From: Anaerosomatales bacterium
GTDB taxonomy: Bacteria > Actinomycetota > Coriobacteriia > Anaerosomatales > SLCP01
DNA: 64,000 nt
NCBI GenBank assembly: GCA_029210645.1
Contig: JARGFT010000006.1
Span: 25,061 to 89,060 of the forward strand
Reading direction: 5' to 3'
Part shown: one piece after another, positions 1 to 64,000 of the stretch
Layout of the letters: every line of letters starts with the position of its first letter
Position numbering within the stretch: position 1 is the first letter of the stretch
Position numbers and translations under genes: made by a program
The notes under the pieces: generated by a model
What the model saw: the letters and a program-made list of their open reading frames with translations, nothing else
Told to the model about the DNA's origin: nothing
Database searches by the model: none

Positions 1-782
1 TCTCGATCGCCGGGGGCACCGTGATCACGGCGGACTTCCACCCGCTCGTGTTCCAGACCGCCTGGTCCAACAGCCTCGTCGTGCCCTTCACGCTTCGGTA
101 TCTCGAGGGCAAGGGCGTGAGCAAGGTCGCGATCATCGCCGATTCGGGCGGCTTCGGTGCAGACGGTGCAGCCGTCATCAAGGATGTCATCGGCACCACC
201 TCGCTTGAGCTGGTCGCCGAGGAGGCATTCAACCCCGGTGATGCGGACATGACGGGCCAGCTCACCAAGATCAAGTCGTCGGGTGCGGAGGCGGTCCTCA
301 TGTGGAACGCCGGGCGCGAGGCTGCCACGGTGGCCAAGAACATGGCCGCCCTCGACATCGGGATCCCTCTCATCGGAAGCCACGGTAACGCGCGCGTCGA
401 GTTCATCGACGGTGCGGGGGACGCCGCGGAGGACTTCGTCTTTGCGGCGGGCAAAGTTCTCGTGCCGGAGGCCTATGCGCCCGGTTCGGACGAGCAGGTC
501 GTCGCCACCGACTTCATCGAGCGCTACACGGAGCGCTACGGCGTGGCGCCGGACACCTTCGCCGGCCATGCCTACGATGGGTTGTACCTCGTCGTCGAGG
601 CGATGAAGCGTCTGCCCGAGGAGTTCACCGCAGAGGAACTGCGAGATGAGATCGAGAGCACGAATGGGTTCGTCGGCATCGGCGGGGTGTTCACCTTCTC
701 GCCGACCGACCACAACGGTCTGAGCGACGACGACCTGGTGATGTACCGGGTGTCCGGTGGAGTCTGGACGCTTGAGAAGTAG
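1..782 (+). CDS. ABC transporter substrate-binding protein, Leu/Ile/Val-binding (LivJ/K) family; 5' end cut by window edge
   Basis: The frame of ORF 21..782 stays open back to nt 3 (SIAGGTVITADF...). It aligns colinearly with the downstream paralog 820..2010 (shared FAGHAYDG, AMKRLPE, PTDHNGLS blocks). Confidence 0.85.
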   Translation, partial: SIAGGTVITADFHPLVFQTAWSNSLVVPFTLRYLEGKGVSKVAIIADSGGFGADGAAVIKDVIGTTSLELVAEEAFNPGDADMTGQLTKIKSSGAEAVLMWNAGREAATVAKNMAALDIGIPLIGSHGNARVEFIDGAGDAAEDFVFAAGKVLVPEAYAPGSDEQVVATDFIERYTERYGVAPDTFAGHAYDGLYLVVEAMKRLPEEFTAEELRDEIESTNGFVGIGGVFTFSPTDHNGLSDDDLVMYRVSGGVWTLEK

Positions 783-819
783 ACAAAGACACGCTGCACT
801 GATGCGGGGGGTGTGAGGC

Positions 820-2010
820 ATGAGACGGGTCATGCTCGGCGTACTTCTGACAGGAGCCCTGTTCGCCATGTCGCTCGGAGGATGCGCTGGCGAACCTGAT
901 GAAGGCGGCGAGGCGGCCGGCGATACCTACCGCATCGGCGCGGTGCTCTCTCTCTCCGGGCCCCAGGCGGGGCTCGGAGAGCCCGAGCGCCGTGCCATCG
1001 AGATGGAAGTCGAGCGCATCAACGAGAAGGGTGGCGTCCACGGGCGCCCTGTCGAGGTGCTGTTCGAGGACGATGCAACCGACGAGGCGAAGGCCGTGAC
1101 GGCGGCAAGCCGCCTGATCGAGCAAGAGGGCGTGATCGCGCTGATCGCCGCGTCGGGCACCGGCCAGACCATGGCCGTGCGCCAGGAGGTGGAGCGCGCC
1201 GGGATACCGCAGATGTCGCTTGCCGGCGGTTCGGTGGTGACCGCGCAGTTCAGCGAGTGGGTCTTCCAGACCCCGTGGCCCAACCGGATCGTCGTGCCGT
1301 TCACGCTGGGCTATCTGCGCGACAGTGGCGTGACGCGGCTCGGCCTGCTCATCGACTCCGGCGCGTACGGTAAGGACGGCTACGACGTGATCATGGCTGA
1401 GGTCGACCGCTTCGGCATCGAGATCGTTGCCGACGAGCAGTTCAACCGCGGCGACACGGACATGACGCCGCAGATCACCAAGATCAGGGCCGCCGGTCCC
1501 GACGCGCTGCTCATGTGGGCCGCGGGTGCGGAGGCCGCGACGGTGCTGAAGAACAACGCTGCGCTCGGCGGAGACTCGCCGCTGTCGGTGTACGGCGGAC
1601 CGGGCAACGGGCGCATCGAACTCATCCAGGGAGCAGGGGACGCAGCGGAGGGCTTCACCTTCTCGGCAGGTAAGATCCTCGTGCCTGAAGCCTATGGCGT
1701 GGGCAGTGACGAGTACGAGGTGACCACGAGCTTCATCGACAGGTTCACCGAGCGGTTCGGTGTCGGTCCGGACATCTTCGCCGGTCATGCATACGACGGG
1801 ATTTACCTGATCGTCGATGCGATGAAGCGGCTACCCGAAGGGTTCACACCCGAGGATCTGCGCGATGAGATCGAGAGGACGGACGGGTTCATCGGCGCCG
1901 GCGGGACGTTCACCTTCGGCCCGACGGACCACAACGGCCTCTCGGAGGACGACCTGACGATGTACCGCATCGAGAATGGCGAGTGGGTACTCGTCGGACA
2001 GGCCCGGTAG
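820..2010 (+). CDS. ABC transporter substrate-binding lipoprotein, LivJ/K family (second tandem paralog)
   Basis: 396 aa. N-terminal signal plus lipobox MRRVMLGVLLTGALFAMSLGGC. Periplasmic-binding-protein type I sequence that is paralogous to 1..782. Confidence 0.9.
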   Translation: MRRVMLGVLLTGALFAMSLGGCAGEPDEGGEAAGDTYRIGAVLSLSGPQAGLGEPERRAIEMEVERINEKGGVHGRPVEVLFEDDATDEAKAVTAASRLIEQEGVIALIAASGTGQTMAVRQEVERAGIPQMSLAGGSVVTAQFSEWVFQTPWPNRIVVPFTLGYLRDSGVTRLGLLIDSGAYGKDGYDVIMAEVDRFGIEIVADEQFNRGDTDMTPQITKIRAAGPDALLMWAAGAEAATVLKNNAALGGDSPLSVYGGPGNGRIELIQGAGDAAEGFTFSAGKILVPEAYGVGSDEYEVTTSFIDRFTERFGVGPDIFAGHAYDGIYLIVDAMKRLPEGFTPEDLRDEIERTDGFIGAGGTFTFGPTDHNGLSEDDLTMYRIENGEWVLVGQAR

Positions 2011-2014
2011 GCAC

Positions 2015-2896
2015 GTGGGAGGTACCGAACTCCTGCAGTTCGTTCTGGCGGGCCTGAAGAACGGCTCGATATACGCGCTCGTCGCACTCGGTTTCACGCT
2101 CATCTACGCGGCAACCGGTGTCATCAACTTCGCCCAGGGCGAGTTCTACATGCTGGGCGGGATGCTCTCGGTGTGGGCATACGCGGACCTCGGCCTACCC
2201 CTGCCGCTTGCCGGACTCGTCGGGGTCGCGGCCACTGCGGCGGTCGGAGGCGTGTTCGAACTCGGCGCCATACGGCAGCGCAAGGACGGCGATCCGCTCG
2301 CGCTCATCGTCATCACGGTCGGCGGATCGATGGTGCTCTCATCGATGGCCCGCCACCTCTTCGGTCCGAACGAGCGCCCGCTCCCGCTCTTCTCGGGGGG
2401 CGGCAGTGTCTCGGTGTTCGGCGCGGTGCTCGAGGTGCAGACGATCTGGATCCTGGGCCTGACCGCACTGGCGGTCGTAGGGTTGTGGTACCTGTACAAC
2501 CGCACCGGTCTCGGTCGGGCGATGAGGGCGTGCGCGGTCAACCGCGACGCGGCGAGGATCGTCGGAATAGACACCCGTCTCATGGTGACGGTGAGCTTTC
2601 TGCTGGCGGCGGCGCTCGGCGCGCTCGCCGGCCTGGCCGTCACCCCACTCACCCAGACCGCGTTCGATGTCGGGCCCACGGTGGGCATCAAGGGGTTCGC
2701 GGCAGCCATCCTCGGCGGACTCGGGAACCCGATCGCAGCGGTGGTCGGCGGTCTCGTGCTCGGCATGCTCGAGAGCGTCTCCATCGCATTCATCTCGTCG
2801 ACCTACAAAGACGCGATCGCGCTTATCGTGCTGCTGGCGGTCCTCTTCATGCGCCCCCAGGGCATCCTGGGCCGGTCGAGCCGGGAGAAGGTCTAG
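2015..2896 (+). CDS. livH: branched-chain amino acid type ABC transporter permease LivH
   Basis: ORF 1976..2896. The LivH-like N-terminus LLQFVLAGLKNGSIYALVALGFTLIYA begins at in-frame GTG 2015, just after the upstream stop (2008-2010). Multi-TM protein. Confidence 0.88.
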   Translation: MGGTELLQFVLAGLKNGSIYALVALGFTLIYAATGVINFAQGEFYMLGGMLSVWAYADLGLPLPLAGLVGVAATAAVGGVFELGAIRQRKDGDPLALIVITVGGSMVLSSMARHLFGPNERPLPLFSGGGSVSVFGAVLEVQTIWILGLTALAVVGLWYLYNRTGLGRAMRACAVNRDAARIVGIDTRLMVTVSFLLAAALGALAGLAVTPLTQTAFDVGPTVGIKGFAAAILGGLGNPIAAVVGGLVLGMLESVSIAFISSTYKDAIALIVLLAVLFMRPQGILGRSSREKV

Positions 2897-2900
2897 GCCG

Positions 2901-3893
2901 ATGGGGGAGCGCACGATCGACATCCGGACCGTCGCTGTCCTGGCACTCGTGGGGGCCCTCGTGTTCGCGGTCCCGCTGCTGACCGCCGACCGGTACCTGC
3001 TCAAGGTCCTGACCTTCGTCGGGATCAACGTCATCATCATCACAGGGATGGCACTGCTCTTCGGGTATGCGGGGCAGGTCTCGCTCGGCCACGCCGCATT
3101 CTACGGCATCGGAGCCTACACCTCTGCCTATGTCGTGACCTCCCTCGGGTGGCCCTGGCTTGGGGGCGTGGCCCTGGCTGTGGCGGTGACCTCGGTGGGC
3201 GGACTGCTGCTCGCGCTGCCGAGCCTGCGGCTTAAGGGGCACTACCTGGCGATGGCCACGCTCGGATTCGGCGAGATCATGCGGGTGGTATTCGTCGAGG
3301 CGCGCGGTATCACGGGAGGCCCTGACGGATTCTCGGGCATCCCGTTCGCGTCGGTGGGCGGGCTTGCCATCGACTCCGCTGGCGCCAACTACTGGCTTAT
3401 CTGGGGTGTCGCGGCGGCGATGCTCGCGCTTGCGGCCAATCTCGTCCGCTCGCGCGCGGGCCGCGCGATGCGTGCCCTGCACGGCTCCGAGCTCGGCGCG
3501 CTCGCCTGCGGTATCGATCTGACCGGCCTGAAGGTCCGCGTGTTCGTGATTTCGGCGGCGCTCGCCGGGCTCGCCGGCGCGCTCTACGCGCACGTGGTCG
3601 GCTTCATCTCGCCGTCGACGTTCTCTCTGCACGCGTCCGTGGTGCTCGTGGCGATGGCGGTGCTCGGGGGGACACGGTCGCTCGCGGGCCCGGTGCTCGC
3701 CGCCGCGCTACTCACGCTCATCCCCTTCGCCGATGCCGTCATCCCGGGTCTCTCGCGCTCCGCGCTCGAGACGATCCAGGAGTGGCAGGAGGACATCTAC
3801 GGGCTGACGATCATCGCCGTGCTCCTCTTCGTGCCCGGCGGAGTGGCCGGTGCGCTTCGCCGCCTCTCCCGTGTGGGAAGGCGGTGGGGATGA
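2901..3893 (+). CDS. livM: branched-chain amino acid type ABC transporter permease LivM
   Basis: ORF 2667..3893. ATG 2901 (MGERTIDIRT...) lies 5 nt after the livH stop, and the upstream part of the ORF overlaps livH. Multi-TM LivM-like sequence. Confidence 0.88.
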   Translation: MGERTIDIRTVAVLALVGALVFAVPLLTADRYLLKVLTFVGINVIIITGMALLFGYAGQVSLGHAAFYGIGAYTSAYVVTSLGWPWLGGVALAVAVTSVGGLLLALPSLRLKGHYLAMATLGFGEIMRVVFVEARGITGGPDGFSGIPFASVGGLAIDSAGANYWLIWGVAAAMLALAANLVRSRAGRAMRALHGSELGALACGIDLTGLKVRVFVISAALAGLAGALYAHVVGFISPSTFSLHASVVLVAMAVLGGTRSLAGPVLAAALLTLIPFADAVIPGLSRSALETIQEWQEDIYGLTIIAVLLFVPGGVAGALRRLSRVGRRWG

Positions 3894-4663
3894 GCCTGCT
3901 CGAGGTGCGTTCGGTGAGCAAACAGTTCGGCGGGCTGACCGCTGTCGACGACGTGTCCTTCGACGTGTTCGAGGGAGCGATCAAGGCGGTCATCGGCCCG
4001 AACGGTGCCGGGAAGACCACGCTCTTCAACATCCTCACCGCGTTCGATCGGCCCGATGAGGGCAGGGTGAGCTTCGACGGGACCGACATCGTCGGGCAGC
4101 CGCCGCAGCGCATCGTTCGCGCGGGTATCGCTCGCACGTTCCAGAACACGCAGCTCTTCGAGGAGATGAGCACGCACGAGAACGTCATGGCGGGCGCGCA
4201 CGCGGTGACCCGGGCGGGGTTTTTCGGCGCCGCGCTGCGGCTGCCGTGGACGGTGCGCGAGGAGCGTGAGGTGGCCGAGGAAGCGAGGCGCCTCCTGCGA
4301 CTGGTCGGTCTCGAGGAGTGGGCCGACACGCCCGCAGCCGACCTACCGCACGGGTTGCGGCGGCTCCTCGAGATCGCCCGGGCGCTCGCCACCAGACCCC
4401 GGCTCCTCCTGCTCGACGAGCCCGCCGCAGGGCTCAACACCGCTGAAACGGCCTCGCTTGCCGACGCCCTCTACCGGATCCGCGACCGGGGGACGACGAT
4501 CCTCATCGTCGAGCACGACATGGGGCTCGTCATGGAGGTCTCCGATGAGATCGTGGTGCTCGACCGGGGCGCCAAGATCGCCGAGGGCCCGCCCCGGCTC
4601 ATCCAGAAGGATCCCGCCGTGATCGCGGCCTACCTCGGAGAGGAGGACCTCGATGAGCTCTGA
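3890..4663 (+). CDS. livG: ABC transporter ATP-binding protein LivG
   Basis: ATG 3890 overlaps the livM stop (ATGA). MSLLEVRSVSKQFGG, Walker A GPNGAGKTT, Walker B LLLLDEPAAG. Confidence 0.92.
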   Translation: MSLLEVRSVSKQFGGLTAVDDVSFDVFEGAIKAVIGPNGAGKTTLFNILTAFDRPDEGRVSFDGTDIVGQPPQRIVRAGIARTFQNTQLFEEMSTHENVMAGAHAVTRAGFFGAALRLPWTVREEREVAEEARRLLRLVGLEEWADTPAADLPHGLRRLLEIARALATRPRLLLLDEPAAGLNTAETASLADALYRIRDRGTTILIVEHDMGLVMEVSDEIVVLDRGAKIAEGPPRLIQKDPAVIAAYLGEEDLDEL

Positions 4664-5399
4664 GCCGAGGACCGTGCTCTCCGTCGAGGGTCTGCACGCG
4701 GGCTACGGACACGTCGCGGTGGTGCGCGGCATCGACATGCGGGTCGCCGAGGGCGAGCTCGTGACGCTCATCGGCGCGAACGGCGCGGGCAAGTCGACGC
4801 TGCTCAAGGCGCTCGTGGGGTTGGTCCCGCCGAGCGCGGGTACCGTCCGCTTCCTGGGAGAGGACATCACGCGCATGCGGCCGGAGCGCGCGGTGCGGGC
4901 GGGGCTCGCGCTGGTGCCCGAGGGGCGGATGCTCTTCGGGCCGATGAGCGTCGAGGAGAACCTCGAACTCGGCGCGCAGGTCACCGATCGCACGCAGACC
5001 GTCGGGTCGCTCGAGAGGGTGTTCGACCTGTTCCCGGTCCTCGCGGAGCGGCGCTCGCAGACCGCAGCCACGCTTTCCGGAGGGGAGCAGCAGATGCTCG
5101 CCGTGGCGCGGGCGCTGATGGCACGGCCGCGCCTTCTCCTGCTCGACGAACCGTCGCTGGGACTCGCGCCCAAGGTCATCAAGGAGATCTTCGGCGCGCT
5201 CCGGAAGTTGAAGGACGAAGGGCTCACCATCCTGCTCGTCGAGCAGGATGCACGGCTGGCCCTCAAACACTCTGACCGCGGATACGTGATGCGGACCGGC
5301 TCTATCGCTCTCGCGGGCGATGCGGCCGACCTGCTCGAAGACGACGACGTCAGGCTCATCTACCTGGGTGCCTGGCGCGGGGAAGGGGAGAGCTCGTGA
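4653..5399 (+). CDS. livF: ABC transporter ATP-binding protein LivF
   Basis: Walker A GANGAGKST, signature LSGGEQQMLAVARAL, Walker B LLLLDEPSLGL. Confidence 0.92.
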   Translation: MSSEPRTVLSVEGLHAGYGHVAVVRGIDMRVAEGELVTLIGANGAGKSTLLKALVGLVPPSAGTVRFLGEDITRMRPERAVRAGLALVPEGRMLFGPMSVEENLELGAQVTDRTQTVGSLERVFDLFPVLAERRSQTAATLSGGEQQMLAVARALMARPRLLLLDEPSLGLAPKVIKEIFGALRKLKDEGLTILLVEQDARLALKHSDRGYVMRTGSIALAGDAADLLEDDDVRLIYLGAWRGEGESS

Positions 5400-6700
5400 T
5401 CTGGAATCCCGAGTACGAGACCATGGCACGCGCGGATCTGGAAGAGCTCCAGCTCAGGCGGTTGCAGACCACTGTCGCGTGGGTGTACGAGCGGGTGCCG
5501 TACTACCGGACCGCACTGGACGAGCGCGGGGTGAAGCCCCGTGACATACGGTCGCTCGCCGACGTCGCGCAGCTGCCCTTCACCGACAAGACGGCGCTGA
5601 GGGACACCTACCCCTTCGGGCTCTTCGCCGTGCCGCTCGACCAGGTGGTACGCATCCACTCGTCTTCCGGTACGACGGGCAAGCCGATCGTGGTCGGGTA
5701 CACGAAGGGCGACATCGCCACCTGGACCGAGCTGACTGCGCGTGTGGCCTCGGCCGCGGGCGTGCGCAGCACCGATCTCGCGCAGATGGCCTTCGGCTAC
5801 GGGATGTTCACCGGCGGGTTCGGCATGCACTACGGCCTGGAGCGCATCGGCGCGACGGTCATCCCCGCAAGCGCGGGCAACACCGAGCGCCACCTCATGA
5901 TGATGCAGGACTTCGGCACGACCGTGCTCATCTCCACACCCTCCTACGCGCTCTACCTCGCCGAGGTGGGGCAGAAGCTCGGCATTGACTTCCAGACAAT
6001 GCCACTTCGACTCGGTCTCTTCGGCGCCGAGCCGTGCAGCGATGCCGCCCGCCGCGAGATCGAGGCGAACCTCTTCATCAGGGCGACGGACAACTACGGA
6101 CTGTCCGAGGTGATGGGGCCGGGAGTCTCGGGGGAGTGCGAGTGTGACTGCGGTCTGCACATCAACGAGGACCACTTCTTCGTGGAGATCGTCGACCCGG
6201 TCACGGGAGAGCCGCGAGGCGAGGGCGAGGAGGGCGAGCTCGTCATCACGCCGCTCACCAAAGAGGCGTTCCCGGTGCTGCGCTACCGCACGCACGACCT
6301 CACGGTCCTCGACCGTACGCCCTGCGAGTGCGGGCGCACGCTCGTCCGCATGAACAAGGTGCGCCAGCGGACCGACGACATGCTCATCATCCGCGGCGTC
6401 AACGTTTTTCCGAGCCAGATCGAGGACGTGCTGTTCAAGATCGAGGACGTCCGGCCGCACTACCTGATCGTCGTGGACCGCAAGCACGGACTGGACGACA
6501 TCGAGCTGCGTCTCGAAGTCGCCGAAGAGGTGTTTTCCGATATCATGGCTGACATGGTCGCGTTCACGAAGAACGTGTCCGAGCGTCTGCACTCGGTGCT
6601 GGGTCTCAACGTGAAGGTGACGCTTGTCGAACCCGGGACCATCGAGCGCACCGCCGGCAAGGCACGGCACGTGCTGGACCTGCGTGACCAAGGCTGCTAG
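5396..6700 (+). CDS. paaK: phenylacetate-CoA ligase family adenylate-forming enzyme (PaaK / coenzyme F390 synthetase-like)
   Basis: 434 aa. N-terminus MIWNPEYETMARADLEELQLRRLQTTVAWVYERVPYYR and the SSGTTGKP AMP-binding motif are typical of PaaK. GTG 5396 overlaps the livF stop (GTGA). Confidence 0.85.
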   Translation: MIWNPEYETMARADLEELQLRRLQTTVAWVYERVPYYRTALDERGVKPRDIRSLADVAQLPFTDKTALRDTYPFGLFAVPLDQVVRIHSSSGTTGKPIVVGYTKGDIATWTELTARVASAAGVRSTDLAQMAFGYGMFTGGFGMHYGLERIGATVIPASAGNTERHLMMMQDFGTTVLISTPSYALYLAEVGQKLGIDFQTMPLRLGLFGAEPCSDAARREIEANLFIRATDNYGLSEVMGPGVSGECECDCGLHINEDHFFVEIVDPVTGEPRGEGEEGELVITPLTKEAFPVLRYRTHDLTVLDRTPCECGRTLVRMNKVRQRTDDMLIIRGVNVFPSQIEDVLFKIEDVRPHYLIVVDRKHGLDDIELRLEVAEEVFSDIMADMVAFTKNVSERLHSVLGLNVKVTLVEPGTIERTAGKARHVLDLRDQGC

Positions 6701-6736
6701 TGGGAAGACTCACCGCAGCGAGAGGAGGTGTGCACC

Positions 6737-7297
6737 GTGGACCTGTCGTCGGTCCCGTCATGGGTATGGTGGATCGCCGGGGCGGTCGCGGCCCTGCTTC
6801 TCGCCGCCAGTGCATACTTCGGCGGGCGTCTGGCGTACCGGCGCCTGTCGCGCCGGTACCTGGTCCAGGTCATCGGGCGTCGTGAAGGGGTCCTCGCGTC
6901 GCGTCGCACCCTCGAGGCGGTCGTCAGGCACCTGGCCGACGAGGACGAGGAGAAGCGCGAGCGGTTCGCCTCGAACCCCGAGGACGAGGACCGTAAGGCG
7001 CTCGACGAGGTCGCGCAGCGGATGGAGATCGCCACAGAGGAGCTCGACACGATGCCGCTCCCGCGTTCGCTGTGGCCTGCCGCAATGGCGCTTGCCGACG
7101 CGGCATACGTCATTGGACAGGAAGCCGCCAGGGTAGGGGAGGCGGCCGAGGAGACCGACGCCGTCACGCTTCTTGCCGGCGTGGACGTCACCCGGGCCGC
7201 CGCGGTCTTCGACGCGGCTGACGCTCAGGTCAAGGAGGCATCCGAGCAGTTCGAGCTCGATGAGGCCGCTGTCTACGGTGGAGGGTTGTACATATGA
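6737..7297 (+). CDS. hypothetical membrane-anchored protein (one N-terminal TM helix, acidic helical cytoplasmic part)
   Basis: ORF 6728..7297. GTG 6737 sits 8 nt after a GAGGAGG Shine-Dalgarno. TM segment WVWWIAGAVAALLLAASAYF. G/C-rich third codon positions. I recognise no family. Confidence 0.6.
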   Translation: MDLSSVPSWVWWIAGAVAALLLAASAYFGGRLAYRRLSRRYLVQVIGRREGVLASRRTLEAVVRHLADEDEEKRERFASNPEDEDRKALDEVAQRMEIATEELDTMPLPRSLWPAAMALADAAYVIGQEAARVGEAAEETDAVTLLAGVDVTRAAAVFDAADAQVKEASEQFELDEAAVYGGGLYI

Positions 7298-7701
7298 TGG
7301 ATGTGGGTCGCATCGCGCGCGCCGCGCTCGGCGTCGTGGTTCTGCTCGCCCTCGTATTCCTTGTGAACACCTGGTGGGGCGATTACCGGCGCGGCGAGCC
7401 ACCGGCGGTGGTCGGCGAGACGACGACAACGCCCGAAGGAGACGCGGGAACACCCGAGGAGCCGGTGGATGATGCCGCAGACGAGGAGCCGGCGGTCAGC
7501 GAGGCCATCGTCGTCGTGCTGATTGAGGGATTGAACTTCCGGCGAGAGCCGTCGCGGGAGGGCGAACTCATCCGTGGACTGAGCCGTGGAACGCGCCTGG
7601 AGTATCTCGATACCGACGACGGCTGGCATCACGTACGTGACGATAACGGTGTCGAGGGATACGTCTCGGCCAGCGAGCAGTACACCGAAGTGCAGCGATG
7701 A
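7294..7701 (+). CDS. membrane-anchored SH3b (bacterial SH3_3) domain protein
   Basis: ATG 7294 overlaps the upstream stop (ATGA). N-terminal TM ALGVVVLLALVFLV, an acidic/proline linker, and a C-terminal SH3b-like LNFRREPSREGELIRGLSRGTRLEYLDTDDGWHHVRDDNGVEGYV. Confidence 0.7.
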   Translation: MMDVGRIARAALGVVVLLALVFLVNTWWGDYRRGEPPAVVGETTTTPEGDAGTPEEPVDDAADEEPAVSEAIVVVLIEGLNFRREPSREGELIRGLSRGTRLEYLDTDDGWHHVRDDNGVEGYVSASEQYTEVQR

Positions 7702-7734
7702 ACTGCGACCGTGACATGGCCCCTGTGATCGACC

Positions 7735-8040
7735 GTGGGTAGGATCATCGGGGCGGCATCGGAGTTCTACCGCCTCAGGCTCACGCGCTACGACGCGACC
7801 GACGAGCCGGACTTCGAGTGGCGTGACGACATCTTGTACCGCTCTCAGCCAACGGAGTCTGTCGAGGAGCGCGTTGAGTGGGCTGTCGAAGCGGTCACGC
7901 TTGACGAGAACGAGAGCGTGACCGAGTTGGGTCGTTTCGACACCGCTGACGGTGCGCATGAACTGATGGAGAGTGCCGAAGAGGACCTCCAGGAACTCAC
8001 CAAGTCCGGCTTCGAGGAGCGGTATCTCACACAAGCGTGA
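7735..8040 (+). CDS. hypothetical small acidic protein
   Basis: 101-aa ORF with a GTG start and G/C-rich third positions. No obvious SD and no recognisable family. Confidence 0.45.
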   Translation: MGRIIGAASEFYRLRLTRYDATDEPDFEWRDDILYRSQPTESVEERVEWAVEAVTLDENESVTELGRFDTADGAHELMESAEEDLQELTKSGFEERYLTQA

Positions 8041-8209
8041 GCCGATCCGCTCGACGACCGATTCTCCTCAGGACCGGCCCGATGAAGGCAGGGAAGTCGT
8101 GCTCGAGGGAACTTCTCGTCGCCACTTACCATAAGATACATTATCAGACGTACAGGTATCGAGAACGAGAGGGCCGGAGAGGGCCTCCTGAGGCCGATAC
8201 GTGAGCCGC

Positions 8210-8252
8210 GACGGGCCCCGGGTCACGCAGCCGTCGCTTCCCGGGGCCCGTC
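8210..8252. terminator. perfect 13-bp GC-rich inverted repeat between convergent genes (probable bidirectional terminator hairpin)
   Basis: gacgggccccggg (8210-8222) and cccggggcccgtc (8240-8252) are exact reverse complements with a 17-nt loop. It lies between the + gene ending at 8040 and the - gene ending at 8303. There is no clear U-tract. Confidence 0.45.
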
Positions 8253-8302
8253 CTATGCGAGACACGCTCCGCCGTGAGCGATGTCTTCAGGTGGTGTCAG
8301 CG

Positions 8303-9661
8303 TCAGCTGACGGTGCCGTTGTGAGCTGCCTCCTCCTGCAGGTCGGCGTTGAAGTCAGGCGAATCGACCGCAAGGCCCTTGCTCTCGGGCGGCAGGATCA
8401 GGTTCAGGACGACGCCGACGACGGTCGCGAGCGCCATACCCGGGACCGTGTACTCGCCCACGGGAATCTTGATCTCGGCGACCTCCATGCCGATCCCGAG
8501 CACCAGCACGATGCTTGAGAGGATGAGGTTCCGGCTGTGGCTGTAGTCGATGCCGCTGTCCACGAGCATTCTGAGGCCCGAGGCGGCGATCAGGCCGAAG
8601 AGCAGGATCGATACGCCACCCATGACCGGCGTCGGGATGCTACCGATGAGCGCTCCGAGCTTCGGAACGAAACCACCGATCACGAAGGCGAACGCACCTG
8701 CGTACCAGAAAAGCTGCACTGCGTAGATCCGGGTCACGGCCATCACGCCGATGTTCTCAGCGTACGTCGTGGACGGTGTGCCTCCCACCATGGCCGAGAG
8801 CGACGTCGCGAGACCGTCACCGGCGAGCGACTGAGGGAGCAGCGGGTTGAAGTCCTTGCCGGTGATCTCGTTGATCACGAGCAGGTGTCCGATATGCTCG
8901 ATGATGACCACCAGAGCGACCGGAGCGATGAGCATGATCGCCGAGAATTCAAACTTGGCGATCGTGAGCGTCGGCAGGCCGATCCAGGCCGCGTCGAGGA
9001 CCGGCTGGAAGTTCACAAGTCCGAAAGGAATCGCCGCAAGGTAGCCCACGATGATGCCGAGCAGGATCGGGATCGTCGCAACGAAGCCCTTGAAGTAGCT
9101 GGAGAACCCGATCGAAGCCGCGAGAGTGATCGACGCCACGGCTACCAGGTCCCAGTCGAGCCCGAGGCTCGGGTCGGCGAACGGGAACAGCGACATCTTG
9201 ATCGCGATGCCCGCAAGCCCGAGGCCGATGATGATGACCACGGCACCCACGAGCGCCGGGGGCAGCAACCGGTAGAGCCACTTCGTGCCGAACGCTTTGA
9301 TGATGGCTGCGACCACCACGTACACGAGGCCGGCGACCACCAGGCCACCGAGCGCGTACGGTACCTTCCCTGGGTCAGCGACCCCGGCCGTGACGCCCGC
9401 CACCGCCGCGATCGGCGCGATGAACGCGAACGACGAGCCGAGGAAGCTCGGGATCTTCCCCTTCGTCAGGATCAGATACAGGATCGTGCCTGCGCCCGAC
9501 GTCATGATCGCGACCGAGGGGTCGAGACCGGTCAGGAGCGGTACCAGCACCGTGGCGCCGAACATCGCCATGAGGTGCTGCAGCGCGAGAGGCACCGCCT
9601 GGATGACAGGGAGCTTCTCGTCGGTTTGGATGAGTCGTGTCGTTGCCACTGGTCGTATCAA
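8303..9661 (-). CDS. uraA: uracil permease (NCS2/NAT family, UraA/PyrP-like)
   Basis: 452 aa. PLALQHLMAMFGATVLVPLLTG...GKIPSFLGSSFAFIAPI closely resembles the E. coli UraA N-terminal region. Multi-TM protein. Confidence 0.88.
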   Translation of the reverse strand: MIRPVATTRLIQTDEKLPVIQAVPLALQHLMAMFGATVLVPLLTGLDPSVAIMTSGAGTILYLILTKGKIPSFLGSSFAFIAPIAAVAGVTAGVADPGKVPYALGGLVVAGLVYVVVAAIIKAFGTKWLYRLLPPALVGAVVIIIGLGLAGIAIKMSLFPFADPSLGLDWDLVAVASITLAASIGFSSYFKGFVATIPILLGIIVGYLAAIPFGLVNFQPVLDAAWIGLPTLTIAKFEFSAIMLIAPVALVVIIEHIGHLLVINEITGKDFNPLLPQSLAGDGLATSLSAMVGGTPSTTYAENIGVMAVTRIYAVQLFWYAGAFAFVIGGFVPKLGALIGSIPTPVMGGVSILLFGLIAASGLRMLVDSGIDYSHSRNLILSSIVLVLGIGMEVAEIKIPVGEYTVPGMALATVVGVVLNLILPPESKGLAVDSPDFNADLQEEAAHNGTVS

Positions 9662-9665
9662 CCTC

Positions 9666-11084
9666 CTAGCCGATGAGCGCCATGAGTGCGGGCTCGAGGA
9701 AGGCCAGGACGAATGCGATGCTCACGCCCCACATGAGCCAATGGACCTCCCGGGCCTTACCGTGGAAGACCTTGATGAGCACCCAGCTGATGAAGCCGAA
9801 GCCGATGCCGTAGCTGATGTTGTAGGTGAGCGGGATACCGACGATGGTGAGAAACGCCGGGAAGGCCTCCTCGAGGTCGGTCCAGGGAATCTCTCGTACG
9901 GTCTGCATCATCAGGAAGCCGACGATGATGAGAGCGCCCGCGGTGATCGGATAGACGAAGAAGTCACCGGGAGGCGCCTGAAAACCGGAGCCGCCGTAGA
10001 GGGTGTACTGCAACTCGTTCGGGATGATCGATCCCCCACCTACCATGGCCACCACCGGGGCGAAGAAGGCCGCTGCGGCGAAGAAGAGACCGGTGATCAC
10101 CGGCGTGAGACCGGTGCGACCACCCTCGGCGACCCCTGCCGCCGACTCGATATAGGTCGTGATGGAGCTTGCTCCGAACAGACCACCCACGCTGGCAGCA
10201 GCAGAGTCGACAACGAGGATCTCGCGGATGCCCGGAACGCTCCCGTCAGGGCCGACGAAGCCTGCCTGCTCGCCGACTGCAACGACCGTACCCATGGTGT
10301 CGAAGAAGTCGGTGAGCATGATGGCGAAGATGGCGACGAGGAGCGCCGGGGTGAAGATCTGTGCGAGAGCCATCCCGCCGTCCACCTGCTGGAATGGTGC
10401 GAAGAAGGTCGAGAAGTCGAGCGGTGCGACGACTGCGCTGGGAAGCTGCGTGACGCCGAATGCCAGAGCTGCGGCGGTGGCGACGAGGATTCCCCAGAGG
10501 ATGTCGCCCTTGATGCGCAGTGCCATGAAGACCAGGATCGCGGCAAGTCCGATCAGCGTCACCCAAACGTAGGGCTGGGTGAAGTCGCCGAGCGAGACCA
10601 GCGTGATCGGGGCCGGCCGGATCACCCCACCCTGGTTCAGTCCGATGGTGGTGATGAACAGGCCGATACCGACACCGATCGCTCGCTTGAGGTCCAGGGG
10701 GATGGCGTTCATCACGGCCTCACGCAGGCCGGTCAGAACGAGCACGAGGATGATCAGGCCCTCGACGAAGATCACCGACATGCCGACCTGCCAGGGAACG
10801 TTCGCCTGCTGGAAGCCGATCACCGAGAAGGTCACGACCGCGTTCAAGCCCATGCCTGAAGCAAGCGCGAACGGGCGGTTAGTGATGAAGCCCATACAGA
10901 TACACATGAGAGCTGCACCCAGTGCGGTAGCGGTGGCAGCACCCGCGAACGGCACTCCCGCCGCAGACAGGATCCCCGGGTTCACGAAGATGATGTACGC
11001 CATCGTCATGAACGTCGCAATACCGGCGATGACCTCCGTCCTGAGGTCCGTACCACGCTCTTTGAACTTGAAGAAGCCTTCCAT
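9666..11084 (-). CDS. NCS2 family adenine/guanine/hypoxanthine permease (AzgA/PbuG-like)
   Basis: ORF 9666..11144. ATG 11084 gives MEGFFKFKERGTDLRTEVIAGIATFMTMAYIIFVNP, the typical PbuG/PbuO-type N-terminus. Multi-TM protein. Confidence 0.85.
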   Translation of the reverse strand: MEGFFKFKERGTDLRTEVIAGIATFMTMAYIIFVNPGILSAAGVPFAGAATATALGAALMCICMGFITNRPFALASGMGLNAVVTFSVIGFQQANVPWQVGMSVIFVEGLIILVLVLTGLREAVMNAIPLDLKRAIGVGIGLFITTIGLNQGGVIRPAPITLVSLGDFTQPYVWVTLIGLAAILVFMALRIKGDILWGILVATAAALAFGVTQLPSAVVAPLDFSTFFAPFQQVDGGMALAQIFTPALLVAIFAIMLTDFFDTMGTVVAVGEQAGFVGPDGSVPGIREILVVDSAAASVGGLFGASSITTYIESAAGVAEGGRTGLTPVITGLFFAAAAFFAPVVAMVGGGSIIPNELQYTLYGGSGFQAPPGDFFVYPITAGALIIVGFLMMQTVREIPWTDLEEAFPAFLTIVGIPLTYNISYGIGFGFISWVLIKVFHGKAREVHWLMWGVSIAFVLAFLEPALMALIG

Positions 11085-11200
11085 CTCACTCCCTTGCTTT
11101 CGCTCGTCTCGGACAGGTGGGGCTTCTGGGCCCCCAGAGCACACCCTGCGCGACCCCCTTCCACTCGGTCACTCAACCCCGACAGTCTTATGTCAAACCA

Positions 11201-11665
11201 TCACTCCTCGGTAAAGAGCGATCCGAGGTATGTGGCCCGGTAGGAACCGCCCGCATCGATCGCCTCGAGGAGTTGAGAGGCGATGGGCGGACGGAGATCG
11301 AGGGACGTGAGGCGGGAGGGTTCCACGAGGTCGAGACCCTCGATTCTGCCTCCTGGTGCTTCGGTGGCGAGGCACCCCCCGGCGACGGTGGCGCCGAAGG
11401 TGATGTTGACGATGTGGCGGTCGCCGGACGGGTCGATGGTGTCGTTCAGGAAGAGCGGACGACCGATCTCAGCGACCAATCCCGTCTCCTCGGCAATCTC
11501 CCTGCTGAGAGCCTCTGCGAGGCTCTCTCCCCTCTCGACGCCGCCCCCGGGTAGCAGGTGATACCTTCGACCATTCTTCAGGTGCCTGACGAGTAGGACT
11601 TTCCCGTCGATGACGAGCAGTGCTGCAACCCGGATACGGGGGTGGTCACACGCCGGTGCTGCCAA
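11201..11665 (-). CDS. NUDIX hydrolase
   Basis: Nudix box [24 protein letters not shown]. The ORF extends to GTG 11722, but in-frame TTG 11665 is preceded by GAGGGGAGGGCGGCT (strong SD). The start is uncertain. Confidence 0.75.
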
Positions 11666-12089
11666 AGCCGCCCTCCCCTCTGACCGTCTCGTCGAGGGAC
11701 TCGACCTCGGACAGCTGGACACGGGCGACCGGCTGGATGACGAGCTGCGCGATCTTGTCGCCGCGCGCGAGGCTGATAGACGTCTCGGGGTCGAGGTTGA
11801 TCGCGATCACCTTGATCTCGCCGCGGTAGTGACTGTCGATGAGACCGGGTGTATTGACCAGGGAGAGGCCGGTGCGCAGCGCGAGTCCGCTTCGTGGCTG
11901 GACGAAGCCGGCATACCCCTCTGGGATAGCCACTGCGATGCCGGTGGGCACGAGCCCGCGCTCGAACGGGCGCAGCGTGATCGGCTCGGTGGCGAAAAGG
12001 TCGAGGCCCGCATCACCCTCGTGAGCGTAAGCCGGCAGAGGCAGACCGGTGTCGACACGTTTGATCGGAAGGCGCACCGGTCCGCTCAC
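11646..12089 (-). CDS. dut: dUTP diphosphatase
   Basis: Motifs [30 protein letters not shown] 12089 overlaps the nrdG stop (GTGA). The ORF track starts 36 nt further upstream. Confidence 0.92.
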
Positions 12090-12829
12090 ACCCCTCTCGC
12101 GATCGTCGGCAGGTACTCCGAACACGCGCCAATCGCTGCGGTGATCACGCTGGCGGAGAGCGGGGCGATGACAGCCGCTCCGGGATCAAGAGTCTGACCA
12201 GGGCGGAACTGCTGCAGGACGTAGAGATCGCCGCCCGCGAGGAGCTGCGCGAGAGCGGGCAACTCGGATGCGTCGATTAGCGGTGGGTACACGGTCGTCC
12301 GGAACTCGTGAGCGACGCCCGATCGGCGGACAACGTCGATGCTGGCGAGCACCGAGTCGCCCGAGGTTGCGGGACCGATCGTGTCGTAGCGATGCGGGAG
12401 CGTCTTCACGTCGAGCGCGACGTACTCGACGAGTCCGGAGTCCAGGACGTGCTGCAGCATCTGCGGAGCGGTCCCGTTGGTGTCGAGTTTGACCGGGATG
12501 CCCTTCGACGCGAGGGCCTCCAGGATGTCGAGGAGGTCAGGCGAGGCAGTCGGCTCGCCTCCGGTAAGCACCACGCCATCCAGCCACCCCCGTCGGACCG
12601 AGAAGTGCGTAAGGAGCGCAGACCACGACTCAGGTTCCGAGCTGGTGGCCAGAAGGTCGGCGTTGTGGCAGTACGGACAGCGCATCTGGCAGCCCGAAAC
12701 GAAGAGTGTTGCGGCGACCTTACCCGGCCAGTCGATCATGCCGGTGGGGATGAATCCCGCTATCCTGTCGGACGGACACGCTGCGGGCCGGTGCTCTGAG
12801 ATCGTCGCGGCAGCCGGACCCGACGTCAC
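12086..12829 (-). CDS. nrdG: anaerobic ribonucleoside-triphosphate reductase activating protein (radical SAM)
   Basis: [25 protein letters not shown] contains the CxxxCxxC radical SAM cluster motif. GTG 12829 overlaps the stop of the upstream redoxin gene (GTGA). Confidence 0.88.
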
Positions 12830-13071
12830 TGTGCGAGCACCTCCAGGAGTGCCTCCCGGCGAGGAGGCTCGCCGCGCCACCCGGCGATCTCCTGACCGCG
12901 CGAGTCGAGAACGAGCAGCGTGGGGGTGGCCAGCACGCCGAAGAAGGATGCCTCGGCAAGGCCATCGATACTGGCCACATCGTAGATCTCGACCGCGTCG
13001 AGGCCCTCACACACCCGCTTTGCAGCGGGACAGCGCGGGCACTGGTCCTTCACGAACAGCTTGACGTTCAA
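12826..13071 (-). CDS. small thioredoxin-fold redoxin (NrdH/glutaredoxin-like, CPRC active site)
   Basis: 81 aa, MNVKLFVKDQCPRCPAAKRV..., with a cis-Pro-like TPTL segment. Lies between nrdD and nrdG. Confidence 0.75.
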   Translation of the reverse strand: MNVKLFVKDQCPRCPAAKRVCEGLDAVEIYDVASIDGLAEASFFGVLATPTLLVLDSRGQEIAGWRGEPPRREALLEVLAQ

Positions 13072-13127
13072 CGCCCCTCCTCGTTCTCGCTCCGAGCGGC
13101 CGGATCACCCGGTGGCGGCCCGGCTCT

Positions 13128-15242
13128 TCAGTTCCGAAGCCCGGTTCGCACACGGTCGTACAACTCGCCCACCTTGCTCTGGTTCCACGTCTGGACCTTG
13201 CTGAAGTAGCCCACGATCCGCGTGACACCGTAGACGTCCATGGAGCCACAGAGGGTGCACTGCGTTCGGAGGCCACGGGTTGTTCGCTTGCACGACTCAC
13301 AGACGGTGAACTCGGGGCTGAATGCGATCTGTGCGCACTGGGTGTTGCGAAACGTGCGCTCGACGAAGGACGCGATGGCTCCGGGATCGGGCTCGTTCTC
13401 GCCGAGCCAGACATGGACGATCGCCCCGGCCTCGATCAACGGATGGAAACGCGACTGTTTCTCGACACGCTCGATGTAATCGACGTCCGCCTCGACGGAA
13501 AGGTGGACGGAGTTCGTGTAGTAGTAGGTATCGCCGGCGACATCACCCTTGAGCACGGAGGCGGTCTGGGTCGGCCAGTACTTCATGTCGAGTTTGGCGA
13601 GGCGATAGCCCGCAGACTCAGCAGGGCTCTCCTCCAGCACCATATTGATGCCGTAGCGCTCGGAGAGCTCCTTGCACTTGAGGTTCATCGCCGAGATGAC
13701 CTTCAGGCCGAAACGAAGCGCGGCATCGGACTCGTGCAGCTCTTCACCCGTGTGGAACTGGACGAGTTCGTTCAGACCGATCAGACCGGCGAGGTAGGTC
13801 AGCCTGTCCATCTTCAGATACGGTTGGCCGTCGATGTTCTGCGTCAGCAGTCCGAGCGGACCCTCGTCTCCAAGCTCGACGAGTCCGGTGATGAACTCGA
13901 GCTTCTGGAGATGTGCTTTCGCGACGAGCTCGAGTGCGCGATTGAGTTCCATGAAGAGCGCCTGGTCGTTTCCGCTCGCCTTGTACGCGATGCGTGGCAG
14001 ATTGATGGTGACGTTCTGCAACGCCGAGAATCTCATGATCTCAGGGGTCGAGGTCTCATCGAGTTGTTCTTGGCTCAACTTGAGCTTGAGCCTGCAGCAC
14101 TGGGAGACTGTTACCTCATCGCCCCGATCGAAGACGAAGTACGTAATGCCCTGCCGGCTTGCGACCGCGCATGCGAGTTCGAAGAACTCTGCGTGACCGG
14201 GGCTGGCGAAGAAGTCTTCGCTGATGTGGAGGAGCGGCTTGGGGAAGACGAAGGTCTTCCCGGTCGCATCCCCTCGCATGTAGACGTTCATCATGGCGGT
14301 GACGAAGCGCTGGGCTTCGCTCTCGTACTCCCTGTACGTCTTGCCCGTATACTCTCCGCCCGGCCCGATCGCGGGCGTGTCGGCGAAGTGCCGCGGTACG
14401 TTGAAGTAGAGGTTGAAGTCGGTGAAGACCACCTGGCTTCCCCGGGCTCCGGCGAGCTGGTTGAACTCGAAGATGAGCATCTGAGCGAGCTGGTCCATCT
14501 CTTCGTCGCTCTTGCCCACGAGATACGGCGCGAGGAAGATGTTGACCGCCTCCCAGCCAACCGCGCCGGCATAGTGCCCCTGCAGGGCACTGGCCATCTT
14601 GACCATGTGGCCGATGAGCACTTCCGCGTGCTTCGCGGGCTTGGAGACGCTGGTGATGTTGGGCAGGTTCAAACCGAACTTCTTGATGTACTCGAGACTG
14701 TGGCCGCCGCAGTACGGACGAATGATGAAGCCGAGATCGTGCAGGTGTACATCGCCCACGTAGTGGGCCTCGGCGACGTCCTCGGTGAATACCCGGCGCA
14801 GCGCGAACTCCTTGAGGATGGTCTCCGCGATCGTCAGGTTGACCGACTCGGGGTTGTGTGTGGTGTTCGAGTTCTCCTTGTTGGCGTTGGTGATGATCTG
14901 TTCGACGTCCCACATCGGCAGGCCGAGGTGGCTGTGGCGCTTGTGCGCCAGCGTCATGCCGCGCTCGAGCAGCTCGAGGTCGACCATCTCTCGGATTATC
15001 GCGGTGGTGACCGTCATGAGGTTCGTGCGGTCGATGCGGTCCTCGACCGCAAGGGCGATCTCGGCCGCCACATGGGGCGCGATGCCGGCTTCTTTGACAA
15101 GCGAGTCGGAGATGCGATCGCGGTCCCATGCGTCGATCTCCTGACGGGAGTTCGTCGAGACCAGCAGGGCTATGTCTGTGGCATCGGCGCCGGAGCCGGG
15201 CGGCGCGGGCTTGATGACATTGACGATGCGTTCCATGACCAT
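13128..15242 (-). CDS. nrdD: anaerobic (class III) ribonucleoside-triphosphate reductase
   Basis: 704 aa. C-terminal Zn ribbon CESCKRTT...CTLCGS followed by the glycyl-radical motif TRIVGYF. Confidence 0.93.
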   Translation of the reverse strand: MVMERIVNVIKPAPPGSGADATDIALLVSTNSRQEIDAWDRDRISDSLVKEAGIAPHVAAEIALAVEDRIDRTNLMTVTTAIIREMVDLELLERGMTLAHKRHSHLGLPMWDVEQIITNANKENSNTTHNPESVNLTIAETILKEFALRRVFTEDVAEAHYVGDVHLHDLGFIIRPYCGGHSLEYIKKFGLNLPNITSVSKPAKHAEVLIGHMVKMASALQGHYAGAVGWEAVNIFLAPYLVGKSDEEMDQLAQMLIFEFNQLAGARGSQVVFTDFNLYFNVPRHFADTPAIGPGGEYTGKTYREYESEAQRFVTAMMNVYMRGDATGKTFVFPKPLLHISEDFFASPGHAEFFELACAVASRQGITYFVFDRGDEVTVSQCCRLKLKLSQEQLDETSTPEIMRFSALQNVTINLPRIAYKASGNDQALFMELNRALELVAKAHLQKLEFITGLVELGDEGPLGLLTQNIDGQPYLKMDRLTYLAGLIGLNELVQFHTGEELHESDAALRFGLKVISAMNLKCKELSERYGINMVLEESPAESAGYRLAKLDMKYWPTQTASVLKGDVAGDTYYYTNSVHLSVEADVDYIERVEKQSRFHPLIEAGAIVHVWLGENEPDPGAIASFVERTFRNTQCAQIAFSPEFTVCESCKRTTRGLRTQCTLCGSMDVYGVTRIVGYFSKVQTWNQSKVGELYDRVRTGLRN

Positions 15243-15291
15243 GTGACACTCCGCCCCCTCGCGTCCCGCACGGGCGGGACTACCCCACAGA

Positions 15292-15744
15292 TCAGCGCTT
15301 CTTCAGACCCCGCAACTCCGACGTGAACTCCTCGACGTCTTCGAAGGACTTGTAGACCGACGCGAAGCGGACGTAGGCCACCTTGTCGAGCGCCTTGAGC
15401 CGCTCGAGAACCATGTCGCCGAGGACCTTGGAGTCGATCTCGTACTGGAACTCGTTGTGCAGCGCGGACTCAATGTCGTCGATGAGGCCCTCGAGTTGCT
15501 CGGTCGAGACATCTCGCTTCGCCGTCGCTACGATGAGCCCGCGAAGAAGCTTGCCTCGCTCAAAGGGCTCGGTCGACCCGTCGCGCTTGGAAACCATGAG
15601 GGGCATCTCCTCGCGACGCTCGTAGGTGGTGAAGCGCTTCTCGCACGCGAGACACTCACGGCGTCGCCTGATGGCGTCCTGCGACTCGGAAACGCGCGAG
15701 TCGACGACCTTAGTCTCAGCATGACCACAGAACGGACAGCGCAT
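15292..15744 (-). CDS. nrdR: transcriptional repressor NrdR
   Basis: MRCPFCGHAETKVVDSRVSE... zinc ribbon plus ATP-cone. 150 aa. Confidence 0.95.
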   Translation of the reverse strand: MRCPFCGHAETKVVDSRVSESQDAIRRRRECLACEKRFTTYERREEMPLMVSKRDGSTEPFERGKLLRGLIVATAKRDVSTEQLEGLIDDIESALHNEFQYEIDSKVLGDMVLERLKALDKVAYVRFASVYKSFEDVEEFTSELRGLKKR

Positions 15745-15751
15745 CGCCTCA

Positions 15752-15767
15752 CCCCTATATCTTGGCT
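15752..15767. promoter_or_regulatory. NrdR box 1 (promoter-proximal)
   Basis: cccctatatcttggct matches the 16-bp palindromic NrdR-box pattern acaCwAtATaTwGtgt at about 11/16 positions. It starts 8 nt upstream of the nrdR ATG. Confidence 0.55.
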
Positions 15768-15774
15768 ATTGGTG

Positions 15775-15803
15775 AGACTAACACACTACATATTGCGCTA
15801 CAA
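15775..15803 (-). promoter_or_regulatory. putative nrdR operon promoter
   Basis: Minus strand TTGTAG (15803-15798), 17-nt spacer, TAGTCT (15780-15775). Read by eye only. Confidence 0.45.
15783..15798. promoter_or_regulatory. NrdR box 2 (overlaps promoter spacer)
   Basis: acactacatattgcgc matches the NrdR-box pattern at about 13/16 positions. Its centre is 31 bp from the box 1 centre, the usual tandem spacing. Confidence 0.65.
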
Positions 15804-15863
15804 CGAAAGAACCGAGTCGATTTCACTGCACTTCTGGCTGGACGAGGGATCAGCCCCAGAATC

Positions 15864-16268
15864 TCACTTCTGAGCCACGAAGCCCTGACGAATCGATCCG
15901 CCAGGAACTTCGAGCAACTGCCCGGCGTGCACGACGGAACTCTCGAGCCCGTTGATCTGACGCAGCACATCCACAGTCTCATCCGTAGTCAGACCCGACA
16001 GCGGATTGGCACGAGCGAGGGTCCAGAGGGAGTCCCCCTGCACGACCCTTACAGGTCGCGTGCGTACCTCGTCAGGACGGTGCTCAGGGGCGATGGCGAG
16101 AGCTGTCACGAGAAGCGCGGCTGCGAGCAGGACCAGAGCGATCCACTCGACCGGGGCGTACGCCCTGCGCGAACGCACGGCGCGGTGCCCCGGTCTGGTG
16201 TCGGGACAACGTCGGTGAGCCATCGGTTGCGGCTGAGGGAACTCACGCGCGGTGGATTGGATGTGCAT
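15864..16268 (-). CDS. membrane-anchored LysM domain protein, YneA/ChiZ-like candidate SOS cell-division inhibitor
   Basis: ATG 16268 is preceded by GGAGG at 9 nt. TM WIALVLLAAALLVTALAIA plus C-terminal LysM (VVQGDSLWTLA...HAGQLLEVP). Divergent from lexA and shares the LexA-box region. Confidence 0.75.
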   Translation of the reverse strand: MHIQSTAREFPQPQPMAHRRCPDTRPGHRAVRSRRAYAPVEWIALVLLAAALLVTALAIAPEHRPDEVRTRPVRVVQGDSLWTLARANPLSGLTTDETVDVLRQINGLESSVVHAGQLLEVPGGSIRQGFVAQK

Positions 16269-16335
16269 CTGTGGTCGCCTCCTGCTGCGTGTCCGGGTGT
16301 GAGGCCACTGTAGGACCTGGGTCTGACATCTAAGC

Positions 16336-16349
16336 AGAACGTATGTTCG
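16336..16349. promoter_or_regulatory. LexA box A (GAAC-N4-GTTC, perfect)
   Basis: agaacgtatgttcg. Gram-positive/actinobacterial SOS-box core GAACNNNNGTTC. Confidence 0.75.
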
Positions 16350-16354
16350 TATCG

Positions 16355-16382
16355 ACTATACCAAACACACGTTCGATTGCAA
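16355..16382 (-). promoter_or_regulatory. putative promoter of the LysM gene
   Basis: Minus strand TTGCAA (16382-16377), 16-nt spacer, TATAGT (16360-16355), with extended -10 context TGGTATAGT. Confidence 0.5.
16362..16375. promoter_or_regulatory. LexA box B (one mismatch)
   Basis: caaacacacgttcg (AAAC-N4-GTTC). It lies in the spacer of the putative LysM-gene promoter. Centre is 26 bp from box A. Confidence 0.55.
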
Positions 16383-16387
16383 GAGGG

Positions 16388-16401
16388 CGAACGCATGTTT
16401 G
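16388..16401. promoter_or_regulatory. LexA box C (one mismatch)
   Basis: cgaacgcatgtttg (GAAC-N4-GTTT). It overlaps the putative lexA -35. Centre is 26 bp from box B. Confidence 0.55.
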
Positions 16402-16428
16402 CGTCCGACGCAGGGGGTGTACTAGACT
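16399..16428 (+). promoter_or_regulatory. putative lexA promoter
   Basis: TTGCGT (16399-16404), 18-nt spacer, TAGACT (16423-16428). Confidence 0.4.
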
Positions 16429-16433
16429 GACGG

Positions 16434-16447
16434 CGAACATGCTTTCG
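16434..16447. promoter_or_regulatory. LexA box D (one mismatch)
   Basis: cgaacatgctttcg (GAAC-N4-TTTC). It lies between the putative lexA -10 and the lexA ATG. Confidence 0.5.
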
Positions 16448-16464
16448 GTTGCGAGGGGGACACG

Positions 16465-17091
16465 ATGTCCTACAAGCGTGAGCTCACCGATCGTCAGAGG
16501 CAGATACTCGACTTCATCCGCGCCGAGATCCACAGACGCGGCTTCCCGCCCTCTGTCCGGGAGATCGGCGAGGCGGTCGGACTGTCGTCCTCGTCCACCG
16601 TGCACTCGCATCTCGCGGCGCTCGAGGAGAAGGGCTTCCTCCGGCGTGACCCGTCCAAGCCCCGGGCGCTCGAGGTGCTCGACTACCGGGACACCGACAG
16701 GGCGATCGATTACGAGGGAGTGCGCGCGGTCCCGCTCGTCGGACAGGTAGCCGCCGGCGCTCCCCTCTTGGCTGCCGAGAACATCGAGGCGACGATGTCG
16801 CTGCCCGTTGAGATGGCCGACGAGTCGACCTTCATCCTTCGCGTGCGAGGCGACTCCATGATCGAGGCGGGGATCCTCGACGGGGATTTCGTTGTCGTCC
16901 GTCAGCAGAGTTCGGCCACCAACGGCGACATCGTCGTTGCACTTCTCGAAGACGACGCCACGGTCAAGCGCTTCTTCAAGGAGGCGGACCGTGTGCGGCT
17001 CCAGCCCGAGAACTCGGCGCTCGAGCCGATCTACGCGCGAGACGTCACGATCCTCGGGAAGGTCGTCGCGCTCTTCAGGCGCATCATCTAG
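16465..17091 (+). CDS. lexA: LexA repressor
   Basis: 208 aa. N-terminal winged HTH ([28 protein letters not shown]), Ala-Gly cleavage site VAAGAP, catalytic GDSM and VKRF. Confidence 0.96.
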
Positions 17092-17123
17092 GTCGTCACC
17101 CTGCCGGCGCTTACGCCCCGAGG

Positions 17124-18449
17124 CTACCGGGAAGATCCCGCTTCGGTCGCTTCGGCGTCCACCGCGTACTTCGCGAAGCTCGGCACCACTGTCGAGGGCA
17201 CCTGCATGACCAGCCGCGTTCCCTCCGGTGTGTGTCGCTCGCTCACCAGGTGAGTCCTCTCGTGAGCAAGACGAACGAGTTCCCCGTGGGTGTAGGGCAC
17301 GAGCACCGTCATCGTCACGCTGTCACGGGCGGCTTCCGCGGCGAGCCGCCGGAGGAAGGCCTCGACACCCTCTCCCGTGGCCGCGGAGAGCAGAACACTC
17401 TCGGGATGGCGGGCGATGAGCCGGGACCGCTCTTCAGGAGCGAGTCGATCGATCTTGTTCATGACCAGGACGCGTGGAGCTGAGCTGGCCTCGATCTCCT
17501 TCAGTACGACATCAACCGCCGCCATCTGGGCCTCAGCCTGGACGTGCGAGGCGTCGACGACGTGGAGCAGCAGGTCTGCCTCGCGAACCTCGTCCAGCGT
17601 CGACTTGAATGCCTCGACCAGCCCATGGGGCAGCTTGTTGATGAAGCCGACGGTGTCGGTCAGCGTGATCTCACGACCATCCGCCAGCGCAAGACGGCGG
17701 GTCGTCGAGTCAAGGGTCGCGAAGAGCATGTCGTAGGCGAGCGCATCAGCCCCGGTAAGCGCGTTGAGGAGCGACGACTTCCCGGCGTTCGTGTAACCGA
17801 CAAGCGCAACACGGAATACGCCGCTTCCCGCGCGCGACTTGCGCTGCGTCGCACGTGCGGCCGAGACGCGCCGCAGTTCACGCCTGAGGTCGGCGATTCG
17901 CTTGCGCGCGAGACGGCGGTCGGTCTCGAGCTGCGATTCTCCTGCTCCGAATCGCGCGCCACGCCCTCCGCCGAGTCGCTCGCGCACGAGGTGTCCCCAC
18001 ATGCCGCGCAGGCGAGGAAGCAGATACTCGAGCTGAGCAAGCTCAACCTGAAGTTTACCTTCACGGCTGACCGCGTGCATCGCGAAGATCTCCAGTATGA
18101 GCGCGGTGCGATCGAACACCCGGACATCCGGAAGGATGGTCTCGACGTTGGCTTGCTGCCGGGGCGTGAGGTCGTCGTCGAAGATGACGACCTCAGCGCT
18201 GTGTGCGTGGGCGAGCTGGGCGACCTCCTCGGCCTTGCCGGCACCTATGAACGTGCGCGGATTGGCCTTGTCGAGGCGCTGGGTGGCCATCGCGGCGGTA
18301 TCGATGCCCGCGGTGTACGCCAGTCGCTCGAGCTCGGCGAGTGACTCTTCGACCGGCCACTCCCCCGCTCCGCGGTCTACGCCGACCAGGACAGCCCGGG
18401 GCCTGGAATCATCGCGCTCCCATTCGGGAGGGCGCGTACGTCCGCTCAT
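17124..18449 (-). CDS. hflX: GTPase HflX
   Basis: ORF 17124..18704. ATG 18449 (MSGRTRPP...) lies 11 nt after the dapL stop codon. GTP-binding VALVGYTNAGKSSLLNAL, DTVGF, NKID. Confidence 0.9.
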   Translation of the reverse strand: MSGRTRPPEWERDDSRPRAVLVGVDRGAGEWPVEESLAELERLAYTAGIDTAAMATQRLDKANPRTFIGAGKAEEVAQLAHAHSAEVVIFDDDLTPRQQANVETILPDVRVFDRTALILEIFAMHAVSREGKLQVELAQLEYLLPRLRGMWGHLVRERLGGGRGARFGAGESQLETDRRLARKRIADLRRELRRVSAARATQRKSRAGSGVFRVALVGYTNAGKSSLLNALTGADALAYDMLFATLDSTTRRLALADGREITLTDTVGFINKLPHGLVEAFKSTLDEVREADLLLHVVDASHVQAEAQMAAVDVVLKEIEASSAPRVLVMNKIDRLAPEERSRLIARHPESVLLSAATGEGVEAFLRRLAAEAARDSVTMTVLVPYTHGELVRLAHERTHLVSERHTPEGTRLVMQVPSTVVPSFAKYAVDAEATEAGSSR

Positions 18450-18462
18450 GTGCGTGTCATCC

Positions 18463-19617
18463 TCAGAGGGTCGCCTCGATCCTCGCGATGGCCTCTTCGA
18501 GGCGGTCGTCCGGGGTGGCGAGGCTGATCCGGATGTATCCCTCGCCGCTCGGTCCGTAGGAGTTGCCCGGTGCGACGATGACGTTGGCCTCTTCGAGCAC
18601 CTTGGTGGCGAAGTCAGCCGACGTGTAACCCTCGGGGATTCGCGCCCACACGTAGATGGTGCCCTTGGGCATCTGGGCTCGCAGACCGATCTTGGCGAGC
18701 GCATCGATCACGAGGTCGCGGCGGCGCTGATAGAGCGCGGAAAGCTCGTCGACCTCCTGCGGTCCGAGCAGCGCCTCGATCGCCGCGTCCTGGACCGCGG
18801 TGAAGACGCCCGAGTCGATATTGGACTTCACCGTACCGAGCGCCTTGATGGCGGTGGCATTGCCTGCCGCGAATGCGACACGCCACCCGGTCATGTTGTA
18901 CGCCTTCGAGCAGCTGAATAGTTCGATCGCAACGTCCTTGGCGCCCGGGCGTTCGAGGAAGCTCGGCGGCTTGTAGCCGTCGAAACCGATCTCGGAATAG
19001 GCGTTATCGTGGATGATGAGGAGATCGTGCTCGCGGGCGAACTCGATCGCGCGGTCGAAGTACTCGGGAGTGGCGATGGCCGAGGTCGGGTTGTTCGGGT
19101 AGGACAGAAACATCATCTTGGCCCTGGCGAGCACGTCGGCCGGGGTCGATTCGAAGTCTGCGAGGAACCCGTTCTCCTCGGTCATGGGCATCCAGTGCGT
19201 CAGGCCGCCCGAAAGGATGCCGCCGGTGTGGTAGACGGGGTAGCCGCAGCCGGGTACGAGCGTGTAGTCCCCCGGGTCGACGAAGGCGAGGAATATGTGT
19301 GCGATGCCTTCCTTCGAACCGATGAGCGCGAGGGTCTCGTCGTTCGCGTCGACCTTCACGCCGAAGCGGCGGTCCATCCACTGTGCGCATGCCTCGCGGT
19401 AGCGCTTTGCACCGTAGTAGCTGGGATACTGGTGGTTGGAAGGGTTGCGGATGGCCTCGGCCATCGCGTCGACGATGCGGTCGGGAGTTGGCGTATCGGG
19501 ATCGCCGATGCCAAGCGAGATGACGTCGATGCCCTGCGCCTGCTTCGCCTCCTTCTTCCGGTCGATCTCGGCGAACAGATACGGAGGGAGCTCGGCGATG
19601 CGCTGGGCGGTTCTCAC
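18463..19617 (-). CDS. dapL: class I/II aminotransferase, probable LL-diaminopimelate aminotransferase (DapL)
   Basis: AELPPYLFAEIDRKKEAKQAQGIDVISLGIGDPDTPTP and the SCSKAYNMTGWR PLP-lysine region. Adjacent to dapF. The family call is confident, but substrate specificity is inferred. Confidence 0.6.
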   Translation of the reverse strand: MRTAQRIAELPPYLFAEIDRKKEAKQAQGIDVISLGIGDPDTPTPDRIVDAMAEAIRNPSNHQYPSYYGAKRYREACAQWMDRRFGVKVDANDETLALIGSKEGIAHIFLAFVDPGDYTLVPGCGYPVYHTGGILSGGLTHWMPMTEENGFLADFESTPADVLARAKMMFLSYPNNPTSAIATPEYFDRAIEFAREHDLLIIHDNAYSEIGFDGYKPPSFLERPGAKDVAIELFSCSKAYNMTGWRVAFAAGNATAIKALGTVKSNIDSGVFTAVQDAAIEALLGPQEVDELSALYQRRRDLVIDALAKIGLRAQMPKGTIYVWARIPEGYTSADFATKVLEEANVIVAPGNSYGPSGEGYIRISLATPDDRLEEAIARIEATL

Positions 19618-19692
19618 GGTACGTCCATCCCCTTCACTTGGTGGCTAAGCCCGGTCGGTGCAGTGTTCGAGACATGGTAGCAGAGTGCACGA

Positions 19693-20568
19693 TCACCCGG
19701 CTGGCGGGGCTTCGTCCGGGACCTTCACGCTGCCGCGAAAGACCTCTACCGCCGGACCCGTCATGTAGACGCGCCCGTCCTGGCCCCAGCGCACAGAGAG
19801 CTCGCCACCGGGCAGCTCGATGGTCGCTTCACGGTCGGTGTGGCCTGCCAGCACGCCGGCCACGAGTGTGGCACACGCGCCGGTCCCGCAGGCGAGCGTC
19901 TCGCCCACCCCGCGCTCCCAGACTCTCAAACGGATGTGTTTCCGTCCCGCGGGCTGCGCGAACTCCACGTTGGTCTTCGCCGGGAAGAGCGGGTCGGTCT
20001 CTATCAGCGGCCCGGCGGATCGGACCGGCGCAGAGTCGACGTCGTCGACCCAGATGATGGCGTGCGGATTGCCCATCGAGACAGCGGTGATGGTGAATTC
20101 GCCGGCGTCAGTGGTGATGGGGTGGTCGATCGCGCGCTCGCCCGGCAGGGCAACAGGAATCCGCGCGGGCTCGAAGACCGGCTCGCCCATGACGACGGTG
20201 GCGGTTGCGAGGAGTCCCGCGGCGTCGCGCGAGAAGGTGATCGGCTTGATGCCGCCGAGGGTCTGAACCCGAACGGAGTTCGCGCCTGCGTCGACCAGTC
20301 CGCGATCGACGACGAACTTGGCCAAACACCGGATGCCGTTGCCGCACATCTCCGCGGGCGTGCCATCGGCGTTGTAGTAGAGCATGAAGAAGTCCGCGTC
20401 GGGCAGGGACGACGGGCGAACGAGGATCACTCCGTCCGCACCGATCCCGAAGTTGCGGTGACAGAACCATGCGACGGCTTCGGGCGCCAGATCGAGTGCC
20501 TCATCGAGGTCCTCGACCATGATGAAATCGTTCCCGAGGCCGTGCATTTTCGTGAACTCAAGGAGCAT
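19693..20568 (-). CDS. dapF: diaminopimelate epimerase
   Basis: MLLEFTKMHGLGNDFIMVEDL..., catalytic Cys contexts MCGNGIRC and LACGTGACA. Confidence 0.93.
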   Translation of the reverse strand: MLLEFTKMHGLGNDFIMVEDLDEALDLAPEAVAWFCHRNFGIGADGVILVRPSSLPDADFFMLYYNADGTPAEMCGNGIRCLAKFVVDRGLVDAGANSVRVQTLGGIKPITFSRDAAGLLATATVVMGEPVFEPARIPVALPGERAIDHPITTDAGEFTITAVSMGNPHAIIWVDDVDSAPVRSAGPLIETDPLFPAKTNVEFAQPAGRKHIRLRVWERGVGETLACGTGACATLVAGVLAGHTDREATIELPGGELSVRWGQDGRVYMTGPAVEVFRGSVKVPDEAPPAG

Positions 20569-20587
20569 CCGTTTCCCTCTCTGCGTG

Positions 20588-21589
20588 TCAGTCTGCAGTC
20601 AGACGCCAGGTGCCCGGAGCCGGCGTGCCCGTGCCCGGTTCATCGGATTCTAGCAGTCCGAACGCTGCCCGGGCGCACTCGTCTGTCGAGCGGTCGGTCG
20701 CATCGATCCAACGGATGCGAGGGTCGCTGCGGAACCACGTGAGCTGCCGTTTGGCATACCTGCGCGTAGCCTGCTTGATCTGCCCGATCGCCTCGGCAAG
20801 GTCGGCACCGGCCTCGACAACGGGAACGAGCTCCTTGTAACCGATCGCCTGTGCGGCGGTGAGCGCGTCACGGAACCCGGCTGCCAGAAGCGAGCGGACC
20901 TCGTCCGGCAGTCCCGCCTCGACCATCTGCTCGACGCGGGTTTCGATGTGCCGGTAGAGCCGTTCGCGTTCCATGGTCAGGCCGAGGAAGACTGCGTCGT
21001 AAACGCTGTCCCGTACGGAGAAGCGCGCAGCCTGTGCAGCGTAGGAGTCCCCCAGCGCCGCCATCTCCAGCGCACGGATGGTGCGACGCACGTTCGACGG
21101 GTGGATGAGCCTTGCCGAGTCGAGGTCGACCAGGGCAAGCCGTTCGTGCATCCCGGCCGGACCAACCTCGGCGGCCTCGCGTTCGAGCGCCTGCCTTTCC
21201 GGGGTCGACGCCTCTCCATGCGGAAACTCCCAGTCGTCGAGCGCAGCACGGACGTACAGGCCGGTACCTCCGCAGACGAACGGCAGTGCGCCGGCGCGTG
21301 CGATGCGTGCGATCGCTTCCCGGGCCTCGTGCTGGTAGAGCGCGGCGCTGAAAGGGGTTCCCGGGTCGACGATGTCGAGGCAGTGGTACGGCACACGTCT
21401 GGCCTCCGCGGGAGGCTTCGCTGTGCCGATGTCCATGCCCCGGTAGACCTGCATCGAGTCAGCCGAGACGATCTCTCCGCCGAGCGAGACAGCGAGATGT
21501 TCGGCCAGGGCTGTCTTGCCTACAGCCGTCGGCCCAACGATGGCGATCACCCGCAGGTGACGTGTGGAGTCAGGAGTAGCGGTCGACAC
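20588..21589 (-). CDS. miaA: tRNA dimethylallyltransferase
   Basis: P-loop VIAIVGPTAVGKTALA, DSMQVYRGMDIGTAKP. ORF track start is 21703. In-frame GTG 21589 is the more likely start and overlaps the end of the upstream gene by 20 nt. Confidence 0.88.
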   Translation of the reverse strand: MSTATPDSTRHLRVIAIVGPTAVGKTALAEHLAVSLGGEIVSADSMQVYRGMDIGTAKPPAEARRVPYHCLDIVDPGTPFSAALYQHEAREAIARIARAGALPFVCGGTGLYVRAALDDWEFPHGEASTPERQALEREAAEVGPAGMHERLALVDLDSARLIHPSNVRRTIRALEMAALGDSYAAQAARFSVRDSVYDAVFLGLTMERERLYRHIETRVEQMVEAGLPDEVRSLLAAGFRDALTAAQAIGYKELVPVVEAGADLAEAIGQIKQATRRYAKRQLTWFRSDPRIRWIDATDRSTDECARAAFGLLESDEPGTGTPAPGTWRLTAD

Positions 21590-22940
21590 GGAATCGTTCC
21601 AGCGAGCAGGATTCGTCGGGTGTGATGCCGGCTTTCCGACGTGCGATGTCGACCTGTTGAGCGGGCGTATCGACGCCCTCGAGGTCGGGCAGGAGCAGCC
21701 CACGACGCCACCCGCAGGAAACGATCACGCCGTAGTCTTCAGGGTCGAGGTCGGCGAACGAGCACTCCTCCGGGGCGTGTAGGACGTCGACCTTGATATC
21801 GAGCCGCGGCACCTCCTCGGGTGAGACTCGAGGAAAGCGCGGATCCGTGGTCGCAGCCTGCACCGCGTTGCGCACCACTTCCTCGGCGAGAGTGGGCCGT
21901 GTGGGCTCGATGGTTCCGATACAACCCCTCAACATACCGTGGAGGTGGAGGCTGACGAATGCTCCTGCGCGAGCCGGGAGGGCAGGGTCGGCGAGGACGG
22001 TCGGGAGGGACTCGGTGCCATGCACGATGTGCTCGACGATCGCGTCTCGAGCCAGACGGACGATCTCGTGCCCGTCGCGGCCTGCTGCTCCCCCCTTCCG
22101 CCCGCTTCCCCCGGTGATCTCGGCGGTGTCGGTGCTCCTGAGCTGCGCACTCTCCCCCACCAGTGCGGTGAGGTAGCCGACACCCCACGGTCCTTCGTAC
22201 GCGAGGAGACGAGTCGGTGCACCGGGCATCGCTCCCGAGAGAGCGATAAGCGAACGCAGGCCGCACTCCCCCGCCGCATCGGCGAGCTGCCGGTCGACGT
22301 CCACGAGTTCGTCCAGATCACCGCATCGCACCTGGTCGACCACGTATGCGTCGAACTCGGCGCCGCGCGCGGAGTAGCCGGCGGGTGCGTCCCGGGTCAG
22401 GCGGTGGCTCAGGTCGCCGCTGGCGAGGAACGCGATCTTGCGGCCGAGCGCGCGCGCCACATCGGCTACGACGCCGCCGAGTCGCCGGTGGCTGTCGAGG
22501 GAGAGCCCCGAAAGCGAGAGACTGACCAGCGGAAGCGAGCCGTCCGGGTCGAGGAAGCTCAGGGGCACCAGCACGCCGTGATCGAGGACACCGACGCGCA
22601 GCCCCGGATGGGCCGTGCGGGAGATGGCGGGAAGCCCCGCGACTTCCAGGTTCTCGAGAAGGGTCTCGGCGAACTCGACATCGGTGACTGACGATATCGC
22701 CGAGCGGGGTGCTCCGAAATCGGCGAGTGACCCCTGCGTGCGCGGAGAGGTATCCACCGTGAAGGCGTCAGCCAGAGCGGGGGTGTGTGGCGAGATGACC
22801 ACGAGCGTGTCGGGCGCGAACCGTGCAAGAACGTCCGCGGCGGTCCGCATGGCCCCGATCGAGTCGGCGGTCACCTCGCTGCGCGAGCCGCCCACGTCAC
22901 GGACCATGATCGGGGGGTGTGGCGCGATGATCCCGAGCAT
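21570..22940 (-). CDS. fusion protein: N-terminal class III extradiol dioxygenase-like (LigB/Memo-fold) domain plus C-terminal AMMECR1 domain
   Basis: N-terminal half MLGIIAPHPPIMV...VVISPHTP...GDLSHRL is LigB-like. C-terminal half has the AMMECR1 hallmark GMLRGCIGTIEP. ATG 22940 is chosen because ORF start 23012 would overlap miaB. Confidence 0.75.
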   Translation of the reverse strand: MLGIIAPHPPIMVRDVGGSRSEVTADSIGAMRTAADVLARFAPDTLVVISPHTPALADAFTVDTSPRTQGSLADFGAPRSAISSVTDVEFAETLLENLEVAGLPAISRTAHPGLRVGVLDHGVLVPLSFLDPDGSLPLVSLSLSGLSLDSHRRLGGVVADVARALGRKIAFLASGDLSHRLTRDAPAGYSARGAEFDAYVVDQVRCGDLDELVDVDRQLADAAGECGLRSLIALSGAMPGAPTRLLAYEGPWGVGYLTALVGESAQLRSTDTAEITGGSGRKGGAAGRDGHEIVRLARDAIVEHIVHGTESLPTVLADPALPARAGAFVSLHLHGMLRGCIGTIEPTRPTLAEEVVRNAVQAATTDPRFPRVSPEEVPRLDIKVDVLHAPEECSFADLDPEDYGVIVSCGWRRGLLLPDLEGVDTPAQQVDIARRKAGITPDESCSLERFRVDRYS

Positions 22941-22971
22941 CGGCGTGTCCACGTCAGGCCTCCTCGGCAGT

Positions 22972-24339
22972 TCAGTGAGCGTCCGCGTTATGGGAGCCGG
23001 CCGCTGCTTCACCCAGAATGTACCCGCTCAAGAACCACGTCTGCGCCTCGGTGATCATCACCGGTGCGAACCGGCCCCGGAACTCCTCGGCATGCTGGCC
23101 CGGTTCGAGCGGGACGTGGACCACCTTATGTCCCTCGCTGCGACCGGCAAGCACGTTCGCGTCACGTTTCGACACGCCCGTGAAGAGCACCTGTTGGACG
23201 CTGTCGACGAGCGCACGGTTCTTGGCCAGTGCCGAGTGCTGCACCACGTCGACCAGGCGGTCGAAGCGTTCCTGGGAGATCTCGCGGGGCACCGGGTCAC
23301 CGAGTGAGGCGGCGGGCGTCCCTTCCCTCGGCGAGTAGATGAAGGTGAACGCCTGGTCGTAGCGCGCGTGCTCGAGCACTTCCAGTGTGTCGAGGAAGTC
23401 GGCCTCGGTCTCACCGGGAAAGCCGACGATGATGTCGGTGGAAAGCGCGAGGTCGGGCATGGCGCCGTAGAGCCTGTCGACGAGTTCCAGATAGGACCGC
23501 TTGGTGTAGTGTCGGTTCATCGCCGTCAGGATGCGGTCGGAACCCGACTGCACCGGCAGGTGCAGCGAGTGGGCGACCTGCGGGATGATGGCCATCGCCT
23601 CGATGGTTTCGCCGGAGAGGTCCTTCGGGTGGCTGGTGGCGAAGCGGATCCTCTCGACACCCGTCTGTGCGACTGCCGTCAGCGCTTCGGCGAAGCGGGG
23701 CGTCCCGTGAAGGTCCCGGCCGTACGAGTTGACGTTCTGGCCGAGCAGGGTCACCTCGCACACACCCTCGGCTGCAAGGCGCTCGCACTCGGTGACGATC
23801 TGCCCGAGCGGACGTGAGCGTTCGCGGCCACGGACGTACGGCACGATGCAGTACGTGCAGAAGTTGTCGCAGCCGACCGTTATGGGCACCCACGCATGCC
23901 ATTCGTGCTCCCGCTCGGAGGGCAGGTCGCTCGTGAACTCCTCGGAAGCCTCGAGCACCTCGACGACCGAGCCGCGGCCCCTGCGCGACGCCTCGATCAG
24001 TGAGGGCAGGTGCGACACGTTGTGGGTGCCGAAGACGACGTCGACGTGGGGCAGCTGGCCAAGGAGGCGCTCTCCGTCGCGCTGCCCGATGCACCCACCC
24101 ACCGCGATCGTCTGGCGTCCCTTCCGGGCTGCCTTCACGCTCTTGAGCGACGCCACCTGACCGCGAAGCCGCTCGTCGGCTCTGTCCCGGACGCAGCACG
24201 TCATGAAGACGACCACGTCGGCATCTGCTGCTTCATCAACGGGGGTCATCCCGGCGGTTCGAAGCAGCCCGGCGACGCGCTCGGAGTCGTGCTTGTTCAT
24301 CTGGCACCCGAAGGTGCGGATCAGGTAGGTCTCTCCCAT
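22972..24339 (-). CDS. miaB: tRNA-2-methylthio-N6-dimethylallyladenosine synthase (radical SAM methylthiotransferase)
   Basis: ATG 24339 gives MGETYLIRTFGCQMNKHDSE. Radical SAM motif CDNFCTYC. C-terminal TRAM-like region. Confidence 0.92.
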   Translation of the reverse strand: MGETYLIRTFGCQMNKHDSERVAGLLRTAGMTPVDEAADADVVVFMTCCVRDRADERLRGQVASLKSVKAARKGRQTIAVGGCIGQRDGERLLGQLPHVDVVFGTHNVSHLPSLIEASRRGRGSVVEVLEASEEFTSDLPSEREHEWHAWVPITVGCDNFCTYCIVPYVRGRERSRPLGQIVTECERLAAEGVCEVTLLGQNVNSYGRDLHGTPRFAEALTAVAQTGVERIRFATSHPKDLSGETIEAMAIIPQVAHSLHLPVQSGSDRILTAMNRHYTKRSYLELVDRLYGAMPDLALSTDIIVGFPGETEADFLDTLEVLEHARYDQAFTFIYSPREGTPAASLGDPVPREISQERFDRLVDVVQHSALAKNRALVDSVQQVLFTGVSKRDANVLAGRSEGHKVVHVPLEPGQHAEEFRGRFAPVMITEAQTWFLSGYILGEAAAGSHNADAH

Positions 24340-24396
24340 AGCCGGACGAGTGTAGCACGCGGCTGAGCGCGTCCTCGCGGCGCTCACGCGAAGGTC

Positions 24397-25248
24397 TCAG
24401 CAGCGCGAGGGAGGAAGGTCCGGCAGCGATCTACCCGCCGCAGCGAAGAGAGCCGGAAGCACGGAATCGGGCATCTCCACCGAACCGAGCGCCGGGTTGG
24501 GAGCGAAGGGGCCGTGGTAGTCGGTGCCGCCGGTGAGCAGCAGGCCGTGCCCGGCGGCGAGACGCGCATAGTGCTGCCGTTGACCGGGACCGTGCTCAGC
24601 GTGATAGGCCTCGAGGCCGGCAAGGCCGCTGGCGACCAGTTCGGGGATGAGGTCGTCCGCGCCGGTGACTCCCGGATGCGCCAGCACGGGAACGCCACCG
24701 GCGTCGAGGATGACCTGTAGGACCTCCGCAGGCGTTCTGACGTCCTTGGGCACGTAGAAGGGCTTTCCGCGTCCGAGAAGGCGCTTGAAGGCGTCAGAGA
24801 CGTCCTGCGCGTGCCCCCTGTGGACGAGTGCGCGTGCGACGTGCGAGCGGCCCACAGCGGCGCCCTCCGAGAGATCCATCACCTCGTCGAGCGGCAGGTG
24901 GTATCCGGCTGCGTCAAGCGCGGCGACGATAGCGCGAGCACGGTTCAGGCGCGCCACACGCAGATCGGAAAGGTGGGTGCGCAGTTCGACATCGGCGGGA
25001 TTGGCGAAGTAGCCGAGGATGTGCACATCGAGTCCTCCGTGGACTGCCGAGAGCTCCACCCCGGGAATGACCGTGATGCACTCGTGGCACGCCGCGGCAG
25101 CGTCGAGTGCCTCCTGTACTCCCTCTATTGAGTCGTGGTCGGTGATCGCGACGGCCACGAGCCCCGCCTCGGCGGCCTGGCGCACGATTTCGGTGGGCGT
25201 GAGGGTGCCGTCTGAGGCGGTGGTATGCACGTGCAGGTCGAAACGCAC
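24397..25248 (-). CDS. PHP-domain metal-dependent phosphoesterase (TrpH/YciV-like)
   Basis: MRFDLHVHTTASDGTLTPTEIV...ITDHDSIEG, the PHP motif pattern. Confidence 0.85.
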   Translation of the reverse strand: MRFDLHVHTTASDGTLTPTEIVRQAAEAGLVAVAITDHDSIEGVQEALDAAAACHECITVIPGVELSAVHGGLDVHILGYFANPADVELRTHLSDLRVARLNRARAIVAALDAAGYHLPLDEVMDLSEGAAVGRSHVARALVHRGHAQDVSDAFKRLLGRGKPFYVPKDVRTPAEVLQVILDAGGVPVLAHPGVTGADDLIPELVASGLAGLEAYHAEHGPGQRQHYARLAAGHGLLLTGGTDYHGPFAPNPALGSVEMPDSVLPALFAAAGRSLPDLPPSRC

Positions 25249-25266
25249 AATCCACCCCCGGGCGGG

Positions 25267-25539
25267 CTAGCGGTGCATGTCCCTCGGTTCGACGAGGAGC
25301 CGGATGGCCGTGCGTTCCTCGCCATCGATGAGGATGTCGGCGAACGCAGGCACGCAGGTGAGTTCCATGCCCGAGGGAGCGATGAAGCCTCTCGCGATCG
25401 CGATAGCTTTGATGGCCTGATTGAGCGCTCCGGCCCCGACGGTCTGAACCTCTACCGGACCCTGCTCTCGGATGATCCCGGCAAGCGCTCCTGCGACGGA
25501 GTTCGGATTTGACTTGCTGGAGACCTTAAGCACTTCCAC
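25267..25539 (-). CDS. spoVS: stage V sporulation protein S homolog
   Basis: GTG 25539 is preceded by GAGGAG at 7 nt and gives VEVLKVSSKSNPNSVAGALAG...GAGALNQAIKAIAIARGF, near-canonical SpoVS. The ORF track adds 15 extra N-terminal codons. Confidence 0.9.
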   Translation of the reverse strand: MEVLKVSSKSNPNSVAGALAGIIREQGPVEVQTVGAGALNQAIKAIAIARGFIAPSGMELTCVPAFADILIDGEERTAIRLLVEPRDMHR

Positions 25540-25638
25540 TGGTGCTCCTCTGCTGGCATACCTGCTGCGACGTGTGCTGCTCAATAGAGTATCGGACTGC
25601 GGGCATGAGTACTGGAGTGCGCATGTGAACTGCCGGCC

Positions 25639-25644
25639 ATTATA
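25639..25644 (-). promoter_or_regulatory. putative spoVS promoter -10 (perfect TATAAT)
   Basis: Minus strand TATAAT, about 95 nt upstream of the spoVS GTG. No good -35. Confidence 0.4.
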
Positions 25645-25667
25645 GCGCAGAACCGCTGGCAGAAACC

Positions 25668-26744
25668 CTACTCCTCCTTGTCGACGTCGAACCGGACGCG
25701 GATGCCGTCCCTCGTGACGCTGATCTTGGGCTCACCCTTGAGGTGAAGGTAGTACCGCTCGGCGAGATCGTCGAAGGCCCGGGCCATGTCCTGCTTGAAC
25801 CGCGCGAGGTCGGTGTGATGGATCTTCAGGCTCCTGCGGTCCCGGTAGATGTCCGGCGCGGGCGCGGGCACAGCCTCCTCCTCCACCTGAGCCTGTGAGA
25901 GGACGGTGTCCAGTGAACTGAGCTCGTTGCCGAGGATCCGATGAGCGGTGCGCTCGGAGAGCGGGAGTCCGAGGGTGGTCGCGATCTCGACGAACTCGGA
26001 GGCGTCGCACGCGGAGGCGGGACGCTGCCACACGGGGAAGCGACCGGGCTCGTCGCAGAAGAGTAGGTCGGACGTATCGAGGGTTTCGCGCGCAACGGTG
26101 CACAGCGTCGCGGCCACCTCAGCGGGTGAGCCGAGGTACACGTCGAGCTCGGGGTGCTCGCATGCAAACTCGAGTACGCGTCTGATGATGTTGTGAGGTC
26201 CGCGGGTGACCCGCAGCACGCCGTTCTCGTCGCTCTCCACGACCGGCCAGGTCGACTGGTCGGCACGCTCGGGCAGCAGCTCGCCCTCTGCGAAGAGCGT
26301 GATCGACGTTCCGCGGTGCGTGTCTGAGGCGGCAACGCGGCAGGTGGAGGTATTGGCCCGGACCGAGTAGAGCGCCATGCCCCGCCCGTGAACGCCCCAG
26401 CGGTCCATCACCATCGTGTCGAGCTTGGAGGTCACGCGTGGCTCGAAGACCGTCTCGTGGTGGGTGGCGGGAATCCCGATGCCGTCGTCGATCATGGTCA
26501 GGAGACGGCGTTCGCCCTCACGGGTCGTCGCGATGAAGATACGCTGAGCGTGGGCGTCACGCGCGTTGCGCAAGAGCTCGACGACGATGTCTTCGACCGA
26601 GCGGATGTCGTGCTTGGCCTGTCGCCTCTCGGCCTCGGACGTGCGCAAGCGGACGTATCCCTCGCCGAGACTCTCCTCGACCTTCAGGTACGTCTCGCCT
26701 GAGACCGCTCCTACGAAGTCCAACAGGTTGTCGTTGTCGCTCAT
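25668..26744 (-). CDS. orphan GHKL (Bergerat-fold, HATPase_c-like) ATPase with HTH-like C-terminal segment; function unknown
   Basis: N box VELLRNARDAHA, G1 box IDDGIGI, G2 box GVHGRGMALYS. No DHp/HisKA or sensor domain. C-terminal EFVEIATTLGLPLSERTAHRIL resembles a helix-turn-helix. The start is ATG 26744 or GTG 26750. Confidence 0.7.
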   Translation of the reverse strand: MSDNDNLLDFVGAVSGETYLKVEESLGEGYVRLRTSEAERRQAKHDIRSVEDIVVELLRNARDAHAQRIFIATTREGERRLLTMIDDGIGIPATHHETVFEPRVTSKLDTMVMDRWGVHGRGMALYSVRANTSTCRVAASDTHRGTSITLFAEGELLPERADQSTWPVVESDENGVLRVTRGPHNIIRRVLEFACEHPELDVYLGSPAEVAATLCTVARETLDTSDLLFCDEPGRFPVWQRPASACDASEFVEIATTLGLPLSERTAHRILGNELSSLDTVLSQAQVEEEAVPAPAPDIYRDRRSLKIHHTDLARFKQDMARAFDDLAERYYLHLKGEPKISVTRDGIRVRFDVDKEE

Positions 26745-26783
26745 GCCCACAGTCTATACCGTCGAGGGATAGGTCTCTGCGCG

Positions 26784-26810
26784 AAGAAGGCCGCACAGGG
26801 CGGCCTTCTT
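26784..26810 (-). terminator. hairpin downstream of rny (11-bp stem)
   Basis: aagaaggccgc / gcggccttctt with a 5-nt loop, 43 nt after the rny stop. Only a short U stretch follows on the minus strand. Confidence 0.55.
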
Positions 26811-26852
26811 GCACATGGCTGGTAGCCACGTCGAATCCTATCAGACGCGGCG

Positions 26853-28382
26853 CTACTTGGCGTAGTCGACCGCGCGGCTCTCTCTGATCACCATGACCTT
26901 GATCTGCCCCGGATACTCGAGCTCTTCCTCGATCTGCTTTGCGATATCGCGGGCAAGAACAACCGAGTCGGTATCGCTGATCCGGTCCGGCTGGACCATC
27001 ACCCTGATCTCGCGTCCCGCCTGCATCGCGTAGCACTTCTCGACACCGGTGTGCGACTGGGCGACGGCCTCGAGCTTCTCGAGACGCTTGACGTAGCTCT
27101 CGAGTGTCTCGCGGCGTGCGCCGGGACGACCCGCGGAGATGGCGTCCGCCGCCTGCACCAGTACGGCCTCTACGGTCGCGGGCTCGACGTCGCCGTGGTG
27201 CGCCTCGATGCAGTGAAGGACGGTCTTAGGCTCGTTCATGCGGCGAGCGAGGTCCGCGCCGATGACCGCGTGCGGCCCCTCGATCTCGTGGTCGATGGCC
27301 TTACCCAGGTCGTGCAGTAACCCTGCCCGCTTCGCGAGTTTGACGTCGACGCCGAGCTCGGCGGCCATGACGCCCGCGAGGTGCGACACTTCGAGCGAGT
27401 GCTTGAGCACGTTCTGCCCGTACGACGTGCGGTAGCGCAGACGCCCGAGCGTTCGAACGAGCTCAGCGTGCAGGCCGTGCACCTCGGCGTCGAAAGCGGC
27501 CTGCTCGCCGGCTTCGTGGATCTGCTGGGTGACCAAGGTCTCGGCCTTGTTGAACATCTCCTCGATGCGGGCCGGGTGGATGCGCCCGTCCTGGATGAGC
27601 GACTCAAGTGCGATGCGTCCGATCTCGCGGCGGACCGGGTCGAAACTCGAGAGGATGACCGCTTCGGGTGTGTCGTCGATGATGAGGTTGATACCCGTGA
27701 GCTGCTCGAACGCGCGGATGTTGCGGCCCTCGCGGCCGATGATCCGCCCCTTCATGTCGTCGGACGGGATGTGGACCACCGATACGGTCGATTCCGCGGT
27801 GTGATCTGCGGCAACGCGCTGGATGGCGATCCCGACGATATTGCGGGCCTTCTTGTCCGCTTCCTCGCGAGCGTAGGTCTCAGCCTCGCGGATGTAGGCT
27901 GCAGCGTCACGCTTGACGTCGTCCTTGACGCGGTCGAGGAGCAGGTTCTTGGCTTCCTCGGTGGTCAGACCGGCGAGTCTCTCGAGTCGTGCACTCTCCT
28001 CGGCGATGAGGTCTTCGAGGTCCTTCTCTCGCTTCGCAATCTGACCCTGAACGCTGGAGAGCTGGTGCTCGCGCTTGTCGAGCCCCTCCGCGCGGCGATC
28101 GATAGACTCCTCGCGCTGGGCGAGTCTGGTCTCAAGTGCACTGAGCTCCTTGCGGCGCTCCTTGGCCTCGGTCTCGGCCTCCTGCTTGAGGCGGAAGGCC
28201 TGGTCCTTGGCCTCGATGACGGCTTCTTTTCTGAGCGTCTCGGCCTGCTTCTCGGCGTCCTGGACGATTCGCTCCGCTGCCTCGCGTGAGCTTGCCGTCC
28301 GGTTCTGGACGAGGAACCTGTTGAGTGCATAGCCGAGGGCGATGCCGACGATGGCGGCGATGATCGCGTAGAGGAGCTCCAC
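26853..28382 (-). CDS. rny: ribonuclease Y
   Basis: N-terminal TM, coiled-coil, KH domain ([15 protein letters not shown]) and HD domain (HSLEV...LLHDLGKA). GTG 28382 is preceded by GGAGG at 7 nt. The ORF track starts at GTG 28412. Confidence 0.93.
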
Positions 28383-28500
28383 CGTGCGCCCTCCCTTCCC
28401 GTTGCTGGTCACGTCATGTCATAAGCAACCAAGCCGGGTCGGTCCGGGTTCCCGGGTTTCCCCGACGGCGCTATTGGGACAGCTGCCCTCAGGGTTGCCC

Positions 28501-28532
28501 ACAAACACAAAACCGGACGACACGGCGTCCGG
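28501..28532 (-). terminator. intrinsic terminator (7-bp GC stem plus U-rich tail)
   Basis: Minus strand CCGGACG-ccgugu-CGUCCGG followed by UUUUGUGUUUGUGG. Confidence 0.65.
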
Positions 28533-28682
28533 CAGATGTGATGTCACGCTGCTCACGATGCGATATGCCGAGTATGCGCGAACCCGGACGGTGAGTCCGG
28601 AGTCGGTGGTCTGGTGAGTATCGCATGGTGCAAAACCGCCGGCATAGCTACACGCGTATCGCGGCGGAGAATCACATGTGCC
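28501..28682 (-). ncRNA. candidate structured RNA (rny leader/attenuator or stand-alone sRNA); family not recognised
   Basis: Lies between a sigma70-like promoter (28689-28718) and an intrinsic terminator (28501-28532). P1 pairs 28671-28682 with 28531-28542 (11/12), P2 pairs 28636-28641 with 28662-28667, P3 pairs 28558-28565 with 28619-28626, and an apical hairpin spans 28584-28600. The overlapping 100-aa ORF has poor third-position G/C. Confidence 0.5.
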
Positions 28683-28688
28683 ACGCTT

Positions 28689-28718
28689 ATAGTATGTCCC
28701 AGCAGCCGAAAGCGTCAA
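28689..28718 (-). promoter_or_regulatory. putative promoter immediately downstream of recX stop
   Basis: Minus strand TTGACG (28718-28713), 18-nt spacer, TACTAT (28694-28689). Confidence 0.5.
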
Positions 28719-28730
28719 CATCGGCCGAGG

Positions 28731-29369
28731 TCACCTTATGTCCTGCGCGTCCCCTTTGAGACGATCCAGCGCGGCTCGGGCGACTTCGTAGGAGAAGCCG
28801 CGGGAAACCAGGCGCCTCAGCGCTCTGGCCCGGCCCTTTCGGTCGGTGAGGTCGAGAGTCTTCACCGACTCGCACGCTCTCTCGATCTCATTCGACTGAG
28901 GCAGGTGGGCGTCGAGCACCGGACCGGACATGTCGGGGAGAATCCCCTTCTCTGCGAGGCCGGCAGCGATGCGCCTGCGGCCCCACCCCGATGCGCGCTT
29001 GGCTCGTGCGTAATCCTCGGCAAAGCGCGCATCGTCTAGGTACCCGTACTCTGCCAGCTTGGCCAGCACGGATTCGATGACGGGACGGGTATAGCCGTCC
29101 TCGGACAGCCGGTCGGTCAGTTCTGCTGTGGAGCGCTCGCGGTGGCCGAGGATCCGCAGGGCGCGGTTCATCGCAGCCTGCGGCTCGGCGTCCTCGAGAA
29201 GGTTCGCGACCTCTCTCTCTTCGAGGGTGTCGCCGTCCTGAATCGACGCGATGCGCAGCGCATCGATACTGGTGCGGCGGATCTCAAGGCCGTCGATCGA
29301 CAGCGAACGGACCCGGCGGGTACCGCGGGGACTCGTGATCGTGAGCCGACCCGGTGCTTCCTCGGCCAC
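28731..29369 (-). CDS. recX: recombination regulator RecX
   Basis: GTG 29369 lies 7 nt after the recA stop. The C-terminal two thirds are RecX-like three-helix repeats (ALRILGHRERSTAELTDRL...YLDDARFAEDYAR). The ORF track start (29579) is inside recA. Confidence 0.85.
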   Translation of the reverse strand: MAEEAPGRLTITSPRGTRRVRSLSIDGLEIRRTSIDALRIASIQDGDTLEEREVANLLEDAEPQAAMNRALRILGHRERSTAELTDRLSEDGYTRPVIESVLAKLAEYGYLDDARFAEDYARAKRASGWGRRRIAAGLAEKGILPDMSGPVLDAHLPQSNEIERACESVKTLDLTDRKGRARALRRLVSRGFSYEVARAALDRLKGDAQDIR

Positions 29370-29376
29370 CGGTGTG

Positions 29377-30414
29377 TCAGCCTTCGTCGACGATGACCTC
29401 GGCGGTGGGTGCGCTACCGTTGACAGGGAGGCCGAGGCGTTCGCGGACCTTGTACTCGATCTCCTTACGAAGATCGATGTGCTCGCGCAGGAACTCCTTG
29501 GCGGCTTCGCGACCCTGACCGAGGCGTTCATCCCCGTAGGTGTACCACGCGCCCGACTTCGCGACGACGGCCTCTTCAACGCCGAGATCGAGGAGGTTGC
29601 CCTCCTTGGATATCCCCGTGCCGTACATGATGTCGAACTCGGCCAGGCGGAAGGGTGCCGCGACCTTGTTCTTGACCACCTTGGCGCGGACCCTGTTTCC
29701 GACGATGTCGGTCCCCTGCTTGATCGAGTCGATACGGCGGATGTCGATTCGAACCGTCGAGAAGAACTTGAGGGCGCGGCCGCCGGTGGTGGTCTCCGGG
29801 CTACCGAACATGACGCCGATCTTCTCGCGCAGCTGGTTGATGAAGATGCACGTCGTGTCGGACTTGTGGAGCGAACCGGCGAGTTTGCGGAGCGCCTGGC
29901 TCATCAGGCGGGCCTGCAGGCCGACTGACGCGTCACCCATCTCGCCCTCGATCTCGGCGCGGGGTACGAGTGCAGCGACCGAGTCGATGACGATGACGTC
30001 GATGGCGCCGCTGCGCACGAGCATGTCGGCGATCTCGAGGGCCTGCTCCCCGGTGTCGGGCTGGGAGATGAGGATCTCGTCGATGTCGACGCCCAGACGG
30101 GACGCGTAGCTCGGGTCGAGCGCGTGCTCTGCGTCGATGAAGGCCGCGATGCCACCCTCGGCTTGTGCTTCCGCGATTATCTGGAGTGCCAGAGTCGTCT
30201 TGCCGCTGGACTCGGGCCCGAAGATCTCAACGACCCTGCCGCGCGGAACGCCGCCGATGCCCAGTGCGGCATCGAGGGCCAGAGAACCCGTCGGGATGGC
30301 AGCGACCTGAGTGACGGCCGCGTGTTCGCCGAGCTTCATCAGGGAGCCCTTGCCGAACTTGCGCTCGATCTGCTCCTTGGTGACGTCCAACACCTTGTTC
30401 TTCTCGGAATCCAT
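29377..30414 (-). CDS. recA: recombinase RecA
   Basis: ATG 30414 gives [30 protein letters not shown]. Walker [10 protein letters not shown]. 345 aa, no intein. Confidence 0.97.
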
Positions 30415-30470
30415 CGTGTCGCACTCCCTCTTCTCAGCAGCGACTCCCTCGGGGCCGCCCTGAACGTACA

Positions 30471-30484
30471 CGAACACCTGTTCG
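30471..30484. promoter_or_regulatory. LexA (SOS) box upstream of recA, perfect GAAC-N4-GTTC
   Basis: cgaacacctgttcg, 57 nt upstream of the recA ATG and 3 nt downstream of the thpR stop codon. Confidence 0.8.
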
Positions 30485-30487
30485 ATG

Positions 30488-31051
30488 TCAACGATCTGCG
30501 AGCGTGATGTGCGCGATCCGCTCGTAGATGGGTCCGGACCGCGCGAGCACACTCGAGTACAGGGTAACCTCGCGCACTGACAACGAACTGATTCTGCCGG
30601 TCGTGAACGCTCCGTGGCCCGGAAAGGCTTTGGGTCTCCGGGTTCTGACGAGGGTTATGTGCGGAACGAATGGTCGGGATTCCGGCTCGATCCCGAACCT
30701 CACGAGCGTGTCGTCGATGCGTCGTGCGAGCACCGCGCACCTGCCATCAGTATCATCGCAACGCGTCCAGAGCATCCGGGCCCGACCGGGAACCGGGACG
30801 GCCTCGACCGGCTCGGCGACACGGAGCTCGAAGGGGTCCTGAGCTGCGAGGCCCTCGCGTAGCGCGCTGCTGATGTCATCGACCGAAGCCGGGTCGACCT
30901 TTCCGAGGAACTTGAGGGTCAGGTGCAGATTCTCTGCTGGAACCCACTTCTCCGGATGCCACGCGGGTACCCCGGTACGAATCGCCTCGCACAGGGACGC
31001 AAGGTCGGCGCGTACGTCGTCGTCGAGGTCGATGCCGATGAAGACCCGCAT
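30488..31051 (-). CDS. thpR: RNA 2',3'-cyclic phosphodiesterase (2H family, ThpR/LigT)
   Basis: Two HxT motifs, HLTLKFLG and HITLVR. 187 aa. Confidence 0.88.
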
Positions 31052-31052
31052 G

Positions 31053-32312
31053 TCACGCCGGCCCGGTCTCCGGTGGCGGTAGCGCGCGGCGGAGCAGGTC
31101 GAGTGCGGTCGCCGTCGCCCTCGCCCGCACGATCTCGCGGTCTCCGGAGAAGTGGCAGCGCTCGGAGGTGACGTCGGTACCGGATGCGACGGCGAACCAC
31201 ACGGTCCCGACGGGTTTGGCGGTACTGCCCCCCGCCGGGCCCGCGATGCCGGTCACGGCCAGTGCCACGTCCGCACCGGTCAGCTCGCGCACACCGGAGG
31301 CCATCTCCCGCGCGGTCTCGCCGCTCACGGCGCCGCGGTCGCGTAGCGTCTCCTCCTGCACCCCGAGGAGCTCGCGCTTCATATCGTCGGCGTAGGTCAC
31401 GACCGAACCGAGGAACACCGACGATGCTCCCGGCACGGATGTCAGCGCGGCGGCGATCAGACCGCCGGTGCACGACTCGGCCAGCGAGAGCGTCACTCTC
31501 CGAGACGAGGCACGTTCGATGACGGCCTGCGCGAGCATGGCGCCTGAGGTCGAGTAGCACGCGTCGCCGATTGCTTCGGCGATCTCGCGCGCTGCGAGAT
31601 CGAGTTCGTCAGAGGTGACACCCTCATCGATCAGGACGATGTCGACCAGCGCGGGGCGGGCAAGGACCGTCAGGCCGATCCCCGGGTGCGGCGCGAGGAC
31701 CTTCTGGGCCGTGAGCTGGGCGTCGGACTCTGCGATTCCCACACACCCGATGACCCGGGGTTCTGCCCGGGCTCCGCGTCCGAGCGAGCGGAGTGCTTCT
31801 GCCAGCATCGGGCGCAGTTCGTGAGGCGGACCCGGCAGGAGCACGAGGTGTCCGTGCGCGGTCGGCACCAGCTGTCCCGGAGCGGTGCCCCTCTCGGGCA
31901 TCAGGATACGCGCACCCTCGAGCACGTGTGCCTGGCGGAGGACCTGTGCCGCGGCATCGGGGATCCGGTGCCGGGCGAGGACGGGCTGAAGCCGCGCCTC
32001 GATGACGCTGTCGGTGCCGAGAGGGAGTCCGAGTGCGGCCGCGGCTGCTTGGCGGGTGACGTCGTCGTGGGTCGGGCCCAGGCCGCCGGTGACGACAACG
32101 AGCTCATGGGAGTCGACGAGTGCCGCGATCCGCTCTGCGAGTATCTCGACCTCATCCGGGAGGATCTCGCGCCGGGTCGCGATGTAGCCCGCTGCGGCGA
32201 GCGCCCCTGCCACTTCGGCGCCGTTGGTGTCCACGCGGACTCCGGCGACCAGCTCGGTACCGACCACGATGACGGCGGCTCTCGGGTACGCTCCGGCGGG
32301 AGCAGGTGTCAC
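31053..32312 (-). CDS. cinA: competence/damage-inducible protein CinA (MoCF-binding plus nicotinamide-nucleotide amidase domains)
   Basis: VVTGGLGPTHDDVTRQA in the N-terminal domain. C-terminal PncC-like LSLAESCTGGLIAAALT. Confidence 0.9.
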   Translation of the reverse strand: MTPAPAGAYPRAAVIVVGTELVAGVRVDTNGAEVAGALAAAGYIATRREILPDEVEILAERIAALVDSHELVVVTGGLGPTHDDVTRQAAAAALGLPLGTDSVIEARLQPVLARHRIPDAAAQVLRQAHVLEGARILMPERGTAPGQLVPTAHGHLVLLPGPPHELRPMLAEALRSLGRGARAEPRVIGCVGIAESDAQLTAQKVLAPHPGIGLTVLARPALVDIVLIDEGVTSDELDLAAREIAEAIGDACYSTSGAMLAQAVIERASSRRVTLSLAESCTGGLIAAALTSVPGASSVFLGSVVTYADDMKRELLGVQEETLRDRGAVSGETAREMASGVRELTGADVALAVTGIAGPAGGSTAKPVGTVWFAVASGTDVTSERCHFSGDREIVRARATATALDLLRRALPPPETGPA

Positions 32313-32316
32313 GGGA

Positions 32317-32919
32317 CTACTCGCCTCCCGCCCTCTCCCACGGCCCGGTGATCACATCGCGGGCATGGTAGAAGTAGTCGATCATGGAGAGCACGGTCAG
32401 AGCCACTGCGATAGTCATGAGCAGCCAGGATGCCGAGGACACGAACGACGCGCCCTGCTCTCCGAGGATGCGGGCAACCGGGTCCGAGTCCTTGATGATG
32501 AACGCGACGATGGCAAGTACCTGAAACACCGTCTTGACCTTGCCGTAGGTGGATGCGGCGATGACCTTCCCCTCGGCAATGGCAACCATGCGCAGACCGG
32601 ACACGATGAACTCACGGCTGATGATGACGAGAGCGATCCAGGACGGTAGCGTGCCGAGTTCGACCAGCGCCACCAGTGCCGCGGTGACGAGCAACTTGTC
32701 TGCGAGAGGATCGAGGAACTTCCCGAACGTGGTGACCTCGTTGCGCGTGCGCGCGAGATAGCCGTCGACACCGTCGGTGACGGCCAGCAGGGTGAAGATG
32801 CCCGCCGCCCACACAGGGCCCCAGTCGGGCATGTTGCCGAGAAGTGTGGCGACGAAGACGGGGATGAACACCATTCGCGCGACCGTCACCCGGTTGGCCC
32901 AGTTCATCTGGAGCTTCAC
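32317..32919 (-). CDS. pgsA: CDP-diacylglycerol--glycerol-3-phosphate 3-phosphatidyltransferase
   Basis: CDP-alcohol phosphatidyltransferase motif DGVDGYLAR...GKFLDPLADKLL. GTG 32919 overlaps the rimO stop (GTGA). Confidence 0.9.
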   Translation of the reverse strand: MKLQMNWANRVTVARMVFIPVFVATLLGNMPDWGPVWAAGIFTLLAVTDGVDGYLARTRNEVTTFGKFLDPLADKLLVTAALVALVELGTLPSWIALVIISREFIVSGLRMVAIAEGKVIAASTYGKVKTVFQVLAIVAFIIKDSDPVARILGEQGASFVSSASWLLMTIAVALTVLSMIDYFYHARDVITGPWERAGGE

Positions 32920-34214
32920 GCGACCACCTCGCCTTCGAGGTCATACCCGTACGAGGTATCGATGCGTACCGCGACGATACGCCCGGGATCGACCGGCCGG
33001 TCGAGCATGACATAGCCGTCGACCTCCGGCGCCTGCCCGCCCCATCGGCCTATCGAGACCCCGTCCGGGTCCTCGCCTTCCGACAGCACATCGAGCGTCG
33101 TGCCGACGAGCCGCGCCGCACGTGCGACGCTGACCTCGTCAGCGACCTCGCGTACGCGGTTGGCGCGCTCGAACCGTTCCGCCTCCGGGATCTGGCCGGG
33201 CAGGCCCGCGGCGTCGGTGCCCTCCTCCGGCGAGTACGGGAAGATCCCCACGTAGTCCAGACCTGCCTGGCCGATGAACTCGAGCAGCTCCTCGAACTCG
33301 GCCTCAGTCTCCCCCGGATATCCGGCGATGAAGGTCGAGCGTAGGACGATGTCGGGCATAACGACGCGCAGGCGTGCGATGAGATCGAGGAACGAATCCC
33401 CCGAGCCGCTCCGGTGCATGTCGCGCAACACGCGAGCGGATGCGTGTTGGAGCGGCATGTCCAGGTAGTGCCGAACAGGCTCGAGTGTGGCCATGGTCTC
33501 GACAACTTGTGGCGTGATCGTGTCGGGCTGCACGTACATAAGACGCAGCCAGGCAAGCCCGTCGAGTGGGGCCAGCGCACGGAGCACGTCGGTGATGTCG
33601 CGCGAGCCGGCAAGGTCACGGCCCCACGAGGAGGTGTCCTGCCCGATCAGGACGAGCTCGCGTGCACCGACGGACAGCAGACCTGCTGCCTCGCTCGTCA
33701 GCTCTTCGAGCGAGCGGCTCCGGTAGGGACCGCGAATAGCCGGTATCGTGCAGTAGGCGCACGACCGGAAGCACCCGTCCGAGACCTGCAGGTACTCGGA
33801 GACGCCGCCTCCGGTTCGCGTGCCCGGAGGCGTGACTGCGCCGGGCGACACGCCGGTCAGGCGCTGGAGGACGCGGAGGAGCGCCGGCTCGTCGGCGACA
33901 GGAACGAAGGCGTCGGCCTCGGGCATCGCAGCGGCGAGATCGTCTCCGTAGCGGGAGACCATGCATCCGGCCACCACGAGCGTGCGGCCCGGGCGCTGGT
34001 CGCGCCACTCGGCGAGCTCCAGCGCGATGCCTACCGACTCCTCGACCGCATCGGTGATGAAGCCGCAGGTGTTGAGGACGACGACATCAGCATCGTCCAG
34101 ATCTGCGGCGACCCGGTACTCGGATGCGAGGACCGAGGCCCTCATCCGGTCGGAATCGACTTCGTTCTTGGGGCAGCCGAGGGTGACGAACGCTATCGCG
34201 GGGGCGGTGCCCAT
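32916..34214 (-). CDS. rimO: ribosomal protein S12 methylthiotransferase RimO (radical SAM MTTase)
   Basis: IAFVTLGCPKNEVDSDRM N-terminal domain, radical SAM CFRSCAYC, C-terminal TRAM. Confidence 0.85.
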   Translation of the reverse strand: MGTAPAIAFVTLGCPKNEVDSDRMRASVLASEYRVAADLDDADVVVLNTCGFITDAVEESVGIALELAEWRDQRPGRTLVVAGCMVSRYGDDLAAAMPEADAFVPVADEPALLRVLQRLTGVSPGAVTPPGTRTGGGVSEYLQVSDGCFRSCAYCTIPAIRGPYRSRSLEELTSEAAGLLSVGARELVLIGQDTSSWGRDLAGSRDITDVLRALAPLDGLAWLRLMYVQPDTITPQVVETMATLEPVRHYLDMPLQHASARVLRDMHRSGSGDSFLDLIARLRVVMPDIVLRSTFIAGYPGETEAEFEELLEFIGQAGLDYVGIFPYSPEEGTDAAGLPGQIPEAERFERANRVREVADEVSVARAARLVGTTLDVLSEGEDPDGVSIGRWGGQAPEVDGYVMLDRPVDPGRIVAVRIDTSYGYDLEGEVVA

Positions 34215-34217
34215 GTG

Positions 34218-34715
34218 CTACCGGTAGTTCGTGAACTGGAGGGGGATGCCGTAGTCCTGGTCCTTGAGGAAGGCGATGACCTCCTGTAGCTCGTCGCGTT
34301 TCGGGCTGAAGACACGCAACTTATCGCCTTCTATCTGGACCTTGACCTTGAGCTTCTGGTCACGGATGTCCTTGTTGATGCGGCGCGCGAGTTCCGCTTC
34401 GATGCCGTTGACAATCGCGGCCGTGACCCTGACAGAACCGCCGGAGGCGGCCTCGGGCGCGCCCCAATCCAGTGCCTTCAGGTCGATGCCGCGCCGGACG
34501 AGCTTGGTACCGAGCACGTCTACGACCTGCTTTGCCACGAAATCGGCCGGCGCGGCGACGGTGATGGTCGCAGCGGCCTTGTCCAGCGCGATCGTCGCAC
34601 CGCTGTCCTTGAGGTCGTAGCGCTGCACCAGCTCCTTGGATGCCTGCTGCACCGCGTTGTCGATCTCCTGCATGTCGACGTTGGAGACCACATCGAAGCT
34701 CTGTTCCTTCGCCAT
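34218..34715 (-). CDS. yajQ: YajQ family nucleotide-binding protein (UPF0234)
   Basis: MAKEQSFDVVSNVDMQEIDNAV ... IPLQFTNYR is colinear with E. coli YajQ. Confidence 0.9.
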   Translation of the reverse strand: MAKEQSFDVVSNVDMQEIDNAVQQASKELVQRYDLKDSGATIALDKAAATITVAAPADFVAKQVVDVLGTKLVRRGIDLKALDWGAPEAASGGSVRVTAAIVNGIEAELARRINKDIRDQKLKVKVQIEGDKLRVFSPKRDELQEVIAFLKDQDYGIPLQFTNYR

Positions 34716-34757
34716 GCGAGCTACCTCCTGTGACGGTCGGGGGTCTGTCGGTACCGG

Positions 34758-35540
34758 CTACTGTGCAGCGGACAGTTCGAGAGTCGGGGGATCGCCCGGC
34801 GGGATCTCGACCGGTTCTCCGTCCCGGTAGACGGTGACTGCCGGCGGCCTGCCGATGCGCAGCGAGGCCTCGTCGGCGACCTCCCACTCGGCTGACTGCC
34901 CTCCGGCCATGGTCCCCTCGTATGCCACCAGGCCGTCCACGGTGATCCGGAGCCACGAGGCACTGTCGGTCGCGATTACCACGCGCAGCGTGAACGGGGC
35001 ATCCTGTCCGGGCTGTTGCTCCCCGCTCTCATCCTTGTCAGCAGCCCCGTTGTCCAGTCCGGGGGCCGTCGTGCCCGGAGTCGAAGACTCCACGGTGCCG
35101 GTCTCCTCGGGTATCGAGGGGATGGGAGGCGGAGGCTCCGGACCCTGCAGGGCACGCGAGACACCCCAGACAACCGCGACGATCAGGAGGAGGACCCCGA
35201 TGACGATCAGGCCGGTGCGCAGGGGCAGGTGCTGTGTGGTGCCGCGGGGAGCCACGACCTGTTCCGGTAGCCGGACGGGCTCTTCGCGCACGGCCCGGCC
35301 CGTCTCGGACTCGTAGAGAGCCAAGAGGGGTTCCGGATCGAGTCCGAGGAACTTGGCGTAGGAGATGATGTAGCCCTTGACGTACGCCGGGCTCGGAAGG
35401 GTCTCGTACTCGCCCTTCTCCAGCGCCTGGAGGAGGCGTGCGCGGATGCGGGTGTCGGCCTCGGCCTCGGAGAGTGATCTGCCCGCCGAGCGGCGTGCCT
35501 TCTCGAGAATCTGGCCGAGTGTCTCGCTCACGGAGCTCAC
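34758..35540 (-). CDS. RodZ-like membrane protein (N-terminal HTH, TM, C-terminal DUF4115-like domain)
   Basis: HTH LGQILEKARRSAGRSLSEAEADTRI, PAYVKGYIISYAKFLGL, TM GLIVIGVLLLIVAVVWGV. GTG 35540 overlaps the ftsK stop (GTGA). Confidence 0.75.
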   Translation of the reverse strand: MSSVSETLGQILEKARRSAGRSLSEAEADTRIRARLLQALEKGEYETLPSPAYVKGYIISYAKFLGLDPEPLLALYESETGRAVREEPVRLPEQVVAPRGTTQHLPLRTGLIVIGVLLLIVAVVWGVSRALQGPEPPPPIPSIPEETGTVESSTPGTTAPGLDNGAADKDESGEQQPGQDAPFTLRVVIATDSASWLRITVDGLVAYEGTMAGGQSAEWEVADEASLRIGRPPAVTVYRDGEPVEIPPGDPPTLELSAAQ

Positions 35541-37789
35541 TCCTCTCCCGACATCTGATCGGTGCGCTCGAATGCCTTAAGCGCCTCGAGTTCGCCCACA
35601 TCCACGCTGACCTCGCGGGGTTTGGAGCCGTCCGGCGGCCCGACGATGCCCTTCGCCTCCAGCATGTCCATGATGCGGCCGGCCCGGGCGTATCCGACCT
35701 TCAGGCGCCGTTGGAGCATCGAGGTCGAGCCGAGACCCGAGGTGACCACGATGTCGGCCGCTTCCCACAGCAGGGGATCGTCCTCATCGCCCGCGTCCAC
35801 TCCCCCACCCACCGAGGCGACCTTGAGGTGGAGGATCTCCTCGTGATAGTCGGGCTCGGCCTGGGCCTTGAGATGCTCCACGACCAACCCGATCTCGGGT
35901 TCGGACACGAACGCCCCCTGGATGCGCTTGGGTTTGTGCAGGGCGGGTGTCGAGAACAGCATGTCGCCCTCGCCGATGAGTTTCTCCGCTCCCGGCTGAT
36001 CGAGAATGACCCGCGAGTCGATGCTCGACGAGACGGCGAACGCGATCCGGTTGGTGATGTTGGTCTTGATGAGACCGGTGATGATGTCGGTCGACGGCCG
36101 CTGCGTGGCAACGACGAGGTGTATGCCTGCCGCACGCGCGAGCTGGGCTATCCGGCAGATCGAGTCCTCGACCTCTTTGGCCGCAACCATCATAAGGTCG
36201 GCGAGCTCGTCGATGACGATCATCAGGTAGGGCATCTCCTCGGCACCCTCGGGCGCCTTGCCCTCCTGGACGAGCGCGTTGTACATGCCGATGTTGCGCG
36301 CGCCGGCCTTCTGCAAGCGCTTCAGACGCGACTCCATCTCGGATACCGCCCACGCAAGCGCGCTGGCGGCCTCCTTCGGTTCGGTCACCACCGGAACGTA
36401 GAGGTGCGGCACCTCGTTGTAGAGCGAGAGCTCGATGCGCTTGGGATCGATCAGGATCAGGCGCACTTCTGCTGGAGTCGCGCGCATCAGCACCGTCGTC
36501 AGTAGCGCATTGATGCAGACCGACTTACCGGTACCGGTGGAACCCGCGATGAGCAGGTGCGGCATGCTCGCCAGGTCCGCCAGCACGCTGTCGCCGGAGA
36601 CGTCCTTTCCGATCGCGAGCATCAGCGGTCCGCCTGCCTGGGCCGCCGGCACTCCGAGCACGTCACCGAGGGTGACGGTGGTGCGGCGCTCGTTGGGCAC
36701 TTCGATGCCTACGAGAGCCTTGCCGGGGATCGGAGCGAGGATGCGCACCGTTTGTGCGGCCAGTGCGAGCGCAAGGTCGTCAGAGAGCCGCGTGATGCTG
36801 CTCACCTTGATCCCACGGGGCAGCTCGATCTCGTACATCGTCACCGTGGGGCCGGGAATCCAGTTGACGACGGTGGCGGGGACGTCGAACGTCGCCAGCG
36901 TCTCCTCGATCAGCCGCGCGGTCGAGGTCAGCTCGCGCTCGGTAGCCCGGTGCCGCGAGGTGCTCTCCGGGCTGCGCGTAAGCAGCGACATCTTCGGCAG
37001 CTCGAAGCCCTCCATGGCCTTGGGGGCCGTCGCCCGCGGTGCCGGCTCGGTCTTCCGGCGCATCTCGGGGTCTTCAGCCGGGGTCGGAGCAGCCGCCTTG
37101 CCGTTCCTGCGAGCCGGTTTGGGGGGCTCGGCGTCGAAGTCAGACAGCGGGACCGTGCGCGGTGTGCGCTCGCGGGGTCGTGACCGCGGCTCCGGCTCGA
37201 AGGCCGTGTCGTGGCGCATGTGCTCCGAGGCCCACTCGAGTAGTCCCGAGATCGAGAGCCCCGTGATCACGAGGCCGACCAGCATCAGCGCAGCCAGCAC
37301 CACGCAGCTGATGGTCACGCCGAGCAAGGAGCGCAGCACCCAGGCGAGGGCGCCGCCGAGATAGCCACCGTTAGCCTCCAGTACCGCCCTCTCCCACTGG
37401 GCCGTCTCGGGGGCCCGTAACGCGAACATGCCGATTAGTGACGTCAGCACCGATGCGAGCCCGAGGCCGACGCGCATCTCGCTGATCGCGAATGCCCGCA
37501 CGAAGAACGTGACGCCCCAGAGGAGCATCAGCACCGGGATCGCGAACGCGCCGATGCCGAAGACGAGCCGGAAGAGGGTCGCGATGGCACCGCCGAGCAT
37601 ACCGGTACCCCTGGTCAGAAGGGCGATCGTCAGTGCGACCGAGCCAGCGACGAGAAGGATCCCGTAGATGTCGTTGCGGGAATCGGGGTCGAGTACCTGA
37701 CGCTTCGCGGGCGGCTCGGAGCGCTTGCGCGTGCCACCGGTCGATGCGGGGCGCTTTGTCGATCGCGTGTTCTTCTTGGTAGGTGCCAT
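35537..37789 (-). CDS. ftsK: DNA translocase FtsK
   Basis: 750 aa. N-terminal TM helices, Walker A GSTGTGKS, C-terminal gamma winged-helix (MLQRRLKVGYARAGRIMDMLE). Confidence 0.95.
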   Translation of the reverse strand: MAPTKKNTRSTKRPASTGGTRKRSEPPAKRQVLDPDSRNDIYGILLVAGSVALTIALLTRGTGMLGGAIATLFRLVFGIGAFAIPVLMLLWGVTFFVRAFAISEMRVGLGLASVLTSLIGMFALRAPETAQWERAVLEANGGYLGGALAWVLRSLLGVTISCVVLAALMLVGLVITGLSISGLLEWASEHMRHDTAFEPEPRSRPRERTPRTVPLSDFDAEPPKPARRNGKAAAPTPAEDPEMRRKTEPAPRATAPKAMEGFELPKMSLLTRSPESTSRHRATERELTSTARLIEETLATFDVPATVVNWIPGPTVTMYEIELPRGIKVSSITRLSDDLALALAAQTVRILAPIPGKALVGIEVPNERRTTVTLGDVLGVPAAQAGGPLMLAIGKDVSGDSVLADLASMPHLLIAGSTGTGKSVCINALLTTVLMRATPAEVRLILIDPKRIELSLYNEVPHLYVPVVTEPKEAASALAWAVSEMESRLKRLQKAGARNIGMYNALVQEGKAPEGAEEMPYLMIVIDELADLMMVAAKEVEDSICRIAQLARAAGIHLVVATQRPSTDIITGLIKTNITNRIAFAVSSSIDSRVILDQPGAEKLIGEGDMLFSTPALHKPKRIQGAFVSEPEIGLVVEHLKAQAEPDYHEEILHLKVASVGGGVDAGDEDDPLLWEAADIVVTSGLGSTSMLQRRLKVGYARAGRIMDMLEAKGIVGPPDGSKPREVSVDVGELEALKAFERTDQMSGEE

Positions 37790-37807
37790 GAACGGGGTTC
37801 CTGTCCC

Positions 37808-38608
37808 TCAGCCCGTCAGTCGCCAGACTAGCACGGATACGCCTATCACCGCTGTGTACGCGGCGAACACCGCAAAGGAGTGGCGTTTGACGAAGGCCAT
37901 GAGCCCCGCGATGGCCGCGTAGCCCGTGAGGGCTGCAGCAGCGAATCCGGCGGCAGATACCGCAAGACCGGGCAGAGAGGCGTCGCCACCGGCGATCTCG
38001 AGTGCTTGCTTCGCGCCCGCGAGGAGGATGATGGGGCCGGAGAGCAGGAAGGAGAAGCGCGCGGCCTGCTCGCGATCAAGCCCCACTCCCAGCCCCATCG
38101 CCATCGTCGCGCCCGCACGCGAGATGCCGGGCATGATGGCGATGCCCTGCGCGATGCCGACGAGAACAGCCCTTCCCCATCCAAGCCCCTCGGCGGCGTG
38201 GAGTGACTTGCGCGAGAGGGCATCCGCAGCGGTGAGCGCGGCCGAGGTGATGAGGAACGCGATGCCCACGTAGAGGATGTCGGCGGACTCGAAGAAGTCT
38301 CCCCCGGCAAGTCCGATGATTCCCGTCGGCACGGTGCCGATGATCAGCAGCCACGCGAGGCGGCGATCCCGGGCCAGCGAAGCGTCTCGCGCGAAGAACG
38401 CGCGTACCATGTGGGCCAGGTCGTCACGGAAGTAGACGACCACCGCAAGCAGGGTCGCCAGGTGCACCATCGTGTCGAACGCCAGGCCGAACTTGTCGGC
38501 AATGCCGAAGAACTCCTGGATCACCCGCAGGTGACCCGAGGAGGAGACGGGCAGGAACTCGGTCGCGCCCTGGACGATGCCGAGGAGGATCGCCTGGAGG
38601 ACCTGCAT
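37808..38608 (-). CDS. uppP: undecaprenyl-diphosphate phosphatase
   Basis: MQVLQAILLGIVQGATEFLPVSSSGHL is the BacA/UppP signature. Multi-TM protein. Confidence 0.93.
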   Translation of the reverse strand: MQVLQAILLGIVQGATEFLPVSSSGHLRVIQEFFGIADKFGLAFDTMVHLATLLAVVVYFRDDLAHMVRAFFARDASLARDRRLAWLLIIGTVPTGIIGLAGGDFFESADILYVGIAFLITSAALTAADALSRKSLHAAEGLGWGRAVLVGIAQGIAIMPGISRAGATMAMGLGVGLDREQAARFSFLLSGPIILLAGAKQALEIAGGDASLPGLAVSAAGFAAAALTGYAAIAGLMAFVKRHSFAVFAAYTAVIGVSVLVWRLTG

Positions 38609-38612
38609 CCCG

Positions 38613-40283
38613 TCAGACCTCCATGACGACGGGAACGATCATCGGCCTGCTGCGGGTCTTTTCCCACATGAACTGGGAAAGGGACTCGCGCACCGCGTTC
38701 TGGATGACGACGGAGTCGGTCGCGCCTTCGCGCGCGGTCTTGGTAAGCGTCTTGGCGATGCGCGCACGGGCCTCGTCCATCAGGGTGGAGTCGTCCGCAC
38801 CGAGCGACAGGCCGCGCGTCACGAGCTCGGGGGTGCCCGTGGGCTGCCCGGTCCTGCGATCGATCGCGACGATCACTGTGGCCACACCGTCGCGGGCCAG
38901 CAGCTGGCGGTCGCGGATCACGAGGTGGCCGATGTCGCCGACGGAAAGCCCGTCCACGTAGACCACCCCGGACTCGACTCGCTCGGCGATGCGCACGGAG
39001 TCCTCGCTGATCTCGAGGCAGTCACCGGTCGCCAGGACGAAGATGTTCTCGTCGGCCACTCCCGTCAGCTTCGCGAGCTCCGCGTGCGCTGTCAGGTGGC
39101 GGCTCTCGCCGTGAATGGGGACGAAGCACTCGGGCTTGACGAGGTTCAACATGAGCTTGAGCTCCTCGGCGGCCGCGTGACCCGAGACGTGCACCGGCGC
39201 CGTTCCCTTGTGAACGATCGTGGCGCCGGCCCTGGACAGCCGGTTGATCACGCGGCTCACGGCCTTCTCGTTGCCGGGTATCGGCGTGGCGGAGATGACG
39301 ACCGTGTCGCCGGCCTCGATGGTCACGGTGCGGTGGTCGTGGTTCGCCATCCGCGCGAGGGCCGAGAGCGGCTCGCCCTGGCTGCCGGTGGAGAGCACCA
39401 CGACCTTCTCGGGCGGCAGGTCACCCATCGAGTATGCGTCGAGAAGATCATCCTCTGCGATCTTCAGGTATCCGAGCTGGCGGGCGATCTTGGTGTTGTT
39501 GACCATGGAGCGTCCGGTGACGACGACCTTACGGCCGGCAGCGACCGCCGCATCGCAGACCTGCTGGATCCGGTGGATGTGGCTTGCGAACGACGCCACG
39601 ATGATGCGCTGCTCGGCACTGTCGAAGATGTCACGCAGGGCGGCTCCTACGGTGGCCTCCGATTTGGTGATGCCGACGGACTCCGCGTTGGTCGAGTCGC
39701 TCATCAGCAGCCGGACACCCTTCTTGCCGGCAGATGCGATCGCACCGTAGTCGGTCAGCCTGCCGTCTATCGGGGTCTGGTCGAGCTTGAAGTCACCCGT
39801 GTGAAGGATGTTGCCGACCGGGGTGCGGATGAACAGCGCGACCCCGTCGGGGATGGAGTGGTTCACGGGTATGAAGTCGAAACCGAAGGGGCCGATGTTG
39901 ACGTGTCCGCCGGCGCGGATCTCTCGCAGCTTGGGCTTCTTGATGCGGTGTTCCTCGAGCTTGCCCGCGATGAGCCCGAGCGTGAGCTTGGTGCCGAGGA
40001 TCGGCACGGTCGTCCCTACCTCCTTCAGGAGGTAGGGCAAGGCCCCGGTGTGGTCCTCGTGACCGTGGGTGATCACGATCGCGCGAAGCTTCTCCTTGCG
40101 ATGAACGATGTAGCTGTAGTCGGGAAGGATCAGGTCTACCCCGGGGTGGTCTTCGTCCGGGAACATGATGCCCGCGTCGATGACGACCATGTCGTTGCCG
40201 TACTCGAGCACGGTCATGTTCTTGCCTATCTCGTCGAGCCCTCCGAGAGGGATGACTCGCAGGCGGGTCTTCTTCTGTGTCAT
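38613..40283 (-). CDS. rnj: ribonuclease J
   Basis: ATG 40283 gives MTQKKTRLRVIPLGGLDEIGKNMTVLEYG. Metallo-beta-lactamase HGHEDH and beta-CASP region. Confidence 0.93.
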   Translation of the reverse strand: MTQKKTRLRVIPLGGLDEIGKNMTVLEYGNDMVVIDAGIMFPDEDHPGVDLILPDYSYIVHRKEKLRAIVITHGHEDHTGALPYLLKEVGTTVPILGTKLTLGLIAGKLEEHRIKKPKLREIRAGGHVNIGPFGFDFIPVNHSIPDGVALFIRTPVGNILHTGDFKLDQTPIDGRLTDYGAIASAGKKGVRLLMSDSTNAESVGITKSEATVGAALRDIFDSAEQRIIVASFASHIHRIQQVCDAAVAAGRKVVVTGRSMVNNTKIARQLGYLKIAEDDLLDAYSMGDLPPEKVVVLSTGSQGEPLSALARMANHDHRTVTIEAGDTVVISATPIPGNEKAVSRVINRLSRAGATIVHKGTAPVHVSGHAAAEELKLMLNLVKPECFVPIHGESRHLTAHAELAKLTGVADENIFVLATGDCLEISEDSVRIAERVESGVVYVDGLSVGDIGHLVIRDRQLLARDGVATVIVAIDRRTGQPTGTPELVTRGLSLGADDSTLMDEARARIAKTLTKTAREGATDSVVIQNAVRESLSQFMWEKTRSRPMIVPVVMEV

Positions 40284-40341
40284 AGGGGTGCTGTGACGCT
40301 CCTTAGGTCGTGCCGCTCGCAAGCGGCGGGTGTGGGTTCAT

Positions 40342-40366
40342 ACGCGTGCAGGCGAGCCGCACGCGT
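40342..40366 (-). terminator. 8-bp hairpin between dapA and rnj (weak terminator or processing-site candidate)
   Basis: acgcgtgc / gcacgcgt with a 9-nt loop. No U-tract. Confidence 0.3.
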
Positions 40367-40376
40367 CTCGTTCGGT

Positions 40377-41273
40377 TCAGACGGGCAGAAGGCCGACGTG
40401 CCTCATGATCCGCTCGAGCTCGGCAGTCTGCTCCTCTGTAGGTGGCACGAGTGGGAGCCGCACGGTACCCACGTCGAAGCCCTGCAATCGAAGCGCTTCC
40501 TTTACCATGATCGGGTTTGCGGTCATGAACAGGGCCTTCATCAGCGGCAGCAGCTCAAGGTGGATCCTGAGCGCTCGCGTATGATCGCCCGCTCCGTGTG
40601 CCACAATCATCTCCTTGAAGCGGTGTCCGGCGACGTGAGATACCACGCTGATGACTCCCGTGCCACCGAGCCCGAGCATCGGCAGGGTCATCTCGTCGTC
40701 ACCCGAGAGCACTTCGAATCCCTCGGGTGCGCCGTCGATGATCTGCGCGATCTGGGTGAGATTCCCGCTCGCTTCCTTGACCGCGACGATATTCTCGCAG
40801 TCGTGTGCCAGGCGCAGCGTGGTCTCCGCGCTCATGTTGACTACCGAGCGTCCCGGGATGTTGTAGAGGATGACGGGCAGATCGACCGCTTCGGCGATTG
40901 CCCGGAAGTGGCGGTAGAGGCCCTCTTGCGGAGGCTTGTTGTAGTAGGGCACCACGGCCATGATTCCGTGCACGCCGACCGCGGCGACCTTGCGTGCGAA
41001 CTCCACGCTGTCCGCCGTGCAGTTGTCACCGGCATTCGCGATGACCGGGGCGCGATCGCCGACGGCATCGATGACCGCCCTGAAGAGCTCCATCTTCTGC
41101 GGGTAGAAGACGGTCGGCGACTCGCCGGTGGTGCCGCACACGATCAACCCGTCCGTGCCGCTGGAAAGGAGGCGATCGGCCAGGGCCTGCGCGCGAGGCA
41201 GATCGAGATTCAGGTCGGAATCGAACGGCGTGACCATAGCGGTCAGCATGCGTCCGAAGCGCGGTTCAGCCAT
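40377..41273 (-). CDS. dapA: 4-hydroxy-tetrahydrodipicolinate synthase
   Basis: ATG 41273 gives MAEPRFGRMLTAMVTPFDSD. GTTGES and the active-site Lys context VAVKEASG. Confidence 0.93.
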   Translation of the reverse strand: MAEPRFGRMLTAMVTPFDSDLNLDLPRAQALADRLLSSGTDGLIVCGTTGESPTVFYPQKMELFRAVIDAVGDRAPVIANAGDNCTADSVEFARKVAAVGVHGIMAVVPYYNKPPQEGLYRHFRAIAEAVDLPVILYNIPGRSVVNMSAETTLRLAHDCENIVAVKEASGNLTQIAQIIDGAPEGFEVLSGDDEMTLPMLGLGGTGVISVVSHVAGHRFKEMIVAHGAGDHTRALRIHLELLPLMKALFMTANPIMVKEALRLQGFDVGTVRLPLVPPTEEQTAELERIMRHVGLLPV

Positions 41274-41421
41274 GAGTGCTCCCCTTGTATCGTGCTGCGG
41301 TCGCAGTGCCCGCGTCTCGTAGGTGCTCGACATCACTTCATTGTGCCACACCCGGAAACCCGATGAACGCCACCCGTGGTGGTGCTACCGCGGTGTCATC
41401 GGCATGAGCGTTGGCATTCTT

Positions 41422-42648
41422 TCAGGGCGCCGCAAGCTCGAAACCATCGTGGAGAGCCTGGACTGCCGCCCGGCTCTCCTCCGACGGGACGAGAACGGAG
41501 ATGGTGGTGTGGCTGTCGGCCGTCTGTAGCACCGTGACCCCCGCGCGGTCGAGGCACTCCGCCATGCGCGCCATGACCCCGGGCACGCCGTGCATCCCCG
41601 CCCCTACGAGCGTGACCTTGGACAGTGAGGCCTGCACCTGATAGGTCATGCCGAGTGCGGACAGGACCTCGCACGCGCCGTCGAGCGCGGATCCGGCTAT
41701 GGAGAAGACCAGCGTCTCTCCCACCGGCGTGAACATGTCGAGCGAGACGCATGCGTCGGCCATCGCACGGTAGACGCGAGCCTGCGCCGCCATGTGCGCA
41801 CGGGTGTTCTCCGGTGCCGGAAGTGCGACCCGCACGCGCGCGACATCGTCGACGTGCGAGACCGCGGTGGCGACCCGTTCGGGGCGGTATGCGGAGATGT
41901 CGGCGACGCGTGTCCCGGGATGGTCGCTGTAGGTGTTGCGCACCCTGAGGGCAAGGCCGCTTGCCAGCGCCAGCTCGGCGGCGGGAGTGTGGACGACGCG
42001 TGCGCCGTGGCGCGCCATCTGGTGGAGTTCGTCTGCCCGGATCACCTCGAGTACCTGCGGTCCGTCACACGTACGCGGATCGGCGCTCATCACACCGTCG
42101 ACGTCGGTGTAGATCTCGACCGCCTCCGCCTGCAGGGCCACTCCCAGCGCGCACGCGGTCGTGTCGGAACCGCCGCGCCCGAGAGTGGTGACCGAGCCGT
42201 CAGCGGCGATGCCCTGGAATCCGGTGACGACGGGGACCGTTCCCCCGGAGATCGCATCGAGGAGCGGTCCGGTGTGTACGTCGGTTATCGCCGCGGAGCC
42301 GAACACCCCGTCGGTGCCGATGCCCGCATCCGCTCCCGAGAAGGCTCGCGCGTCGATACCGGCTGCCCTCAGATCGTGTGCGAGGACCACCGCGGATATG
42401 ATCTCACCGCTGGACATCAGGAGATCGGTCTCGCGGGGATCGCCAGGCAGCCCCTCGACCAGCGAGATGAGAGTGTCGGTTGCATACGGCTGCCCGGACC
42501 TCCCCATCGCGGAGACAACGAGCACGGGCGATATGCCCGCCTCGACGCCGGCCAGGACGGCACGTGCGATGGCGGCACGAGCCCCCGTGGTGGCCACGGA
42601 GGTGCCACCGAACTTCATGACGACGATCCGAACGTCCGGGGCGGTCAC
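41422..42648 (-). CDS. lysC: aspartate kinase
   Basis: VVMKFGGTSV kinase motif, C-terminal ACT domains. The GTG start lies 1 nt after the dapB stop. Confidence 0.93.
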   Translation of the reverse strand: MTAPDVRIVVMKFGGTSVATTGARAAIARAVLAGVEAGISPVLVVSAMGRSGQPYATDTLISLVEGLPGDPRETDLLMSSGEIISAVVLAHDLRAAGIDARAFSGADAGIGTDGVFGSAAITDVHTGPLLDAISGGTVPVVTGFQGIAADGSVTTLGRGGSDTTACALGVALQAEAVEIYTDVDGVMSADPRTCDGPQVLEVIRADELHQMARHGARVVHTPAAELALASGLALRVRNTYSDHPGTRVADISAYRPERVATAVSHVDDVARVRVALPAPENTRAHMAAQARVYRAMADACVSLDMFTPVGETLVFSIAGSALDGACEVLSALGMTYQVQASLSKVTLVGAGMHGVPGVMARMAECLDRAGVTVLQTADSHTTISVLVPSEESRAAVQALHDGFELAAP

Positions 42649-42649
42649 G

Positions 42650-43432
42650 CTACGCCTCCATCAGGTTCTCGAGCCCGATGATGAGACCGGTACGAGACAC
42701 GACCTCGCGCACCGCAAGAACCACACCGGGCATGAACGACGCACGGTCGATCGAATCATGACGGATGGTGAGCGTCTGGCCCTGGCCCCCGAAGATGACC
42801 TCCTGATGCGCTACGAGGCCCGGGAGTCGCACGCTGTGGACGCTGACATCCTCGACGAGCGCTCCGCGGGCACCCTCAACGATCTCCGTCTCGCGACCCG
42901 GCGCAGCGGCCACCGCGTGGCGTGCCGCCGCAATCAGGGACGCGGTCCGCAGAGCGGTACCAGACGGCGAGTCGGCCTTCCGGTCATGGTGCAGCTCGAC
43001 GATCTCGGCGTGCGGCATGAAACGTGCCGCTTCCTGCGCGAACTGCATCATCAGCACAGCACCGATGGCGAAGTTCGGTGCGACAAAGAGGCAGGTCTGC
43101 GGCGCGGTCTGCGAGAGCTCCAGCAGAGTCTCCTCCCCGATGCCGGTGGTTCCTACCACGCAGTGAACACCGGCAACGAGCGCGGTACGGAGGTTCTTCT
43201 CGACCGCATCGGGATGCGTGAAGTCCACCATGACCGTCGGTTGGAACGTCGCGATGGCCGAGGCGAGATCTCCGGTGCAGGGCACCTCTCCCCCGGCTCC
43301 ATCGTCTACGGCGCGGCCGTCGTGTCCGGGATCGACTGCGGCGACGATACGGATGCCCTCGGCTGCCGTAAGCGCCCGGACGACCTCTCGACCCATGCGC
43401 CCCGCGGCGCCACTGACAAGTACATCGATCAT
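42650..43432 (-). CDS. dapB: 4-hydroxy-tetrahydrodipicolinate reductase
   Basis: MIDVLVSGAAGRMG Rossmann motif, and ELHHDRKADSPSGTA matching the DapB signature pattern E-[LIVM]-H-H-x-x-K-x-D-x-P-S-G-T-A. Confidence 0.93.
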   Translation of the reverse strand: MIDVLVSGAAGRMGREVVRALTAAEGIRIVAAVDPGHDGRAVDDGAGGEVPCTGDLASAIATFQPTVMVDFTHPDAVEKNLRTALVAGVHCVVGTTGIGEETLLELSQTAPQTCLFVAPNFAIGAVLMMQFAQEAARFMPHAEIVELHHDRKADSPSGTALRTASLIAAARHAVAAAPGRETEIVEGARGALVEDVSVHSVRLPGLVAHQEVIFGGQGQTLTIRHDSIDRASFMPGVVLAVREVVSRTGLIIGLENLMEA

Positions 43433-43455
43433 AGGTGGGCCTCCCCTTCCGGCGT

Positions 43456-44706
43456 CTACCCCACGAGGTGGGCGACGTCTTCTGCGGAGTACGGTCCGAT
43501 CATAGCGAGCACGCGCTCGCGGTCGAGCACGTCTGTCGCGACGCGGTGTGTGGTCTCAAGGTCGACCGCGTCGATCCGCTCGACTACCTCGTCGACGGAG
43601 AGGAGCTCGCCGCCGGTGACGGCGTTCTTCCCGAGTCGGGTCATCCGGTTGCGGGTGCTTTCAAGGCCGAGCACGAGATGCCCCTTGATGGACTCCTTGG
43701 CACGGGTGAGTTCGTCTTCGGTCAGTCCGGAGGCAAGCACCCGTTGAATCTCGGTCTGGACGAGGTGCACGACCTCCTCGGCGTTCGAAGGGCGTGTCCC
43801 TGCATACACCGTGAACTGGCCGGTGTCCTGATACAGGGCGTGGAAGCTGAAAACGGCGTAGGCCAACCCCTTCTTCTCGCGAATCTCCTGAAAGAGCCGC
43901 GATGACATGCCCCCGCCGAGGACCGTGTCCACCACCGAGAGCGCGAACCGATCGGGATGGCGAGCGTTGAGACAGCTCACGCCGTAACAGATATGCGTCT
44001 GTTCGGTGTCCTTCTCGATCACGGCCAGGCGTCCGGTCGACGGCGGTTCGGCAGCCGGCCGGTCGCTGCGGGGTCCCTCGGGAAGAACCAAGTGCGTCCG
44101 AATCAACTCGACGAGGGCGTCGTGGTCCACGCTGCCCGCAGCAGCCACCACGCAGTTGCGGGTCAGGTAGTGTCGCATGCGGAAGGCCACCGACTGTTCG
44201 TGATCGAACCCCCCTACCGTGTCACGGCTACCGAGAATCGGCAGACCGATGGGGTGATCGGGCCACAGGGCGCGCGAGAAGAGCTCGTGGATGCGGTCGT
44301 CGGGAGTGTCCTCCATGCGCGCGATCTCCTCGATGACCACCTCCCGTTCCTTGGAGCACGACTCATCGGAAAGAGAGGCGTTGCACACCATGTCGGAGAG
44401 CAGCTCGATCGCCGTGGGCACGTGCTCGTCGATCACGCGCGCGTAGTAGCAGGTGTACTCCTTGCTGGTAAAGGCGTTGAGCTCGGCACCGAGGCGGTCG
44501 AAGGTCTCCGAGATGTCTGCAGCCGAGCGGGTCGGGGTCCCCTTGAACATCATGTGTTCCATGAAGTGGGACATGCCGGCCTCAGCCGGGCTCTCGTCAC
44601 GGCTGCCGACAGAGAACCACACACCGAGCGCCACGGACCTCACAGAGTCGAGTGACTCCGTGAGGACCGTGACACCGTTGTCGAGCACGGTTTCGCGATA
44701 GAACAT
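43456..44706 (-). CDS. M16 family zinc peptidase (PepR-like)
   Basis: ATG 44706 gives MFYRETVLDNGVTVL. Inverted zinc motif HFMEHMMFKG. The upstream 172 codons of the track ORF overlap pnp out of frame. Confidence 0.88.
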   Translation of the reverse strand: MFYRETVLDNGVTVLTESLDSVRSVALGVWFSVGSRDESPAEAGMSHFMEHMMFKGTPTRSAADISETFDRLGAELNAFTSKEYTCYYARVIDEHVPTAIELLSDMVCNASLSDESCSKEREVVIEEIARMEDTPDDRIHELFSRALWPDHPIGLPILGSRDTVGGFDHEQSVAFRMRHYLTRNCVVAAAGSVDHDALVELIRTHLVLPEGPRSDRPAAEPPSTGRLAVIEKDTEQTHICYGVSCLNARHPDRFALSVVDTVLGGGMSSRLFQEIREKKGLAYAVFSFHALYQDTGQFTVYAGTRPSNAEEVVHLVQTEIQRVLASGLTEDELTRAKESIKGHLVLGLESTRNRMTRLGKNAVTGGELLSVDEVVERIDAVDLETTHRVATDVLDRERVLAMIGPYSAEDVAHLVG

Positions 44707-44722
44707 CGGTGTGTCCCGCCGC

Positions 44723-46912
44723 CTAGTGGCGACGACGGGGCTTGCGGTCGCCTCCGCGGTCACCGCCACGGTCGCGGTCCGGACGATCGCCGCTGCCGTG
44801 TGGCTTGCGGTCGCCGCCACCACCGGTCGACGGGGGTGCTTCGGGCTTGTCGATGCGGTCCAGGCTGATCTTTCCGCGATCGTCGATGTCGAGGACTTCC
44901 ACCTCGACCTCGTCGCCGACGGCCAGCACGTCTTCGACCTTCTCGACGCGGCCCTTGGCCACGCGCGAGATGTGGAGCAGGCCGTCCTTGCCGGGCGTGA
45001 GCTCGATGAAGGCGCCGAATGCCTGGATGGAGACGACGCGGCCCTTGTAGCGCTCGCCGATCTCGGGGACCTTGACGATGAGCTGGATGCGGCGGACCGC
45101 TTCCTCGCCGCCCTGGTCGCGCGAGGCGACGAAGATCGTGCCGTCCTCCTGGATGTCGATCTGGGCGCCGGTCTCCTCCTGGATACCGCGGATGATCTTG
45201 CCGCCCGAACCGATGACGTCACGGATCTTGTCGACAGGGATCTTCACGGTGAGGATGCGGGGCGCGAACTGTGAGAGCTCGTCGCGCGGCACGTCTATCG
45301 CCTCGAGCATCTTGGACATGATGTGCGCACGGCCGGCCTTGGCCTGGCGCAGCGCCGTCTCGAGGATCTCGTAGGACAGACCCTTGGCCTTGTTGTCCAT
45401 CTGCAGAGCTGTGATGCCCTGCTCGGTGCCGGCCACCTTGAAGTCCATGTCGCCGAGGAAGTCCTCGAGGCCCTGGATGTCGGAGAGTACCGCGACGCGG
45501 TCGCCCTCCTTGATCAGTCCCATCGCGATACCGGAGACGGGCGCCTTGATCGGCACACCGGCGTCCATGAGCGCGAGCGAGGAGCCGCAGACCGATCCCA
45601 TGGAGCTCGAGCCGTTGGACTCGAGGACCTCAGAGACGATGCGGATGGTGTAGGGGAACTCGTCCTCGGCAGGGAGCACCGGCACAAGCGCGCGCTCGGC
45701 GAGAGCGCCATGGCCGATCTCGCGGCGCTTCGGGCCGCGCATGAAGCCCGTCTCGCCGGTGCAGAACGGCGGGAAGTTGTAGTGGTGCATGTAGCGCTTG
45801 CCCTCGGACACGTCGATGGTGTCGATGCGCTGCCACTCGGAGAGCATGCCGAGCGTGAGCACGGAGAGCACCTGGGTCTGGCCGCGGGTGAAGAGCCCGG
45901 AGCCGTGAGCGCGGGGCAGATAGCCCGCGATGCTGGTGACCGGCCGGATCTCGTCCGTCGTGCGGCCGTCGGCACGCTCGCCCTCGTCAAGCACCATGTT
46001 GCGCATGGTCTTCTTCTCGAGCTCCTTGAGCAGCGCCTTGATGTCTTTGCCGTCGGCAGCGCGCTCATCCTCCGTGAAGGTAGCGAGCACCTCTTCCTTC
46101 ACGGCGTACACGCCGTCCTGGCGGGAGAACTTGTCGGGATTGTGCAGCGCGACGCGCATCTTCTCGGAGCCCGCTGCGAAGACACGCTCGCGCAGGGACT
46201 CGTCGATGGTGTGGATCGGGACTTCCATGGGAGTCGGCTCGGTCTGCGCGACGAAGCGCTCCTGGATAGCGCAGAACTCGGCGATAGCCTCCTGGGCGAA
46301 GGTGAGCGCAGCGAGCATGTCGTCCTCGGAGACCTCGTACGCGCCTGCCTCGATCATGTAGACGGCGTCGCGCGATCCGGCGACCACGAGGTCGATATCG
46401 GAGACCTCGAGCTCGTCGAAGGTCGGGTTCACACAGAACTCGCCATCCACTCGCGCCACACGGACAGCGGCGAGCGGGCCCTCGAACGGGATTCCGGCCA
46501 CCATCAGCGCTGCGGACGCACCCATGATGCTGATGACGTCGGGCTGCGAGACCTGATCCGCGGAGAGCACGGTCACGATGATCTGGACCTCGTTGCGGAA
46601 GCCGTCGGCAAACGCCGAACGCAGCGGCCGGTCGATCATCCGCGCGGTCAGGATGGCCTTCTCGCTCGGGCGGGCCTCACGCTTGATGAATCCACCCGGG
46701 AGCTTGCCCGCAGCGTACATCCGCTCTTCGAAATCGACGGTGAGCGGGAAGAAATCAAGATCCTTGGGATTGCGGGATGCGGTGGCGGTGACGAGTACCA
46801 TCGTATCGCCCTGTCGCACCACCACGGCACCGCCGGCCTGCTTGGCCAGCTCGCCGGTCTCCAGGACATACTCCTTGCCGTACAGTTCGAAACGCTCGAC
46901 GATCTTTGACAT
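44723..46912 (-). CDS. pnp: polyribonucleotide nucleotidyltransferase (PNPase)
   Basis: 729 aa. Two RNase PH domains, KH and S1 domains, and a basic Gly/Asp/Arg-rich C-terminal tail. Confidence 0.96.
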   Translation of the reverse strand: MSKIVERFELYGKEYVLETGELAKQAGGAVVVRQGDTMVLVTATASRNPKDLDFFPLTVDFEERMYAAGKLPGGFIKREARPSEKAILTARMIDRPLRSAFADGFRNEVQIIVTVLSADQVSQPDVISIMGASAALMVAGIPFEGPLAAVRVARVDGEFCVNPTFDELEVSDIDLVVAGSRDAVYMIEAGAYEVSEDDMLAALTFAQEAIAEFCAIQERFVAQTEPTPMEVPIHTIDESLRERVFAAGSEKMRVALHNPDKFSRQDGVYAVKEEVLATFTEDERAADGKDIKALLKELEKKTMRNMVLDEGERADGRTTDEIRPVTSIAGYLPRAHGSGLFTRGQTQVLSVLTLGMLSEWQRIDTIDVSEGKRYMHHYNFPPFCTGETGFMRGPKRREIGHGALAERALVPVLPAEDEFPYTIRIVSEVLESNGSSSMGSVCGSSLALMDAGVPIKAPVSGIAMGLIKEGDRVAVLSDIQGLEDFLGDMDFKVAGTEQGITALQMDNKAKGLSYEILETALRQAKAGRAHIMSKMLEAIDVPRDELSQFAPRILTVKIPVDKIRDVIGSGGKIIRGIQEETGAQIDIQEDGTIFVASRDQGGEEAVRRIQLIVKVPEIGERYKGRVVSIQAFGAFIELTPGKDGLLHISRVAKGRVEKVEDVLAVGDEVEVEVLDIDDRGKISLDRIDKPEAPPSTGGGGDRKPHGSGDRPDRDRGGDRGGDRKPRRRH

Positions 46913-46996
46913 CTCTTTCCTCTTCCTCTGCCTCTTCTCTCCACGCCCCGTGCGTGAAGACCTCTACTACCGCCGCATCCGGCGACCGGTAGTAAG

Positions 46997-47020
46997 AAGG
47001 CGGGAGCTTTCTCCCGCCTT
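46997..47020 (-). terminator. 10-bp GC-rich hairpin after rpsO (terminator/attenuator in the pnp leader)
   Basis: aaggcgggag-cttt-ctcccgcctt, 21 nt after the rpsO stop. A second 8-bp hairpin follows at 46965-46994. Confidence 0.55.
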
Positions 47021-47040
47021 CGGAGTGCCTTGATGGGTTC

Positions 47041-47310
47041 TTACCCGCGGATACCGAGATCCGCGATGATCGCGCGGTAGCGCTCGATGTCGGTCTTCTT
47101 CAGATACCCGAGGAGCCGACGGCGCTGGCCAACGAGCATAAGCAGGCCGCGGCGCGTGTGATGGTCCTTCTTGTGGATCTTGAGATGCTCGGTGAGGTCA
47201 CGGATGCGCTGCGTGAGGAGCGCGATCTGTACCTCCGGAGAACCGGTGTCGCCCTCGGTGCGGGCGTACTTCGCGACGATCTCGTTCTTGGTTTCCTTCG
47301 ACAATGGCAT
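47041..47310 (-). CDS. rpsO: 30S ribosomal protein S15
   Basis: ATG 47310 gives [36 protein letters not shown]..., 89 aa. Confidence 0.96.
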
Positions 47311-47404
47311 ACTTCGTTCACCTTTCTGTTCGTGTCCGCCCCCGTCCGGGGCCCGCGTCGGTGATTCGCGAGTCTCAGGCGAGGGTCCGCAATACAACCC
47401 TCAC

Positions 47405-47413
47405 ACTATACCA
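47405..47413 (-). promoter_or_regulatory. putative rpsO promoter, extended -10 TGGTATAGT
   Basis: Minus strand TGGTATAGT, about 95 nt upstream of the rpsO ATG. The same 9-mer occurs in the LysM-gene promoter at 16355-16363. Confidence 0.45.
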
Positions 47414-47448
47414 CAACGGCATCTACCCGATAGCTTGAGGTGTACCGT

Positions 47449-48387
47449 TCAGCCTGCATGTCGGGTTGCCCGGCGCACGGCGTCGATGTCGTGTCTGATC
47501 GCATCGGCCAGTTCGCGCCTCGAGCCGAACTCCCGCTGGTCGCGAAGGTGTCTCCGGAACCCGACGGTGATGGTGGCTCCGTACACGTCGGCATCCAGGT
47601 CGAGGATGTGCGCCTCGAGCTGATCGTGTGCGTCAGGGAAGGTAGGAGGGGTCCCTACCGATAGAGCCGCCAGGTGCCGGGCGTCGCCGACGAGCGCCCA
47701 TCCGGCATACACACCCTCGCGCGGCAGGGCAGCGTGCTCGCGGGGAAGCAGGTTCGCTGTGGGGATTCCGAGTTCGCGCCGGCCGATCCCTCTGCCCCTC
47801 ACAACCAGACCCGTCACGCGGTGGTCCCTGCCGAGGAGCGCAGCCGCTGCGGTGACATCGCCGGCTGCCACGAGGGCACGGATGCGCGTAGAGGTGACCG
47901 TCGACTCCCCCGCGGTGACGAGTTCGTGTGCCTGAACATCGAATCCGTGCACCGCTCCTGCCGACTCCAGGGTGGAGACGGTCCCCTCCGCATAGCGTCC
48001 GAAGCGGAAGTCCTTACCGACGTGGACGGAGCTGAGTGTGAGCGCCTCCAGGAGGATGTCGCTCAGGAACGCTTCGGGCGAGAGCGAAGCCACACTCGCG
48101 TCGAATGGGACGACAAGGACGTGGTTCGCGCCTGCGTTCAGGAGGAAGGTGCACTTGTCCTCGAGGGCGAGAAGCTGCGGTCCGGCAGCCTCAGGGTTCA
48201 CGACCTGATCAGGATCGCGGTCGAAGGTGACCGCCACAGCCGCACGTCCCCGAGCCCGCGCATCGCGGGCACAATCTCGCAGGAGAGTCTGGTGTCCGAT
48301 GTGAACGCCGTCGAACACGCCGATGGCGGCGACAACGGGGTTCTCGAAGAACCCTGCCCCCTTCTCCCAGGTGAACACCTTCGTCAT
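47449..48387 (-). CDS. ribF: bifunctional riboflavin kinase / FAD synthetase
   Basis: AIGVFDGVHIGHQ FAD-synthetase motif and C-terminal riboflavin kinase region. ATGA overlap with the truB stop. Confidence 0.92.
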   Translation of the reverse strand: MTKVFTWEKGAGFFENPVVAAIGVFDGVHIGHQTLLRDCARDARARGRAAVAVTFDRDPDQVVNPEAAGPQLLALEDKCTFLLNAGANHVLVVPFDASVASLSPEAFLSDILLEALTLSSVHVGKDFRFGRYAEGTVSTLESAGAVHGFDVQAHELVTAGESTVTSTRIRALVAAGDVTAAAALLGRDHRVTGLVVRGRGIGRRELGIPTANLLPREHAALPREGVYAGWALVGDARHLAALSVGTPPTFPDAHDQLEAHILDLDADVYGATITVGFRRHLRDQREFGSRRELADAIRHDIDAVRRATRHAG

Positions 48388-49319
48388 CGTTTCACGCCTC
48401 CAGCGAGCACCGTGTGGGCCCGCAGGGTTCGCCCGTCAGGTCCCAGCGCGTACAGCGCGTACAGACGGTCATCATCAGCCATCGCAAGGAGGACCTCACA
48501 GCCGCTTTCGAGCACCTCGTTGCTGGCGAGCGGAGCGCCCACCCTGACCCGTTCGGCCTCATGAGGCGTGAGGGCCCTGAAGGGAAGACCAAGTGCTTCT
48601 ACCGGGTCGGCAAAGAACCTGGCGCACCCGCGTCCGGCGTCGGTGACCTTATCGAGTGGGTGAGCGTTGGCGAGTGAGAGGCGGCCGCTGCTGATGCGTC
48701 TGAGGGCGGACAAGTGGGCCGCCGTGCCGAGAGCAGTCCCGAGATCGCGCGCGATGGCGCGGATGTAGGTTCCCTTCGAGACTGTGAACGAGACGTCCCA
48801 CGACACGTCGGGGTCGCTGACGATTCCGAGGAGGCCGGCATCGAGTATCTCGATGTGCCGCGATGCAAGCGCCAACGGGTTGCCCGCCCGGGCAGCACGA
48901 TGAGCGCTGACGCCTGCTTGCTTGATCGCCGAGTAGGCCGGCGGCACCTGGTCGTGAGAGCCGAGTAGCCCGGCGATGACTCCACCGGCGTACTCCTTGT
49001 CACGCAGTGCGGACGGTACCGGAAGAACCTCGACGATCTCCCCCTCGGCATCGTCGGTGTCGGTGCGAGCGCCGAACGTGATGCGAGCGACGTAGGACTT
49101 CGCGGCGTCGGTGAGAGCGGGGGTTAGCCGGGTGGCGGAGCCGACGAGGACGACGAGGACTCCGGTTGCTGCAGGATCGAGCGTACCCGCGTGTCCGATC
49201 CGTCGCTCACCTGTGGAGCGTCGAAGTAGGGCAACGACGTCGTGGCTCGTGATTCCGGCGGGCTTGTCGATGACGAGAATGCCCGAAAGCGCGGTTGCGC
49301 CCCGACGGGGTCTACTCAC
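48384..49319 (-). CDS. truB: tRNA pseudouridine(55) synthase
   Basis: GILVIDKPAGITSHDVV...GHAGTLDPAATGVL (catalytic Asp). Confidence 0.93.
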   Translation of the reverse strand: MSRPRRGATALSGILVIDKPAGITSHDVVALLRRSTGERRIGHAGTLDPAATGVLVVLVGSATRLTPALTDAAKSYVARITFGARTDTDDAEGEIVEVLPVPSALRDKEYAGGVIAGLLGSHDQVPPAYSAIKQAGVSAHRAARAGNPLALASRHIEILDAGLLGIVSDPDVSWDVSFTVSKGTYIRAIARDLGTALGTAAHLSALRRISSGRLSLANAHPLDKVTDAGRGCARFFADPVEALGLPFRALTPHEAERVRVGAPLASNEVLESGCEVLLAMADDDRLYALYALGPDGRTLRAHTVLAGGVKR

Positions 49320-50281
49320 GCCGTATCACCGCCGGGCAGGTTCGGAAGGAGTTCGGCCAGCACCGCCTCGAGGCCACCCCGGTGATTGAATCCCGCGGCT
49401 GCGACGTGTCCGCCTCCACCCCACCGGCGGGCGACAGCGCTGACGTCGTGGCCGGTCTTGGCCCTCAGGTTCACCCTGACGCCTTCAGGATGCACTCTGA
49501 GAAGCAGCGCGACGTCGATCCCCTCCAGGGCCCTCACGGCATCTACGAGATGCTCGGTCTCCCACGGATGGGCACCAGTCTCGGGGTAGTCGGAGTCGTG
49601 GACCCAGGCGTAGGCAACGCGACCGTCATTTGCGAGCGTGAGGCGTGAGAGGACCCTCGTCTCAAGCGCCATGGCCGCCGCTGTGCGGCTCTCATACAAC
49701 CGGTGGTGAGCCTCGGCAGCGTCCACGCCTGCCTCGAGCATGTCCGCGGCGTCTCTGAGAGCATCGGGCGATGTGTTGCTGTAGGCGAAACGTCCCGTGT
49801 CCGTTACGAGAGCGACCCAGCAGCACAGGGCGACCTCCGGCGAGGGTGGCTGATCGAGCGCCCTGAGGAGTCTCCACACCATCAACCCGGTCGCTGCTGC
49901 CGCCGGGTCGGTCAGGTTCACGGTCCCGAATCCGCTGTTATCGGGGTGATGGTCGATCGAGATAAGCGTCTCTGCGCTCTCAGCGAGTGCGGCAGCGACA
50001 CCGAGGCGATCGGTCCCGGGGGTATCAAGCGCCACGAAGACCTGCGGAGGCTCGAGCTCGGCGGCGGGAACGAACAGGCCGTACCCGGGCATGAACTCGT
50101 AGGAACCGGGAGGCTTCTCGGCATCCGCGAGCGTGGGGACAGCGGCGATGCCGGCGTCTCGAAGTGCGAGGGTGAGTCCGAGAACAGACCCGATAGCGTC
50201 CCCGTCTGGTTTGACGTGAGCACACACCGCGACGGAGGAGGCCTTCCGTAGTTCGACGGCTATCCGGTGGTAGGCGAGCAT
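49316..50281 (-). CDS. nrnA: DHH/DHHA1 phosphoesterase (NrnA-type oligoribonuclease / pAp phosphatase)
   Basis: ATG 50281 (MLAYHRIAVEL...), motifs DGDAIGS, IDHHPDN, GGGH. Confidence 0.85.
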   Translation of the reverse strand: MLAYHRIAVELRKASSVAVCAHVKPDGDAIGSVLGLTLALRDAGIAAVPTLADAEKPPGSYEFMPGYGLFVPAAELEPPQVFVALDTPGTDRLGVAAALAESAETLISIDHHPDNSGFGTVNLTDPAAAATGLMVWRLLRALDQPPSPEVALCCWVALVTDTGRFAYSNTSPDALRDAADMLEAGVDAAEAHHRLYESRTAAAMALETRVLSRLTLANDGRVAYAWVHDSDYPETGAHPWETEHLVDAVRALEGIDVALLLRVHPEGVRVNLRAKTGHDVSAVARRWGGGGHVAAAGFNHRGGLEAVLAELLPNLPGGDTA

Positions 50282-50288
50282 CAACACG

Positions 50289-50681
50289 TCACTCCTCGGG
50301 ATCGGAGTCCGCCTCCCCTTCTCGGTCCCGGAGCAGCGTGGGCGGTACCTCCTTGAGGGCCTCGGAGATACGCATCCCTTCATCGACCGAGCGGTCGATG
50401 AGAAAGCGTAGCTCAGGTGTGAAGCGCAACGTGATTCGCTGGCCGAGCAGCGAGCGTATGCGTCCCTTGGCGGACTCGAGTCCCTCGAGAAGCTCGGCGT
50501 AGCGCTCGGGGCCGCCGTGGGTGATCACGTGGATGTTGGCGACCATCATGTCGGGGCTCACCTCCGCCGAGGTGACGGTCACCAGGTCGATGCGAGGGTC
50601 CGAGATCTCCTCTGTAAGGATGATCGCGACGGCCTCGCGGACCATCTCGTTGACCTTGCGGGTTCGGGGTGTCTGCTTCAC
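50289..50681 (-). CDS. rbfA: ribosome-binding factor A
   Basis: RKVNEMVREAVAIILTEEISDPRI..VTVTSAEVSPDM. 130 aa. Confidence 0.92.
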   Translation of the reverse strand: MKQTPRTRKVNEMVREAVAIILTEEISDPRIDLVTVTSAEVSPDMMVANIHVITHGGPERYAELLEGLESAKGRIRSLLGQRITLRFTPELRFLIDRSVDEGMRISEALKEVPPTLLRDREGEADSDPEE

Positions 50682-50690
50682 GTGCGCTCC

Positions 50691-53123
50691 CTACGACTCA
50701 CGGGCGACCTCGACGGTCTTGAAGCCCTCGACGACGTCACCCTCCTTGATGTCCTGGAAGCCGTCGATGCTCAGACCGCACTCGTATCCCTGGCGCACCG
50801 ACTTGACGTCGTCCTTGAAGCGTCTGAGGGACCCGAGCTTGCCCTCGTAGATCACAGTGCCCTGGCGGACGAGACGGACCTTGTCGTCCCGGGATATCTC
50901 ACCTTCCTGCACGTAGCAGCCTGCGATGACACCCATCTTCGGGACGCGGAACAACTCGCGGATCTCGACCCGTGCCGTGTCCTCCTCGTGGAACTCGGGC
51001 GCGAGCATCCCGACGCGTGCGGCGTTGATGTCTTCGATCGCCTGGTAGATGACGCGGTACAGGCGGATATCCACACTCTCCTTCTCCGCCAGCGACCGGG
51101 CCTTCGGCTCAGGCCTCACATTGAAGCCGATGATGATCGCATCCGATGCGTCGGCAAGCATGACATCAGTCTCGGTGATGGCGCCTACCGCCGAGTGGAT
51201 GACGTTGATGCGAACCTCGGTCTGGTCCATCTTGTCCAGCGCGTCCTTGAGAGCTCCGATCGACCCCTGTACGTCCGCTTTCACGACGAGGTTGAGGTCT
51301 TTCAGCTCGCCCTCCTGGATCCTGGCGAAAAGGTCGTCCAGGGAGACGTGGACCTTCTTCTCCTGGGCAAGCAAACGCTGCTTGAGTGCCCGCTCTTCGG
51401 CGAGGTTTCGGGCATCTCGCTCGTCGGCAAAGATGCGGAACTCGTCCCCGGCCGAGGGCACGCTTCCGAGTCCGAGGATCTCGACTGGATCGGCGGGACC
51501 CGCGGACGTCACTGGCTCCCCGAGGGGGTTGACGAGCGCTCGCACGCGACCGTGGGTCGTGCCGGCAACGATCGAGTCGCCCACGTGCAGCGTGCCGCGC
51601 TGGACGAGGACGGTGGCAACCGGGCCGCGCCCCTTGTCGAGCTTCGCCTCGATGACGATGCCCGATGCCGTCGCGTCGGGGTTGGCCTTGAGCTCGAGGA
51701 CGTCGGCCTGCAACAGGATCATCTCGAGGAGTTCGTGGATGTTGAGGCGCTGCTTCGCGGAGACGTCGACGAAGATGTCGGTGCCGCCCCACGCTTCGGG
51801 CACGATCTCGTGCTCGGTAAGCTCCTGGCGGACGCGGTCGGGGTTGGCGCCGTCCTTGTCGATCTTGTTGACGGCGACGATGATCGGTACGCCGGCGGCC
51901 TTCGCGTGGTGGATGGCCTCGACGGTCTGCGGCATGACGCCATCGTCGGCTGCCACCACGAGCACCGCGACGTCGGTGACCTTGGCACCACGGGCACGCA
52001 TGGCGGTGAAGGCTTCGTGGCCCGGGGTGTCGATGAACGTGATCTGCTTGTCATCATGGAGGACCACGCTCGCACCGATGTGCTGCGTGATGCCACCGGC
52101 CTCTGTTTCGGCCACACCCGTCTCACGGATCGCGTCGAGCAGCGATGTCTTTCCGTGGTCGACGTGACCCATGACGGTGACGACCGGGGGTCGGGGCTTG
52201 AGGTCTTCCGGGGCGTCGTCGAAGACGAAGCCGGTCTCCTCTTCGGGACTCACCACGACGACCTCGCGGCCCATGTCGTCTGCGATCAACTCAACGATGT
52301 CGCTCATCATCGGCTGGTTGACGGTGAGCGGTGTGCCGAGCAGCATCAGCCGCTTGATGATCTCGGTTGAGGGCACGCCGAGCGCTTCGGCGAACTCGCC
52401 CACCGTCACGCCCTCGGTCACGGAGACGAGCTCTGTGTCACCGGAAGCGACGGCTGCCGGTGCGGTCTGAGCGGTCTCGGCTGCCACCTCCTCGGCGTGC
52501 TTCTGACGTTTTTCCTTGCGCTTCTTGCGCTTGCCCTGCTCCGCGCCTGCGGCGGCCACGGCCTGCTTGGCTTCTTCGATGATGGTGGAGCGCGAGACGA
52601 CCTCGGCCTGCTTGGCCATCTGGCGGTAACGGTCCTCCTCGCTCTTCTCGAGCGTGGGGGACTCCTCGGCCTCACGACGAGCACGCTCCGCGGCCTCAGC
52701 CGCCTCGGCAGCGTGACGCTCCTCCTCGGCTTTGCGTGCGGCTTCCTCGGCCTCGCGTTCGGCAGCTTCCTTGGCCTCAGCCGCGCGCCGGGCCTCCTCG
52801 GTGATGCGGGCAGCCTCTTCGCGACGGGCGCGCTCGGCGGCCTCGACGGCACGGCGGGCGTCGTCCTCGGCTTTGCGTGCGGCTTCCTCGGCCTCGCGCT
52901 TGGCGGCCTCGGCCGCTTCAACCTTAAGGCGCTCCTCCTCGAGCGCGGCCTGGCGCTCGGCGATGAGCGGACCGAGATCCTTCCGGATCTTGTCGACGTA
53001 CGCTTCGACGAGGGTCGACGCGTGGTTCTTCGCAGGTATCTTCATGGCCTGGAGCTGTTCGAGCAGCTCCTTGGAGGTCATGCCGAACTCCTTTGCGAGT
53101 TCGTGGACTCTCATGCTGGGCAT
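50691..53123 (-). CDS. infB: translation initiation factor IF-2
   Basis: 810 aa. N-terminal [18 protein letters not shown], charged E/A/R/K linker, GTPase [25 protein letters not shown]. Confidence 0.97.
52724..52898. repeat. intragenic direct repeat in the infB linker (identical 34-mer, 141-nt period)
   Basis: cctcggctttgcgtgcggcttcctcggcctcgcg occurs at 52724-52757 and again at 52865-52898. It encodes [11 protein letters not shown] twice, 47 aa apart. Confidence 0.85.
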
Positions 53124-53127
53124 ACAG

Positions 53128-53430
53128 TCACCGTCCTTGCTGCGAGGGCGCCGCGCTGGTGAGCAGCGTCTCGAGGTCTCGTCTCAATCGGTCGAGGTCG
53201 TCGTCGTGCAGGTGGACACGCAGGGCGGAGTCGAACCTCCGCCGGCCCGCCGCGGCGTCGAAACACTCGACGCTCGGGCAGACGTACGCGCCGCGGCCGT
53301 TGGTCTTCCCCGTGGGGTCGAGCTCGATGTGGGCGTCGGTCGTGCGAACGATACGCACGAGGCCGCATTTCTCGTCGGTGCGGCCGCACCCGACGCAGGT
53401 ACGCGTCGGTGTCTTGCGGGTGCGTGTCAC
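53128..53430 (-). CDS. ylxR: YlxR/DUF448 family RNA-binding protein
   Basis: TRTCVGCGRTDEKCGLVRIV...GRGAYVC. GTG 53430 overlaps the nusA stop (GTGA). Confidence 0.88.
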   Translation of the reverse strand: MTRTRKTPTRTCVGCGRTDEKCGLVRIVRTTDAHIELDPTGKTNGRGAYVCPSVECFDAAAGRRRFDSALRVHLHDDDLDRLRRDLETLLTSAAPSQQGR

Positions 53431-54572
53431 GAGTCGGCACCCTCCTTCTCATGGATGCCGCAGTACACGCTTCCGGGCCGCGCCTTGTTGCGGCAGCGCA
53501 GACCGGAGCTCGTCACGGCGACGCAGCGTCCGTCGCTCTCCTCCTCGGGCGCCGTACCCTCTGCGGCGGCGACCTGGGCAGCGAGGCCGGCCTGGGAGGC
53601 CTGGGCCTGGCTCTTGATGTCGATGCGCCAGCCGGTGAGCTTGGCTGCCAGCCGCGCGTTCTGCCCCTCCTTGCCGATGGCAAGCGAGAGTTGGTCCTCG
53701 GGAACGATGACGGTGGCGATATGGTTCGCCTCGTCGATCAGCACCGTGGTGACCTTCGCGGGCGAGATGGCGTTTGCAACGTACGAGGCGGGCTCCTCGG
53801 CCCACGGAATCACGTCGATGCGTTCGCCGCGCAGTTCGCTCACGATCATGCGCACGCGGCTGCCCTTGGGACCGACGCACGCGCCGACCGGATCGAGGCC
53901 GGACTCGCGGCTGGAGACGGCGACCTTCGAGCGCATGCCCGGTTCGCGCGCGACACTCTTGATCTCGACGATGCCGTCGTAGATCTCGGGCACCTCCAGC
54001 TCGAAGAGCCGGCGGATAAGCCCGGGGTGGGTCCTCGAGACGACGATCGAGGGCTCGGTCGAGGTCTTGCGCACCTCGATGATGTAGGCCTTGAGGCGCT
54101 GGTTGTGATCGTAGCGCTCGTTGGGGGGCTGCTCGGCCGGGGGCAGGAGTGCCTCGACGCCCTCGCGCAGCTTGATGAGCGTGTAGCGGCTGTCGGACTG
54201 CTGCACTGTCCCGGTCACGCTCTCCCCGACCCGGTCGGAGTACTCCTCGTAGATCTTCTCGCGCTCCGCCTCGCGGATCGAGGACATGATGACGTTCTTC
54301 GCCGCCTGGGCCGCGATGCGCGAGACGTCTGCAGGCGTGATGTCGCTCTCTTCGAACTCGGGCTCCTCCTCGGTGCCGCCGACCGGGATGAGCTCGTACA
54401 CGTAGATTCGGCCGGTCTCCCGGTCGATCGTGACTCGCGTGTCGTTCTCGAGATCCAGTATGCGACGGTAGGTCGCGGCCAGCTGCTGCTCCAACCGGTC
54501 GAGGATGTCGTACTCGTCGATGTTCTTCTCGCGCGCCAGCTGGCGCAGCGCCTCCATCAGTTCAGAGCTCAT
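53427..54572 (-). CDS. nusA: transcription termination/antitermination factor NusA (with Cys/His-containing C-terminal tail)
   Basis: ATG 54572 overlaps the rimP stop (ATGA). MSSELMEALRQLAREKNID, S1 and two KH domains. The tail is RCVAVTSSGLRCRNKARPGSVYCGIH. Confidence 0.95.
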   Translation of the reverse strand: MSSELMEALRQLAREKNIDEYDILDRLEQQLAATYRRILDLENDTRVTIDRETGRIYVYELIPVGGTEEEPEFEESDITPADVSRIAAQAAKNVIMSSIREAEREKIYEEYSDRVGESVTGTVQQSDSRYTLIKLREGVEALLPPAEQPPNERYDHNQRLKAYIIEVRKTSTEPSIVVSRTHPGLIRRLFELEVPEIYDGIVEIKSVAREPGMRSKVAVSSRESGLDPVGACVGPKGSRVRMIVSELRGERIDVIPWAEEPASYVANAISPAKVTTVLIDEANHIATVIVPEDQLSLAIGKEGQNARLAAKLTGWRIDIKSQAQASQAGLAAQVAAAEGTAPEEESDGRCVAVTSSGLRCRNKARPGSVYCGIHEKEGADS

Positions 54573-55057
54573 TGCTCGCAACCGTCCTTCCCCTGTCCGA
54601 AGTCCACCTCCCCCTTCAGCCGTGCATTGCGCACATCGCTGAAGGGGATGCGGACGGTTTTGCCGTCGACATCCAGCGCGATCACGTCATCTGCGACGCC
54701 GCGGATCGTGCCGGTGAATCTGGTGCGCCCGTCGAGCGGACGCGTCTTGAGCATGGCCGTCGAACCCTGGAAACGCTCGAAGTCACCGAGCTTCCTCAGT
54801 GGGCGATCGATGCCCGGTGACGACACCTCGAGCGTGTAGGCCCGCTCGAACGGCTCGCGTTCGTCCAGAAGGGCGGCGACCCAGCTGTTGGCTTCGCAGA
54901 TATCGTCGAGTCCGATGCCCCCCTCTTTGTCGAGGAAGACACGGAGGATCGGGTGTCCGTGGCCACCGGCGAGCTCCACCGCGACGAGTTCGAACCCGTG
55001 GCTGAGCGCAGCGGGCGCGAGCGCCTCTTCCAAGTGCGCTTCGAGTTCCGTTGACAC
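54569..55057 (-). CDS. rimP: ribosome maturation factor RimP
   Basis: GTG 55057 is preceded by GGAGG at 8 nt. LEVSSPGIDRPL motif. Confidence 0.92.
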   Translation of the reverse strand: MSTELEAHLEEALAPAALSHGFELVAVELAGGHGHPILRVFLDKEGGIGLDDICEANSWVAALLDEREPFERAYTLEVSSPGIDRPLRKLGDFERFQGSTAMLKTRPLDGRTRFTGTIRGVADDVIALDVDGKTVRIPFSDVRNARLKGEVDFGQGKDGCEQ

Positions 55058-55077
55058 GTTACCGACCTCCTTCCAGA

Positions 55078-55105
55078 CGAAAAGAAGCGGGGGTTACCCA
55101 CTTCT
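55078..55105 (-). terminator. terminator-like hairpin inside the rimP-nusA leader (candidate attenuator)
   Basis: Minus-strand RNA AGAAGUGGG-UAACC-CCCGCUUCU (9 pairs including one G-U) followed by UUUCG. It ends 25 nt upstream of the rimP GTG. Confidence 0.45.
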
Positions 55106-55131
55106 CGCAGGACACGCTGTAGACCTCGCTG

Positions 55132-55140
55132 ATTCTAACA
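55132..55140 (-). promoter_or_regulatory. putative rimP-nusA-infB operon promoter, extended -10 TGTTAGAAT
   Basis: Minus strand TGTTAGAAT, about 75 nt upstream of the rimP GTG. Confidence 0.45.
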
Positions 55141-55222
55141 CACCCCTGTACGCACGAGAACCGACCCGAGCCGGTGGCGTAGCAGGGCCTATGGAGACGA
55201 AGGATGCGGCGTATGTAGCCCG

Positions 55223-56950
55223 TTAGCGGTACCGGGGGCGCTCCTCACGGACGCGCGTGGCGAGCGCCCCGGCGAGCTCCTCGACGGGGACCTCGCTACG
55301 CTCACCGGTCGCGCGGTCCTTGAGTTCGACGACTCCGGCTGCAACACCTCGCTTGCCGACGACGACCTGGTACGGGTAGCCGATGAGATCGGCGTCGGCG
55401 AACTTGACGCCCGCGCGCTCGTCACGATCGTCGATGATCACTTCGACACCGGCGCGGGCGAGCTCACGCCAGAGACTCTCCGCGACCGGCCAGACCGTCT
55501 CGTCATCGACCGCAAGCGGGACGACCGCGACTTCCAGCGGTGCCACCGAGATCGGCCAGACGATACCGGCATCATCGTGGTGCTGCTCGATCACAGCGGC
55601 GAGAGAGCGCGTGATGCCGACACCGTAGCAGCCCATGAGGAAAGGCCGCTCGGTACCGTCCTCGGCTGTGAAGGTGGCGCCGAGAGATTCCGAGTACTTG
55701 GTGCCGAGCTGGAAGACCTGGCTGACCTCGATGCCCCGGGCGCCCAGCAGCGTTCCGCCGCAGACCGGACAGCCGTCCCCCGGCTCCGCCACGACGAGGT
55801 CCGCCCAGATGCCCACTGTGAAGTCACGGCCTGGCATGGCCCCGACGAGATGGTAGTCGTTCTCGTTGGCGCCGATCCCCCAGGCGACTTCGTCGCGCAG
55901 CGAGACGTCGGCGACGACCACGGTGCCCTCAGGCGGCGAGACCGGACCGAGCGAGCCCTTGGGGATGCCGTAGGCTGCGAAGTCCTCCTCGGCCAACAGC
56001 TCCACGCCGGGGACGGCGCGGCCGGCCTTCACATCGTTGAGCTCGCGGTCTCCAGGGATGCAGAAGAAGACGAGCGTGCCGTCGGGGGTCTTGCCTGCCA
56101 TCGTCTTGACGGTGTCGTGTGCCGAGGTGCCCAGGAACTCGGCGAGCTCGGCGATCGTTCTGATGTCCGGGGTGTGGACTCGCTCCATGGGTCTGGGCTC
56201 GACGGTGCCCGGCGTGCGCGGAACCACGGTGCCCGCCGCTTCGACGTTGGCGGCCCATCCGCACTCGCAGTAGACGAGCGCCGCCTCACCCGTCTCCGCA
56301 AGCGCCATGAACTCGGTGGTCACCGAGCCGCCGATCTGCCCGGAGTCGGCCTCGACCGGCCGGTAGACCAGGCCGAGACGTTCGCAGATGCGTCCGTACG
56401 CACGAGCCTGATCGTCGTAGTGTTCCTGCAGCGAGGCCTGGGAGTCGTGGAAGGAGTAGGCGTCCTTCATAATGAACTCACGGCCGCGGAGCAGCCCGAA
56501 GCGGGGGCGCATCTCATCGCGGAACTTGAGGTTGATCTGGTAGAGCGAGAGCGGCAGATCGCGATAGGAGCGGACCTCGCCCCGAACGAGTGCGGTGATG
56601 ATCTCCTCGTGCGTGGGCGCGAGGCAGAACTCCCGGCCCTGCCTGTCGTGAAGCCGTGCGAGTTCGGGTCCGTAGGCGTCCCATCGTCCCGAGTCCTGCC
56701 AGAGCTCCGCGGGTTGCACGAAGGGAAGCAGGACCTCCTGGGACCCGATCGCATCCATCTCCTCGCGCACGATCTGCTCGATCTTGCGCACGCTTCGCCA
56801 GCCGAGCGGAAGAAACGTGTAGATGCCCGCAGCTGCTTTGCGGATCAGGCCGGCACGCAGCAGGAGGCGGTGTGAGGCGATCTCGGCCTCGGCGGGATCC
56901 TCCTTGAGGGTCGGAACGTGCAGGTGGCTCATGCGCAGTGCGACGGTCAT
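55223..56950 (-). CDS. proS: proline--tRNA ligase (bacterial type with INS editing domain)
   Basis: ATG 56950 (MTVALRMSHLHVPTLKEDPAEAEI), alternative ATG 56932. The 82 upstream codons in the track ORF are Arg/Ser/Pro-rich non-homologous sequence. Confidence 0.92.
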   Translation of the reverse strand: MTVALRMSHLHVPTLKEDPAEAEIASHRLLLRAGLIRKAAAGIYTFLPLGWRSVRKIEQIVREEMDAIGSQEVLLPFVQPAELWQDSGRWDAYGPELARLHDRQGREFCLAPTHEEIITALVRGEVRSYRDLPLSLYQINLKFRDEMRPRFGLLRGREFIMKDAYSFHDSQASLQEHYDDQARAYGRICERLGLVYRPVEADSGQIGGSVTTEFMALAETGEAALVYCECGWAANVEAAGTVVPRTPGTVEPRPMERVHTPDIRTIAELAEFLGTSAHDTVKTMAGKTPDGTLVFFCIPGDRELNDVKAGRAVPGVELLAEEDFAAYGIPKGSLGPVSPPEGTVVVADVSLRDEVAWGIGANENDYHLVGAMPGRDFTVGIWADLVVAEPGDGCPVCGGTLLGARGIEVSQVFQLGTKYSESLGATFTAEDGTERPFLMGCYGVGITRSLAAVIEQHHDDAGIVWPISVAPLEVAVVPLAVDDETVWPVAESLWRELARAGVEVIIDDRDERAGVKFADADLIGYPYQVVVGKRGVAAGVVELKDRATGERSEVPVEELAGALATRVREERPRYR

Positions 56951-57050
56951 GCGTCTCTCACTTCCGGTGTGGCAGCGGTCGTCAGAGCGACCTCGGGTAT
57001 CGGCAGACAGGATAGCGCATGAAGGCCAGTGCGCGAGCGAGAGGGCGCGT

Positions 57051-58109
57051 CTACCCGCGTTCCAGGGTGTCGATCTCCTGCATGAGGGCGTCGACGATCT
57101 GGTCTTCGGGCACCTTGCGAAGGGGGCGTCCCTTGGCGAAGACCATGCCGACACCCTTTCCCGCCGCCACCCCGATGTCCGCCTCGCGCGCCTCACCCGG
57201 GCCGTTGACCACGCAACCCATGACGGCGACCTTCAGACCGGCACTGCGGCCCCGAAGCCTGCGCTCGACCTCGGTCGCGATCGGGATGAGATCGACCTCG
57301 CAGCGCCCGCACGTCGGGCAGCTCACCAGCTCGGGTGTGCGCCGCCTCAGGTCAAGTGCGGCCAGGATCTCCCAGCCGACAAGGACTTCATCGACCGGAT
57401 CGGCGGTGAGCGAGACACGCAGCGTATCTCCGATGCCCTCTGCCAGCAGGATGCCGAGGCCAACGGCGGACTTCACGGTGCCCGTCCTCGACGTCCCCGC
57501 CTCGGTCACACCGAGGTGGAGCGGGTAGGGCAGCTGGTCGGCGAGCGCGCGGTATGCATCGACGGTGGAAGCGACGCTCGATGCCTTGGCGGACACGACG
57601 ATCTCTTCGAAACCGCGTCCACGGAAGTGATCGCAGAACGCCACGGCACTGGCGACAAGCTTGTCGGCGAGCGGCCAGTCGCGATCGCGGTACTCCTCGG
57701 CAAGCGAGCCGGCATTGACCCCGATGCGGATGGGAATACCCGCCTCACCGGCCGCATCGATGACCGCGTCCACGCGCTCCGCAGACCCGATGTTGCCCGG
57801 ATTGATCCGCAGCTTCGCCGCACCGGTGCGTGCGGCTTCGATCGCGAGCGTGTGATCGAAGTGAACGTCGGCGACGACGGGGATCGGCGAGGAGGCACAG
57901 ATGGCGGCGAAGCCGTCGAGTGCCTCGGAGCGAGGGATGGCGACGCGCACGATCTCGCAGCCGGCGTCGGCGAGCGCTGTGATCTGTTCGAGCGTTGCGG
58001 CGGGGTCACGTGTGTCGGTGGTGGTCATCGACTGGACGGTGACGGGTGCACGGCCGCCGACCGGCACCGTGCCCACCATGACCGGTCGGGTCTCGCGCCT
58101 CTCTGGCAT
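57051..58109 (-). CDS. ispG: 4-hydroxy-3-methylbut-2-en-1-yl diphosphate synthase
   Basis: RVAIP...DVHFDH...LRINPGNIG. C-terminal cluster Cys residues CPTCGRC...GCVVNGPGE. Confidence 0.94.
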   Translation of the reverse strand: MPERRETRPVMVGTVPVGGRAPVTVQSMTTTDTRDPAATLEQITALADAGCEIVRVAIPRSEALDGFAAICASSPIPVVADVHFDHTLAIEAARTGAAKLRINPGNIGSAERVDAVIDAAGEAGIPIRIGVNAGSLAEEYRDRDWPLADKLVASAVAFCDHFRGRGFEEIVVSAKASSVASTVDAYRALADQLPYPLHLGVTEAGTSRTGTVKSAVGLGILLAEGIGDTLRVSLTADPVDEVLVGWEILAALDLRRRTPELVSCPTCGRCEVDLIPIATEVERRLRGRSAGLKVAVMGCVVNGPGEAREADIGVAAGKGVGMVFAKGRPLRKVPEDQIVDALMQEIDTLERG

Positions 58110-58126
58110 CTTTCGGCCTCCTCGGA

Positions 58127-59392
58127 TCAGCCCTGGATGAAGTAGCGCACAACGTCTGCGTACATGAGGTATCCGATGAGCGAGAAGAGCAGAATCGCCC
58201 CGGACAGGCTGAGCCCGAGGGAGAATCTGCGGCCGAGCGGGCGACCCGCGGCCGCCTCGACGAGCTCAAGTGCAACCTTGCCGCCGTCCAGGGGCGGTAT
58301 GGGCAGGATGTTCATCACGCCGAGCGAGAGCGAGAGCAGTGCGACGATCCATGCGTAGTTGAGGGGGCCTGTACGCGCTGCCTCGGCCACCTCGACGGTG
58401 ATCCCGACGATGCTGCGGGCACCCTCGACCGACTCCTGGAAGGTGTCCGGCGAGAAGAACCGTCCGATCGCCGCAAACACCATACCGGTGAGGCGCACAC
58501 TCTCGACAGCAGCCTCGCCGATAGAGGGGTTGACGTGTTCGACGTCGGAGACCACGCCGAGGACCGGCGCTCCGGTATCGGACTGGCCGATGGTGACGGA
58601 GACGCGCTCGGACCGGTCGTTGCGTACGAACCCGACATCCACGGTCTCGCCAGGCTCCCGCGCCGATATCTCTTGCGTAAGCGTCATCCAGTCCTCGACG
58701 GCGGTTCCCCCGATCGAGGTGATCCGGTCGCCGGCGGCAAGTCCGGCCTGCTCGGCCCCCGAGCCGGGCTGGACGTCGTAGAGCGTGAGTGACTGCGTAT
58801 AGTAGCCCCACACGCCGAGAACGAACGTGAACACGAGGAGAGCGGTCAGAAGGTTCGTCAGGACGCCCATGGAGAGCACCGTGATGCGCTTGGGCCTGGA
58901 GAGCGCCCGGTAGGTGACCGCGCGTGCCGTATCCAGCAGCGCGGTGGCATCGGTGTGCTCGTCGCCTTCGAGGGTCGCGAGGTAGGAGATCTCATCATCG
59001 GTTGCAGGTGCCAGCGCGCCCCAATCCGCAAGCGTCGCAAGCAGCCTGGAGGCGTGCTCGACCTCGACTCCGATCTCGCCGGACAGCCGGTTCGCATCCG
59101 TCCTTCGGGCGAGTGTTGCGGCCTTGAGCGCGGGTCCGAGCAGTTCGTCTTCCGGCCCAGGCTCCATGCCTGCGATGCGCACGTAGCCACCGAGTGGGAT
59201 AGCGGTCACCCCGAACATCGTGCCGCTGCGCTTGCTGCGGAATCGAATGGCGGGTCCGGGGAGGCCGACCATGAACTCGTGCACCTTCACGCCGAACGCA
59301 CGAGCGGCCAGGAAGTGGCCGCCTTCGTGCAACACGACGAGGATCGAGAAGGTCAGAACTCCCCAGAGGATTGTGGATATCGCGTCGGGCAT
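58127..59392 (-). CDS. rseP: RIP metalloprotease RseP/Rip1 (M50 site-2 protease with PDZ)
   Basis: ATG 59392 gives MPDAISTILWGVLTFSILVVLHEGGHFLAAR (HExxH). PDZ region. NILPIPPLDGG motif. Confidence 0.9.
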   Translation of the reverse strand: MPDAISTILWGVLTFSILVVLHEGGHFLAARAFGVKVHEFMVGLPGPAIRFRSKRSGTMFGVTAIPLGGYVRIAGMEPGPEDELLGPALKAATLARRTDANRLSGEIGVEVEHASRLLATLADWGALAPATDDEISYLATLEGDEHTDATALLDTARAVTYRALSRPKRITVLSMGVLTNLLTALLVFTFVLGVWGYYTQSLTLYDVQPGSGAEQAGLAAGDRITSIGGTAVEDWMTLTQEISAREPGETVDVGFVRNDRSERVSVTIGQSDTGAPVLGVVSDVEHVNPSIGEAAVESVRLTGMVFAAIGRFFSPDTFQESVEGARSIVGITVEVAEAARTGPLNYAWIVALLSLSLGVMNILPIPPLDGGKVALELVEAAAGRPLGRRFSLGLSLSGAILLFSLIGYLMYADVVRYFIQG

Positions 59393-59467
59393 GTGCTCCC
59401 TTTCAGGTGAGTCCGGTATCGCAGGCGTGCGCACCACAGGTGCAAAGAGCGCGCCAGAGACGGTGGA

Positions 59468-60610
59468 TCAGAGTGCCTTGAGTGCGGCGTCGCGGGCCCA
59501 ACGGTCGACCGCCTCCACCTGTTCGACGGAGACGAGTTGCCCCGGCTCGTGCGCATTCATGACTGTTTCGACCACGCGGTCGATATCGGTCAGGCGGCAA
59601 CGGCCAGCCAGGAACGCTTCAACCGCGATCTCGTTGGCGGCATTAAGGACGGCGGGCAGCGTGCCCCCTTCCTTCCCCGCCTCCAGTGCCAGAGCGAGGC
59701 AGCGAAACGTTTCGACGTCCGGTGGCTCGAAGTCGAGCGAACCCAGGGTCGTGAAGTCGACGGGCTCGATCGGTGCGGGCCAACGGCGCGGATGACTGAA
59801 TGCGTACTGGATCGGGATGCGCATGTCCGTAGCACCGAGGTGTGCTTTCACGGAGCCATCTGCGAACTCGACCATCGAGTGCACGCAGGACTGCGGGTGG
59901 ACGACGATGGAGATCCGATCGTAGTCGGCGGCGAAGAGATGGTGCGCCTCGATAGCCTCGAGCCCCTTGTTCATGAGCGTGGCCGAGTCGACGGTGATCT
60001 TCGGGCCCATCGTCCACGTGGGGTGGGCGAGCGCCGCGGCGGCATCCACCCCGGCCAGGAAGGTTCGGTCCCTCCCGCGGAACGGGCCTCCCGAGGCGGT
60101 CAGCCAGATGCGTTCCACGTCTCGCTCGTCCTCGCCGAGAAGGCACTGGAAGATCGCCGAGTGTTCGGAGTCGACCGGGAGGATGTTCCCCGGTCGCGCG
60201 AGCGCGGTCACCAGTTCTCCGCCCACGACCAGCGACTCCTTGTTGGCGAGCGCAAGGACCTTGCCCGAGCTGAGGGCGGCCATTGTCGCGCGCAAACCGG
60301 CCGCACCGACCAGCGCATTCAAGACGACGTCGACCTCGGGGTGGGATGCAAGTGCAACCACGGCGTCCGGTCCGGCGCCAACATCGACACCGGGAAGCGC
60401 TTTCGCTGCTGAGTGAGCAGCCTCCGGGTCGTCGAGCGCGACCGCTATCGGATGGCATGCACGGGCTTGTTCGGCAAGGAGCCAGTGATTGGACCCGACA
60501 GCCAGCGCGGTGATGCGAACTCTATCAGGCATGCGGGACGCGACGTCGAGTGCTTGCCGGCCGATCGATCCGGTCGAGCCGAGAACCGCGACCCGCAGCG
60601 CACCGCTCAT
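59468..60610 (-). CDS. dxr: 1-deoxy-D-xylulose 5-phosphate reductoisomerase
   Basis: VAVLGSTGSIGRQALDV NADPH motif, LANKESLV, DSEHSAIFQC. Confidence 0.95.
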   Translation of the reverse strand: MSGALRVAVLGSTGSIGRQALDVASRMPDRVRITALAVGSNHWLLAEQARACHPIAVALDDPEAAHSAAKALPGVDVGAGPDAVVALASHPEVDVVLNALVGAAGLRATMAALSSGKVLALANKESLVVGGELVTALARPGNILPVDSEHSAIFQCLLGEDERDVERIWLTASGGPFRGRDRTFLAGVDAAAALAHPTWTMGPKITVDSATLMNKGLEAIEAHHLFAADYDRISIVVHPQSCVHSMVEFADGSVKAHLGATDMRIPIQYAFSHPRRWPAPIEPVDFTTLGSLDFEPPDVETFRCLALALEAGKEGGTLPAVLNAANEIAVEAFLAGRCRLTDIDRVVETVMNAHEPGQLVSVEQVEAVDRWARDAALKAL

Positions 60611-61437
60611 CGGATGCCGCCCGCGAGGAGCAGGTAGTATGCGATGACGCTTACGAGCAGCAGACTGTCGATCCGGTCGAGGAAGCCGCCGTGACCCGGC
60701 ATAAGGTTGCCCGAGTCCTTGACCCCCACCTCACGCTTGATGCGTGACTCGAACAGGTCGCCAACCAGCGCGGCGAGTGCGAGCGCGATGCCGATCACTA
60801 TGCGCCACGAGAGCGTCAGCGTCGTCTCGACGAGCAGCGGGAGTGCGAGCCAGACCCCGACCGTCCCGAGCGTCCCGGTAACGAATCCCTCCCATGACTT
60901 GGCCGGAGAGATGCGAGGGGCAAGTTTGTGGGATCCGATGAGCGATCCGACGAAGTACGCGAGCACGTCGCTCGCCCACACTCCGATCAGGACGGCGAGT
61001 GCGAGAAAGACTCCGTCTTCGAGGCCTCGTATCAACACGAAGTGAGCGAGCGCGAACCCGACGTAGGCCGCTCCGAAGACGACCAGCGTCGTATCGGCGA
61101 TGCGCAGGTTGACGAAGTAGACGTGCCAGACGAGCGATGCCGCGACGAGTGCAGTCATCACCAGAAAGAGCGCGGACAAGCCCCACAAGGATGCGACCAC
61201 CGGCATCGCCGCGACCGCTACGAACCCGCAGAACTCGGCGAGGGTGCGACGTTCCCTGCGCGTCATCCGGTAGAGCTCGGATACTGCGAGAGCGCCGAGT
61301 GCCGCCATGAGGATGGCGAGCGGCAGGTGCCCGCCGAAGTAGATCACCCAGACCAGCACCGCGCCGTACAGCACGCCGGTCGCGATCCGGACCGGAAGCG
61401 AGGAGAACGGGCCTGTGGTTCGCTCGGCCATACTCAT
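60607..61437 (-). CDS. cdsA: phosphatidate cytidylyltransferase
   Basis: C-terminal signature SRIKREVGVKDSGNLMPGHGGFLDRIDS. Multi-TM protein. ATGA overlaps on both sides. Confidence 0.92.
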   Translation of the reverse strand: MSMAERTTGPFSSLPVRIATGVLYGAVLVWVIYFGGHLPLAILMAALGALAVSELYRMTRRERRTLAEFCGFVAVAAMPVVASLWGLSALFLVMTALVAASLVWHVYFVNLRIADTTLVVFGAAYVGFALAHFVLIRGLEDGVFLALAVLIGVWASDVLAYFVGSLIGSHKLAPRISPAKSWEGFVTGTLGTVGVWLALPLLVETTLTLSWRIVIGIALALAALVGDLFESRIKREVGVKDSGNLMPGHGGFLDRIDSLLLVSVIAYYLLLAGGIR

Positions 61438-62210
61438 CGTCCTCCGAAACGGCGCTCGCGCGACTCGAACTCGACGAGTGCGCGAAGGAACTCGTAGCGG
61501 TCGAAGTCCGGCCAGAGCGTATCGGTTACCCAGATCTCGCTGTACGCGATCTGCCAGAGCAGGAAGTTCGAGACGCGCATCTCCCCGCTCGTACGGATGA
61601 GAAGATCCGGATCGGGCACTTCAGGTAGATAGAGGTGGCGGGAGAAGGCGACCTCATCGATCGCACCTGCGTCGAGCTCGCCAGAGGCCACGTCCGCCGC
61701 AAGCGCTTGCGTTGCATGGACGATCTCGGTGCGTCCTCCGTAGTTGAGGGCGACCACGAGGGTCAGGGCCTGATTGGCGGCGGTCCGTTCGACCGTCGAG
61801 CGGAAGGCCTCGGCAGTCTCGGTAGGCAGGCCAGCGAGGTCTCCACTGACGAGCACACGGACGTGCATCTTTTCGAGGTTGCCGAGTTCGCGTTCGAGAA
61901 CCTCGACGAACAGCCGCATGAGACCGGAGACCTCATCGGCCGGCCGGGACCAGTTCTCGGAGCTGAAGGAGTAGATCGTCAGGAACTCGACACCCAGCTC
62001 GATCGCAGCGGCGATCAGCTCACGGACGGCCTTTGCACCGGCGCGGTGTCCGGCGACCCGGGGAAGGTTCCTGGCTGACGCCCACCTGCCGTTGCCGTCC
62101 ATGATGACGGCGACGTGGCGGGGAGTGCGCGCGGTTTCGAGGTGCTCCAGAAGCTCCGGGCCCGGATCATCGGAGAAGAAATCAGCACGGGAGTCTGCAG
62201 AGGGAGACAA
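61434..62210 (-). CDS. uppS: isoprenyl transferase (undecaprenyl diphosphate synthase)
   Basis: HVAVIMDGNGRWA, IRTSGEMRVSNFLLWQIAYSE. Confidence 0.94.
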   Translation of the reverse strand: MSPSADSRADFFSDDPGPELLEHLETARTPRHVAVIMDGNGRWASARNLPRVAGHRAGAKAVRELIAAAIELGVEFLTIYSFSSENWSRPADEVSGLMRLFVEVLERELGNLEKMHVRVLVSGDLAGLPTETAEAFRSTVERTAANQALTLVVALNYGGRTEIVHATQALAADVASGELDAGAIDEVAFSRHLYLPEVPDPDLLIRTSGEMRVSNFLLWQIAYSEIWVTDTLWPDFDRYEFLRALVEFESRERRFGGR

Positions 62211-62214
62211 ACCC

Positions 62215-62772
62215 TCAGACCTCCATGATCTCGGCTTCTTTGCGGGTCAGCGTCTCGTCGATCTGCGCAACGTGCACATCAGTGGCCTTCTGGATTTCGG
62301 CCTCGGCGCGGTGAAGCTCGTCCTGGCTGATCTCCCCGTCGCGCTCGGAGCGCTTGAGCTTGTCGTTGGCGTCGCGTCGGATGTTGCGCACCGCGACCCG
62401 GGCTTCCTCCGCGTAGTTCTTGCAGAGCTTGACGAGTTCCTTGCGTCGTTCCTCGGTAAGCGGCGGGAAGGGCACGCGGATGACCTGTCCGTCGTTGGCC
62501 GGGTTCAGTCCGAGGTCGGACGAGAGAATCGCCTTCTCGATGGCCTTGATGGCCGTCTTGTCGTAGGGCTGGATGACGAGAAGTTGCGGCTCCGGTGCCG
62601 TCACCGTCGCGATCTGCAGAAGCGGGGTCGCGACACCGTAGTAGTCCACGAGGACCTTCTCCAGGATGGAGCCGGAGGCACGGCCCGTCCTCACGGTCGC
62701 GAACTCGTGTCCCAGTGCGGTTACCGACTTGTCCATGTGGTCGTCAGCGTCCTTGAGTATCTCCTTGATCAT
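62215..62772 (-). CDS. frr: ribosome recycling factor
   Basis: ATG 62772 overlaps the pyrH stop (ATGA). [17 protein letters not shown]...VRTGRAS...NIRRDAND. 185 aa. Confidence 0.95.
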
Positions 62773-63494
62773 CCCCTGTCTCCCCTCACGATCGTGCCCA
62801 CGGGTTCGCCCATAAGTGCCCGTTCGATGTTGCCATCCGTTTCCATGTTGAATACGAGAATCGGCAGGTTGTTGTCCATACTCAGCGAGATCGCGGTGTT
62901 GTCCATGACCTTCAGGCCACGGCTGAGGACCTCGATGTAGGGCAATTCGTCGAACTTGACTGCATCGGGGTTGGTGGCGGGGTCGGAGTCGTACACGCCG
63001 TCGACCTTGGTCGCCTTCATGATGCACTCCGCGCCGATCTCGAGTGCCCGCAGTGCGGCCGTGGTGTCGGTGGTGAAGTACGGGTTGCCCGTGCCAGCGG
63101 CGAAGATGACGACGCGACCCTTCTCGATGTGGCGAATCGCCCTGCGCCGGATGTAGGGCTCGGCAACCGCCTGCATCTCGATCGCGGACATGACGCGTGT
63201 GAAGACCGAGTGGCGCTCCAGAGCATCCTGCAGCGCGAGGGCGTTCATCACGGTGGCAAGCATGCCCATGAAGTCGGCCTGGGCACGATCCATGCCCGTT
63301 GACGCGGCAGCCAGACCCCGGAAGATGTTGCCCCCGCCGACGACGATCGCCACCTCAACGCCAGCCTGATTCACGGTGCGGATCTGGCGCGAAAGCGAAT
63401 CGAGCACGAGAGGATCGATCCCGTAGCCGGCATCGCCCATGAGCGCTTCGCCGGACAGTTTCAGCAGGACGCGACGGAACCGGTAGTCTCCCAC
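62769..63494 (-). CDS. pyrH: UMP kinase
   Basis: [11 protein letters not shown]...[10 protein letters not shown]...[14 protein letters not shown]. Confidence 0.95.
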
Positions 63495-63552
63495 GCCTCT
63501 CCCCTCTCATCGGTTGTGTCGGTGACGGCACATCCCCTACAGCATACAGCAC

Positions 63553-63582
63553 GCGGGCCGGTACTTGTGGGTACCGGCCCGC
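63553..63582 (-). terminator. perfect 12-bp hairpin downstream of tsf
   Basis: gcgggccggtac-ttgtgg-gtaccggcccgc, 45 nt after the tsf stop. The downstream tail GUGCUGUAUGCUGU is only moderately U-rich. Confidence 0.5.
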
Positions 63583-63626
63583 GCTCGTCACGCTGCGGTT
63601 ACCCGCCGCGCGTGCGCTCCTACAGA

Positions 63627-64000
63627 CTACTCAGCCGAAGCGGTCTCCCCCAGGACGAAACGCTCGAACCGGACGATGTCGAGCTCGGCCCCCAGGGACT
63701 TGGCGGTGGCCTCGAGATACTGCTTGACGGTCACATCGGGATCCTTCACGAACGGCTGCTCCAGGAGACAGACCTCCTTGTAGTACTTCTCGAGACGACC
63801 GGTCGCGATCTTCTCCTGGATCTGCTCGGGCTTGCCCGACTCGGCAGCCTGGGCCTTGTAGATATCCATCTCGTGGTCGACGGTGGCCTGCGGGACCTCC
63901 TCACGGCGGACCGAGAGCGGGGCTGCTGCGGCTATCTGCATGGCGACGTCCTTGGCGAACGCGGCGAAGTCACCAGCGGCGGCAGCGTCCGGGGCCGACG
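63627..64000 (-). CDS. tsf: elongation factor Ts, C-terminal part (5' end beyond window)
   Basis: The frame is open upstream of the track ORF (…FAAFAKDVAMQIAAAAP). IQEKIATGRLEKYYKEVCLLEQPFVKD is typical EF-Ts. Confidence 0.9.
   Translation of the reverse strand, partial: SAPDAAAAGDFAAFAKDVAMQIAAAAPLSVRREEVPQATVDHEMDIYKAQAAESGKPEQIQEKIATGRLEKYYKEVCLLEQPFVKDPDVTVKQYLEATAKSLGAELDIVRFERFVLGETASAE

Follow-up and report, generated by a model that had tools for sequence, protein, structure and literature searches.

A LigB-type/AMMECR1 fusion gene in a conserved, radical SAM-unlinked miaA-operon arrangement of Anaerosomatales

The locus described here, from an Anaerosomatales bacterium, raises the question of why a gene for a protein with a LigB-type (class III extradiol-dioxygenase-like) domain fused to an AMMECR1 domain should be inserted between miaB and miaA, which encode the tRNA-i6A37 methylthiotransferase and the tRNA dimethylallyltransferase, respectively. 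Conservation of AMMECR1 and of Memo extends from archaea to humans, and both are linked to human disease; we know of no reaction for either. An earlier, sequence-only reading of this 64 kb stretch of contig JARGFT010000006.1 (hereafter, the window) had proposed that the fusion acts on tRNA A37 or assists MiaB chemistry. AMMECR1–dioxygenase fusions were already noted in 2007, and a role for AMMECR1, together with a dioxygenase-like protein and a radical SAM (rSAM) enzyme, in RNA base modification was proposed at the same time (Balaji & Aravind 2007, PMC2034487).

All three genes are located on the minus strand and are transcribed in the order miaB, fusion gene, and miaA (Table 1). The 456-residue product and the 31-nt distance from the miaB stop codon, as read originally, are reproduced with the ATG codon at 22940, and the alternative GTG codon at 22952, 19 nt past the same stop, would give a 460-residue product. 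The GTG start is considered at least as likely because of the GAGGAGG box preceding it. The miaB product gives Pfam matches to UPF0004, Radical_SAM, and TRAM, and contains the CxxxCxxC motif. The overlap of the last codons of the fusion gene with the probable miaA start, also proposed from the sequence, amounts to 20 nt with GTG 21589, the only plausible miaA start ahead of the P-loop; in a related metagenome-assembled genome (MAG), an independent gene call puts the miaA start at the last base of the stop codon of the fusion gene. No promoter-like or terminator-like sites were found inside the miaA block.

Table 1. Features of the miaB–miaA region, in positions of the window.
Feature	Position	Strand	Remarks
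hflX	17124-~18450	-	NCBIfam match; downstream end of the conserved block
dapL	18463-19617	-	NCBIfam match; part of the downstream end of the conserved block
dapF	19693-20568	-	TIGR00652, 289.5 bits; 19 nt after miaA, same co-directional block
miaA, tRNA dimethylallyltransferase	20588-21589; probable GTG start 21589	-	TIGR00174, 258.9 bits
LigB-type/AMMECR1 fusion gene	21570-22952	-	460 aa from GTG 22952; 456 aa from ATG 22940
AMMECR1 domain	21579-22061	-	residues ~298-458 (of 460 aa); PF01871; LRGCIG (Cys344), DPRF (370-373)
Interdomain linker, variable, predicted to be disordered	22077-22139	-	residues ~272-292; pLDDT < 50; gappy in alignment
LigB-type (class III extradiol-dioxygenase-like) domain	22173-22931	-	residues ~8-260 of 460 aa; PF02900
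GAGGAGG ribosome-binding-like box	22959-22965	-	6 nt 5' of GTG 22952; read from the sequence, putative function
miaB, tRNA-i6A37 methylthiotransferase	ORF 22972-24387; probable ATG 24339	-	TIGR01574, 457.9 bits (cut-off, 355.3)
PHP-family phosphoesterase gene	24397-25248	-	Pfam PHP; directly upstream of miaB

As judged from its relatives, the fusion gene is a real gene and not a chance open reading frame, because it has more than 7000 homologs at E ≤ 1e-10, the best of them 93% identical to it (E = 1e-274). It represents a known and widespread type already named by NCBI, although the function of the family is not established. Both domain assignments made from the sequence stood up to the HMM check: Pfam LigB covers residues 28–280 of the 480-aa open reading frame (E = 1.4e-33; 116.5 bits; cut-off, 26.3), Pfam AMMECR1 covers residues 318–478 (E = 2.9e-43; 147.7 bits; cut-off, 25), and the fusion protein scores 131.2 bits on TIGR04335 (AmmeMemoSam_A; cut-off, 99). 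The motifs IAPHPPI, ISPH, GDLSH, and LRGCIG are all present. Pfam Memo has no match in the fusion protein, and the N-terminal domain scores 22 bits on TIGR04336 (Memo-type B component; cut-off, 26), on which two orthologous fusions from rSAM cassettes reach 28.5 and 38.6 bits.

The residues conserved in the LigB-type domain, in rSAM-linked and miaA-linked groups of the family alike, are His12, His56, Asp124–His125, His183, and Glu229–Cys230. His12 and His56 sit in PHPP and SPH motifs common to the β subunit of aminophenol dioxygenase, and His183 in a common SH motif; the former two are the putative iron ligands and the latter the putative catalytic His. Glu229 is invariant in the fusion alignments, its correspondence to the ligand Glu being putative. 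The domain therefore appears to retain a catalytic-type His along with the His/His (and Glu) positions of the metal site. In the AMMECR1 domain, the LRGCIG and DPRF motifs show no variation among 26 sequences and are conserved in 81, and an RGChG cysteine motif and a DxRF motif constitute the predicted AMMECR1 active site (PMC2034487). Both domains of the protein are intact.

In Foldseek searches, the N-terminal domain matched 5hee, 7txy, 3vsg, 8iq8, and 1bou, including aminophenol dioxygenase, with TM scores of 0.7–0.8, the best being the Thermococcus LigB-like protein TK2203 (5hee; TM, 0.82), and matched MEMO1 with a TM score of ~0.49. The proposed relationship of the fold to Memo is thus borne out, in that MEMO1 shares the LigB-superfamily fold and metal site (PMC2034487) and eukaryotic AMMECR1 shares the AMMECR1 domain. 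The N-terminal domain of the fusion falls in the dioxygenase (PCAD/LigB) branch, not in the Memo branch. Among solved structures, those nearest to the C-terminal domain are the archaeal AMMECR1 proteins PH0010 (1vaj), MM0484 (1zq7), and ST0229 (1wsc). Unlike the present protein, these and TK2203 are stand-alone proteins (22–34% identity), with no function assigned. O2-dependent aromatic ring cleavage by the LigB-type domain would be unlikely, because the host has nrdD/nrdG and the family occurs mostly in anaerobes and is paired there with an O2-sensitive rSAM enzyme.

In relatives, the order miaB–fusion–miaA–dapF–dapL–hflX is found in 17/17 Anaerosomatales-type loci with enough flanking sequence (synteny of the dapL/hflX end in 11 genomes). 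The whole block is syntenic across these loci, including the PHP gene next to miaB, which is kept in Anaerosomatales-type loci only, and their fusions form one clade (NJ bootstrap, 100/100). Unfused LigB-like and AMMECR1 genes lie directly upstream of miaA in all five Geothermincolia-type loci, one of which is assigned to Ca. Geothermincolia. This split pair (HEY5494922/HEY5494921, from a Ca. Anoxymicrobiaceae MAG) resembles the present gene in its position directly upstream of miaA–dapF–dapL–hflX, in having no adjacent rSAM gene, and in 44–49% identity over both parts, and differs in consisting of two genes instead of one. Upstream sequence is available for four split-gene loci; the gene preceding the pair is miaB in one of them and a phosphoglucomutase gene in three, so that an invariant link to MiaB does not hold. 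Motifs of both AMMECR1 and MiaA were located in 15 loci, and in every one the distance from the AMMECR1 stop codon to the MiaA P-loop is 16–78 nt. Adjacency to miaA with a tight junction is therefore conserved in both types of loci, and its persistence in two classes of actinobacteria despite a change of upstream neighbor exceeds the minimum expected from drift. At ~25 loci with MiaA 44–54% identical (several from human-gut metagenomes), miaB lies directly beside miaA with no fusion gene. Synteny is nevertheless weak evidence of shared function here, because the block also keeps dapF, dapL, and hflX, for which we know of no role in tRNA A37 chemistry.

The wider family was surveyed with 69 fusion loci outside the Anaerosomatales-type clade, from Bacillota, Armatimonadota, Acidobacteriota, Deferribacteraceae, and Eggerthellaceae. 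A TIGR04337 rSAM gene adjoins the fusion in 60 of them (within 110 nt downstream in 56; 215–348 bits for the sampled enzymes; cut-off, 220), in agreement with the expectation that AMMECR1 homologs are usually paired with an rSAM enzyme, and neither miaB nor miaA occurs within 10 kb in any of the 69. MiaB is therefore not the general partner of the family, and the usual partner is PflA/NrdG-like, on a branch separate from the methylthiotransferases. The miaB/miaA neighborhood stressed by the sequence-only reading thus holds throughout the Anaerosomatales-type loci and at none of the 69 outside loci; fusions at unrelated loci, named there as an argument against a role at A37, occur outside the lineage and not within it. 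The Eggerthellaceae and Coriobacteriales fusions (L037 and L018), for example, are at other genomic sites, beside an rSAM gene. No other neighbor recurs at the outside loci, and because no separate Memo-like family recurs beside the cassettes, the Memo-type B role in them appears to fall to the LigB-type domain. Seven outside loci with enough flanking sequence have no adjacent rSAM gene, including all three from Acidobacteriota, which form a weakly supported sister group and adjoin a geranylgeranyl-reductase-family gene. Both rSAM-unlinked groups, the miaA-linked and the Acidobacteriota, adjoin isoprenoid-handling enzymes. To our knowledge, archaea have AMMECR1, Memo, and the partner rSAM enzyme and lack MiaA and i6A37, so that i6A37 cannot be the general substrate of the family.

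Compared with the two-gene AmmeMemoRadiSam cassette (fusion plus TIGR04337 enzyme) of Clostridia, Negativicutes, Armatimonadota, Deferribacteraceae, and Eggerthellaceae, the present fusion has the same two-domain architecture and length, 35–46% identity, and all the family-conserved residues, and both pass TIGR04335. Every residue conserved in the TIGR04337-adjacent fusions is also kept in the miaA-linked ones; this speaks against a new function specific to MiaB. Only two consistent substitutions, S31/T and W256/F, separate the two groups. The differences lie in the genomic setting, which is variable for the cassettes and fixed between miaB and miaA here, and in the rSAM gene. MiaB is indeed the only adjacent rSAM enzyme, as originally stated; the only other rSAM genes in the window are rimO (32916–34214) and nrdG (12086–12880, beside nrdD). 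A TIGR04337-type gene is absent from the window, from 12 related genome loci examined to ±10 kb, and from nine metagenome loci examined to ±8 kb, and no such gene from Anaerosomatales or Geothermincolia was among the best 120–150 matches listed, in a family of 773 50%-identity clusters at E ≤ 1e-30.

Altogether, we assign a probability of roughly 0.55 to the reading that the gene encodes the fusion form of "AmmeMemoRadiSam system protein A", with its rSAM partner encoded elsewhere and its position beside miaA reflecting inherited gene order. The protein would carry out the same chemistry as elsewhere, with metal-dependent and cysteine-dependent steps on one shared substrate, and would do so without O2, for which the nrdD/nrdG genes of the organism give support. 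The normal partner would be a PflA/NrdG-like rSAM enzyme; its location at another locus in this lineage is, on our part, pure inference. The arrangement probably arose by one old insertion of a LigB-like and AMMECR1 gene pair directly upstream of miaA, into the conserved actinobacterial block miaB...miaA–dapF–(dapL)–hflX. The pair would have stayed split in Geothermincolia-type loci and become fused in Anaerosomatales-type loci, the inserted genes since being inherited vertically and co-transcribed with their neighbors. From such an insertion and vertical descent, the miaB/miaA adjacency would be mainly lineage-specific gene order and not evidence of a partnership with MiaB.

A role at tRNA A37 is plausible but weakly supported. 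In one version, which we consider unlikely, the fusion would join MiaA and MiaB as a third i6A37-pathway enzyme of anaerobic Actinomycetota. Its substrate would be either the tRNA isopentenyl-adenine, once MiaA and/or MiaB had acted (for example, in an O2-independent side-chain modification), or the prenyl donor, and co-translation with miaA would reflect this role. The enzyme known to follow MiaA and MiaB is MiaE, the ms2i6A37 hydroxylase, an O2-dependent di-iron protein whose fold is unrelated to LigB and AMMECR1; only the proposed pathway position would be alike. The constant position directly ahead of miaA, in fused and split form alike, the tight junction, the lack of an adjacent canonical rSAM gene at all miaA-linked loci, and the geranylgeranyl-reductase-family gene beside the Acidobacteriota sister fusions are consistent with such a role, and Burroughs et al. 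in 2019 reportedly pointed to "nucleotide base and aliphatic isoprenoid modification" for such proteins. The published prediction of RNA base modification (PMC2034487) points the same way. Against it, the linkage reflects only one or two evolutionary events, in a block where dapF, dapL, and hflX are retained as well; the 69 other loci are unlinked to miaA and miaB, the conserved residues show no clade-specific change, the insertion is absent from the relatives with MiaA 44–54% identical, and the family occurs in archaea, which lack MiaA.

It is rather improbable that the rSAM partner was lost in this lineage and that the LigB-like/AMMECR1 protein works alone on a non-tRNA substrate, as Memo and AMMECR1 must in eukaryotes, its position beside miaA being neutral. 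Such a loss would fit the miaA-linked loci, none of which has an rSAM partner gene nearby, the seven outside loci without one, and the lack of a partner from the right actinobacterial lineage among the best 120–150 matches listed. However, such a listing does not establish absence in a family of this size, and full retention of the rSAM-linked residues suggests the same reaction and therefore the same partner. That the protein assists MiaB, by repair or re-loading of its sacrificial Fe–S/sulfur site or with MiaB as a surrogate rSAM partner, is very improbable, since their adjacency here and in all Anaerosomatales-type loci gives way to phosphoglucomutase in three of the four split-gene loci with upstream sequence, MiaB is an ordinary full-length TIGR01574 member, and the usual partner belongs to a different rSAM branch.

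At this locus, a family that is already known occurs in a miaA-operon arrangement that is both conserved and rSAM-unlinked. There is nothing unusual about the fusion; what is distinct is the arrangement in two actinobacterial classes, without an adjacent rSAM gene and with a tight miaA junction. If this reflects inherited gene order only, nothing is added beyond annotation. The tRNA link is a testable lead and not a finding, and we regard it as quite doubtful that the pair, in the anaerobic Anaerosomatales and Ca. Geothermincolia, no longer depends on its usual rSAM enzyme and instead works within the miaA operon on the isopentenyl-adenine of i6A37/ms2i6A37 or on the prenyl donor. With no reaction known for AMMECR1 or Memo, genomic context that points to a class of candidate substrates is of use. 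Such a role, if real, would give the AMMECR1 and Memo/LigB-like families, among whose members are two human disease-linked genes of unexplained biochemistry, their first concrete substrate.

The fusion gene is part of a long co-directional minus-strand block with the order rimO ... recA–recX–rny–GHKL-ATPase gene–spoVS-like gene–PHP phosphoesterase gene–miaB–fusion–miaA–dapF–dapL–hflX, beyond which lexA and nrdD/nrdG are divergently arranged, and independent gene calls gave the same order in a related Anaerosomatales metagenome-assembled genome (MAG). A promoter and terminator scan of the block, weak evidence in itself, found no internal site. As the sequence-only reading had stated, translation from the ATG yields a product of 456 aa starting 31 nt past the miaB stop, and the last codons of the fusion overlap the likely miaA start, by 20 nt; the alternative GTG, with a GAGGAGG box 6 nt upstream, yields 460 aa. 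The minus-strand interval between rny and the PHP gene (25267–26750) holds two genes, one for a GHKL-type ATPase of 360 aa and one of the SpoVS family (ORF of 105 aa; PF04232, E = 1e-37), in an arrangement kept in the related MAG; we know of no sporulation in the lineage that bears this SpoVS-family gene. The longest hflX ORF (17124–18704) overlaps dapL (18463–19617) by about 240 nt and begins with ~85 low-complexity residues; the true start is probably the internal Met near 18450 (MSGRTRPPEW).

Coordinates of the fusion gene and its flanking genes in the window, and of the split LigB-like/AMMECR1 gene pairs at five other loci
Feature	Position	Strand	Model match
miaB	22972–24387, likely ATG 24339	minus	TIGR01574, 457.9 bits
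Fusion gene	stop end at 21570; starts ATG 22940 or GTG 22952	minus	Pfam and NCBIfam
miaA	20588–~21589, likely GTG start 21589	minus	TIGR00174, 258.9 bits
Split pair, L122	1055–2440		
Split pair, L130	1155–2554		
Split pair, L145	1–1229		
Split pair, L150	1645–3023		
Split pair, L156	6614–8000		

The earlier assignment of class III extradiol-dioxygenase-like and AMMECR1 halves was borne out by Pfam (LigB, E = 1.4e-33; AMMECR1, E = 2.9e-43) and by the NCBIfam model for AmmeMemoRadiSam system protein A (131.2 bits; cut-off, 99), and the model for the Memo-type B protein gave 22 bits (cut-off, 26). An AlphaFold model of the fusion, with 26 homologs (mean pLDDT, 87.9), shows two well-folded domains and a disordered linker (residues 272–292). 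The nearest structures to the N-domain belong to the genuine LigB branch, namely TK2203 (TM, 0.82), aminophenol dioxygenase, and HPCD, whereas MEMO1 is much more distant (TM, about 0.49); the C-domain matches archaeal AMMECR1 structures. The PHPP and SPH motifs, where His12 and His56 sit, and the SH motif, where His183 sits, are common to the fusion and aminophenol dioxygenase β, and Glu229–Cys230, LRGCIG (Cys344), and DPRF are invariant in the fusion alignment. Because the host encodes an anaerobic ribonucleotide reductase, O2-dependent ring cleavage by the fusion is unlikely.

Homologs of the fusion number more than 7000 at E ≤ 1e-10, the closest (93% identity, from an Anaerosomatales MAG) being already named 'AmmeMemoRadiSam system protein A'. 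When one genome per species was scanned, at least 600 stretches matched, and the best 80 full-length fusions fell into two groups. The first (L001–L011; Coriobacteriia/Actinomycetota MAGs; 51–61% identical) has the order PHP–miaB–fusion–miaA–dapF–dapL–hflX throughout, except that the L003 contig stops short of the PHP gene; no partner radical SAM enzyme (rSAM) is encoded within 10 kb. In L001 (11388–13299), both miaA and dapF are broken into two ORFs that differ in frame, which probably reflects assembly frameshifts rather than pseudogenes. The second group (L012–L080; 35–46% identical), from Bacillota, Armatimonadota, Acidobacteriota, Deferribacteraceae, and one Eggerthellaceae MAG, has an rSAM gene beside the fusion at 60 of 69 loci, ≤110 nt downstream in 56, in agreement with the earlier statement that AMMECR1 homologs usually accompany an rSAM; contig ends account for two of the other nine loci. 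Sampled partner rSAMs scored 215–348 bits on TIGR04337 (cut-off, 220), and no other neighbour family recurs in this group that might hint at the substrate. These neighbour counts make a two-gene cassette of fusion and rSAM the usual unit, in which the LigB-type domain appears to take the place of Memo. Balaji and Aravind (2007; PMC2034487) had reported the ring-opening dioxygenase fusion and the neighbouring rSAM, and had predicted a role in modifying RNA bases.

The partner rSAMs, just downstream of the fusion (e.g., L013, 11362–12186; L012, 11930–12955), comprise two length classes: a short form of about 275 aa with a C-terminal '...GNC/GNI', and a long form of about 335 aa with an additional C-terminal four-cysteine segment (CxxC...CxxC), which is mostly the partner of the fusions nearest the window's clade. 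Four representatives of the partner family (P0542, 838 aa; P0550, 710 aa; P0567, 651 aa; P0548, 615 aa) reach two to three times the usual length, suggesting that the rSAM is fused to additional domains, which might be the A or B components. At a Lachnospiraceae locus without an adjacent rSAM (L079, 9552–10367, minus strand), a PP-loop ATPase gene with QueC/LarE-like Pfam matches is convergent with the fusion, the ends of the two ORFs lying only a few bases apart.

The reach of the miaA-linked arrangement was surveyed by scanning metagenome contigs with the window's MiaA and typing the neighbours at 80 MiaA loci. At four further Anaerosomatales-type loci (MiaA, 61–64% identical), the fusion immediately precedes miaA, and miaB is found upstream in every contig long enough to show it. 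Thus, the miaB/miaA neighbourhood pointed out in the sequence-only reading holds at 17 of 17 Anaerosomatales-type loci with enough flank (the window, 11 genome loci, one MAG, and four metagenome loci), but not in the second genome group, where neither gene lies within 10 kb at any of the 69 loci. At about 25 loci with MiaA 44–54% identical, several of them from human-gut metagenomes, miaB is directly beside miaA, with hflX (or dapF) next and without the fusion. At five loci (identity about 45% for MiaA and about 50% for DapL), separate LigB (PF02900; about 280 aa) and AMMECR1 (PF01871; about 175 aa) genes, overlapping or one stop codon apart, lie directly upstream of miaA–dapF–dapL–hflX. The gene upstream of the split pair is that of phosphoglucomutase in three of the four loci with upstream sequence, and miaB in the other (L156). 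One of the five, L150, is identical to NCBI HEY5494917-22 from a Ca. Anoxymicrobiaceae MAG of the class Ca. Geothermincolia; the window's relatives are Coriobacteriia/Anaerosomatales. The AMMECR1 stop codon is 16–78 nt from the MiaA P-loop at all 15 loci in which both motifs were found, which means that the AMMECR1 gene and miaA overlap or almost overlap at each of them.

No partner-family rSAM was found across the 80 MiaA loci, and an adjacent rSAM is missing in 22 of 22 miaA-linked loci. A large protein collection was further searched with a Coriobacteriales rSAM and with a profile built from nine rSAMs of the long form, and 50%-identity representatives were searched with P0121, names being taken for the ten most high-GC-like matches. 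Of a family with 773 clusters at E ≤ 1e-30, the best 120–150 matches listed contained no partner from Anaerosomatales or Geothermincolia; all names belonged to Coriobacteriales, Clostridia, Desulfotomaculales, WS1, Armatimonadota, or Negativicutes. The window's nrdG (12086–12880) was rejected as a hidden partner: the NrdG2 model recognizes it (182 bits), it stands beside nrdD, and it is only 28% identical over 173 residues to the partner family.

In a neighbour-joining tree, the Anaerosomatales-type fusions form a single clade (bootstrap, 100/100), whose grouping with three Acidobacteriota fusions and the Geothermincolia-type split pairs is only weakly supported (43/100). The miaA-linked clade retains nearly all residues ≥90% conserved in the rSAM-linked fusions; the few that differ are not in catalytic motifs, with S31/T and W256/F as the only consistent swaps. 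No notable substitution specific to the clade, of the kind expected with a new function, affects the conserved positions, and, as judged from the alignment, there is no sign of functional change in this clade. At the three Acidobacteriota loci (L032, 37–2899; L033, 8487–11329; L071, 403–3304), the fusion also has no adjacent rSAM. Each fusion has, 220–310 nt away, a divergent geranylgeranyl-reductase-family flavoprotein gene (TIGR02032, 169–171 bits; cut-off, 158.8), a neighbour seen at these three loci only; gyrB–recF is next to the fusion in L032 and L071.

Taken together, we slightly favour (probability, about 0.55) a reading in which the fusion is an ordinary enzyme of the LigB-type/AMMECR1 family. 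In that reading, a single insertion would have placed a LigB-like and AMMECR1 pair ahead of miaA in an ancestor of these anaerobic Actinomycetota. The two genes would have fused later, in the Anaerosomatales lineage, and been retained in a tightly packed housekeeping operon with the functionally unrelated dapF, dapL, and hflX. The earlier observation was accurate in every detail; its interpretation, that the fusion acts at tRNA A37 or assists MiaB, is supported only in part. A link to A37 (i6A) modification is consistent with the miaA junction, kept across two classes although the upstream neighbour varies, with the lack of an adjacent rSAM at all 22 miaA-linked loci, and with the isoprenoid enzyme adjoining the other rSAM-unlinked group. 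Earlier predictions connect the family with RNA bases, and work by Burroughs et al. in 2019 is reported to connect it also with aliphatic isoprenoids; i6A, being base and prenyl group at once, fits both. The AMMECR1-type family is nevertheless present in archaea, which lack MiaA and i6A37, and its general substrate therefore cannot be i6A37; we regard the A37 link as rather improbable. MiaB, noted earlier as the only adjacent radical SAM enzyme, is not the radical SAM partner of the fusion family. That partner is usually of the PflA/NrdG-like branch, and miaB no longer adjoins the pair at three of the four split-gene loci for which upstream sequence exists. The fusion protein is of an already known type, and its conserved, rSAM-unlinked arrangement in a miaA operon is a variant that deserves a direct experimental test.

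Follow-up and report, generated by a model that had tools for sequence, protein, structure and literature searches.

We found that the spacer between recX and rny contains, on the minus strand, a structured RNA of about 170 nt, located at positions 28682-28512 of the window, i.e., the whole stretch of 64,000 nucleotides of Anaerosomatales bacterium DNA that was analyzed. This element is an RNA family previously uncatalogued and of a known kind, either a structured attenuator or an RNase-gene leader. We regard it as probably a cis-acting attenuator leader of rny, the gene encoding RNase Y, and the leader most likely controls the amount of transcription that reaches this gene. The original prediction had put in the spacer a promoter, a closing helix (P1), a hairpin (H1), the helices P2 and P3, a terminator, and a GGAGG in front of rny, and each of these parts was found at its predicted place.

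On the minus strand, recX, identified by its Pfam RecX_HTH1-3 domains, ends at 28731 and is followed by the spacer and then by the GTG start codon of rny at 28382; upstream are cinA, a LigT-like gene, and recA. The leader stands before rny (26853-28382, minus strand), which encodes an RNase Y of 509 aa with the Pfam RNase_Y_N, KH, and HD domains and has its start codon 6 nt 3' of the Shine-Dalgarno sequence GGGAGGG (28395-28389). Directly 3' of rny, at 25668-26750 of the same strand, we observed a gene for a 360-aa protein with a HATPase_c domain, and then one for a PHP-domain protein. The 360-aa protein is not a phosphoesterase of the YmdB type, whose gene comes after rny in Bacillus.

The spacer carries a sigma-70-type promoter (28689-28718, minus strand), composed of the -35 box TTGACG (28718-28713), an 18-nt spacer, and the -10 box TACTAT (28694-28689). 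When the minus strand was scanned with the promoter consensus between 28000 and 29200, this was the sole promoter-like site (two overlapping calls, 0.1 expected from shuffles), and the transcription start is predicted at G28682. The strict regular expression TTGACn-17/18-TAnnnT-6/7-GGCA matched about 55 related loci with near-invariant spacing, which makes the G of GGCA the very probable first base of the RNA. Between the terminator and rny, the linker (28383-28498, minus strand) was poorly conserved, showed a fold z of -1.56, and lacked promoter-like sites. The consensus scan found no second promoter-like site between the hairpin and rny in the window or in three related loci (L029, L061, and L071), and the strict expression gave zero matches 3' of the element among related loci, in agreement with the earlier suspicion that rny has no separate promoter after the terminator. 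Within the linker, ACCCGG occurs three times close together (28436-28465, minus strand; GAAACCCGGGAACCCGGACCGACCCGG), and this arrangement is partially retained in L001-L003.

The first 12 transcribed bases, counted from the predicted start, are the 5' strand of P1 (GGCACAUGUGAU, 28671-28682, minus strand), and 11 of the 12 positions pair with its 3' strand (AUCACAUCUGCC, 28531-28542, minus strand), whose last three bases, GCC (28533-28531), also make up the base of the terminator stem. P1 closes a tight three-way junction with H1 (28636-28667, minus strand; CCGCCG at 28667-28662 with CGGCGG at 28641-28636) and an irregular long arm, P2-P3 (28550-28632, minus strand), and the 3' hairpin comes next; the joining strands of the junction measured about 1, 1, and 5 nt in the MFE folds of relatives. 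The long arm was also present in those folds and in the constrained fold of the window. It consists of P2a (UGC(A)C at 28632-28628 with G(A)GCA at 28554-28550, minus strand), read by eye from homology with UGUAUG/CAUACA of the relatives, of P2b (AUGCGAUA at 28626-28619 with UAUCGCAU at 28565-28558, minus strand), and of P3 (CCGGAC at 28600-28595 with GUCCGG at 28589-28584, minus strand), which is capped by a UCACC loop. An unpaired motif, GCGCAUAC (28572-28579, minus strand), is the window copy of GnGnAUnC and occupies an internal loop 3' of P3. The intrinsic terminator (28499-28533, minus strand) has a stem formed by GCCGGACG (28533-28526) and CGUCCGGU (28519-28512), the loop CCGUGU, and the U-rich tail UUUGUGUUUGU. 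This stem of 8 pairs, spanning 28533-28512 and then followed by UUUGUGUUUG, was the sole terminator-like site in the scan (0.3 expected from shuffles), and a GC-rich hairpin with an immediate U tract, the hallmark of intrinsic terminators, was found in the window, L061, and L071. The single-sequence fold of the window was no better than that of shuffles (MFE z -0.31), and its own MFE interior departs from the consensus structure; therefore, the helices could not be trusted from a single sequence, and comparative data were required.

Scanning genomes with the RNase Y protein gave 80 loci, all from Coriobacteriia or neighboring deep Actinomycetota (e.g., Aquicultor and Geothermocultor), and the closest relative among them was a Coriobacteriia MAG with 98% RNase Y identity. 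The recX-rny synteny was observed in nearly all 80 loci, with spacers of 200-450 nt. The MAFFT alignment of these spacers revealed conserved blocks corresponding to TTGAC (-35), TAnnAT (-10), and GGCAaAUGUGAU, a GC-rich central hairpin whose sequence differed between lineages, and AUCnCnnnUGCC directly adjoining GGACG...CGUCCGGCU. The same architecture appeared in the independent MFE folds of 12 out of 12 diverged relatives, and the discrete unit from promoter to terminator spanned 165-190 nt among relatives. A covariance model, R1, was seeded with these 12 relatives, leaving the window out, and matched the window at 28511-28682 (minus strand) with 53.7 bits and an E-value of 1e-13. A second model, R2, recognized the window and 44 Coriobacteriia loci at E ≤ 4e-5 (46 matches at E ≤ 7e-5, counting the duplicate L018 and the truncated L016; 12 loci were outside the seed). 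All 45 of 45 were on the rny strand and just upstream of rny, and no second significant copy was found in the 596 kb searched with R2, where only reverse-strand echoes with E > 0.002 were detected. In L054, the element precedes rny even though the upstream ORFs are not recX. The ORFs found there upstream of the leader (L054:1500-2720) have no Pfam match, and the recA-recX-rny synteny is broken with the leader still next to rny.

In the alignment of 44 sequences, 88.6% of the cells formed standard pairs, versus 30-41% when the partners were slid by 1-3 columns. Compensatory changes were found in 27 of the 35 pairs, involving 219 cells, and none of 500 shuffles reached the observed measures. All five helices contributed to this signal: P1 was 89.7% paired, with compensatory changes in 6 of 12 pairs, and such changes affected every pair of the H1 basal helix (5/5), P2 (6/6), and P3 (7/7); in the terminator, the inner 5 pairs covary, and the outer 3 are conserved without covariation. 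Alignments based on covariance models are fitted to the structure and biased towards it; since this was the case for the 44-sequence alignment, the count for P1 and the hairpin was repeated on the sequence-only MAFFT alignment. There, the two helices were 83% paired (30-44% when slid) with compensatory changes in 11 of 17 pairs, and P1 alone was 79% paired with such changes in 7 of 12 pairs. RNAalifold independently recovered P1, H1, P3, and the hairpin from the model alignment; run on the unprocessed 45-sequence MAFFT alignment, it gave the hairpin alone, as the inner helices were out of register there, a defect that was cured by subgroup alignment and realignment with the covariance model. 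The extension of P2 in one register over all members failed, the length of the middle of the arm being variable. The consensus conformer was ≤1 kcal/mol from the unconstrained MFE in 32 of the 44 members. Moreover, G-U pairs exceeded A-C mismatches (79 versus 35), indicating an RNA on the rny strand and arguing against DNA-level repeats. Covariation among homologous spacers, named as a check in the original prediction, was observed in the conserved helices as compensatory changes; the structured RNA running from promoter to terminator is thus real on the strength of the R1 and R2 matches and the covariation, and not of the single-sequence fold.

Among the unpaired columns, only GnGnAUnC 3' of P3 (G 98%, G 82%, A 93%, U 89%, and C 73%) and the GG after the hairpin were conserved. 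U-rich tails were present in the window's own clade and in low-GC relatives; many high-GC relatives had only 3-5 U per 10 nt after the hairpin, and the strength of the terminator is probably variable between relatives. A pseudoknot between CUCACC and GUGAG, also proposed earlier, was not supported: the complementarity is lost in L003, and the complementarity of the P3 loops to the joining strand scored 2.5, compared with 2.4 for shuffled loops.

The search of Rfam 15 (4227 models) at the gathering thresholds gave 0 matches in the 64-kb window, in line with the original prediction, which had seen no resemblance to a riboswitch consensus, and 0 matches in 19 related loci. At E ≤ 10, only two chance-level eukaryotic matches were obtained in 28300-28800, and at E ≤ 1 nothing overlapped the element in nine diverse relatives. 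The 6S models specifically yielded no match under these cutoffs (E ≤ 10 for the window, E ≤ 1 for the nine relatives), and the identification of the element as 6S, SRP, or another known RNA was rejected for the want of any Rfam signal. Among the papers searched, none connected rny with a structured-RNA motif or with an element between recX and rny. The hairpin pattern TGCCGGRCGN{4,10}CGYCCGGYT had at least 120 matches in metagenomes, and none of the 80 listed was accompanied by rny or recX; the covariance model matched the hairpin alone in these sequences, so they are generic terminators, and the scan carries no information on other contexts. One metagenome contig contained a stretch of 108 nt (L139:3914-4021) where GGCAGC...GCUGCC directly abuts a GGGCG...CGUCCGGCU hairpin, with an R1 score of 21.6 bits. 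Both rny and recX are absent from this contig, and the stretch may reflect chance or a similar design of 5' end and terminator at another gene.

The overlap between P1 and the terminator, predicted from the window as 2 nt, amounted to 2-3 nt and was kept among relatives. Two partners are available to the GCC at 28533-28531, namely the transcript's 5' GGC, with which it pairs in 42-44 of the 44 sequences, and the GGY after the hairpin, with which it pairs in 41 of 45. Against a background of covariation in the inner hairpin pairs and in every other helix, the 5' GGC, the GCC, and the 3' GG stay nearly invariant, which is the pattern expected were both pairings under selection. Since the GCC is common to P1 and the terminator stem, two states compete, and the closing helix and the terminator are mutually exclusive, as in the expression platform of a riboswitch. 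The two states were compared by constrained folding, one with P1 complete and a 5-pair hairpin, and the other with the full 8-pair terminator. The difference had a mean of -1.7 kcal/mol (sd 1.9) over the 44 members and was -3.5 kcal/mol in the window, i.e., the P1 state was slightly favored over the full terminator in these folds.

The promoter was also present in more distant loci, from termite-gut bacteria and Eggerthellales (L058-L061), Slackia and Eggerthellaceae (L063-L070), and the Aquicultor group (L071-L080). In most of these distant forms, the 5' strand begins 6-7 nt after the -10 box; a complementary strand ending in GCC is followed by a GCC-initiated hairpin with a U tract, and the interiors differ from the consensus, with sizes of 85-150 nt. 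Shuffle tests of P1 in the distant relatives gave p values from 0.00 to 0.6, individually significant in about half of them, and given this modest significance the distant forms are a plausible, unproven extension of the family. The version in host-associated Eggerthellales and Slackia (L058-L061, L063-L067, and L070) is shorter, 85-120 nt; it keeps the paired 5' end, the GCC overlap, and the U-tract terminator, its internal hairpins are different, and neither R1 nor R2 detects it. In Aquicultor and Geothermocultor, the U tract is clear and the hairpin ends 43-54 nt before the rny start, so that a separate promoter would scarcely fit between the hairpin and the Shine-Dalgarno sequence; a by-eye reading of L071 and L080 places the end of the U tract a short way 5' of that sequence. 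These positions imply that rny must come from read-through, and the termination-controlled leader that had been suggested for the window was strengthened by relatives with the terminator this close to rny. In Atopobiaceae and Olsenella relatives (L078:2793-3001 and L079:2749-3001), the three-way-junction element was absent, and we noted by eye a promoter-like site, a different short leader, and an early hairpin with a U tract, e.g., GUCUU...AAGAC-UUUUUU. A terminator in the rny leader may thus be a theme wider than the three-way-junction family. Judging from these sequences, the conserved theme is a paired 5' end plus a terminator before rny, rather than a pocket.

We propose that transcription from the conserved promoter would begin at G28682, making the spacer the 5' leader of the rny mRNA, and that the first 12 bases would pair with the 12 bases immediately 5' of the terminator hairpin to form P1. 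In the read-through state, the 5' GGC would hold the GCC, so that P1 would be complete and the terminator would be limited to 5 pairs and detached from its U tract. In the termination state, the GCC would be held by the 3' GGU/GGC, the terminator would have its full 8 pairs, and the RNA would measure about 170-180 nt. P1 would therefore behave as the antiterminator, and the leader would set, and probably regulate, the number of transcripts reaching rny. We expect termination to be conditional, and the input may be a bound protein or else ribonuclease activity (RNase Y, RNase J, or both) directed at the leader or its 5' end. A ribonuclease input would give homeostatic control of RNase Y; such RNase feedback specifically is a tentative suggestion, drawn by analogy with the autoregulation of B. 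subtilis RNase Y and with other RNase-gene leaders. The paired 5' end would also protect the read-through mRNA from 5'-end-dependent decay. An improbable, more specific version is that the leader senses the transcript's own 5' end, with read-through requiring the first three bases, GGC, to be intact and paired to the terminator base; if RNase J, RNase Y, or a pyrophosphohydrolase attacked this end while the RNA was still nascent, the terminator could form and rny would be switched off. Some observations speak against attenuation: the overlap comprises only 3 nt, P1 is able to fold ahead of the synthesis of the terminator, which could make constitutive read-through the default state, and the tails with 3-5 U per 10 nt in many high-GC relatives indicate that the hairpin may terminate poorly there.

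The single promoter, the short distance between the hairpin and rny, and the L054 locus without recX favor a cis-acting leader over an independent sRNA gene. Under the latter reading, the product would be a stand-alone stable sRNA acting in trans by means of a protein partner or base pairing, its position would be a matter of synteny, and rny would be reached by incidental read-through. The precedent is E. coli 6S RNA, a stable RNA co-transcribed with the downstream gene ygfA, and given this case the missing second promoter is no proof of a regulatory role. The discrete promoter-to-terminator unit of 165-190 nt, the pairing of both ends, as in many stable RNAs, and the conserved unpaired 8-nt motif, a possible binding site or seed, would all suit an sRNA. 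However, there was no match to 6S, SRP, Ms1, or any other Rfam model even at E ≤ 10, the fold has a tight three-way junction and no rod with a central bubble, the interior is swapped in distant relatives while P1 and the terminator persist, in some lineages 43-54 nt separate the terminator from the rny start, and the 596 kb searched contained no second copy. We thus consider the independent sRNA unlikely, and an attenuator leader may still yield a terminated product that is stable and has its own function.

The original prediction had also called the element riboswitch-like, and only the termination-controlled part of that description was supported. A metabolite or ion bound in the three-way junction would stabilize P1 and block termination, giving an ON switch, and the layout is indeed aptamer-like, with P1 closing the junction and an expression platform whose terminator overlaps P1. 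Nevertheless, the junctions are not conserved, and besides the GG after the hairpin GnGnAUnC is the one conserved unpaired motif, so that across distant lineages no set of conserved junction or loop nucleotides was found that could outline a ligand pocket. Eggerthellales, Slackia, and Aquicultor keep P1 and the terminator with different interiors (85-150 nt), the sole gene type associated is rny, neither a metabolic nor a transport gene, and no Rfam riboswitch matched. Ligand sensing is disfavored by the one short unpaired motif and the swapped interior, and a theme without a conserved pocket counts against a metabolite riboswitch, which appears unlikely from the lack of interior conservation in distant relatives; we give this reading little credence.

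We assign a similarly low probability to a constitutive leader, in which the paired 5' end and compact fold would only stabilize the rny mRNA against 5'-end-dependent RNases, with no regulated switch, and the hairpin would mainly end recA-recX transcripts or be a mere part of the fold. The inclusion of the 5' terminal bases in P1 from +1 in most lineages, the weak U tracts in many high-GC relatives, and the slight preference for P1 over the full terminator are in line with it. Conversely, the near-invariance of the 5' GGC, the GCC, and the 3' GG, as opposed to covarying helices, argues that the competition itself is under selection; in the window's clade and among low-GC lineages the hairpin runs into a clear U tract, and the Atopobiaceae, with a different leader, also have an early terminator before rny in the by-eye reading. 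Finally, that the spacer holds no RNA element and instead represents a 100-aa ORF, DNA-level operator repeats, or a chance fold is very improbable and largely refuted: an ATG-started ORF (28721-28419) does span the spacer and the single-sequence fold is no better than shuffles, but the ORF, rejected as a candidate, is missing in L002 and L003 (spacers 77-82% identical) and has no Pfam match, the covarying helices show an excess of G-U on one strand only, and the model built without the window detected it at E 1e-13.

As a probable attenuator leader, the element can be compared with known systems. Autoregulatory leaders of RNase genes include the E. coli rne 5' UTR (rne5 in Rfam), the rnc leader, and the pnp and Actino-pnp leaders. 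The B. subtilis RNase Y controls its own mRNA through a 164-nt 5' UTR plus the start of the ORF, and that leader is AU-rich and cut at many sites, the word "terminator" being absent from the paper (PMC10303841). The leader described here would share with RNase-gene leaders a long 5' UTR before a global RNA-decay enzyme and the structured 5' end that is common among them; it has no sequence or structure similarity to the rne5, rnc, pnp, Actino-pnp, or B. subtilis rny leaders, given the lack of Rfam matches. Unlike the B. subtilis rny leader, the one described here consists of a GC-rich three-way junction next to an intrinsic terminator, and thus control would act on transcription elongation, besides or instead of decay. 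As in terminating riboswitches and protein-dependent attenuators, the 3' strand of the closing helix overlaps the 5' strand of the terminator and there are two near-isoenergetic conformers. In contrast to them, the overlap in the rny leader is only 3 nt, and it is the transcript's extreme 5' end that supplies the competing strand; in contrast to the riboswitches, it has no conserved ligand-binding core, and its interior differs between lineages.

In the attenuation of B. subtilis pyrG, whose leader is short, the start of the transcript pairs with the 5' strand of the terminator, provided that CTP-sensitive reiterative transcription has supplied additional G residues. The rny leader is similar in that the 5' terminal G-rich bases of the transcript would be the antiterminator, pairing with the base of the terminator stem; it differs in that the pairing is templated and part of a 12-bp helix closing a domain of about 140 nt, and we saw no evidence of reiterative transcription. 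The likeness to 6S RNA lies in the size of about 180 nt, in the paired 5' and 3' ends, and in the possible co-transcription with a downstream gene, whereas the tight three-way junction differs from a rod with a large central bubble.

In many Gram-positive bacteria, it is RNase Y that initiates decay for most mRNAs, and the amount of this enzyme must be kept within narrow limits. To our knowledge, self-control of RNase Y is so far known only in B. subtilis, where it operates via a poorly structured UTR. The family is well defined and could be deposited in Rfam, and its range covers Coriobacteriia and related deep Actinomycetota, gut genera such as Slackia and Eggerthellaceae having a shorter version. 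An attenuator whose antiterminator is the transcript's own 5' end, as proposed here, is of unusual design. If the leader were indeed a sensor of its own 5' end, it would provide a co-transcriptional feedback by which RNA-decay activity acts on the production of the very enzyme that initiates decay. With its covariation support and its built-in terminator, the leader offers a concrete, mutable element for addressing how Coriobacteriia and related deep Actinomycetota set their RNase Y levels.
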